DNA from: an uncultured Opitutales bacterium | GTDB lineage: Bacteria; Verrucomicrobiota; Verrucomicrobiia; Opitutales; Intestinicryptomonadaceae | Length of the DNA stretch: 32,000 bases | Direction of reading: 5' to 3' | Assembly: GCA_934613415.1 (NCBI GenBank) | Contig: CAKTSY010000003.1 | Span: forward strand, 120,001-152,000 | In this document: positions 1-32,000 of the stretch, piece after piece | Numbering within the stretch: the first letter of the stretch is position 1 | How the letters are laid out: each line of letters begins with the position of its first letter | Translations under genes and position numbers: made by a program | The notes under the pieces: generated by a model | Database searches by the model: none | Told to the model about the DNA's origin: nothing | The model's input: only the letters and a program-made list of their open reading frames with translations

Positions 1-264
1 CTTGGCGTTGTATAGGTCGTGTATAAGGGTTTGCGCCGCGCTTAACTCGCCGTCTTTTAAAAGCGTATTTAGCGCAACGTAAACCTTTACGCCAAACAAG
101 TGCGCATATTCGCAAAGGCTTTTTATTTCGGCAGTATCGTTTGCGGCGTTCTGCCTTGCCGAAAAGCTGTTTGCCCCTATGTAGACAGCGTCGGCGCCCG
201 CGTTTATTGCCGAACGCGCCACATCGCAATTCTTTGCGGGACTTAAAAGCTCTACAACCCTCAT
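1..264 (-). CDS. Peptidase U32 family protein, N-terminal fragment (gene runs off the left window edge)
   Basis: Manual minus-strand translation from the ATG at 264-262 gives MRVVELLSPAKNCDVARSAINAGADAVYIGANSFSARQNAANDTAEIK..., a typical U32 (collagenase-like) peptidase N-terminus. It is absent from the ORF track because the window edge truncates it. Confidence 0.6.
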   Translation of the reverse strand, partial: MRVVELLSPAKNCDVARSAINAGADAVYIGANSFSARQNAANDTAEIKSLCEYAHLFGVKVYVALNTLLKDGELSAAQTLIHDLYNAK

Positions 265-408
265 TGTTTCAAATAAAATTCAACTGAAAATATGCACTTA
301 ATTGGGAACACAATCAAGTATAATGCAAGGAGGTTTTTGCCGAACAAAAAAAATGTCTCGCAACAAAAGCCCAAGGGGCGTTTTATTTTAGCTTAAAAAA
401 ATTTTGCT

Positions 409-1161
409 ATGGAAATTTTCGGAATTTATCTAACCGTATTTCAGCTTTTTGCGCTTATGTTTAGCTCGCTATTGCTTGGAATGTCTAAAACGGGCATACA
501 GGGCATAAGCATAATCTCCATTCCCTTAATGGCGATGGCGTTCGGGGCAAAGGAATCTACAGGAGTTGTTTTGCCCATACTTTGTTTTGCCGACTTAATT
601 GCCGTAATATACTACAAGCGCGACTGCGTTTTTAAATATGTTGTAAGGCTTTTGCCTTCGGCTGTAGCGGGGTTTTTCCTTGCAATTGCGGTAGACAAAA
701 TTGTGCCCGAAAATATGTTCAAGGTTTTGCTTGCAATTTGCATACTTGGCGGCTTTGTGATTATGGCATTCGACAAAAAACTGACATCGCAAAATTCGTG
801 CGTAAACTCTTGGTGGTATGCGCCGCTTTTCGGCATATTGGGCGGGTTTTCCACAATGATAGGCAATGCGGCGGGCCCCGTTATGGCGGTGTATCTGCTT
901 AGTATGCACCTGCCTAAATTCGCCTTTGTGGGCACAAACGCCTGGTTCTTTTTATGCGTAAACTACCTAAAGCTGCCGCTGCAGGGCTTTGTGTGGAAAA
1001 ACATAACTTTGCAGACCCTTACAATAGACTGCTTGGGAATACCCGCCATATTTATCGGGGCAATTTTGGGAATTTACCTTACAAAGCTTTTGCCCGAAAA
1101 GGCGTACCGCAAATTCATAATTGCAGTTACCATAGTTTCTACACTTGCCCTTTTGTTCTAA
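409..1161 (+). CDS. TSUP family (TauE/SafE-like, DUF81) membrane permease
   Basis: The 250-aa polytopic hydrophobic protein has Gly-rich TM segments (LLLGMSKTGIQG..., GILGGFSTMIGNAAGPVMAVYLL) in the internal-repeat style of TauE/SafE anion exporters. Confidence 0.75.
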   Translation: MEIFGIYLTVFQLFALMFSSLLLGMSKTGIQGISIISIPLMAMAFGAKESTGVVLPILCFADLIAVIYYKRDCVFKYVVRLLPSAVAGFFLAIAVDKIVPENMFKVLLAICILGGFVIMAFDKKLTSQNSCVNSWWYAPLFGILGGFSTMIGNAAGPVMAVYLLSMHLPKFAFVGTNAWFFLCVNYLKLPLQGFVWKNITLQTLTIDCLGIPAIFIGAILGIYLTKLLPEKAYRKFIIAVTIVSTLALLF

Positions 1162-1206
1162 TTTTTTGTTTTACATTGTCCGATTAATGCAAATAAAGTG
1201 TTTGTT

Positions 1207-1905
1207 ATGAAAGCTTGCGAACTTTTTACATTTCCCGAATCGCTTAAAAATTTTTCGGAATTTTTCGACCAAAATGCGCAGCCATGGGAATGGTTGCCGA
1301 AAATTAAAGAGGCTTTAAACGCCGTAGACTTTGCCGCGCTTAAAGACGCAAAGGATCCGTCGGAAATCCCCCAAAACCTGCATATAGAGGGCAAAGTTTT
1401 TATACACAAAACCGCAAAGCTGCCGCATTTTGGCACAATTATTGGCCCCGCCTACATAGGGGCAAACACCGAGCTCAGGCCTTCGGTATACATAAGGGGC
1501 AACGTTATTGCGGGCGAAAACTGCGTGTTGGGCAACTCTTGCGAATTTAAAAACTGCATTGTTATGGACAACGCGCAAATACCCCACTTTAACTATGTGG
1601 GCGACTCTATTTTGGGCAACTTTTCGCACTTGGGCGCGGGCGTAATTTGCGCAAACCTAAAGCTAGACAAAAGCAATGTTTACGCCTACACCGAAAGCGG
1701 CAAAGTTCAAACAAACCTGCGCAAATTCGGCGCAATTTTGGCAGACAAAGCCGAATGCGGCTGCAACGCCGTTTTGCAACCCGGAACTATTTTGGCAAAA
1801 AAGGCAATTGTGCTTTCGGGCATAGCATTTTCGGGCTATTTGGAGGAAAACACAATGTATTACGAAAAGCCTGCCAACCCGCGCAAAGTAAGGAGAATGT
1901 GGTAG
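1207..1905 (+). CDS. Hexapeptide-repeat (left-handed beta-helix) transferase family protein, GlmU C-terminal-like
   Basis: Tandem imperfect hexapeptide repeats are visible (IGPAYIGANTELRPSVYIRGNVIAGENCVLGNSCEFKNCIVMDNAQIPHFNYVGDSILGNFSHLGAGV). The track ORF starts at GTG 1198, but ATG 1207 (MKACELF) is the more likely start. Confidence 0.6.
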   Translation: MKACELFTFPESLKNFSEFFDQNAQPWEWLPKIKEALNAVDFAALKDAKDPSEIPQNLHIEGKVFIHKTAKLPHFGTIIGPAYIGANTELRPSVYIRGNVIAGENCVLGNSCEFKNCIVMDNAQIPHFNYVGDSILGNFSHLGAGVICANLKLDKSNVYAYTESGKVQTNLRKFGAILADKAECGCNAVLQPGTILAKKAIVLSGIAFSGYLEENTMYYEKPANPRKVRRMW

Positions 1906-1906
1906 T

Positions 1907-2554
1907 ATGAAAACCGTTGCAATAGTTTTGGCAGGCTGCGGAGTTTTAGACGGCTCTGAAATTCACGAAGCCGTAATTACGCTAAACGCCGTAGAAAGCT
2001 GCGGGGCAAAAGCCGCCTTTTTTGCGCCCAATATAGAGCAGTTCGACGTTGTAGACCACAAAACGGGCAAACCCCTTTGTGAAAAGCGAAATGTTTTAAA
2101 GGAAAGCGCAAGAATTGCAAGAGGTGCCTGTACAGACCTTTCGGAATATTCGCCCGAAGATTTTAGCGCGCTTATATTTGTAGGCGGTTTTGGAGCTGCA
2201 AAAACGCTGTGCAACTTTGCGGTAAATGGCGAAAATTGCACGGTTAACCCCTGCGCTGCGGCAGCTATCGACAAAAATTTAAGCGCAAAAAAGCCCATCG
2301 GCTTTTTGTGCATTTCGCCCGTGATTGCGGCGCGCCATATTTCAAACGGCGTAAAAATTACTGTTGGCAACGACACTGCAACTGCAAAGGCAATTCAGGC
2401 AATGGGGGCAACCCACATAAACTGCGAAGTTTCGTCGTTCGTTTTCGACGAAAAATTCAACGTATATAGCACCCCCGCCTATATGCTTGCCCAAAACACA
2501 GTGCAGCTTGCAGCGGGCGTAAATGCAATGGTAAAGGCAATGCTAAACGCATAA
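1907..2554 (+). CDS. elbB: Isoprenoid biosynthesis glyoxalase ElbB (DJ-1/PfpI superfamily)
   Basis: The N-terminus MKTVAIVLAGCGVLDGSEIHEAVITL and the motifs FVGGFGAAK and GFLCISP are typical of ElbB. The start follows the upstream stop by 1 nt, with an AGGAG upstream. Confidence 0.8.
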   Translation: MKTVAIVLAGCGVLDGSEIHEAVITLNAVESCGAKAAFFAPNIEQFDVVDHKTGKPLCEKRNVLKESARIARGACTDLSEYSPEDFSALIFVGGFGAAKTLCNFAVNGENCTVNPCAAAAIDKNLSAKKPIGFLCISPVIAARHISNGVKITVGNDTATAKAIQAMGATHINCEVSSFVFDEKFNVYSTPAYMLAQNTVQLAAGVNAMVKAMLNA

Positions 2555-2581
2555 GAATAAATTTGCAAATACCCAAAACAA

Positions 2582-2617
2582 AAAGCTTTCCCTTAAAGAT
2601 TTTGGGAAAGCTTTTTT
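2582..2617. terminator. Bidirectional rho-independent terminator between elbB (+) and tonB (-)
   Basis: A perfect 11-bp stem (aaagctttccc at 2582-2592, gggaaagcttt at 2604-2614) is followed by a T-run on the plus strand and preceded by an A-rich run, which is T-rich for the minus strand. Confidence 0.65.
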
Positions 2618-2624
2618 ATTTTTG

Positions 2625-3443
2625 CTAAATTGATTCGAACACCAAGTTTATTGTTTGCGGCTGGTTGTTCGGCGGCGGGAAAGGCAGCCTTAGCCTTTTA
2701 AAGACTTCAACCACCGAATTGTCGAAAGGCGTAGACCCACTGGACCTTATAATCCTTACTCCGCTAATTACGCCGGCAGAAGAAACCTTAAATGCAATTT
2801 TTACGCTAAAGTTCATACCCGTGCATTCTACGGGCAAAGTCCATTTGCGCTTTGCTTCGGCCTTTATAGACTCTATATACGCCATAATCGCGTTTTCCAG
2901 TTTTACGCCGTCTATTGTAGCCGTTCCTATATTGGGGCTTTCGCGGTATTTGTCTATGTTGGTTCCGTAGTTTGTAATTTTTGGAACTTTAATGCCCCTC
3001 TTTTTTGCGGGCTTTTTGGGGGCGTCCTTTAGGGGGTTGTTTTTGCGGAAATCCTTTAAGCTTATTTTTTGCGGCGGCTGCTCTACTTTTTTAGGCTCGG
3101 TTTTTTTTGGCTTATCGGGCTTGGGCTTTTCCTTTTGGGGGTTGGGCATCGGGTCTGGATCCGGTTTCGGCTCAACCTTGGGCTCGGGCTCGGGAAGCTT
3201 TATAGGCTCTATTTCCTTTACCTTGGGCGTTTCTATTTGCTGGCTTTCGGGCTCGTCCATAGAGGCGTCTTCCAAAGTCTGCAGCTCGGGAGGAGGAGGC
3301 TCTACCATATCAAACACCAGCTTTTCCTGAACTTCCTCCTTAAAAAAGTCGCCCACATACATAGAAAGCACAAAGCAAAACAACGCAAACGCGTGCAACG
3401 ACAGCGATACGCCAAAGCCCCTGTTTGTATTGTCTTGAGACAT
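2625..3443 (-). CDS. tonB: TonB/TolA-like energy transducer
   Basis: It has an N-terminal TM anchor, a Pro/Glu/Lys-rich spacer (LPEPEPKVEPKPDPDPMPNPQKEKPKPDKPKK) and a C-terminal TonB_C-like domain. It lies directly downstream of exbB-exbD. Confidence 0.75.
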   Translation of the reverse strand: MSQDNTNRGFGVSLSLHAFALFCFVLSMYVGDFFKEEVQEKLVFDMVEPPPPELQTLEDASMDEPESQQIETPKVKEIEPIKLPEPEPKVEPKPDPDPMPNPQKEKPKPDKPKKTEPKKVEQPPQKISLKDFRKNNPLKDAPKKPAKKRGIKVPKITNYGTNIDKYRESPNIGTATIDGVKLENAIMAYIESIKAEAKRKWTLPVECTGMNFSVKIAFKVSSAGVISGVRIIRSSGSTPFDNSVVEVFKRLRLPFPPPNNQPQTINLVFESI

Positions 3444-3446
3444 TTC

Positions 3447-3866
3447 CTACTTAACCTCCGTATCGAGATTCAGCTTTTTTAGGTTGTGCTTTTTTATTGC
3501 GCTAATTACGTCCATAACCTTTTGGTATGGAAGTTTGCCGTCGCCCCTAAGGGTTATGGGGCTAGGCTCGGGCTCTAGCGAAAGCTTGCGCAGATATATA
3601 TTTAGCTGCTCTAGCGAAACTTTTTCGTCGCCCCAATAGATGTTTTCTTTTGCGTCTATGTTTATGACCTGAAATTTCACCTTGTCGTCGCGCGTAGAGT
3701 TGGGCATCTTTTCCTGCGTGGGCAGCTTAAGCTCTACGGTTTGCTCTAAAAGGGGCGTTGTAACCATAAAAATAATCAGCAACGAAAACGCCAAGTCCAT
3801 AAGTGGCGTTATGTTAAGCTCGGTTAAAGCCCCCAGCGACTCTTTTCTTTTAAAGGTTCTCGCCAT
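3447..3866 (-). CDS. exbD: Biopolymer transport protein ExbD/TolR
   Basis: This 139-aa protein has the typical ExbD N-terminus (LNITPLMDLAFSLLIIFMVTTP) and a periplasmic domain. It lies between the exbB and tonB homologues. Confidence 0.85.
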   Translation of the reverse strand: MARTFKRKESLGALTELNITPLMDLAFSLLIIFMVTTPLLEQTVELKLPTQEKMPNSTRDDKVKFQVINIDAKENIYWGDEKVSLEQLNIYLRKLSLEPEPSPITLRGDGKLPYQKVMDVISAIKKHNLKKLNLDTEVK

Positions 3867-3871
3867 AGATT

Positions 3872-4942
3872 TTAATCTTCAAAACTTCTTGGAGGAACGG
3901 GGCCCGAATTTTCGTCGGAGGCAAAATCAAAAACGTTTTGCGGCGGCGTTTGCGGTTTTGTAGGTTGCTCGCCGAAATTGGGCACTGCCGCCTGCTGCAT
4001 ATTTTGCTGAGAGCTTGGCTGAATGCCCTGCGGCATACTTTGGGGAACACTTTGGCGCACAACATTTTGCGGGTGCACAAACTGCTGTTGATACGGCTGT
4101 GTGTATTGCATTTGCGGTTTTGCAAAACCGCCCTGCGGCTGGCTGGCGGCAAACTGCCTTTCGCTTACATTGTAGGGATTGTTTTTGGGAGCCATTTGCG
4201 AAGCGTTTGCAGTTCTTCTTTTAAGCATGTCGCGCATGCGGCTTTCAAGCTCTATCTTGTCGGCAAGCGAGCTGGCAAAGTTTTCCAAATCGTTTACCAT
4301 GCTTTTAGAGCGACTAAGCAGGTAGTTGTAGCCGAAAACCGAAGGTATTGCCACAATAAGACCTGCAATTGTTGTAAGCAAAGCACCCGAAACACCTGGG
4401 GCCAACTGCTGCAGCGTTGCGCTTGCCTGAAGGCTCATAGACCCGAAGCTGTCCATAACACCCCAAACTGTACCCAACAAGCCCAAAAACGGCGCGCCGC
4501 TAATAATAGAGCCCAGCATAACCATCTTTTTTTCGTAGCGCATTGTCTGCACCGAAACGGCTCTTTGCAAAGCATTTTCAACCATGCCCATTCTCAATGT
4601 CAGGTTTTGTTCGCCCAAATCGCCGCCGTCGTACCTGCTCCAAGCCCCCACTGCCTCTCTAAGCAGCACGGCATAGGGGCCCGAAACTGTTTTGCCGAAA
4701 TTTACAACCGCATCTATAACCGACTTGCTTGCCTGCAACTTGCGCTCTGTTGCCATATTTTCGTCGGCCATCGTCTTTAAATCCATATACTTGCCTATCA
4801 TTATAGACCACGCCCAAATGCTGAAAATGATCAGCAAATAAATAATGGCTTTACCCGCTGCATTCGAGTCGGAAAAGTAAGTGAAAATACCGGGTTGCAC
4901 GGCGGCTTGCGCCAACAAATTGCATGTAAAAAGTGTAAGCAT
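3872..4942 (-). CDS. exbB: MotA/TolQ/ExbB proton-channel protein with a long Gln/Pro-rich C-terminal extension
   Basis: The core motif GAPFLGLLGTVWGVMDSF...LAPGVSGALLTTIAGLIVAIPSVFGYNYL is typical of the ExbB/TolQ family. About 110 further residues of Q/P-rich low-complexity sequence follow it. Confidence 0.85.
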   Translation of the reverse strand: MLTLFTCNLLAQAAVQPGIFTYFSDSNAAGKAIIYLLIIFSIWAWSIMIGKYMDLKTMADENMATERKLQASKSVIDAVVNFGKTVSGPYAVLLREAVGAWSRYDGGDLGEQNLTLRMGMVENALQRAVSVQTMRYEKKMVMLGSIISGAPFLGLLGTVWGVMDSFGSMSLQASATLQQLAPGVSGALLTTIAGLIVAIPSVFGYNYLLSRSKSMVNDLENFASSLADKIELESRMRDMLKRRTANASQMAPKNNPYNVSERQFAASQPQGGFAKPQMQYTQPYQQQFVHPQNVVRQSVPQSMPQGIQPSSQQNMQQAAVPNFGEQPTKPQTPPQNVFDFASDENSGPVPPRSFED

Positions 4943-5039
4943 ATGTAAAAATAAATTGACCTCTTAGAATATTTCCCTTTTGCGGGCAAAAATCGAGAAA
5001 ATTTTTAAGCAAAATTTCCGCATTTGCAATATATTGATT

Positions 5040-5061
5040 TGCATAAAGTTACATTTATGCA
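5040..5061. promoter_or_regulatory. Perfect palindrome TGCATAAA-N6-TTTATGCA upstream of exbB (candidate operator)
   Basis: The sequence tgcataaagttacatttatgca has 8-bp arms that are exact reverse complements. It lies about 100-120 nt upstream of the exbB start in the 174-nt intergenic gap. Confidence 0.3.
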
Positions 5062-5116
5062 AAAAGCACCGTCCATTTGGGGCAAAAACGGCGTTTTTAT
5101 ACGCAAAAAATGCTTT

Positions 5117-5863
5117 TTAGCGCAATGGCTTTTCCCTAATCCTGTTTAGCTGCTCCAGCAAAGATTTATATATTGGCGAATTTTTTTCGGATTCTAAAAG
5201 AATTTCGTTTAAGATTGCCTCGGCTTTGTGGATATTGCCGTTTTTTGCGTACAATTCTGCAAGGGCGCGTTGAGGGAAAACCATTGTCTTGTCTATCAAA
5301 ACCGCCCTTTCGTAGCAGGCTATGGCACTGTTTAAATCGCCCAGTTTTTTTTCGTACAATTCGGCAAGCTGTATCAGCAGCGTCCTATTGTCGGGAAAGC
5401 GCAACAACGCCTTTTTTAGATATTCTACCCCCTTTTTTGCCTGTATGCGCTCTATTCTTTTAAACTCGGCACTTTGCGGGGCAACGTGTTTTTCGTCGGC
5501 AATCCAATAGGGCATATCGTAGGCGGTAATTGCCGAAGCCATACTCCAAAAGCTTTTCATATTCGGGTTTAACGCCAATGCCAATTCCATATTTGCGGTG
5601 CATTTTGCAACGCTGCACCTTTCCCAATCGCCGTACGAAGCAATCCAGACAAAGTCGGCAAGAACCGCGCTATAGCCGCTTAGCACGCCAAAAAGCATTG
5701 TGCCCGAACTTTTAACCGCGCTTTTTTCGGCAACGGCAAAATCTTTGAATATGCCCGACTTTTGGCGCGCAAAATCCAAAAGCCCGCCTATGGTATACAG
5801 GGCAAAAGCAAAGGCAACATACGGCAAAAACGCCGTCTTAAAACTCTCTGTGCGACAGCGCAT
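5117..5863 (-). CDS. Membrane-anchored TPR-repeat protein
   Basis: The N-terminal half has hydrophobic segments (AFLPYVAFAFALYTIGGLL; MLFGVLSGYSAVLADFVWIA). The C-terminal half has TPR-like helices (GDLNSAIACYERAVLIDKT..., ALAELYAKNGNIHKAEAILNEIL). The start overlaps the 3' end of the upstream permease gene by 26 nt. Confidence 0.6.
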   Translation of the reverse strand: MRCRTESFKTAFLPYVAFAFALYTIGGLLDFARQKSGIFKDFAVAEKSAVKSSGTMLFGVLSGYSAVLADFVWIASYGDWERCSVAKCTANMELALALNPNMKSFWSMASAITAYDMPYWIADEKHVAPQSAEFKRIERIQAKKGVEYLKKALLRFPDNRTLLIQLAELYEKKLGDLNSAIACYERAVLIDKTMVFPQRALAELYAKNGNIHKAEAILNEILLESEKNSPIYKSLLEQLNRIREKPLR

Positions 5864-6629
5864 AAGCCGAAATTGCCCCGAAAACTACAATGTATATTGC
5901 AGAATAGCCCAGCATAAACAACACTGCGCCAAAATTTATTTCGCCAAACAAAAAGTTTCTGGAAATGTCGAAAACCGAAAGGTCTGGGAAAGCCGCCAAC
6001 GCCGTTTTTAAAACAACATTGTCGAGAGCTACAACCGAACCTTTTAGCAAGCAAACCGCATATGCGCAAAACGACATTACCATTGAAAACATAAGGCTTT
6101 TAGACAATACCGCCAACAACCCCGCCATTGCGCAAACGGAGCATAATTTTGCCCACTGCGCAAAAAAATACGCAAAAAGCCCGCAAACGTTAAGCTGCAG
6201 CTTGCCTCCGCTTAAAAGCTCGGCCGGAATATCTTTAAGCGACTGTTGCGCGTAAAGCAGTTCGGCGCACGAAACCAGCGAGATTATAAAAAGGTATACG
6301 CCTATCAAAAACGCCGCGCCTATGAATTTGCCAAAAACAAACTGTGCATACGAAACGGGTTTGGAAATAATCATATAAACGCTTTTTGTATCGAATTCGG
6401 AATATAGCGACTGGCATATTACCAATATTGCAATAATTGCGCCGAAAAAGCCTGCGGCTCCGTCGGCAAAGTCTGCAATAAAGCGCATTTTGCCCTCGCC
6501 TAAATCTATGTTCGACATATAAAACGAAAGCGCGGTAAGCAGCACCGCAACAAACGCAAACAAAAGCAAAATTTTCTGCCTTATGGCGTCTTTAAACGAA
6601 TTTTCGGCTATTGCAAAAATCTTGTTCAT
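5838..6629 (-). CDS. ABC-2 type transporter permease
   Basis: This 263-aa six-TM-like hydrophobic protein starts 4 nt inside the end of the ABC ATPase gene. The N-terminus MNKIFAIAENSFKDAIRQKILL is typical of ABC-2/NosY-like permeases. Confidence 0.65.
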   Translation of the reverse strand: MNKIFAIAENSFKDAIRQKILLLFAFVAVLLTALSFYMSNIDLGEGKMRFIADFADGAAGFFGAIIAILVICQSLYSEFDTKSVYMIISKPVSYAQFVFGKFIGAAFLIGVYLFIISLVSCAELLYAQQSLKDIPAELLSGGKLQLNVCGLFAYFFAQWAKLCSVCAMAGLLAVLSKSLMFSMVMSFCAYAVCLLKGSVVALDNVVLKTALAAFPDLSVFDISRNFLFGEINFGAVLFMLGYSAIYIVVFGAISAYALSHREF

Positions 6630-7459
6630 TGGCGCGAAATCCTTTCAAAATAGCTGCCTAAACTTTCGCGCGATTCGCCGAAAGAAGCAACCTTGCAACC
6701 CTGTTTTTCGGCAAAGTCTTTAACGCAAAGCGCGGTTTCTTTTGTGGAATTTAACAAATCCAAAGTGTAGGCGTTTTCGCGCTTAAGCAATTCGCCTAGC
6801 GCGCCCTTTGCCCTTACCTGCGAATGCGCCATTAAAACAACTCCGTCGCACAGTTTTTCGACATCGCCCATTTGGTGCGAGCTAAGCAGCACCGTTTTGC
6901 CCGAATCGCGCAAATCCAATATAATTCGGCGCATATCCGCCGCCCCAATCGGGTCTAGCCCCGAAGCCGGCTCGTCTAGCACAACCAAGCGGGGCGAATG
7001 TATTATAGCCTGCGCTATTGCAACCCTTTGCAACATACCCTTAGAATATTCCCTAAGCGGACGGTTTGCGTCGTTTGCAAGCCCCACTTTGTCGAGAATT
7101 TCAACCGCTTTTTGCGCCGCTTTAGATTTCGAAATTCCGCAAAGCTTTGCGTAAAAAATCAGCGTTTCGTACGCGTTTAAAAATCCGTAAAACGAAAGCG
7201 TTTCGGGTAAATACCCTATTTGAGATTTGTTTTTTTGCGCAAGCGGCTCGCCGAAAATTTTAAAAGAGCCGCCGCTTTTGCGTATAAGCCCCGTTAATAT
7301 TTTTATCGTGGTGCTTTTGCCCGCGCCATTTGCGCCTATTATGCCGAAAATCGAGTTTTCTGGAACCGAAAACGTGGCGTCTTTAAGCGCGCATATCAAA
7401 CGCCCCCTTATGCGCGAGCGGTAGTATTTGCTTAGGCCTTCAACGTCTACGGCGTTCAT
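6626..7459 (-). CDS. ABC transporter ATP-binding protein
   Basis: It carries Walker A GANGAGKST, the signature-like YSKGMLQRVAIAQA, Walker B LVVLDEPASGLD and an H-loop SSHQM. Confidence 0.9.
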   Translation of the reverse strand: MNAVDVEGLSKYYRSRIRGRLICALKDATFSVPENSIFGIIGANGAGKSTTIKILTGLIRKSGGSFKIFGEPLAQKNKSQIGYLPETLSFYGFLNAYETLIFYAKLCGISKSKAAQKAVEILDKVGLANDANRPLREYSKGMLQRVAIAQAIIHSPRLVVLDEPASGLDPIGAADMRRIILDLRDSGKTVLLSSHQMGDVEKLCDGVVLMAHSQVRAKGALGELLKRENAYTLDLLNSTKETALCVKDFAEKQGCKVASFGESRESLGSYFERISRQ

Positions 7460-7746
7460 CGTATGTCGAATGATTTGTACGGATTTTCACCGATAGAATC
7501 GCTTTCGTCGGCATTGCGGATAAAGGGCGACAGCGATTTTTTAACCTCGGCAACAAAAGCCTGCACTTCGTTTTTTTCGCCGGCTACCGCCAAACGCACC
7601 GAGCCGTCGGGCAAATTCTGCACAAAGCCCGAAACTTCGAACCCTGCAGCAAGCCTAAAGCACTTAAACCTAAAGCCCACGCCCTGAACGTGTCCCGTAA
7701 AAATTATGTCGGCAATATACGCCGCGTTGTTGGCATTTGTGTCCAT
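7456..7746 (-). CDS. acyP: Acylphosphatase
   Basis: This 96-aa protein has the acylphosphatase signature GHVQGVGFR and GFVQNLPDGSV. Its stop overlaps the ABC ATPase start by 4 nt. Confidence 0.85.
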   Translation of the reverse strand: MDTNANNAAYIADIIFTGHVQGVGFRFKCFRLAAGFEVSGFVQNLPDGSVRLAVAGEKNEVQAFVAEVKKSLSPFIRNADESDSIGENPYKSFDIR

Positions 7747-7891
7747 ATCGTTTATATTTTATCGACAGTAAACAGTTTAAAGGCTTCTTTAGCAACAATA
7801 AATTTTTTTTGGGCGCGCAAAAGGCGAACTATATGCGTAAAAGGTTTAAATTTTTGTTGAAGATAAAATCCGTATAGTCTTAAATAAAGAG

Positions 7892-10800
7892 ATGATTAGA
7901 AGAATTTTTGTAGAACCCAAAGAGGAATTTGCCAACGGCGCAAAAGCGTGTTTGGAAGACCTTAAAAACTCGTTGAACCTTAAAAATCTCGAAAGCGCGA
8001 GAATTTTACAACGATACGACATTCAGGATTTGGACGATGCCGATTACGACAACGCAAAATACACAATCTTTTGCGAAGCTCCCGTAGAAACTTTATACGA
8101 AGAAACTTTCCCCATTGCAGACGACGAAATTTCGTTTGCGGTAGAATATCTGCCCGGGCAATTCGACCAGCGCGCCGACTCTGCCGAACAGTGCCTGCAG
8201 CTTATGGCTAAAAAGCGCAAGAAAATTGCGTGCGCAACCGTTTATGTGCTAAAAGGCAAGCTAAGCGAAAGCGATTTAGCCGCGGTAAAAAAATATCTGG
8301 TAAACGCGGTAGACAGCCGCATTGCCGCCAACAAAAAACCCGAAACTTTGAATATTACCGCAAAAGTTCCGGCCGACGTAAAGATTGTTGAAAACTTTAT
8401 AACAATGTCGCCCAGCGAAATTGCCGATTTGCATAAATCGCTTTCGCTTGCAATGAGCGTTGCCGACTTAAGTTTTTGCCAGCAATATTTTGCCGAAACC
8501 GAAAAGCGCAACCCGACAATTACCGAAATAAGGGTGCTAGACACCTATTGGAGCGACCACTGCCGCCATACTACATTTTTAACTCATTTAAAAAACGTTT
8601 CGTTCGAAAACGGCGAAGTTTGCGACCAAATTAAGGACGAATGGAACAAATACCTGCAATACCGCAAAGACCTTAACCTTGAAGCCAAGGGCAAGCACAT
8701 TTGCCTTATGGACATTGCCCTTGTAGGTATGCGCGTTTTAAAGAAGGCTGGCAAGCTAAGCGACCTTGAAGAAAGCGACGAAATTAACGCCGCCAGCATT
8801 GTAGTTCCCGTAGAAATAGACGGCAAAACCGAAGAATGGCTTGTGATGTTCAAAAACGAAACGCACAACCACCCGACCGAAATTGAACCTTTCGGCGGGG
8901 CTGCAACGTGCCTTGGCGGCGCGATAAGAGACCCCCTTTCGGGACGCAGCTATGTGTATCAGGCAATGCGCGTTACGGGAGCGGGCGACCCGCGCAAAAC
9001 CCTTGCCGAAACGCTGCCCGGCAAACTTCAGCAGCGCAAAATCTGCAAAACCGCGGCAAAGGGCTATAGCAGCTACGGCAATCAAATAGGCCTGGCAACG
9101 GGTCAGGTTTCCGAAGTTTACCACCCCGGCTACGTTGCCAAAAGGCTTGAAATTGGCGCAGTTGTAGCGGCAGCCCCCCGCAGCCAAGTTATAAGGGGCG
9201 TTCCCGAAAAGGGCGACTATATCCTTCTTGTAGGCGGAGCCACAGGCAGAGACGGCATAGGAGGGGCAACGGGTTCTTCGAAGGACCACACCGAAAAGGC
9301 TCTGGAAAATTCCGCCGAAGTGCAAAAGGGTGACGCCCCAATGGAACGCAAGCTGCAAAGGCTTTTCCGCAACAAAGAGGCAAGCCGCCTTATTAAAAGG
9401 TGCAACGACTTCGGCGCGGGCGGCGTTTCGGTTGCAATAGGCGAACTTGCGCCGTCTTTGGAAATAGATTTGGACAAAGTTACCAAGAAATACGATGGTT
9501 TAGACGGCACTGAGCTTGCAATTTCCGAATCGCAGGAAAGAATGGCCGTTGTCGTTTCGCCTAAAGACGCGCAAAAATACATAGACTTTGCCGAAACCGA
9601 AAACCTTACCTGCAAACACGTTGCAACGGTAACCGACACGGGCTACCTTGTAATGAAATGGCGCGGCAAAACCATTGTAAACCTTTCAAGAAAGTTTTTG
9701 GATACAAACGGCACGGTTGCCGAAGCCTCGGCAAAAGTTTGCGAACCTAAGGGCGAAAACCCGTTGTTGAAAGACAACGGCAAAAATACGGCGCAAAAGT
9801 GGCTAAACACCGTTGCAGACCTTAACGTTTGCTCTCAAAAGGGGCTTATAGAAATGTTCGACTCTTCAATTGGAGCTTCGGCAGTGCTACACCCATTCGG
9901 CGGCAAATATCTAAATTCTCCCGCCGACAGTATGTGCTCGAAAATTTCCACCGAAAAGGGCGACACTAAAAAATCCACAATATTTTCGTGGGGCTTTAAC
10001 CCCTATGTTGCGGCATACAGCCCCTACCACGGCGCAATTTGCGCGATATGCGAGTCTTTCGCAAAAATCGCGGCAACGGGCGGCGACACAACAAAGATAT
10101 ACCTGACGCTTCAGGAATATTTTGAAAAGCTAAGGACAAACCCCGAAAGATGGGGCAAACCCCTTGCGGCTTTGCTGGGCGCGCTAAAGGCGCAAATAGA
10201 GCTTAAGGCTGCGGCCATTGGCGGCAAAGACTCCATGAGCGGCAGCTTTAACGATTTGGACGTGCCCCCCACCCTTGTAAGCTTTGCAATTACAACCGAA
10301 AATGCCGACAACATTGTTTCGCCAGAATTTAAAAAGGCGGGCAACACGGTCGCTTTTGTCGAAATAGAAAAAGACAAGCTAGGGCTACCTAAGTTTGCCG
10401 ATATGATAGAAAAATACGCCCTTATAAGAAAGGCGGTTTTGGCTAAAAAAGTTGCGGCAATGCGCCCCATACGCTCGGGCGGCTTGGCCGAAGCTGTAAC
10501 AAAATCGTGCCTGGGCAACAACTTGGGCTTTGAATTTGCAAAAGAATTTAAAGGCTCGCACTTCGACTTAAGCTACGGCTCTATTATTGTAGAGCTTAAC
10601 GACGAAAGCGAACTGCAAAACCTTAAGGCGAAAAAGCTCGGCACTGTTAAAGACGACGCAAAAATACGTTTCGACGACACGGTTTTAGACTTAAAAGACC
10701 TGCAAAACGCTTGGGAAAATACTCTAGAAACCGTATATCCTACAAAGGCAAAAGATGCCGCAGGCGAGCTAAAAACCATAAGCTATGCCGAAAAATCTCC

Positions 10801-11623
10801 AATAATTTCGCCCAGCAAGGTTGCGCGCCCAAGGGTGTTTATACCCGTTTTCCCCGGCACTAACTGCGAATACGACTCGGCAAAAGCCTTCGAAGAAGCG
10901 GGAGCTGTTGCCGACATATTCGTATTTAAAAACCGCAGCGACGCCGACATTGCAGCCTCGGTAGACGAAATGGCGCGCCGCATAAAGAACAGCCAAATTG
11001 TTATGTTCCCAGGCGGCTTTAGCGCGGGCGACGAACCTGCAGGCTCGGGCAAATTCATTGCCGCAATTTTCAGAAACAAGCTTTTAACCGACGCAATAAA
11101 CAGCCATATTAAGGAAAAGAAAAACTTGGTATTGGGCATATGCAACGGTTTTCAGGCTCTGATAAAATTGGGCTTAGTTCCCTTCGGCGAAGTTCGCCCC
11201 CTAACCGAAAATTCGCCCACGCTAACCTACAACAATATTTCGCGCCACATAAGCTGCTATGCAACGACAAGGGTTGCAAGCAAGCTTTCGCCGTGGTTTG
11301 CCGATTGCGAATTGGGCGAAGAATTTTCGATTCCCCTTTCGCACGGCGAAGGCAAGTTTGTTGCAAAGCCCGAAGTTTTGCAAACCCTTATAAAGAACGG
11401 ACAGGTTGCAACGCAATATGTAGACTTTTCGGGCAACGCGCGCGCCGACATTCCCTTTAACCCCAACGGCTCGCTGTGCGCAATAGAGGGCATAACAAGC
11501 CCATGCGGTTTGGTACTCGGCAAAATGGGGCACTCGGAACGCCGCGGCAAATTTGTTGGAATAAACATATCTGGCGAAAAATTCCAACCGCTATTTTCGG
11601 CGGGCGTAAAATATTTCGCATAA
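7892..11623 (+). CDS. purL: Phosphoribosylformylglycinamidine synthase, single-chain large form
   Basis: This 1243-aa protein has AIR-synthase-like domains (ETHNHPTEIEPFGGAATCLGGAIRD; ISESQERM) and a C-terminal class-I glutamine amidotransferase domain (GICNGFQALIKLGLVP, HGEGKF). Confidence 0.95.
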   Translation: MIRRIFVEPKEEFANGAKACLEDLKNSLNLKNLESARILQRYDIQDLDDADYDNAKYTIFCEAPVETLYEETFPIADDEISFAVEYLPGQFDQRADSAEQCLQLMAKKRKKIACATVYVLKGKLSESDLAAVKKYLVNAVDSRIAANKKPETLNITAKVPADVKIVENFITMSPSEIADLHKSLSLAMSVADLSFCQQYFAETEKRNPTITEIRVLDTYWSDHCRHTTFLTHLKNVSFENGEVCDQIKDEWNKYLQYRKDLNLEAKGKHICLMDIALVGMRVLKKAGKLSDLEESDEINAASIVVPVEIDGKTEEWLVMFKNETHNHPTEIEPFGGAATCLGGAIRDPLSGRSYVYQAMRVTGAGDPRKTLAETLPGKLQQRKICKTAAKGYSSYGNQIGLATGQVSEVYHPGYVAKRLEIGAVVAAAPRSQVIRGVPEKGDYILLVGGATGRDGIGGATGSSKDHTEKALENSAEVQKGDAPMERKLQRLFRNKEASRLIKRCNDFGAGGVSVAIGELAPSLEIDLDKVTKKYDGLDGTELAISESQERMAVVVSPKDAQKYIDFAETENLTCKHVATVTDTGYLVMKWRGKTIVNLSRKFLDTNGTVAEASAKVCEPKGENPLLKDNGKNTAQKWLNTVADLNVCSQKGLIEMFDSSIGASAVLHPFGGKYLNSPADSMCSKISTEKGDTKKSTIFSWGFNPYVAAYSPYHGAICAICESFAKIAATGGDTTKIYLTLQEYFEKLRTNPERWGKPLAALLGALKAQIELKAAAIGGKDSMSGSFNDLDVPPTLVSFAITTENADNIVSPEFKKAGNTVAFVEIEKDKLGLPKFADMIEKYALIRKAVLAKKVAAMRPIRSGGLAEAVTKSCLGNNLGFEFAKEFKGSHFDLSYGSIIVELNDESELQNLKAKKLGTVKDDAKIRFDDTVLDLKDLQNAWENTLETVYPTKAKDAAGELKTISYAEKSPIISPSKVARPRVFIPVFPGTNCEYDSAKAFEEAGAVADIFVFKNRSDADIAASVDEMARRIKNSQIVMFPGGFSAGDEPAGSGKFIAAIFRNKLLTDAINSHIKEKKNLVLGICNGFQALIKLGLVPFGEVRPLTENSPTLTYNNISRHISCYATTRVASKLSPWFADCELGEEFSIPLSHGEGKFVAKPEVLQTLIKNGQVATQYVDFSGNARADIPFNPNGSLCAIEGITSPCGLVLGKMGHSERRGKFVGINISGEKFQPLFSAGVKYFA

Positions 11624-11649
11624 AAGACACTTAAGCTAAAAATCAAAAA

Positions 11650-11680
11650 GCGCAGCCGATTTATTTGGTTGCGCTTTTTT
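11650..11680 (+). terminator. Rho-independent terminator after purL
   Basis: The stem gcgcagcc (11650-11657) pairs with ggttgcgc (11667-11674, one G-U pair) and is followed by TTTTTT. Confidence 0.6.
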
Positions 11681-11929
11681 GTGCACCTGTGTTTCGGCAT
11701 TTTTGCGCGTAAAAATAAACTTTGCTTAAATAATAATGCAAGTAAACCGCCCTTTTGCCCCGACAGACATTTAAGGCAATGCCGCACGTGTTTTATATGC
11801 AACAAACTCGCGCAAATTTATTTAGGCGCAAAGCCAAAAAAGCCGCCAATACGCACAATTGTGGCAAAAAGCACGGGTTATAAAAAAGGCAGACAACGCA
11901 AAAGGCAAAGGCACAAAAACCATGTGCCG

Positions 11930-11989
11930 TACAAAAAAAAGAAAAGGCGCAAAGCCGATACAGTGGTAAAATAATCGAGCTTTGCGCCT
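11930..11989 (-). terminator. Rho-independent terminator of the rplM-rpsI operon
   Basis: The 11-bp arms aggcgcaaagc (11945-11955) and gctttgcgcct (11979-11989) are extended by an inner cgat/atcg pairing. On the minus strand the hairpin is followed by ttttcttttttttgt. Confidence 0.7.
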
Positions 11990-12069
11990 ATAATGATTTT
12001 TAAACTACAAATGAAATTATGCGCTTTGGCATTGAGAAGGCTACCAAAGTGCAAAATGAAAATATCGAA

Positions 12070-12465
12070 TTAACGTTTCGAGAATTGGAAACGCTTACGA
12101 GCACCGGGCTGTCCGGACTTCTTACGTTCCTTGGCACGACCGTCGCGGGTAATCAAACCGGCGGCTTTCAAAGCCTGACGCAACGAAGCGTCCATCTTTT
12201 CGAGAGCTCTTGCCAAGCCGTGGCTTATTGCGCCTGCCTGACCCATTGCGCCGCCGCCGTTTACTTTAATGTTGGCGTCTACCGAAGAGGATTTATCGGC
12301 AACAACCAAGGGGCGAGTTGCCAACATAAGCAACTTTTCGGTGTAGCAATATTCGTTGATGGGCTTTCCGTTTACCTTGATTTCGCCTTTGCCGTCGGAA
12401 AGGGCAACACGGGCTACAGAGGTCTTACGGCGTCCTACGCTTACAAATTCCTGTTTTTTTGCCAT
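12070..12465 (-). CDS. rpsI: 30S ribosomal protein S9
   Basis: This 131-aa protein has GRRKTSVARV and GGGAMGQAGAISHGLARAL, and ends in ARKRFQFSKR. Confidence 0.95.
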   Translation of the reverse strand: MAKKQEFVSVGRRKTSVARVALSDGKGEIKVNGKPINEYCYTEKLLMLATRPLVVADKSSSVDANIKVNGGGAMGQAGAISHGLARALEKMDASLRQALKAAGLITRDGRAKERKKSGQPGARKRFQFSKR

Positions 12466-12478
12466 GGTAATTTAAGAG

Positions 12479-12904
12479 TTAGAAATTAAAGGGCTGTGGG
12501 TTTTGAGCCGCGTGCGGATGTTCAGCACCTGCATATACATGCAATTTTGTGAGCATTGCGCTTGCAAGCTTGTTATTGGGCATCATGCCTTCTACGGCGT
12601 GCTTGATGAGGAAGGCGGGATTCTTTGCGCGATAGTCCGACAATTTAACGTAGCGTTCGCCGTTTACATAGCCGGTATAGTGCATATATTCTTTTCTGTC
12701 TTCCTTTTTGCCTGTAACGCGAATCTTTTCGGCGTTAATAACGATCACATGATCGCCGTTGTCCATATTGGGCGTATAAACCGCCTTGTGCCTGCCGCGC
12801 AAAACATTGGCGATTTTAACCGCCAAGCGACCGAGCACCTGATCTGCCGCGTCAACGACATACCACTGCTTATCTTTTTGTACTTTTGCTATTGTAGTTT
12901 TCAT
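12479..12904 (-). CDS. rplM: 50S ribosomal protein L13
   Basis: The sequence MKTTIAKVQKDKQWYVVDAADQVLGRLAVKIANVLRGRHKAVYTPNMDNGDHVIVINAEKI is canonical L13. I take the start at ATG 12904 rather than the track's longer upstream extension. Confidence 0.95.
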   Translation of the reverse strand: MKTTIAKVQKDKQWYVVDAADQVLGRLAVKIANVLRGRHKAVYTPNMDNGDHVIVINAEKIRVTGKKEDRKEYMHYTGYVNGERYVKLSDYRAKNPAFLIKHAVEGMMPNNKLASAMLTKLHVYAGAEHPHAAQNPQPFNF

Positions 12905-13124
12905 TATTGTAAGAAAAACAACCAATTTAGCCTAAAAGGAGCTTTCGTCAACATTTTTTTTCGAAAGACAAAAATTTGCGCCATATTTGCAAAGTAAAAA
13001 GAGGTATTCGCCATATATGTGTAAGTGTAGCGCATTTTTTGCGAAATGTATTTAGCAGAGAACATTTTTTGCTTGTAAAGAGTCTTTTTTGCCGATTGCA
13101 TTTATTGTATATTTATCTACTTAT

Positions 13125-13547
13125 ATGAAGAGCGTTTTAACCTACATTGTTTTTGCATTTACACTTTTTGCCTTAACCGCCTGCACAACGGGCACCCCCT
13201 ATGTAAGCGGAACAAAGTGGCAGCCCATATACATAGCAAACTGCACAAAAGAATTTGTAGGCGAAAAAGGTGGCAAAACACCCTTTATAGAATTTAGCGG
13301 GCAAAGCCGCGCAAATGGAATGTCGGGCGTAAATTTGTTCAGCTGCGAATTTGTAATAGAAAACGGCGGCAGGCTTTGCGTTGGCAACATTGCCTCTACC
13401 AGAATGATGGGCCCGAATATGGAATACGAACGCGCATTCCTTACCGCGCTGTCTAAAAGTATGATATTAGACAAAAAAAGCAACGGCGAGCTTTGGCTTT
13501 TAAGCTCGAAAGGCATACCGCTAATGAAGCTTAAGCAGCTAAATTAG
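13125..13547 (+). CDS. META domain (HslJ-like) lipoprotein
   Basis: From MKSVLTYIVFAFTLFALTAC there is a signal peptide plus lipobox. The body (WQPIYI..., FIEFSGQSRANGMSGVNLFSCEF..., IASTRMMGPNMEYERAFLTAL) follows the META/HslJ pattern. Confidence 0.7.
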   Translation: MKSVLTYIVFAFTLFALTACTTGTPYVSGTKWQPIYIANCTKEFVGEKGGKTPFIEFSGQSRANGMSGVNLFSCEFVIENGGRLCVGNIASTRMMGPNMEYERAFLTALSKSMILDKKSNGELWLLSSKGIPLMKLKQLN

Positions 13548-13632
13548 CCTTTGCCGAAAAAAAGTGTTGCAAAACCCGCCAAAATCGGAAATCCTTAACG
13601 GCTTATATATAAATAATAGGAGTTTTATCACC

Positions 13633-13842
13633 GTGAGAGAAGATTATCTTAGACAAGCCCAACAGTTAATACAAGACCCTAACATCTTGGTAAACGTGGT
13701 GTCCAGAAGAGTAAAACAGCTGAGAAACGGCAGAAAGCCTCTCATCGAATCGCTCGAAACCCTATCGCCCGAAGACATTGCGCTTCGCGAAATAATCGAG
13801 CACAAAATCACTTGGACACTCTATAGCGGCGAGAATAAATAA
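13633..13842 (+). CDS. rpoZ: DNA-directed RNA polymerase subunit omega
   Basis: ILVNVVSRRVKQLRNG and IALREIIEHKI are omega-subunit motifs. The likely start is GTG 13633, preceded by TAGGAG at 13617-13622; the track ORF extends upstream to 13564. Confidence 0.75.
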   Translation: MREDYLRQAQQLIQDPNILVNVVSRRVKQLRNGRKPLIESLETLSPEDIALREIIEHKITWTLYSGENK

Positions 13843-13864
13843 CCCTTATGGTTTTACCGAAAAG

Positions 13865-13891
13865 GCGCAGGGTTAAATCTGCGCTTTTTTT
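13865..13891 (+). terminator. Rho-independent terminator after rpoZ
   Basis: The stem gcgcag (13865-13870) pairs with ctgcgc (13879-13884) and is followed by a T7 run. Confidence 0.65.
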
Positions 13892-13921
13892 ATCTTTAAA
13901 CACATAAATTTTACGCAAAGA

Positions 13922-14395
13922 ATGGCGAAAAAGGAAGACAACGCCCCAAAAGTTTTGGAAATTCAAAACAAGAAAGCCTCGCACGACTATTTTATAGGCG
14001 AAACTTTCGAGGCCGGCATTGTGCTTAAAGGTACCGAAATTAAAAGCATAAGACAGGGCAAAGCCCAGATAAAAGACGCCTTTGTGCGCATAGAAAAAAA
14101 CGAGGCAATTTTATATAACGCCCATATCAGCGAATACGACTTCGGCAACATAAACAACCACGTTCCCGTTCACCCGCGCAAACTTTTGCTGCACAAAAAG
14201 CAAATTCTAAAAATAAAGGGCAAAATAGAAGCCGAACACTTGGCGGTTGTTCCCCTTAAAATGTATATGAAAAAGGGCTTTGTTAAGCTGCTTATTGCCG
14301 TTTGCAAGGGCAAAAAACTGTTCGACAAGCGCGATTCGCTGCGCAAGGAACAGGCTTGGAAGGAAGCCAAGCGCGAGCTTAGCTGGCGCAGATAA
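13922..14395 (+). CDS. smpB: SsrA-binding protein SmpB
   Basis: This 157-aa protein has NKKASHDYFI, EAGIVLKGTEIKSIR and RKLLLHKKQI, plus a basic C-terminal tail. Confidence 0.95.
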   Translation: MAKKEDNAPKVLEIQNKKASHDYFIGETFEAGIVLKGTEIKSIRQGKAQIKDAFVRIEKNEAILYNAHISEYDFGNINNHVPVHPRKLLLHKKQILKIKGKIEAEHLAVVPLKMYMKKGFVKLLIAVCKGKKLFDKRDSLRKEQAWKEAKRELSWRR

Positions 14396-14401
14396 ATATT
14401 T

Positions 14402-14893
14402 ATGAAAAACCCAAACCCGCCCCTGCACATTGTGCTGCACAACCCGCAAATTCCGCAAAACACGGGCAACATTGGCAGAATGTGCTCTATGCTTGAAGCG
14501 CATTTGCACCTAATACACCCATTGGGCTTTACAATTACCGACACAAAATTAAAGCGCGCGGGAATGGACTATTGGAAAGAGCTGGACGTTTTCGACCACA
14601 ACTCGTGGGAAGAATACAAAGCCTCGGCAAACATACCGCCCCTTTCCAGAACCTGGCTGCTTACAACCAAAGCGGAAATGTCTTTGTGGGAGGCAGATTT
14701 TCAGTTTGGCGACGCTCTTGTTTTCGGCTCGGAAGACAGAGGCGCCCCCGACTATCTGCGCGAAGAGCTAAAGCCGCGTCGTATAAAGATTCCGCAATTT
14801 AACCCCCTGCTACGCTCGCTTAATTTGTCTACAAGCGCGGGCATTGCGGCCTACGAGGCAATGAGGCAAATTCAGCTAAAACTTAAAAAATAA
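14402..14893 (+). CDS. trmL: tRNA (cytidine/uridine-2'-O-)-methyltransferase TrmL (SpoU/TrmH family)
   Basis: LHIVLHNPQIPQNTGNIGRMC, LVFGSEDRGAP and the RSLNLSTSAGIAAYEA knot motif, together with a size of about 160 aa, fit TrmL. Confidence 0.85.
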   Translation: MKNPNPPLHIVLHNPQIPQNTGNIGRMCSMLEAHLHLIHPLGFTITDTKLKRAGMDYWKELDVFDHNSWEEYKASANIPPLSRTWLLTTKAEMSLWEADFQFGDALVFGSEDRGAPDYLREELKPRRIKIPQFNPLLRSLNLSTSAGIAAYEAMRQIQLKLKK

Positions 14894-14906
14894 AAATATT
14901 TTCGTG

Positions 14907-14935
14907 TTGACAAAGGAAAGTCTATGCACTTTAGT
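14907..14935 (+). promoter_or_regulatory. Candidate sigma70-type promoter for tRNA-Leu
   Basis: TTGACA (14907-14912) is followed by a 17-nt spacer and TTTAGT (14930-14935), ending about 18 nt before the tRNA 5' end. Confidence 0.35.
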
Positions 14936-14952
14936 TGAGCCTTTAAATAAAT

Positions 14953-15035
14953 GCTCGGGTGGCGGAATGGTAGACGCAGTAGACTCAAAATCTTCCGACT
15001 TTATGGTCATAAGGGTTCAAGTCCCTTCCCGAGTA
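14953..15035 (+). tRNA. tRNA-Leu (anticodon CAA), type II with long variable arm, no encoded CCA
   Basis: Folded by hand. The acceptor gctcggg/cccgagt has G1-U72. The D region GTGGCGGAATGGTAGACGC is almost identical to canonical bacterial tRNA-Leu. The anticodon loop is cTCAAaa with CAA at 14986-14988. The T arm is aaggg-ttcaagt-ccctt. Confidence 0.85.
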
Positions 15036-15044
15036 CTTAAAAAA

Positions 15045-15070
15045 CCGATGTGATTCACATCGGTTTTTTT
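15045..15070. terminator. Bidirectional rho-independent terminator after tRNA-Leu
   Basis: ccgatgtg (15045-15052) pairs perfectly with cacatcgg (15056-15063). An A-run lies upstream and a T7 run downstream, so it can also terminate the minus-strand island transcript. Confidence 0.8.
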
Positions 15071-15196
15071 GTGTTTACTGGCTTTGCATTGCTTGGCTCT
15101 TAGGGGCTGCCGCCAAGCGCGGCCTTACAACTTGCTTTGCATTGCTTTTATAGACATTGCGATGTTGCCAACAACATTCTTTATATCGGCTACCGC

Positions 15197-15520
15197 TTAA
15201 TTCGCCGACAAATTTGGAACTAGGCTATCTAACGAAACGTCTTTTAAAAATTCCAAAGAATCTACTTTTACAACCGTTTTAAACCCCTTCTTTTCGGCAT
15301 ACATAAATATACAGCGCTGGAAAGACACTGGAGCGTAAATGCCCAACCCTTCCACCTTCACTGTGTCTTTAGAATAATCGAAAATAATATCCGACTGCTT
15401 TTTGCCGCCACCAATGCCATAGTTCGACGCCGAAAAGCGCACGGGCACTGGGTTTCCATAACGAAGCGATACCACCGCTTCAATTTTGTAGCTTTCGGTT
15501 GCGGCGGTTAACGACAACAT
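15197..15520 (-). CDS. Hypothetical protein, probable C-terminal part of the split gene above
   Basis: This 107-aa ORF has no signal peptide, unlike every neighbour. One extra A in the A6 run would fuse both ORFs into a protein of about 292 aa. Confidence 0.45.
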   Translation of the reverse strand: MLSLTAATESYKIEAVVSLRYGNPVPVRFSASNYGIGGGKKQSDIIFDYSKDTVKVEGLGIYAPVSFQRCIFMYAEKKGFKTVVKVDSLEFLKDVSLDSLVPNLSAN

Positions 15521-16074
15521 GTCGGCCTGCCGCTTTTTTCTATTATGGGAAATTTAAAATTGCCCTCAATGGCGTCTAAAACGCTTATATTTTTTAATCC
15601 CTCAAAAAATGTTATATAGTCTGCAAAAAGCAATTTGCCGAGGTAGAAATCTTGCAACGGGTAAATTGTAGAGTTTTCCAAAGGACGCGTTATAAGCACA
15701 TTGCCGTCTTCGATTCTGCCGTCGGAATTCTGCGTTTTATATCTAAATTCCTTTACCGTTTTGCCGTCGTATACAAAATCTACTTTTTGTATCATTTTGG
15801 CATTTTTGCCGCCGCCTGCCATACTCATTTGCAACGGATTAAATTTTATAATAAACTTGTTGTCCGCCAGCGAAAAATACGATTCTACCTGCGAAACATT
15901 CGGGCTTTCGGCGGGAGTGCCCTTTATGTCGGAAATATCATACATTTCAACTGTGCCCTTAAATTTTATTATGCCTAAATTCGGCAATTTTGCCCCTGCA
16001 AAAGCAGCTCCGGCAAAAGCAACAAATATAAGATTAAAAACAACAGTTCTTATAAAACCTAACTTCAACTTCAT
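15508..16074 (-). CDS. Exported hypothetical protein, N-terminal part of an apparently frameshift-split gene
   Basis: This 188-aa ORF has a signal-like N-terminus (MKLKLGFIRTVVFNLIFVAFAGAAFAGA). It ends 8 codons after an A6 run (minus strand; T6 at 15534-15539 on plus) and overlaps the next ORF by 13 nt. Confidence 0.5.
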   Translation of the reverse strand: MKLKLGFIRTVVFNLIFVAFAGAAFAGAKLPNLGIIKFKGTVEMYDISDIKGTPAESPNVSQVESYFSLADNKFIIKFNPLQMSMAGGGKNAKMIQKVDFVYDGKTVKEFRYKTQNSDGRIEDGNVLITRPLENSTIYPLQDFYLGKLLFADYITFFEGLKNISVLDAIEGNFKFPIIEKSGRPTCCR

Positions 16075-16100
16075 ATCGTCTTTCTTTTGTATCTTTCGGT

Positions 16101-16150
16101 AGAATAAATTTTAGATAAAATTCGGTCAATATTTTTGTAATATTTTTCGC
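16101..16150 (-). promoter_or_regulatory. Island promoter cassette, copy D
   Basis: On the minus strand: gcgAAAAATATTACAAAAATA-TTGACC (16129-16124), 17 nt, TATTCT (16106-16101). The -10 element ends 27 nt upstream of ATG 16074. Confidence 0.4.
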
Positions 16151-16197
16151 TTTGCCAAATTGCCGCGCATACAGATTGTGCGTGTTAAAGAACACTT

Positions 16198-17169
16198 CTA
16201 TTTGGACGTATGCGAGCCTGCCGGCATTTGTACTTTATATAGTTTTTCACTGTTTGCCGAAATAATTGTTTTTAAAACGTCTAAATCAACCTCACGGGGT
16301 TTGGTTGAAATTTCATACGAAACCAAAGCCCCTTGTCTATTGAATATATTTAAAAATCTTACCGAAAATTCCACACTTTTTACCTGCAACCAATCCAGGT
16401 CATTCTGTTTCATAACCAAAACAACATGAGAGAATAGAGATTTTGAAAGATAATCCGACACTTCCAAAATATCGCCGTCTTTATACACCCGCTCTCTATC
16501 GGGTCTATCGCACACCGAAAAGGCGCTGCCGCCATAGTAATATTGCCCGTTTGCCATAACGCACACATTTGTCATAAAATCGCAACATAAAGACGTTTGG
16601 TTGAACGTAAGAAGCTTCTTTTTGCTTTTGTTTATAAGTTTTATTTCTATTGCAAATTTATCTTTTTTTAAAGGCTGCATTTGCAAACTTATGCCGCGAA
16701 ATTCGTCGAACATATCGGTTTTGCCGGCAAACATATCGCTTTGGCAGTTTTCACCGTCGCGTTTTTTGCAAATTGCAAACACTAAATTGTTATCTTTATC
16801 AAGCAGCCTATACGATACACTGTTGTCGTGTTCGTTTATTTCAATTCGCTCATTTTCCGACACTACTGCCCTATTATTGCCGTTTTTTTGTTTTTCAAAA
16901 AACTCGGTTTTGCCGTTCGGCAAATGTTTCATTGTATACAGCACAACTCCATTAAACGTCTTTTTTGCCAATTCGCCTTTTTCGTTGTAGAGATATTCTT
17001 TTACATTGCATTTAGAGTCTACAACTTTTACTACCTCGTTTGGGTTGCCCTTTATTGTATATAAACAAGGCATAGCAAATGCGCCACACAAAACGCAGTT
17101 TGCGCAAAGCAGCGCTAAAAAAAGAAAAAAACGTTTTATACAAAAATTTATTTTTTTCAAATCCGCCAA
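16198..17169 (-). CDS. Exported Cys-rich hypothetical protein with N-terminal YD/MORN-variant-like repeat module
   Basis: There is no ATG before the hydrophobic segment, so a TTG start at 17169 or 17160 is implied ((M)KKINFCIKRFFLFLALLCANCVLCGAFA). Residues about 55-100 (NVKEYLYNEKGELAKKTFNGVVLYTMKHLPNGK) are about 50% identical to the C-terminus of the 22961-24544 protein. Confidence 0.55.
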   Translation of the reverse strand: MADLKKINFCIKRFFLFLALLCANCVLCGAFAMPCLYTIKGNPNEVVKVVDSKCNVKEYLYNEKGELAKKTFNGVVLYTMKHLPNGKTEFFEKQKNGNNRAVVSENERIEINEHDNSVSYRLLDKDNNLVFAICKKRDGENCQSDMFAGKTDMFDEFRGISLQMQPLKKDKFAIEIKLINKSKKKLLTFNQTSLCCDFMTNVCVMANGQYYYGGSAFSVCDRPDRERVYKDGDILEVSDYLSKSLFSHVVLVMKQNDLDWLQVKSVEFSVRFLNIFNRQGALVSYEISTKPREVDLDVLKTIISANSEKLYKVQMPAGSHTSK

Positions 17170-17175
17170 AGGTTA

Positions 17176-18165
17176 TTATTTCTTTGCGTTAACATTCTTT
17201 TCAAGCTTATCCAAAAAATCGCCTACAATATACGACTTGTCTTGTATCGAATCGCTTATTCTTGTGCCCTTTTCTATATTTACGGCAAACTCTTTTTTTA
17301 TCGCTTCGCCGTCAGTCGAATACTCTACAACTTCAAGTTTCTCACAAGACGTCTTTATTTGCTCGTATTCAGCCGAGGCCTTATCGGGATTTTTATAGGC
17401 AAAGTATCTGTTTATTTCAATTTGGCGCGGAATTTCAACTTCGCCTATTTTTGCGTAATCCAAATATTTTATTTCGCATTCTACGGGCATTGTGTCTACA
17501 ACCATACCGTCTTTCTCCAAACTTTTATTTAGCTGCAGCGAACTGATTTTGCCGTCTTTTATGCAAATATTGTAGTTTTCGAATACGTCTTTGCCCTTAG
17601 AACTATAGGTATGCACCTTAAAGAGTGCGTTTATAGTATCGCCGTTTTTTGTTAACGAAAGTTTGCCGTTTTTAAGCAAATCCTTAAAACCTACCCATGT
17701 GCTAAGTTGAGGGAACACGGGAATGCTTGTTAAATATTGCGTAAAAATAGGTTCTTCTAACTCATACGAAAAATCCTCTACAACGGCATATTTTAAATTT
17801 TTATAAAGATATAACGATTTCTTGCCGTTGGTATAATAAAAAATTTCGCTTTCTTTTTTAGAGCCTTGTGGCAATGCGCGCTTTAAATTTAAAACGCGTT
17901 CGCTACCGTTCGAAGCATAAGTTGCAAAACATTCGTTTTGCCTTAGCTTGGTTGGGTGTGCAAGCTCTTGCGCTATTGTGGCTTTGTCTATCTTTGCAAT
18001 TTCCAGCACCTTTGTTTTGTTAAATTCCTGAAGTTGTATTTTATATTTTACTATAAGCTCAGCCCTATCCAAAGCCTCCCACCCATTCAGCAAATTAAAT
18101 ATTTCCTGCGAATGTGCCACTGCGCAGGCAAACATAAGCACAACAATAAGATTTATTTTTAGCAT
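17176..18165 (-). CDS. Exported hypothetical protein (possibly LolA-like beta-rich fold)
   Basis: This 329-aa ORF has the signal peptide MLKINLIVVLMFACAVAHSQ. Its stop is 6 nt from the next start. I recognise no family motif; the fold suggestion is inference only. Confidence 0.6.
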   Translation of the reverse strand: MLKINLIVVLMFACAVAHSQEIFNLLNGWEALDRAELIVKYKIQLQEFNKTKVLEIAKIDKATIAQELAHPTKLRQNECFATYASNGSERVLNLKRALPQGSKKESEIFYYTNGKKSLYLYKNLKYAVVEDFSYELEEPIFTQYLTSIPVFPQLSTWVGFKDLLKNGKLSLTKNGDTINALFKVHTYSSKGKDVFENYNICIKDGKISSLQLNKSLEKDGMVVDTMPVECEIKYLDYAKIGEVEIPRQIEINRYFAYKNPDKASAEYEQIKTSCEKLEVVEYSTDGEAIKKEFAVNIEKGTRISDSIQDKSYIVGDFLDKLEKNVNAKK

Positions 18166-18188
18166 AATTTATCTGTTTTAAAATAGCC

Positions 18189-19160
18189 TTACATTGCCTT
18201 TGCACTACCGGCAATAGACAATTTCAAATCGTCGTCCGAAATCGGCACTACGTTAAACTTTTCAACTACAACAACGTTAAGTACGCAATACTCCGTATCC
18301 GAATAGGTTGTTATAGAGCAGATTACGCCGGGGTAAAACAGCATTTTGTCGGCCGCATATATTCTGCAAACGCAATCCACTATTTTGCTTTTAGGGTTTT
18401 GCGGGTAAAACGCCTCTACTGCGGAAATAAAAACTCTCTTGCCGTCTACGCTAAACATGGCGCGCGCGCAAGCGTCGAAACAGCGCAAAAGATTAAAACC
18501 GTCTTTTGTTTTTTCAATAGAAACACTTTGGGGCAAGATTTTTGCGGGGGTAATATACCTAAAAAACGGATTTAACAGGTACATATGTATAAAAGGGCTT
18601 TCAAAATATATTGCAGCATCTTCCGACAACGCTGCAAGAGAAAGCGGTTTAGTTTTTGCGTCGTATACGGAAAGAATGGAATCGACCACCGATACGGCGT
18701 CTTTGCCATTATTTTGCGTCTTTACATTGTTTTTAATTACTGTTTCGGACAGGAGAACTGATTTTTGGTTGTTGCCGCGCATAGAAAAATCTATTAGCGA
18801 CACAACCCCGTTTTTGCAAGACGCCTCAATTTCTCCAAGCTTTTGCCTTAATTGCGTTAATTTGCCATCATTTCGTTTGCATACAAGCGGCTCGTTTTTT
18901 ACGAAACCCAACAAAGCGTCGGCCTCGGCTTTTGGCAAAGTATATTCGAATTTTTCCACACGCATTGCAATGCCGATTTGCTTGGCATTGTAGTAGTTAA
19001 GGAGATTTTCCCGCAACAGCCCTACATTCGGTTCGCCGTCTATGTTTGGAAGAACAAAGTCTACCGCCGCGGCAGAAAACCCGCAAAACATAAAAGCAAA
19101 AGAAAATATATACGCCAAAAACATTCTATTTGCCGCGAAAAATGCACATCTTGCCCGCAT
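18189..19160 (-). CDS. Exported hypothetical protein (possibly LolA-like beta-rich fold)
   Basis: The ORF is open from GTG 19175. ATG 19160 gives MRARCAFFAANRMFLAYIFSFAFMFCGFSAAA, a plausible signal peptide. It is the first gene downstream of promoter cassette C. Confidence 0.55.
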   Translation of the reverse strand: MRARCAFFAANRMFLAYIFSFAFMFCGFSAAAVDFVLPNIDGEPNVGLLRENLLNYYNAKQIGIAMRVEKFEYTLPKAEADALLGFVKNEPLVCKRNDGKLTQLRQKLGEIEASCKNGVVSLIDFSMRGNNQKSVLLSETVIKNNVKTQNNGKDAVSVVDSILSVYDAKTKPLSLAALSEDAAIYFESPFIHMYLLNPFFRYITPAKILPQSVSIEKTKDGFNLLRCFDACARAMFSVDGKRVFISAVEAFYPQNPKSKIVDCVCRIYAADKMLFYPGVICSITTYSDTEYCVLNVVVVEKFNVVPISDDDLKLSIAGSAKAM

Positions 19161-19201
19161 TAACCCAAGTACCACAGTACCTTTCTTTCCTAACTGGTAT
19201 A

Positions 19202-19257
19202 AGAATAAGTTTTACGCATAACACAGTCAAGGCTTTTGTGATACTTTTATGTTTTCG
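19202..19257 (-). promoter_or_regulatory. Island promoter cassette, copy C
   Basis: On the minus strand: ACATAAAAGTATCACAAAAGCC-TTGACT (19230-19225), 17 nt (gtgttatgcgtaaaact), TATTCT (19207-19202). Confidence 0.45.
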
Positions 19258-19283
19258 CAAATACAGTTGGCATTTTGAGTGTT

Positions 19284-19326
19284 TTTACAAAAAGAAATGC
19301 CTTTTACCCGCAAAGGTAAAAGGCAT
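19284..19326 (-). terminator. Rho-independent terminator downstream of the DUF1573-like gene
   Basis: A perfect 11-bp stem (atgccttttac at 19297-19307, gtaaaaggcat at 19316-19326) with an 8-nt loop is followed on the minus strand by tttctttttgt. Confidence 0.65.
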
Positions 19327-19523
19327 GATGGTGTACTATTATAAAAATTTGGGGTCGGCGTTGAGAGCTCTGAACATTTTAGGCTTATTTGGCAAGACCT
19401 ATAACTCCCAACACCAAACTTGATTTGTATGCTTACATATTTTTGTTATTATGCAAGACAAATTTTTTATTTTTAATATTGCAAGCTTTATAAAGTTTGT
19501 ATAATATACAATAATCTAAACAC

Positions 19524-20165
19524 TTACTTTACCAAGGCATGCACGGCAAGCGTTTTGCTTAGGCCGTTGTCGTTTTTTAAGACTATTTTTACAGTGTCGC
19601 GCAAAACCGTGTTTGTGCTTAGCGGAGTTATTGCAATGTTGTGTTTATTGCCGCGGCTTGATGTTTTTACGGCAAACTTTGCATTATTGCAAGATACAGA
19701 TTCTATTTTCCAACTTGGATCTGATATTGTAAGAACCGCATTTTTTGGAGTGATTTTTTCGTTAGTGCGCCAATAAACCAAGCGTGGGTGCAGCTCTACC
19801 TCGTTTTTTATTTTAATTTTAAGGGTCAACTTAATTTGCGGTTGCGAAATATCGTCGGTAAAAACAATTATTTCGTTTTCCTGAACGCCCTTTTTGTCGC
19901 CGCCATAAAAAGTTCCGTTTATTTGCCCGGTTTCGTTTGTAGCATAAATGCTTTTATCTAATTGCGGGATTGTGCACGAACAGCTAGATTTTACATTTAA
20001 TATTTTAACGGTTTTAGAACCGTTGTTTTTAAATTTAAACACAAATTTATAAGGCTCGTAATTAGGAGCAATCTCGTCTTCTATAGAAAGCCTTTCGAAC
20101 ACAATTTCGCCAACGGCAAAATTGCAGCACAAGAACATAGCAACTACATTAAATATACGTTTCAT
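19524..20165 (-). CDS. DUF1573-like exported protein
   Basis: After a signal-like N-terminus, FKFKNNGSKTVKILNVKSSCSCTIPQLDKSIYATNETGQINGTF matches the DUF1573 pattern (F.F.N.G...L.I..V..SCGCT) as I remember it. Confidence 0.6.
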   Translation of the reverse strand: MKRIFNVVAMFLCCNFAVGEIVFERLSIEDEIAPNYEPYKFVFKFKNNGSKTVKILNVKSSCSCTIPQLDKSIYATNETGQINGTFYGGDKKGVQENEIIVFTDDISQPQIKLTLKIKIKNEVELHPRLVYWRTNEKITPKNAVLTISDPSWKIESVSCNNAKFAVKTSSRGNKHNIAITPLSTNTVLRDTVKIVLKNDNGLSKTLAVHALVK

Positions 20166-20430
20166 ATAAATTTATTTTGAAAAGTTTTGTAAATATTACC
20201 GTAGCGCAAGCGGCATTACGAATGGCAAAAGCCTGCAGTTGAAATCGTTTTTACTACAACTTCCACACAAATTACATGTTTCCAGCGAATTTTGCATTAT
20301 GAGACAAGCATTAGTATATATTTCTGTTCTTAGTTCATTTCGCAATGCAATATCTATATCTGAAACTATATAAATATTAATTCAACTACAAAACAAATTC
20401 CAAATCGGCAAGCTTATGAACTCGTCAATC

Positions 20431-21450
20431 TCATAGCTGCGGCATTATTTTATAACTTCGTAGGACATCATCAAAAAATGATTCAAAAAACACATTCGCG
20501 ATTTGCATATTTGAATTGGCATCTTTTACAATGAAAATGTACTTAAAGTAGACTTCATTTTCTCTCGGGCATACCTGCTCTATGAGAACATATAGAGGAT
20601 CCATAGGAATAATTCCAACAACCCTAGTATCATTTGATTCTCGCCTAGATTTATATTTAGCTCCGATTTCAAATACTTTCATTTTCAATAGGTCATTAAC
20701 TTTGCGCCTTGAACTTTCAGTGTAAAATGATGTTACCAAATCTACATCTCCAGAACTTCGTGCTTGAACAAATGCATCATAAAAACCTGATACATCTGAT
20801 TGTTTTTTAAAAAAATTCATCTTACTAAAATCGAAAATGGTAGAAAATTTAAGTATCGGAGCTTTTGTTGCATTATCACATCGCCCGAAGCCATATGTCT
20901 TGTAGTCTTGGGACTTATAAAAAGCCAACAAAGAATACGAACATAGAGACTCTAGGGCATTATTGATAGATACAACTCTTTTATATGTTCCATCAATATC
21001 CTTTTTAAATGCAAAATATGACACCAAACTTTCCCCTGTTTTAGAATCGTTCACTTTGTAAAAAACTTTGAATACATCATTAAATTGAAATACATCAAGT
21101 AAACGCACAGATTTAAAATCGATATTTTGCGATGAAAACTTTTTTAATATTCTTTGAGTCGAAAAAGAATCGTATCCAAGCGACATGTTTTCTATTAAAG
21201 TCCTATCTTTTTTTTGCAACGCCTCAAAAAAATCGTTTATTCTCTTTGAAGGCAAATCATCTGCCAAGAACTTATTTTTAATGTCTACAATGTCCGAATT
21301 TACAGGAAATCGTTTTATGGCAAAATGCGCATTTGTCTTTACCGTGCTTCCATCATCTAAATCAATATATACAGGTACCAAGGAAGCAACATCTGCATAT
21401 ATACAAGCTGTATAGACAACAAATAAAACTGTCGATAGAATTTTTTTCAT
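20431..21450 (-). CDS. Exported hypothetical protein with two tandem NTF2/SnoaL-like halves
   Basis: This 339-aa ORF has the signal peptide MKKILSTVLFVVYTACIYA. Two segments open alike (DFFEALQKKDRTLIENMS; GFYDAFVQARSSGDVDLVTSFY) and end in beta-rich stretches (SYFAFKKDIDGTYKRV; FKYIFIVKDANSNMQIANV). Confidence 0.55.
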   Translation of the reverse strand: MKKILSTVLFVVYTACIYADVASLVPVYIDLDDGSTVKTNAHFAIKRFPVNSDIVDIKNKFLADDLPSKRINDFFEALQKKDRTLIENMSLGYDSFSTQRILKKFSSQNIDFKSVRLLDVFQFNDVFKVFYKVNDSKTGESLVSYFAFKKDIDGTYKRVVSINNALESLCSYSLLAFYKSQDYKTYGFGRCDNATKAPILKFSTIFDFSKMNFFKKQSDVSGFYDAFVQARSSGDVDLVTSFYTESSRRKVNDLLKMKVFEIGAKYKSRRESNDTRVVGIIPMDPLYVLIEQVCPRENEVYFKYIFIVKDANSNMQIANVFFESFFDDVLRSYKIMPQL

Positions 21451-21651
21451 AGTTAGTCGATTATAGGATATGAATACGAAAATGTATAATTATATATTTT
21501 TAGCGAAGCGGTATATACCAACCTTGATACAGAAAATGCATTCCCCGAGAGTATATTGTATGTATCTTTATTGCCTACATCTGCATTTGCCACGACCATA
21601 ATAGATAGTGCTCCTGGCGTTATTGAAAAGTCTCCAAAACATATATCACAA

Positions 21652-21711
21652 TCAATAAAGTCGCAAGCGTTTCATAAACGCAAACATTATTTTTATAATA
21701 TTAGTTCTCAT
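21652..21711 (-). pseudogene. Decayed copy of the small signal-peptide ORF (paralogue of 24546-24701)
   Basis: It has the same SD (aagaggtg) and start context as the intact copy. It reads MRTNIIKIMFAFMKRLRLY*. A 1-nt deletion relative to the intact copy (atgataacg versus atgaaacg) shifts the frame, and no Cys-containing mature part follows. Confidence 0.4.
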
Positions 21712-21795
21712 AAGAACACCTCTTTTGTAGTTGTAGGCAAAATAAAAATTTCGCATAACACAGTCAAGATTTTTGTAATATTTTTATATTTGATG
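21657..21795. repeat. 139-bp repeat, copy 1 (promoter + SD + signal-peptide coding start)
   Basis: Manual alignment to 24646-24785 shows about a dozen substitutions and one 1-nt indel over about 140 nt. The flanks on both sides are unrelated. Confidence 0.85.
21739..21795 (-). promoter_or_regulatory. Island promoter cassette, copy A
   Basis: On the minus strand: ATAAAAATATTACAAAAATC-TTGACT (21767-21762), 17 nt (gtgttatgcgaaatttt), TATTTT (21744-21739). Confidence 0.45.
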
Positions 21796-21884
21796 CAAAA
21801 GACATTATGGCATATATTGCAGGCTATAAAACCAAAAAAACTTTTTCAGACAATTTTTGCGCAATATCATTGCAAAGAAGTGCG

Positions 21885-22460
21885 CTACGGATTTTCGCTT
21901 GTTGGCACATAGCTTTTTGCAAGAGCAAGCCACTGTTCTAAAACTTCGCCCTCAAGAACGATTGGCTTTGAATATACCGTCAACTTATTTGGATCTAAGC
22001 CTCTAAATTTCACAAAATTGTTTAAACTGGCCGTTATTTTTATTGTTTTCACTTCTTTGGGTTTTGGATTTAGGATAACATTTTTTATAACCTCCAAAAA
22101 ACTTTCGACCAGTCCATAGACCAAATATTGGCTGTTTAGGCTATCATTATACGAATATCCGGAGCCGCACATTATATATTTTGGCAACCCGCACCCGCAA
22201 ACTATCCCTCCAATACTTCCGTCTTCATATATCACATCAGCATAAATCAATATATCCATAGAATTAACCGAAGCATTATTGCACGAAATTTCGCGCAAAT
22301 CCTTGGCATTATCTACAAAAAGCTTAAACGGCGCACGCAATTTTGGTTCTACAACCAAGCGCATTTTAAAGTTGTCGGCAAAAAACTTTAAGTCGCCTGC
22401 CGTGTCTGCCACGGCACACAACCCCAACATAAAAGATATACATATTATTAGCTTTTTCAT
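21885..22460 (-). CDS. Exported hypothetical protein
   Basis: This 191-aa ORF has the signal peptide MKKLIICISFMLGLCAVA. Its start is 1 nt after the upstream stop. It contains GGIVCGCGLPKYIMCGSGYSY. I recognise no family. Confidence 0.55.
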   Translation of the reverse strand: MKKLIICISFMLGLCAVADTAGDLKFFADNFKMRLVVEPKLRAPFKLFVDNAKDLREISCNNASVNSMDILIYADVIYEDGSIGGIVCGCGLPKYIMCGSGYSYNDSLNSQYLVYGLVESFLEVIKNVILNPKPKEVKTIKITASLNNFVKFRGLDPNKLTVYSKPIVLEGEVLEQWLALAKSYVPTSENP

Positions 22461-22461
22461 T

Positions 22462-22974
22462 TCACTTTAAGCATTTGCCGTTGCAATTCTGCTCATGATC
22501 CCATCCTTCACATGCACATGTAATATGTCCAGAAAACTGCACATCTTTGTTCCATTGTTTAATAACATTGTAGTGCCCTTGTTCATGCGTTACGATTTCT
22601 CCGTGCACTCTATTCCATGTGCCCCTACATCCACAACATTTTATTTTACCTGTATTATACTCAACCCATTCTGGAATAATATATCTTTGAAATCTGACTT
22701 CAACTTTAAAGGAAGCAAGGTCTGTGGCACAAGCTGCGAAACAAGAATCACCGTCAACCCCGCTATCTACTATCTTGTGTCTTATTACAATATTATTATC
22801 ATCATTATACGCAGTAAACCCAGCAAAATGACGTCCGTCCTTATCAATTATTTTCCATGTAGGCATTCCCGGTTTTGGAATTTTATTGTAATTCTCGCCG
22901 TATATATTTTCAGCGTTCAAAATGTATGCCTCTAACATAGCCATTAACGCAAAGAATATTTTAATTTTCTTCAT
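22462..22974 (-). CDS. Small exported Cys-rich HExxH protein, putative Zn-metallopeptidase (DUF922-like)
   Basis: This 170-aa ORF has a signal-like N-terminus, the HExxH motif in GEIVTHEQGHYNVI, and nine Cys in the mature part (CC, CxC, CGC). The layout FKVEVRFQRYIIPEW...TWNRVHGEIVTHEQGH resembles the DUF922 predicted secreted Zn-protease pattern from memory. Its start overlaps the upstream gene by 14 nt. Confidence 0.5.
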   Translation of the reverse strand: MKKIKIFFALMAMLEAYILNAENIYGENYNKIPKPGMPTWKIIDKDGRHFAGFTAYNDDNNIVIRHKIVDSGVDGDSCFAACATDLASFKVEVRFQRYIIPEWVEYNTGKIKCCGCRGTWNRVHGEIVTHEQGHYNVIKQWNKDVQFSGHITCACEGWDHEQNCNGKCLK

Positions 22975-24544
22975 AATATTTTATAACCCTGTTTTCATTT
23001 TCATCATAAATTACGCAAAACATTTTCGTATCGGTGGCAACCCTCGTTCTTACTAATGATTTCCCATCGGCAAAAATAATTTTTTGTGTCATCTCGCCAT
23101 TGCTTTCGTCTTTTTTTAAAATCTCTATTTTGCCGTCGGGCAAATGCTTCATTTCGTATATCGTTTCGCCGTTTAGCACTGTTTTTACTTTTTCAAACTT
23201 TTCGTTATAAAAAAACTCCCTTACATTCCCCTCCGAATCGCTTTCTCTTATTATGTCGCCGTTGGCGTTAAATAGGCGTGTAAGTTGCGTTTTCCATTCC
23301 TTATCGTTTGCAGACATCTTTTCGATTTTCCTTACTTTCATAGACGCTTTGCCCGGGGCTCCTATATACATTGTCTGTGTCTTTTCGCCTGTAGATGGGT
23401 TTTGCGTTATTTTTATCGCCTGTCTTACGCTATAGTCCCATATCTCGGCATAACGGTTTTCCGGCTTTTTGTAGGCTATGGTTACTTCCATTGTGCTGTT
23501 GTTGCGCCTGCGGTCTGCCTTAAATTCGCTATTATTATATTCTGGGCTATCTTTATCGTATAATGGGTTTCTTACTGCATATTCGCCGCCGCTGTCGGAT
23601 ATTATCATTCCAGTGGTTGCGTCCCACTCTATGTAGCCAGTAAGCCCACTGTTTTTATTAACTTGTTCAACCCTATTGGCTATAACTTTTAGCCCTACGC
23701 TTTCCCTTTCGTCTTTTGCAAGGCACTGGCGGTTTTTCTTTTCGTCGCAGGCTTTATAAGTATATTCAAGGCATTCGCCGTCTGTAAACTTTATAGACGA
23801 TACCAATTTGCTAAGCCCAATTACCCCGTTTTGCCCTATGGTTTTAAATTCTTTATAAAAAATTTGAATCGACTTTTTGTCTTTTATAAATCTTATTTCC
23901 GACAACAACCCTTCGCTATTATATGCAAATTCTACCGCTATTGCCCGTTTTGTTTGGTTGTATATTGCCGACGGAAACCCGTTGTTTTTATACGACACCC
24001 TAAAAACGTCGCCTCCCTCGCCAACGCAAAATTCCGCCAAACAACCGTTTTTAAATATAAACTTGTTTTTCGGATCTCGCACATTCGAGATATCTATTTG
24101 CTCGTTCTTGGCTATGTTCAGTTTCCAAGAGGCGTTTGTGTTTAATATATAGCTTTCCTTATAACCTCTTTCTGTTGTGGGAAGTTTGTTAAATGTATAT
24201 GTTCCATGGTTGGGGCTTTTCCATAAATACCTGCTGTTCGACAGCTTTACCGCCTTTGTTTCTATAAATGCTATACTCCAATATTGCCCCATATATTTGG
24301 GCTCTAAATATGGCGCCGTGCAAAACTTAAAAAACATATCTGCCCTACGCCCCTTGCCTAAATCTAGTTCGTAAAAAATTTTGTCTATTCGGGCAAATCC
24401 GTTGCTGTCGGCATTGCCTATGGGCGACTGCCTTGGCGAACGCACAAACTGAGCATTTGCCTGCAATGCAAACAACGCGCAAAATGCAAACACAACTTTT
24501 GCAGCATATATTGCAAAAACAAATACTTTGCGTAGCGAGTCCAT
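22961..24544 (-). CDS. Exported YD-repeat-like protein
   Basis: The likely start is ATG 24544 (MDSLRKVFVFAIYAAKVVFAFCALFALQANA), 1 nt after the stop of the small ORF; the track's longer extension overlaps that ORF. Degenerate YD-type repeats are visible: FRVSYKNNGFPSAIY, VEFAYNSEGLLSEIRF, CLEYTYKACDE, GYIEWDATTGMIISD, REFFYNEKFEKVKTV. Confidence 0.6.
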   Translation of the reverse strand: MDSLRKVFVFAIYAAKVVFAFCALFALQANAQFVRSPRQSPIGNADSNGFARIDKIFYELDLGKGRRADMFFKFCTAPYLEPKYMGQYWSIAFIETKAVKLSNSRYLWKSPNHGTYTFNKLPTTERGYKESYILNTNASWKLNIAKNEQIDISNVRDPKNKFIFKNGCLAEFCVGEGGDVFRVSYKNNGFPSAIYNQTKRAIAVEFAYNSEGLLSEIRFIKDKKSIQIFYKEFKTIGQNGVIGLSKLVSSIKFTDGECLEYTYKACDEKKNRQCLAKDERESVGLKVIANRVEQVNKNSGLTGYIEWDATTGMIISDSGGEYAVRNPLYDKDSPEYNNSEFKADRRRNNSTMEVTIAYKKPENRYAEIWDYSVRQAIKITQNPSTGEKTQTMYIGAPGKASMKVRKIEKMSANDKEWKTQLTRLFNANGDIIRESDSEGNVREFFYNEKFEKVKTVLNGETIYEMKHLPDGKIEILKKDESNGEMTQKIIFADGKSLVRTRVATDTKMFCVIYDENENRVIKYYEEN

Positions 24545-24545
24545 A

Positions 24546-24701
24546 TTATTCGCCCAACTCTTGCGACATATTATCTTCGCCAGGGTTGCCGCTGCAACCC
24601 TTGTCTCCAGGTTCGCAACCTGCGCAATCGTCTGCCAACGCATTAAAAGACGCAAGCGTTATCATAAGCGCAAATATTATTTTTATAATCTTAGTTTTCA
24701 T
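24546..24701 (-). CDS. Small secreted prepeptide (51 aa) with acidic Cys-containing mature region
   Basis: ATG 24701 is preceded by AAGAGGTG with a 6-nt spacer. The product is MKTKIIKIIFALMITLASFNALA|DDCAGCEPGDKGCSGNPGEDNMSQELGE. The stop TAA lies 1 nt before the next ATG. It sits about 20 nt downstream of promoter cassette B. Confidence 0.5.
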   Translation of the reverse strand: MKTKIIKIIFALMITLASFNALADDCAGCEPGDKGCSGNPGEDNMSQELGE

Positions 24702-24785
24702 AACAACACCTCTTTTGTAGTTGTAGGTAGAATAAAAATCCCGCATAACACAGTCAAGATTTTTGTGATATTTTTATATTTTATG
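24646..24785. repeat. 140-bp repeat, copy 2 (promoter + SD + signal-peptide coding start)
   Basis: It aligns to 21657-21795 at roughly 90% identity by manual alignment. Confidence 0.85.
24729..24785 (-). promoter_or_regulatory. Island promoter cassette, copy B
   Basis: On the minus strand: ATAAAAATATCACAAAAATC-TTGACT (24757-24752), 17 nt (gtgttatgcgggatttt), TATTCT (24734-24729). Confidence 0.5.
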
Positions 24786-24932
24786 AATTTTTTATAAACC
24801 AATAAATTGATTGTTTATATATTATACATTCTTATTTCATTGCAAATATAGCAAAAGAAATGCAGTAATAATTACCCGAAATTTACGCAATAATATATTG
24901 ACGACAAAAAATTGCCAATAAACTGTTCATAT

Positions 24933-25394
24933 ATGGTTTTTGCAAATTTAATTTGGCCTGCAATGTACATAAACGAAGGCTTTTCGGCATTATGGGTGGT
25001 TGCTTTTAGCGTAGTTATAGAAGCATATTTTTTCGACAAAGCGTTTTGCTGCAACTCGCTAAAAAAGTCGCTTACATTGTCGCTTATTGCAAATGCTACC
25101 ACCGCCATTTTGGGCATAACAAAAATTACGCCCTTTATTGCGCTAATACCCACTTTGCTGCACGATATGCTTATTAGGGCAACTTTTGCCCCGGCGGGCT
25201 GGCTTGCGGCAATTTTATTTTACCTATTTTTTAATTCCGCAATAGAATATTTTGCAGCCGGGGCATTTGCAAAATATGTTTTATATAAAAAAAGCGCGCA
25301 CCATTTTGCAAAACACCCCTATCTTTTGATTGTAGTTGCAAACTGCATAACATTTGCGCTTGCGGCCGTAGAAATAATAAAAAACCGAATATAG
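24933..25394 (+). CDS. Small integral membrane protein, unknown function
   Basis: This 153-aa product from ATG 24933 (the track starts at TTG 24912) has four to five hydrophobic segments. It is divergent from the island operon. I recognise no family. Confidence 0.5.
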   Translation: MVFANLIWPAMYINEGFSALWVVAFSVVIEAYFFDKAFCCNSLKKSLTLSLIANATTAILGITKITPFIALIPTLLHDMLIRATFAPAGWLAAILFYLFFNSAIEYFAAGAFAKYVLYKKSAHHFAKHPYLLIVVANCITFALAAVEIIKNRI

Positions 25395-25472
25395 GCACGC
25401 CCGATTAAGAAGCGCACGCCACACATAAAACAAAAAAACGCAGCCTGTTGGCCGCGTTCTACGAAAAATCAA

Positions 25473-25548
25473 TGGTGGAGCCGATGAGGTTCGAACTCAC
25501 GATCTCCAAAATGCGAATCTGGCGCTCTTCCAACTGAGCTACGGCCCC
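25473..25548 (-). tRNA. tRNA-Ala (anticodon CGC), CCA encoded
   Basis: The reverse complement is GGGGCCGTAGCTCAGTTGGAAGAGCGCCAGATTCGCATTTTGGAGATCGTGAGTTCGAACCTCATCGGCTCCACCA. It has a 7-bp acceptor stem with the G3-U70 Ala identity pair and the anticodon loop TTCGCAT. Confidence 0.9.
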
Positions 25549-25592
25549 ATTGAAGATTAAGACGAACCCTAATTCCGCCTTAAAAAAAATTA

Positions 25593-25666
25593 TCGGGCCG
25601 CCGAGGATCGAACTCGGGACCTCTTACACCCCATGCAAGCGCGCTACCAGACTGCGCTACGGCCCG
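25593..25666 (-). tRNA. tRNA-Pro (anticodon GGG)
   Basis: The reverse complement is CGGGCCGTAGCGCAGTCTGGTAGCGCGCTTGCATGGGGTGTAAGAGGTCCCGAGTTCGATCCTCGGCGGCCCGA. C1-G72 is typical of bacterial tRNA-Pro. The anticodon loop is ATGGGGT, and the cloverleaf adds up to 74 nt. Confidence 0.9.
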
Positions 25667-25819
25667 TAATTTTTATCCGACCTATACTGACTATTTTGCT
25701 TTATTATGCAAGCGAAAAGTTGAATTTTTTTATTTTTATGCGCAGTTTTGAATTTTTGAGCAAGACTAACTTCTTTTAAAACAGGCAAATACTGCAATTT
25801 GCGCACAAAAAACAGCCCC

Positions 25820-25858
25820 CTAAAAAAAACAAAAAGACCCCCTAAAAAGGAGGTCTTT
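25820..25858 (-). terminator. Rho-independent terminator after glgP
   Basis: The hairpin gaccccc...ggaggtc (25836-25855, one bulge) is followed on the minus strand by tttttgtttttttt. Confidence 0.55.
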
Positions 25859-25878
25859 GCCCATTTGGCGCTTGCAAA

Positions 25879-28362
25879 TTATATTAAATGCCAAATGTCT
25901 TTTGCGTATTCGCTAATTGTTCTGTCGGACGAGAACTTTGAGCAGCGCGCGGTGTTCAAAATAGCCATACGCGCCCACTTTTGCTTGTCCATATATGCAC
26001 GGCTTGCCTTGTCTTGCGCGTCGCAATAGGCCTTAAAGTCGGCACATACCATGAAGGGATCGCCCCAGTCGAGAATGGACTTGCGAACGGGCATTAAGGC
26101 GTACGGATTTTCGGGAACAAAATAGTCGGAAACCAGCCAATCTAAAACCGCCTTTAGCTCGGGGTCGCTATTATAGTAGCTATAGGGGTTGTAGCCGTTA
26201 GACTTAAGCTCCTGAACCTCTTCTACGGTTTTGCCGAATATGAAGATGTTGTCTTTGCCGACTTCTTCGAGAATTTCGACATTTGCGCCGTCTAAAGTGC
26301 CCATAGTTACCGCTCCGTTAAGGGCAAGCTTCATATTGCCGGTGCCCGAAGCCTCTTTGCCCGCGGTGGAAATCTGTTCCGACAAGTCGGCTGCGGGAAT
26401 GATATTCATTGCCAAAGTTACGCTGTAGTTGGGAATAAACACAACCTTTAGTTTGTCGCCAACACGCGGGTCGTTGTTTATAACGTCGGCAACCCTGTTT
26501 ATCGCAAAAATTATGTTCTTTGCAATATCGTAGCCCGGGGCCGCCTTTGCGCCGAATATGAACACGCGGGGAGCAACCTTTGCCGAGGGATTGTGCAGAA
26601 TGTCCTTATAAAGCTTTAATATGTGCAACAAGTTAAGGTGCTGCCTTTTATATTCGTGCAGCCTCTTTACCTGAACGTCGAACATGGCATCGCAATTAAG
26701 GTCTACCTTGCATAATTCCTTAACAATGCCCGCAAGCCTTTCCTTATTTTGGCGTTTAACGGCCATAAACTTTTCCTGGAACTGGACGTTGTCGGCAAAC
26801 TTTTCAAGCCCCTTTAGCAAGCCCAAATTTACCGGCCAAGTTTTGTTTTGCAAAGTTTCGTCTAGCAAAGACGACAACGCGGGATTTGCGGTTTTTATCC
26901 ATCTGCGCGGAGTTACGCCGTTTGTTTTGTTATTGAATTTTTCGGGCGTAATTTCGTAGAAGTCGCGCAATACGCTTTCCTTTAGCAATTCCGAGTGCAA
27001 AGCCGCAACCCCGTTTACGCTAAAGCTGCCCACAACAGCCAAATACGCCATTCTTACCATTTTCGGCGCGCCCTCTTCTATAATCGAAAGCCTGCTCTTT
27101 TTGTCGTTGTCGCCGGGGTATTTCTTTTCGACTTCGTCGAGCCACCTGCGGTTGATTTCGTATATAATCTGCAAATGGCGCGGCAATGTTCTTTGGAACA
27201 GGGGCACTGCCCACTTTTCTAGAGCTTCGGGCAACAAAGTGTGGTTGGTATATGCCATAACCTTTGTTACAATGCTCCAGGCGTAGTCCCAATCCAGCTT
27301 TTCTACATCTACAAAAAGCCTCATTAGCTCGGCAACGGCAATGGCCGGGTGCGTGTCGTTTAGCTGAATTACAGCCTTGTCGGCAAACTTGCTCCAATCG
27401 GTGCCGTTTGTCTTTTTAAACCTGCGTATAATGTCTTGCAGCGAGCTTGAAACAAAGAAGTATTGCTGAACCAAGCGCAAATACTTGCCGTTTTCGGTTT
27501 TATCGTTCGGGTACAACACCTTCGAGATTGTCTCTATTGTTGCCTTTTCGTGCACCGCTTCGGTATAGCCGCCGTTGTTGAATGCATGAAGGTCGAACTC
27601 GTTGCTTGCCTTCGATTCCCACAAGCGCAAGAAGTTTACGGTTTTAGCCCCGTAGCCTACAATTGGAACGTCCCAAGGAACGCTTAAAAATTCGACGCTG
27701 GGCTTCCATACAACCGACCAATCGCCCTTGTCGTTTACCATGCTTTCGACATGCCCGCCCAAACCGATTTTCATTGTATATTCGGGGCGAACAAAACCCC
27801 ACGGGCTGCCGTATCTGAGCCAGTTGTCGGGAGACTCTGTCTGTCTGCCGTTTTCGAAGCTTTGGCGAAACAGTCCGAATTCGTACCTAATGCCGTAGCC
27901 TATCGCGGGCAAGTCTAAAGTTGCAAGCGAGTCTAAGAAGCACGCCGCAAGCCTACCCAAACCGCCGTTGCCAAGCCCCATGTCTACTTCCGACCTTACA
28001 ACTTCGTCGAAATTAAGGCCAAGCTCTTTATAGGCTTTGTCTACCGCGCTTTTAATGCCCAAATTGTTTATGGTGTCTTTTGTAAGACGCCCCATAAGGT
28101 ATTCCAAAGACAGATAGTAAACCCTCTTGCAGTTGCTGTTGTGCTGGTGTTTCATTGTCTCGATGAAACGACCCATCATTAAATCCCTAATGGCATAGGC
28201 TGTGGCAACCCACCAGTCGCGGCGCGTTGCAGTCATTTCCGACCTCGCAAGCGAGCGTTCCAAATGCCACAAAATGGCTTCCTTCATTTCCGACGCGGTT
28301 GTATGAGTATAAAATTTGCATTCAGGCACTTTAACCGTTGTTTTATTTTTTTCGCTTTTCAT
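25879..28362 (-). CDS. glgP: Glycogen/maltodextrin (alpha-glucan) phosphorylase
   Basis: This 827-aa protein has the PLP-site motif [15 protein letters not shown], plus [16 protein letters not shown] and NDTHPA motifs. Confidence 0.95.
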
Positions 28363-28412
28363 ATTTTTATAAAAAAAAAACAGTAAATAGACTTAAGCAA
28401 AAGCGAAAGCTT

Positions 28413-28440
28413 TTGACAAGCGCGGAATTGCATTTATAAA
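28413..28440 (+). promoter_or_regulatory. Candidate sigma70-type promoter for the rhomboid gene
   Basis: TTGACA (28413-28418) is followed by 16 nt and TATAAA (28435-28440). A TATAAT also occurs at about 28446. Confidence 0.3.
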
Positions 28441-28489
28441 AAACCTATAATTTTACGATTTTACGACCATATATACGCTTTCAAAAAAA

Positions 28490-29356
28490 ATGTTTTCCGA
28501 AAGACAATATTCAGGATTTGGCATTGGGCAAAAAAACGGGCATTTTAGCATTCTATATGCCATTATTCTCGTAAACATTGCGGCTTTTTTAATAGAGACC
28601 GTTCTTGAAAGGCTTTTTGCCACACAGTTTTTTAATTTGCTGCTTTCGCTTTCGCCCCAAAGCCTAAAAAACGGCGCAATTTGGGAGCTTTTTACATACA
28701 GCATTGTGCATGCAAACCTTACGCACATTTTGCTTAATATGCTTGGGCTGTATTTTGCCGGCAAGTGGGTAGAAAATACAACGGGAGGCAAAAACTTTGC
28801 GGCGCTATACCTGTTTGCCGTGCTTTTTGGCGCAGTTTTTTGGCTGTTTGGAGCGGCTTTTTCGCCGAGGGGGGCTTCCGAAATTCTATGCGGGGCTTCG
28901 GCCGGCGTTTTGGGCGTAGTTGCCGCATTTTGCATGCTGTACCCCAAAGATAAATACCTTACAGCCCTTGTGTTTTTTATATTGCCGATAAAAGTTAAGC
29001 CGAGGATTTTTCTCTATATAATTGTAGGCTACGAAGTTTTTGCGCTGTTAACAATGGAGCTTTCAAGCCCGTCGTACGACATTGCAAACTCAGCGCACAT
29101 AGGAGGAATCATAGCGGGCGTGCTTTTCGCGCTTTTGTATAAAAACAAAAGGCTAGATTTCGGCAAATTTTCAATAAGAACGCCCGAGCAAAAAATGCGC
29201 GCCGACGACTTTAACTTTGAACTAAACATTGTCGATACCGAAAAGTTGAAGGCCGAAGTAAACCGCATTTTGGACAAAGTGGCAAAAGAGGGATTCAATT
29301 CGCTTAGCCAAAGCGAGCGCGAAACGCTAAAAAGGGCAAAAGACTATATGGATTAG
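28490..29356 (+). CDS. Rhomboid family intramembrane serine protease
   Basis: It has HANLTHILLNMLGLYFAG, the catalytic Ser motif GASAGVLGVVAAF and the catalytic His in SAHIGGIIAGV, followed by a soluble C-terminal tail. Confidence 0.85.
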   Translation: MFSERQYSGFGIGQKNGHFSILYAIILVNIAAFLIETVLERLFATQFFNLLLSLSPQSLKNGAIWELFTYSIVHANLTHILLNMLGLYFAGKWVENTTGGKNFAALYLFAVLFGAVFWLFGAAFSPRGASEILCGASAGVLGVVAAFCMLYPKDKYLTALVFFILPIKVKPRIFLYIIVGYEVFALLTMELSSPSYDIANSAHIGGIIAGVLFALLYKNKRLDFGKFSIRTPEQKMRADDFNFELNIVDTEKLKAEVNRILDKVAKEGFNSLSQSERETLKRAKDYMD

Positions 29357-29417
29357 AACTTATGCCGTTTTATGGTGTCTTATAAACTTGTATATATATA
29401 AAGGATTTTTTACAGAT

Positions 29418-31652
29418 ATGAAAACGTTAAGGAAATTTCTGGTACTATTTGCACTGCTTTGGACGGCTTTGTTTACGGGGGCGGCGCAGTCGCCGATTAC
29501 GCTGCAAACAAGCCCGAAAATGCGCGAGGAAACCAAGTTTTTGGTATTTTGCATGGAAAGGGCGCATTTCGACAAAACCGCAATTCAGGATTTGGACCTG
29601 CGCGAATTTGTGCGCGAATATATGTCGAATTTAGACTTTATGCGCCTGTTCTTTTTGGCTGGAGACCTGCAGCACTATCAGGATTTGTTTGCCCCAACTG
29701 CCGACATCATGCTTCACCAAGGCACAATGCTGCCCGCCTTTACCATATACGACAAGTTTTTGGAAAGGGCAAAAAGCAGGCTTGCGTGGATAAAAGAAAG
29801 AATTAAAAAGCCCATAGACTTGTCGAACAAGGAAAGCTTTACCCCCGACCGCAGCAAGCAGGACTGGCCCGCAAGCACAGCCTCGGCCGACGCCCTTTGG
29901 GAAAAACGCCTTACTTTCGACATAGAAAACCAGATTTTAAGCTACGACAAACCCAAAAAGGAGAAGGACAAATCCGACGGCGAAACTTCGGCAAAAAAAG
30001 ACGAAGCCAAACCTATGACTTTTGAAGAAAAAGTCGAAAAGGCGAAGGCCGAAGTTTTAAAACGCTACGAAAAGATTGTGGAAAACGCCGAAAAGTCGGA
30101 CGCAATGGAAATTCAGGAGATATACCTGCACACCCTTTGCAGTATGTACGACCCGCATTCGGAATTTATGTCGGAATACTTCCTTGAAGAGTTCGACATT
30201 TCCATACGCAATTCGCTTGTGGGCATAGGCGCGGTTTTGCAAGACAAAGACGGCTATTGCACAATCAACGAGCTTATGGCAGGCGGCCCTGCCGAAAAGA
30301 GCAAAAAAATTAAAACGGGCGACAAGATTGTTGCCGTAAGCGACGCCAAAGGCGAGATGGTAGATGTAATAGGAATGAAGCTTCGCAAGGTTGTAAAGAT
30401 GATTAGAGGCGACAAAAACACAACCGTACGCCTTAAAATAGAACCGGCAAACAACACTTCGGCAGCCTACGAGATAAGCCTGGTAAGAGACGAAATAAAG
30501 CTTACAACCAAGCTGGCAAAGGCGGCGGTATATCAAATACCCTATCGCGACAGAACCATACCCATTGGCGTTATAGACTTGCCCGCTTTCTACGGCGAAA
30601 ACGAAACGCACGGGGCAAAGGGCTTTTCTACAACAAAAAATGTAGAGGAGCTTTTGCTTAAGCTGAAAGCGCAAAACGTTAAGGGCGTAATTTTAGACAT
30701 TCGCCGAAACGGCGGCGGCTTTTTAAACGAAGCCATAGACTTGGCTGGCTTGTTTATAAAAAAAGGCCCCGTTGTGCAGACAAAAGACACCGCAGGCCGC
30801 CAAAACGTTTTAAGCGACGAAAACCCGAAAGTTGTTTGGCAAGGGCCCTTAATTGTGCTAGTAAGCAAGTTGTCGGCGTCGTCATCGGAAATTTTGGCGG
30901 GGGCTTTAAAAGACCACAAGCGCGCCATAATTGTGGGCGACAAAAACACCTTCGGCAAAGGCACCGTACAAACCGTATACAACCTAAGCAACTTCGAGCC
31001 CGAATTGAAAAGCGCGGCAAAAATTACCGTGCAAAAATGGTACGCCCCCAACGGAGAATCCATACAGCTTAAGGGAATTGAATCGGACATAAGCTTCCCG
31101 TCGATATACGACGATATGAAGATAGACGAAGCCTCGAAAGACAATGCAATGAAGTGGGATTCGATAAAGAGCGTAGACGTTGGCGAAGTTTACAACTACG
31201 GAATAAACGCCGCAAACTCGAACGACCTAATCGCAAAATTGCGCTTCGAGTCGGAAAAACGCAGGCAAAATTCGAACGAATTTAAGTTCTATCAGGAGCG
31301 CGTAGACTGGTTTAAACAAAAGCAAAAACAAAAAAGCTATTCTTTGGATATAGACGAACGCAAAAGCCAAATGGAAAAAGACCAGGCCTTTTTGGACGAA
31401 AACGAAAAGCGCGAAAAGGAGTTTGTAAAAACAAACTACACCTTTACCGAAATTTTGCTAGACAGCGCAAAAGAGCTTGAAAAAGATACCCCAAAAAAGA
31501 AAAAGAAGCTCGACGACGACCTAAACGAGCTTGACGCCCTTGAAGAAGACGACGCCCCCGAGTTCGACGTTCAGCTAAGGGAGTCTTTACACATTATGTG
31601 CGATTGGATTAGCGAAATTGAATCGCAAAATTCGCAGGTAAAAACAAACTAA
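29418..31652 (+). CDS. prc: Tail-specific (C-terminal processing) protease, S41 family
   Basis: From ATG 29418 there is a signal peptide (MKTLRKFLVLFALLWTALFTGAAQ). It has a PDZ-like segment (GIGAVLQDKDGYCTINELMAGGPAEKS), a catalytic Ser region (SKLSASSSEILAGALKD) and a Lys region (TFGKGTVQ), then a long acidic/basic C-terminal extension. Confidence 0.9.
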   Translation: MKTLRKFLVLFALLWTALFTGAAQSPITLQTSPKMREETKFLVFCMERAHFDKTAIQDLDLREFVREYMSNLDFMRLFFLAGDLQHYQDLFAPTADIMLHQGTMLPAFTIYDKFLERAKSRLAWIKERIKKPIDLSNKESFTPDRSKQDWPASTASADALWEKRLTFDIENQILSYDKPKKEKDKSDGETSAKKDEAKPMTFEEKVEKAKAEVLKRYEKIVENAEKSDAMEIQEIYLHTLCSMYDPHSEFMSEYFLEEFDISIRNSLVGIGAVLQDKDGYCTINELMAGGPAEKSKKIKTGDKIVAVSDAKGEMVDVIGMKLRKVVKMIRGDKNTTVRLKIEPANNTSAAYEISLVRDEIKLTTKLAKAAVYQIPYRDRTIPIGVIDLPAFYGENETHGAKGFSTTKNVEELLLKLKAQNVKGVILDIRRNGGGFLNEAIDLAGLFIKKGPVVQTKDTAGRQNVLSDENPKVVWQGPLIVLVSKLSASSSEILAGALKDHKRAIIVGDKNTFGKGTVQTVYNLSNFEPELKSAAKITVQKWYAPNGESIQLKGIESDISFPSIYDDMKIDEASKDNAMKWDSIKSVDVGEVYNYGINAANSNDLIAKLRFESEKRRQNSNEFKFYQERVDWFKQKQKQKSYSLDIDERKSQMEKDQAFLDENEKREKEFVKTNYTFTEILLDSAKELEKDTPKKKKKLDDDLNELDALEEDDAPEFDVQLRESLHIMCDWISEIESQNSQVKTN

Positions 31653-31721
31653 AAAGCTAAAAAGGCAAAATAAGAAAGGCTGCATTTTATGTGGCCTTTT
31701 TTATTGCTCGCAATATTCCAC

Positions 31722-31765
31722 AAAAAAACGGCGCAATTTTTAAACTGCGCCGCTTTTTGTTTTTG
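31722..31765. terminator. Bidirectional rho-independent terminator between prc (+) and argG (-)
   Basis: The stem cggcgca (31729-31735) pairs with tgcgccg (31746-31752). It is flanked by A7 upstream and TTTTTGTTTTT downstream. Confidence 0.6.
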
Positions 31766-31779
31766 TTGTAAAGAAAATG

Positions 31780-32000
31780 CTACTTTACGATTTTCGACTT
31801 CGAGGCAACTTTTGCGCCCTTTTGCCTTAAGGCTCTTTCGCGGAGTCTTAATGCCTGCAGGTGTATAAAGCCTGTTGCGTCGTCTTGGTTATAGTCGCTC
31901 TTTACGCCTTCCATGCTTGCAATCTTGTCGTCGTACAAGCTGTAGGGGCTCTTTCTGCCGACGCAGATTACCGAGCCTTTGTAGAGCTTTAGGCGAACTG
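31780..32000 (-). CDS. argG: Argininosuccinate synthase, C-terminal fragment (gene runs off the right edge)
   Basis: Manual minus-strand translation gives ...[61 protein letters not shown]...VK*. The LKLYKG..., GR.SP.SLY and Y.Q.DA.GFI..L..LRLR pattern is the conserved ArgG C-terminus. Confidence 0.7.

Follow-up and report, generated by a model that had tools for sequence, protein, structure and literature searches.

The low-GC island and its four cassettes

The window (the whole stretch of 32,000 nt that was analysed) holds a chromosomal island of a gut Opitutales bacterium (Verrucomicrobiota), which extends from ~15.07 to 25.4 kb, is low in GC, is flanked by tRNA genes on both sides and lacks phage genes (Table 1). 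Its products are secreted proteins of no known family, among them a short YD/Rhs-fold protein (p527) paired with a small Cys-rich peptide (p51), as well as a DUF1573 protein and several orphans. Each of the four cassettes, named A to D, is followed by a run of co-directional genes, in agreement with the sequence-only reading that a promoter-like module heads each transcription unit. The one exception is p213 (DUF1573, 19524-20165), a solitary gene with no cassette.

Table 1 Features of the island and its borders, in window coordinates.
Feature	Position	Strand	Details
tRNA-Leu promoter	~14885-14935	+	AAAAAATAAAAATAT-N7-TTGACA-N17-TTTAGT
tRNA-Leu(CAA)	14953-15036	+	one border of the low-GC island
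Unit A genes p188, p107	15197-16074	-	
Cassette A	16069-16186	-	-35 TTGACC 16124-16129; -10 TATTCT 16101-16106; p188 ATG 16072-16074
Unit B genes p328, p329, p323	16198-19175	-	
Cassette B	19171-19285	-	-35 TTGACT 19225-19230; -10 TATTCT 19202-19207; p328 GTG start 19173-19175
Intrinsic terminator	19297-19326	-	12-13 bp stem and T-run; 66 nt upstream of cassette B -35
p339, unit C gene	20431-21450	-	secreted, no known family
Small-peptide gene remnant after cassette C	21652-21711	-	frameshifted, 19 codons
Cassette C	21706-21824	-	-35 TTGACT 21762-21767; -10 TATTTT 21739-21744; ATG 21709-21711
Unit D genes p51, p527, p170, p191	21885-24701	-	
p191	21885-22460	-	unit D
p170	22462-22974	-	unit D
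p527	22961-24544	-	YD/Rhs-fold protein, unit D; ATG 1 nt past p51 stop
Conserved 3' box in p527	23064-23503	-	C-terminal YD-repeat module; 3' edge of the putative exchangeable unit
p51	24546-24701	-	small Cys-rich secreted peptide, unit D
Cassette D	24696-24810	-	A/T block 24758-24781; -35 TTGACT 24752-24757; 17-nt spacer; -10 TATTCT 24729-24734
Cassette D leader	24702-24728	-	GAGGTG ribosome-binding site; p51 ATG at 24699-24701
tRNA-Pro(GGG) and tRNA-Ala(CGC)	25473-25666	-	other island border

The genes behind cassettes A, B and D show no paralogy among them, so the module does not depend on the coding sequence that follows it. A 54-aa YD module is common to p323 (paralogous module at 16879-17037) and p527, and homologues of p339 with 58% identity were found in two related loci (L025 and L043). 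Comparison of the AlphaFold2 model of p527 (pLDDT 82.6) with the PDB via Foldseek returned the YD shells of Rhs, teneurin and Tc-BC proteins with a probability of 1.0 and E-values down to 6e-12, and the top 45 PDB matches all belonged to these three groups. Furthermore, 16 of the 38 p527 homologues matched PF05593 weakly, and the p527 profile gave a weak match to PDB 8qja. According to the model p527 is a protein with a YD-repeat beta-spiral fold, which at a length of 527 aa and with TM-scores of 0.2-0.37 to the YD shells would form at most a partial shell. A search for a toxin tip, a T6SS or a Tc partner of p527 found none.

A search of the window for TTGACY-N17-TATTYT gave exactly the four sites of the sequence-only reading, all of them on the minus strand (16101-16129, 19202-19230, 21739-21767 and 24729-24757), against a chance level of 0.05 ± 0.22 matches; four or more matches were obtained in none of 100 shuffles of the window. 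Independently of this pattern, a repeat search joined the four sites into one 72-nt family with 64-72% identity, in which cassettes C and D form the closest pair (91% over 124 nt). The homology covers ~80-120 nt comprising the A/T block, the -35 and -10 elements and a leader with a ribosome-binding site, and for cassettes C and D it runs on into the first signal-peptide codons. All copies are oriented toward their gene, and the distance from the -10 element to the start codon, with the ribosome-binding site in between, is 26-27 nt throughout, which lies inside the earlier estimate of about 20-35 nt and narrows it. The upstream block ATAAAAATATCACAAAAATCTTGAC recurs with at most three mismatches in three copies where none is expected; in cassette A (the copy at 16129) it is more diverged and still alignable. 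Two details of the sequence-only reading were recovered as described, namely the degenerate upstream motif of one copy, which is cassette B at 19230 (AAAAGTATCACAAAAGCC), and the spacer start GTGTTATGCG common to the copies at 19230, 21767 and 24757. PWM and nhmmer scans of the window yielded no copy beyond the four.

Conservation and mosaic structure among related loci

Within the window the cassette is thus confined to the island, as had been proposed. Beyond it this restriction does not hold: scans of relatives showed that the cassette recurs in related islands and that other species have related cassettes, and in L049, a related assembly, a sequence identical to cassette D over 120 nt occupies another place in the genome. 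The non-island Opitutales DNA scanned for the cassette amounted to only ~60 kb. Cassette A has an ortholog in L038, and cassette B is found unaltered in strain L046.

Both hexamers, 17 nt apart, recur in every one of the eleven canonical copies (window and loci L023, L025, L026, L038 and L042), which carry ten different spacer sequences. The majority-base fraction amounts to 0.97 for the -35 element, 0.97 for the -10 element and 0.74 for the spacer. Conserved hexamers at a conserved distance around a variable spacer sequence constitute a promoter footprint, and because recombination inflates the apparent conservation this footprint rests on only ~5 effectively independent cassette types. In a distant clade (L027, L028 and L030) TTGACA-N18-TATTCT, an A-rich upstream block and the ribosome-binding site are kept and little else is alignable.

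Comparison of the loci shows that the cassettes are also the sites at which strains and loci exchange gene blocks. Cassette D and the corresponding copy L025a are 93-97% identical in core and leader, the coding sequence drops to ~59%, and identity rises again to 90-98% in the YD module; this 3' box of p527 matches L049 at 100% and L025 at 90-98% identity, the remainder of the gene being ~50-60% identical to L025. A stretch of 120 nt (window 24662-24781) is 100% identical to L049 2241-2360, the homology of the D unit beginning exactly at the cassette edge (24781) and stopping at ~23064. This locus type and the window may lie in one genome, to judge only from their co-occurrence in one sample and one co-assembly. 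Strain L046 is 97-98.5% identical to the window outside position D, where it carries the same upstream block with TTGAC and the same signal peptide around a different 52-nt core (TTGACA-N17-TATTGT, type-2). The type-2 core also occurs in L042, L047 and L048, with a spacer 1 nt shorter in L042 and L048, and the L047 contig stops within it. L042 combines a D-type unit with the flank that lies upstream of cassette B in the window. Furthermore, contigs end at or just past a cassette in several assemblies (L004, L006, L023, L038, L045, L047 and L048). A large share of the identity between copies is accounted for by recombination or gene conversion and not by regulatory constraint alone.

Promoter reading and the role of the upstream block

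The four sites are real and, judged from their sequence, very probably ordinary strong promoters. In our preferred reading each is probably a housekeeping (sigma-70-type) promoter with a short 5' leader, which has in addition been recombined between copies, loci and strains. By its sequence the module consists of an A-tract UP-like block at ~-38 to -57, the -35 element TTGACY, a 17-bp spacer and the -10 element TATTCT, with transcription predicted to start ~7 nt downstream of the -10 element (near 24722, 21732, 19195 and 16094) and to yield an unstructured 5' UTR of ~20 nt with an A/G-rich ribosome-binding site. Every multi-gene transcription unit of the island would begin in this way. A -35 element close to TTGACA, a TAnnnT -10 element and a gap within 16-18 bp were found for all four copies of the window and for 11 of the 11 canonical copies; on the other hand, TATTCT fits the -10 consensus at only four of six positions. 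A literature search for mapped promoters of the host, an uncultured verrucomicrobium, found nothing.

The use of TTGAC in the same DNA points in the same direction. The window contains 15 occurrences versus 47.8 ± 7.2 expected, so that the motif is strongly avoided, and eight of these sites precede a gene and point toward it (the four cassettes, tRNA-Leu, rplM, a rhomboid gene and p160). Intergenic TTGAC is always located upstream of genes, at sites which have A-rich upstream blocks too. At the tRNA-Leu, tRNA-Pro and rplM promoters such blocks lie directly 5' of the -35 element (e.g. AATAAAAATAT at tRNA-Leu), which favours a generic UP-like function and fits the first of the two options of the sequence-only reading, an UP element or a regulator site.

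The reference class is formed by sigma-70 promoters with an UP element of the E. coli rrnB P1 type. The cassettes resemble these in the near-consensus -35 element, the 17-bp spacer, the TAnnnT -10 element and the A/T-rich upstream block with phased A-tracts at ~-38 to -42 and ~-49 to -53. They differ in the core TAT(C/T)AC(A/T) between the two A-tracts, which is invariant in 14 of 14 clade-1 copies and goes beyond what the UP consensus requires; contact of the RNA polymerase alpha subunit with the block is putative here.

With respect to this core, the upstream block (TAT(C/T)AC(A/T)AAAA by the -35 element) might instead bind a dedicated transcription factor, as its operator or activator site; the gene of this factor would lie elsewhere, and the four units would form one regulon with the related ones at other loci. 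We regard this as the less likely explanation, though one with several observations on its side. Several block positions other than A/T are invariant in the 14 clade-1 copies, and the sequence specificity of the core exceeds what a plain UP element would call for. The block is the most conserved part of the module and persists where the core promoter is replaced, that is, beside type-2 cores as well as in partial cassettes heading an esterase-Wzy_C-rhodanese-MauE operon (L025, L026 and L049). When a metagenome was scanned with the pattern lacking the block, the block was present in 4 of 4 true family matches and in 0 of 4 chance matches. In cassettes C and D, furthermore, the -35 element forms the centre of an imperfect inverted repeat of 17 nt. 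In L023 and L045 the main locus has an AraC-family gene as its neighbour, which is a lead only. However, the inverted repeat is kept neither in cassettes A and B nor in relatives, and neither the window as a whole nor the island was found to encode a regulator or DNA-binding protein. Among relatives TATCAC lies 7 to 9 nt from the -35 element, so the identical spacing claimed for the upstream block fails by up to 2 nt. The distant clade retains the A-tract alone without the CAC core, similar A-rich blocks accompany housekeeping promoters in this DNA, and recombination by itself could hold the block identical. A dedicated regulator is possible but unsupported, and since none was found, the single regulon of the sequence-only reading stays a conjecture. 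The regulator and the promoter reading are compatible with each other and differ solely in the role of the upstream block.

Proposed exchange of expression units and comparison with known systems

Under the promoter reading, the likeness of the four copies would have two sources: descent from one ancestral module with constraint at the promoter and ribosome-binding-site positions, and repeated homologous recombination, by which copies are homogenised and exchanged with one another and across loci and strains. It is unlikely that the cassette serves chiefly as a homology box for recombination, i.e. a portable repeat for unit exchange whose promoter-like hexamers are incidental, even though its edges coincide with mosaic breakpoints, a second conserved box follows the variable region on its 3' side and assemblies break at the cassette. 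Conservation is uneven across the box, with its peaks at the ribosome-binding site and at the two hexamers with the 17-nt interval between them. All copies point toward their start codons and lie at a fixed distance from them. The type-2 core, for which L046 is the clearest example, moreover differs in sequence and yet again presents TTGACA-N17-TATTGT with a ribosome-binding site, and TTGAC is otherwise avoided in this DNA.

It is very improbable that the cassette inverts as a phase-variable promoter or marks where a mobile element or integron-type cassette ends. In favour of this one may cite a variable, low-GC, tRNA-flanked island with repeated promoter modules, but the four copies have no flanking inverted repeats in common, no recombinase, integrase or transposase was found in the window or any related locus, and the orientation of the copies is uniform in every assembly examined. 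Among known systems, integron or mobile gene cassettes were rejected, as an integrase is missing and the repeat, which includes the promoter, is located 5'. The invertible promoters of Bacteroides capsular polysaccharide loci likewise place a similar promoter module at several loci of a gut bacterium; they were rejected for the lack of flanking inverted repeats and of an invertase and for the single orientation.

A closer analogy is offered by the erp loci of Borrelia burgdorferi, in which conserved 5' promoter/operator DNA (the 'upstream homology box') precedes diverse Erp lipoprotein genes, the common 5' DNA allows co-expression and the gene family is linked with recombination (PMC9112904). 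These loci reside on cp32 prophage plasmids, and the operator proteins BpaB, BpuR and EbfC have been identified (PMC9112904). Here as well, a conserved promoter, upstream region and leader/N-terminal coding DNA precede several operons for polymorphic secreted or surface proteins, and the units may be co-expressed in a comparable manner. The analogy is functional and without sequence homology: the present loci are chromosomal islands, no regulator was found, and cassettes A, B and D do not precede members of a single gene family.

Rhs/YD-repeat polymorphic loci (the enterobacterial 'recombination hot spot' elements; T6SS Rhs cores, teneurins and Tc toxin BC) share with the island the YD fold, hypervariable segments bounded by conserved boxes and units that vary between strains. 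Unlike in these loci, p527 is paired with a small Cys-rich peptide, and recombination involves a conserved box at the promoter, on the 5' side, and not only one within the core.

The promoter module would be a discrete, portable stretch of DNA composed of three separately swappable sub-blocks, namely the upstream block with the -35 element; the spacer, -10 element and leader; and the signal-peptide codons. Given the repeated exchange by homologous recombination, exchangeable expression units would have the cassette as their 5' homology arm, in addition to its promoter role, and the conserved YD module of p527 as their 3' arm.

Cassette copies and the island around them

The pattern TTGACY-N17-TATTYT occurs exactly four times in the window against 0.05 matches expected from shuffles, always on the minus strand, so that a chance origin was rejected and the four-copy cassette claimed by the sequence-only reading is confirmed in position and strand. 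An independent repeat search recovered all four copies as one 72-nt family (64-72% identity) and C and D as a 124-nt pair (91% identity), while PWM and nhmmer scans revealed no further copy in the window. According to the alignment of the four copies, the homology begins ~25 nt ahead of the -35, reaches the start codon and comprises an A/T block with the consensus AAAAATAT(C/T)ACAAAA, the hexamers TTGACY (-35) and TATT(C/T)T (-10), a 17-nt spacer whose first bases GTGTTATGCG are common to B, C and D, and a leader of 26-27 nt with the ribosome-binding site ACAAAAGA(G/A)(G/A). Duplication of whole genes together with their promoter was rejected for A, B and D because the genes they directly precede are mutually unrelated; a 54-aa module is common only to p323 and p527. 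Such a duplication holds only for C and D, where the homology extends into the first ~15 signal-peptide codons and a frameshifted 19-codon remnant of D's small-peptide gene (p51) is retained downstream of C. The 48-aa ORF after C was also considered as a remnant of a 221-aa gene of the related contig L025, to which it has no similarity.

Cassettes, gene units and other features in the window (cassettes from the pattern search; start sites predicted from sequence)
Feature	Position	Strand	Details
Cassette A	16101-16129	minus	heads unit A (p188, p107); predicted transcription start near 16094
Cassette B	19202-19230	minus	heads unit B (p328, p329, p323); predicted transcription start near 19195
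Cassette C	21739-21767	minus	heads unit C (p51 remnant, 48-aa ORF, p339); predicted transcription start near 21732
Cassette D	24729-24757	minus	heads unit D (p51, p527, p170, p191); predicted transcription start near 24722
p213	19524-20165		stands alone, without cassette
p51	24546-24701		small secreted Cys-rich peptide
p527	22961-24544		YD-repeat gene
YD module of p527	23064-23503
Paralogous 54-aa YD module in p323	16879-17037
p160	24912-25394	plus	divergent from cassette D
Candidate small RNA	19297-19440	minus	between p213 and cassette B
tRNA-Leu	14953-15036	plus	island border
tRNA-Ala + tRNA-Pro	25473-25666	minus	island border
tRNA-Pro promoter	25683-25729
rplM + rpsI	12070-12925	minus	Pfam E-values about 1e-44
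tRNA-Leu promoter			TTGACA-N17-TTTAGT
rplM promoter	12924-12951		TTGACG-N16-TAAATT
Rhomboid gene promoter			TTGACA-N16-TATAAA

Around the cassettes the GC content drops to 31-40% (45-50% in the flanks); the genes of this stretch are all on the minus strand and encode signal-peptide-like N-termini. Searches against Pfam and NCBIfam assigned the island proteins to no family except DUF1573 (p213) and, below threshold, DUF922 (p170). p213 also matched, again below threshold, the (seleno)protein domain OS_HP2 of NCBIfam (E 1.8e-9, 37.8 bits versus a cut-off of 100), and DUF1573 genes were found again in every related island. The flanks carry housekeeping genes (purL, rplM-rpsI, smpB, a SpoU methylase, glgP, a rhomboid protease, prc and exbBD-tonB), and domain searches unveiled no regulator, integrase or transposase encoded there. 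Members of the GlgP, PurL and SmpB clusters at a minimum of 90% identity bear the NCBI name 'Opitutales bacterium', and exact copies of GlgP are present in human gut metagenomes, Hadza samples included. Longer plus-strand ORFs over rplM and rpsI (12019-12489 and 12503-12997) are spurious; as the listed TTG start of rplM (12925) overlaps the gene's own promoter, an ATG near 12905 is probably the real start. Next to the island, p160 encodes a multi-pass membrane protein of no known family, which adjoins the island also in L042 (92% amino acid identity), L046, L047 and L048. Between the tRNA-Ala/Pro pair and p160, L046 and L047 (13051-15204) carry an extra Melibiase (GH27/36-type) gene that is absent from the window; the tRNA-adjacent site is thus variable in more than one way.

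For p527, 96 homologue clusters were found, all of them unannotated. An AlphaFold2 model derived from 38 homologue clusters (pLDDT 82.6) matched the YD shells of Rhs proteins, teneurins and Tc toxins with a Foldseek probability of 1.0, the TM-scores being low because p527 is short, and 16 of the 38 homologues weakly matched the RHS_repeat family. By this model and these matches, the island is a polymorphic locus of the YD-repeat (Rhs-like) type. A p51-type peptide gene always stands directly upstream of the YD-repeat gene (as in the window, L027 9849-9998 and L033 5200-5355); p51 and p527 are translationally coupled (TAAtATG). The peptide ends in a conserved C-terminus, M(S/P)xELGE, and the mature region of the p51 type is hypervariable among alleles.

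Promoter signals and the upstream block

The proposed promoter function is supported by the sequence footprint of the cassette, by its constant placement and by the use of TTGAC at gene starts. Among 11 canonical copies, representing about five independent types, the majority base has a share of 0.97 in both the -35 and the -10 hexamer and of 0.74 in the spacer, which occurs in 10 distinct sequences and always measures 17 nt. All copies point the same way towards a start codon with a ribosome-binding site and keep a constant distance from it. Even the alternative (type-2) core found at position D in L046, though different in sequence, reads TTGACA-N17-TATTGT followed by a ribosome-binding site. 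A functional -35 signal is expected to be avoided elsewhere and used at gene starts. TTGAC and its complement GTCAA occur 15 times in the window against 47.8 ± 7.2 expected, a strong avoidance which is consistent with selection against spurious -35 elements, and 8 of these occurrences closely precede a gene and face it (those of the four cassettes, tRNA-Leu, rplM, the rhomboid gene and p160). A generic promoter scanner was uninformative (37 sites versus 36.9 expected; 18 versus 19.3). On these sequence grounds the cassette is most likely a sigma-70-type promoter.

A known RNA element or riboswitch in the leader was rejected, the Rfam matches being tRNAs only, with sub-threshold noise near copy B. 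Pairing of an island small RNA with the leader was dropped as an idea after a duplex-energy test that gave no enrichment and whose output looked unreliable. Separately, a candidate small RNA was noted between p213 and cassette B, with counterparts in L042 (5812-5970) and L023 (13520-13680). It shows a promoter-like CTTGCATAATAA... resembling the tRNA-Pro promoter, a 14-bp hairpin and a strong intrinsic terminator. At the two other loci it is >90% conserved, with the neighbouring DUF1573 protein only 40-84% identical; window, L042 and L023 display no compensatory changes, and no Rfam family was matched.

Relative to a -35 hexamer set at -35 to -30, the upstream block has one A-tract at -38 to -42 and another, offset by 11 bp, at -49 to -53, with TAT(C/T)AC between them. 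Similar blocks are carried by the promoters of tRNA-Leu (AAAAAATAAAAATAT, 7 nt upstream of the -35), tRNA-Pro (ATAAAAATAAAAAAAT) and rplM (AAAAAAAA, directly before the -35), which favours a generic UP-like element; such an element is likely, and likelier than a specific regulator site. Of the earlier interpretation of the block, the UP-like part stands as likely, while the dedicated regulator and the single regulon are unproven.

That the block is the site of a dedicated regulator appears possible but rather doubtful. TAT(C/T)AC(A/T) is invariant in 14/14 clade-1 (window-like) copies and is kept despite a different core promoter in L042a, at position D of L046 and in the partial cassettes of L025, L026 and L049, which head an esterase-Wzy_C-rhodanese-MauE operon; the distant clade (L027, L028, L030), however, retains the A-tract only. 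In C and D the -35 is the centre of an imperfect 17-nt inverted repeat that A, B and the relatives have not conserved, and the distance from block to -35 varies among copies from 7 to 9 nt. The window encodes no regulator; the AraC-family gene that adjoins the main locus of L023 and of L045 is no more than a lead. Identity with a Marbox (MarA/SoxS) was rejected by eye for too many mismatches. The fuller proposal, in which TAT(C/T)AC(A/T)AAAA is the putative site of a regulator (e.g. AraC-family) co-ordinating at least two chromosomal loci and the cassette doubles as a homology arm, seems to us improbable. If it were true, newly acquired variable units would arrive pre-wired into the regulon via this arm, and Cys-rich 'ELGE' peptides, short YD-shell proteins, DUF1573 proteins and the esterase-Wzy_C-rhodanese-MauE operon would form an undescribed verrucomicrobial system.

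Mosaic copies and exchangeable units

Comparison of window copy D with L025a showed the following identities along the unit: ~40-58% upstream, 93-97% in core and leader, 89% in the first 45 coding nt, ~59% (51% at the amino acid level) in the rest of p51 and p527, and again 90-98% in the C-terminal YD module. L049, a 590-kb scaffold, carries the window D unit among different neighbours, which include a 661-aa gene and the esterase-Wzy_C-rhodanese-MauE operon. Its homology to the window begins sharply at 24781, the upstream edge of the cassette, amounts to 100% over 120 nt and 62-100% across p51 and p527, and stops after the YD module, which is 100% identical at the nucleotide level within otherwise diverged genes. 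From this module onward L049 and L025 are 96.8% identical, whereas the unit between cassette and module differs. The module looks like a 3' recombination box.

L046, a 526-kb contig, is 97-98.5% identical to the window in flanks and island and keeps copies B and C. At position D the upstream block with TTGAC and the ATG with signal peptide are as in the window, and the ~52 nt between them are completely different. This type-2 core is also present at D in L042 and L048, with a spacer 1 nt shorter, and in L047, whose contig ends inside it; type 2 is therefore probably ancestral at D, and the window probably gained its D core by gene conversion, from copy C or an L049-like copy. Further joints were found in L042, where the upstream flank of window B, terminator included, is joined to a D-type unit and p160 adjoins a unit with a p527 homologue of only 42% identity, and in L045, which has the mature p51 peptide of the window with a different signal peptide and without the cassette.

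The cassette thus reads as a mosaic of three swappable sub-blocks (upstream block with -35; spacer, -10 and leader; signal-peptide codons), and recombination accounts for part of the identity between copies. Contigs of independent short-read assemblies end at the cassette or within ~50-300 nt after it (L004, L006, L023, L038, L045, L047, L048). Together, mosaic breakpoints and assembly breaks mark the cassette as the 5' boundary of exchangeable expression units. An invertible promoter, an integron or the end of a mobile element was rejected, as neither common flanking inverted repeats nor, in the Pfam tables, a recombinase was found.

Distribution, analogues and significance

The sequence-only reading had not seen the cassette outside the island, a restriction which probably does not hold. 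Contigs with p527 homologues bear two copies (L023), two and one partial (L025) or one and one partial (L026). A metagenome scan based only on -35, -10 and ribosome-binding site recovered four genuine members of the family (L038, orthologous to A, and L040, L042 and L043), all of which possess the upstream block, although it was not part of the pattern, compared with 0/4 chance matches. In the distant clade the hexamers read TTGACA-N18-TATTCT, accompanied by a ribosome-binding site and an A-rich block upstream, and the cassette always heads a p51-like peptide gene plus a p5xx gene. The partial cassettes (L025 9539-9577, L026 4796-4822, L049 9939-9977) combine upstream block and TTGACA with a different downstream half and precede a conserved operon of alpha/beta-hydrolase, a 356-aa gene, Wzy_C, rhodanese, MauE/DoxX, a 127-aa gene and a ~640-aa gene. 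Its called ATG lies only about 29 nt past the -35, which may reflect a leaderless mRNA or a mis-called start.

A strict scan including the upstream block over 185,579 species-representative genomes gave 16 single matches, all in unrelated taxa and resembling chance matches or ordinary promoters, and none in the source lineage, since fragmentary MAGs probably lose these islands; the scan says little about the content of the source genome. In ~60 kb of non-island Opitutales DNA, a small sample, the cassette had no match. Sample ERZ27287391 contains both a locus of the L049/L025 type and the window's glgP locus (L006 and L050), as does co-assembly SAMEA104315426 (L038 and L042 with L040 and L043). 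Consequently, a second locus of the source genome probably holds additional copies of the cassette.

Mechanistically, the cassette would fall into the class of sigma-70-type promoters with an UP-like element. The best architectural analogue, without homology, is provided by the polymorphic erp lipoprotein operons of Borrelia, which have common promoter, operator and leader DNA and are co-expressed through cross-talk of operator-binding proteins (PMC9112904). The islands parallel Rhs loci in their mosaic of conserved boxes and variable segments; invertible promoters and integron cassettes do not match in the inverted-repeat test. A literature search returned nothing on promoters of gut Verrucomicrobia or on such YD-repeat islands.

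Promoters of Verrucomicrobiota, above all of uncultured gut Opitutales, are essentially unmapped. Cassettes, tRNA and rplM promoters and TTGAC avoidance provide a first sequence-based picture: a TTGACA-type -35, a spacer of 16-18 nt, a TAnnnT -10 and A-tract upstream elements. Its place at the edges of exchangeable units explains why short-read assemblies and MAGs break at the cassette; such islands are probably under-represented or mis-joined in them, and an nhmmer profile or search pattern of the cassette offers a simple probe for these units. Should there be a dedicated regulator, the island would offer a tractable way into an uncharacterised system of surface or secreted proteins in a human gut lineage. 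The new result, as far as the alignments indicate, is a portable, recombining module of promoter, leader and signal peptide which marks the edges of exchangeable expression units in hypervariable islands of secreted YD-repeat proteins of gut Opitutales.
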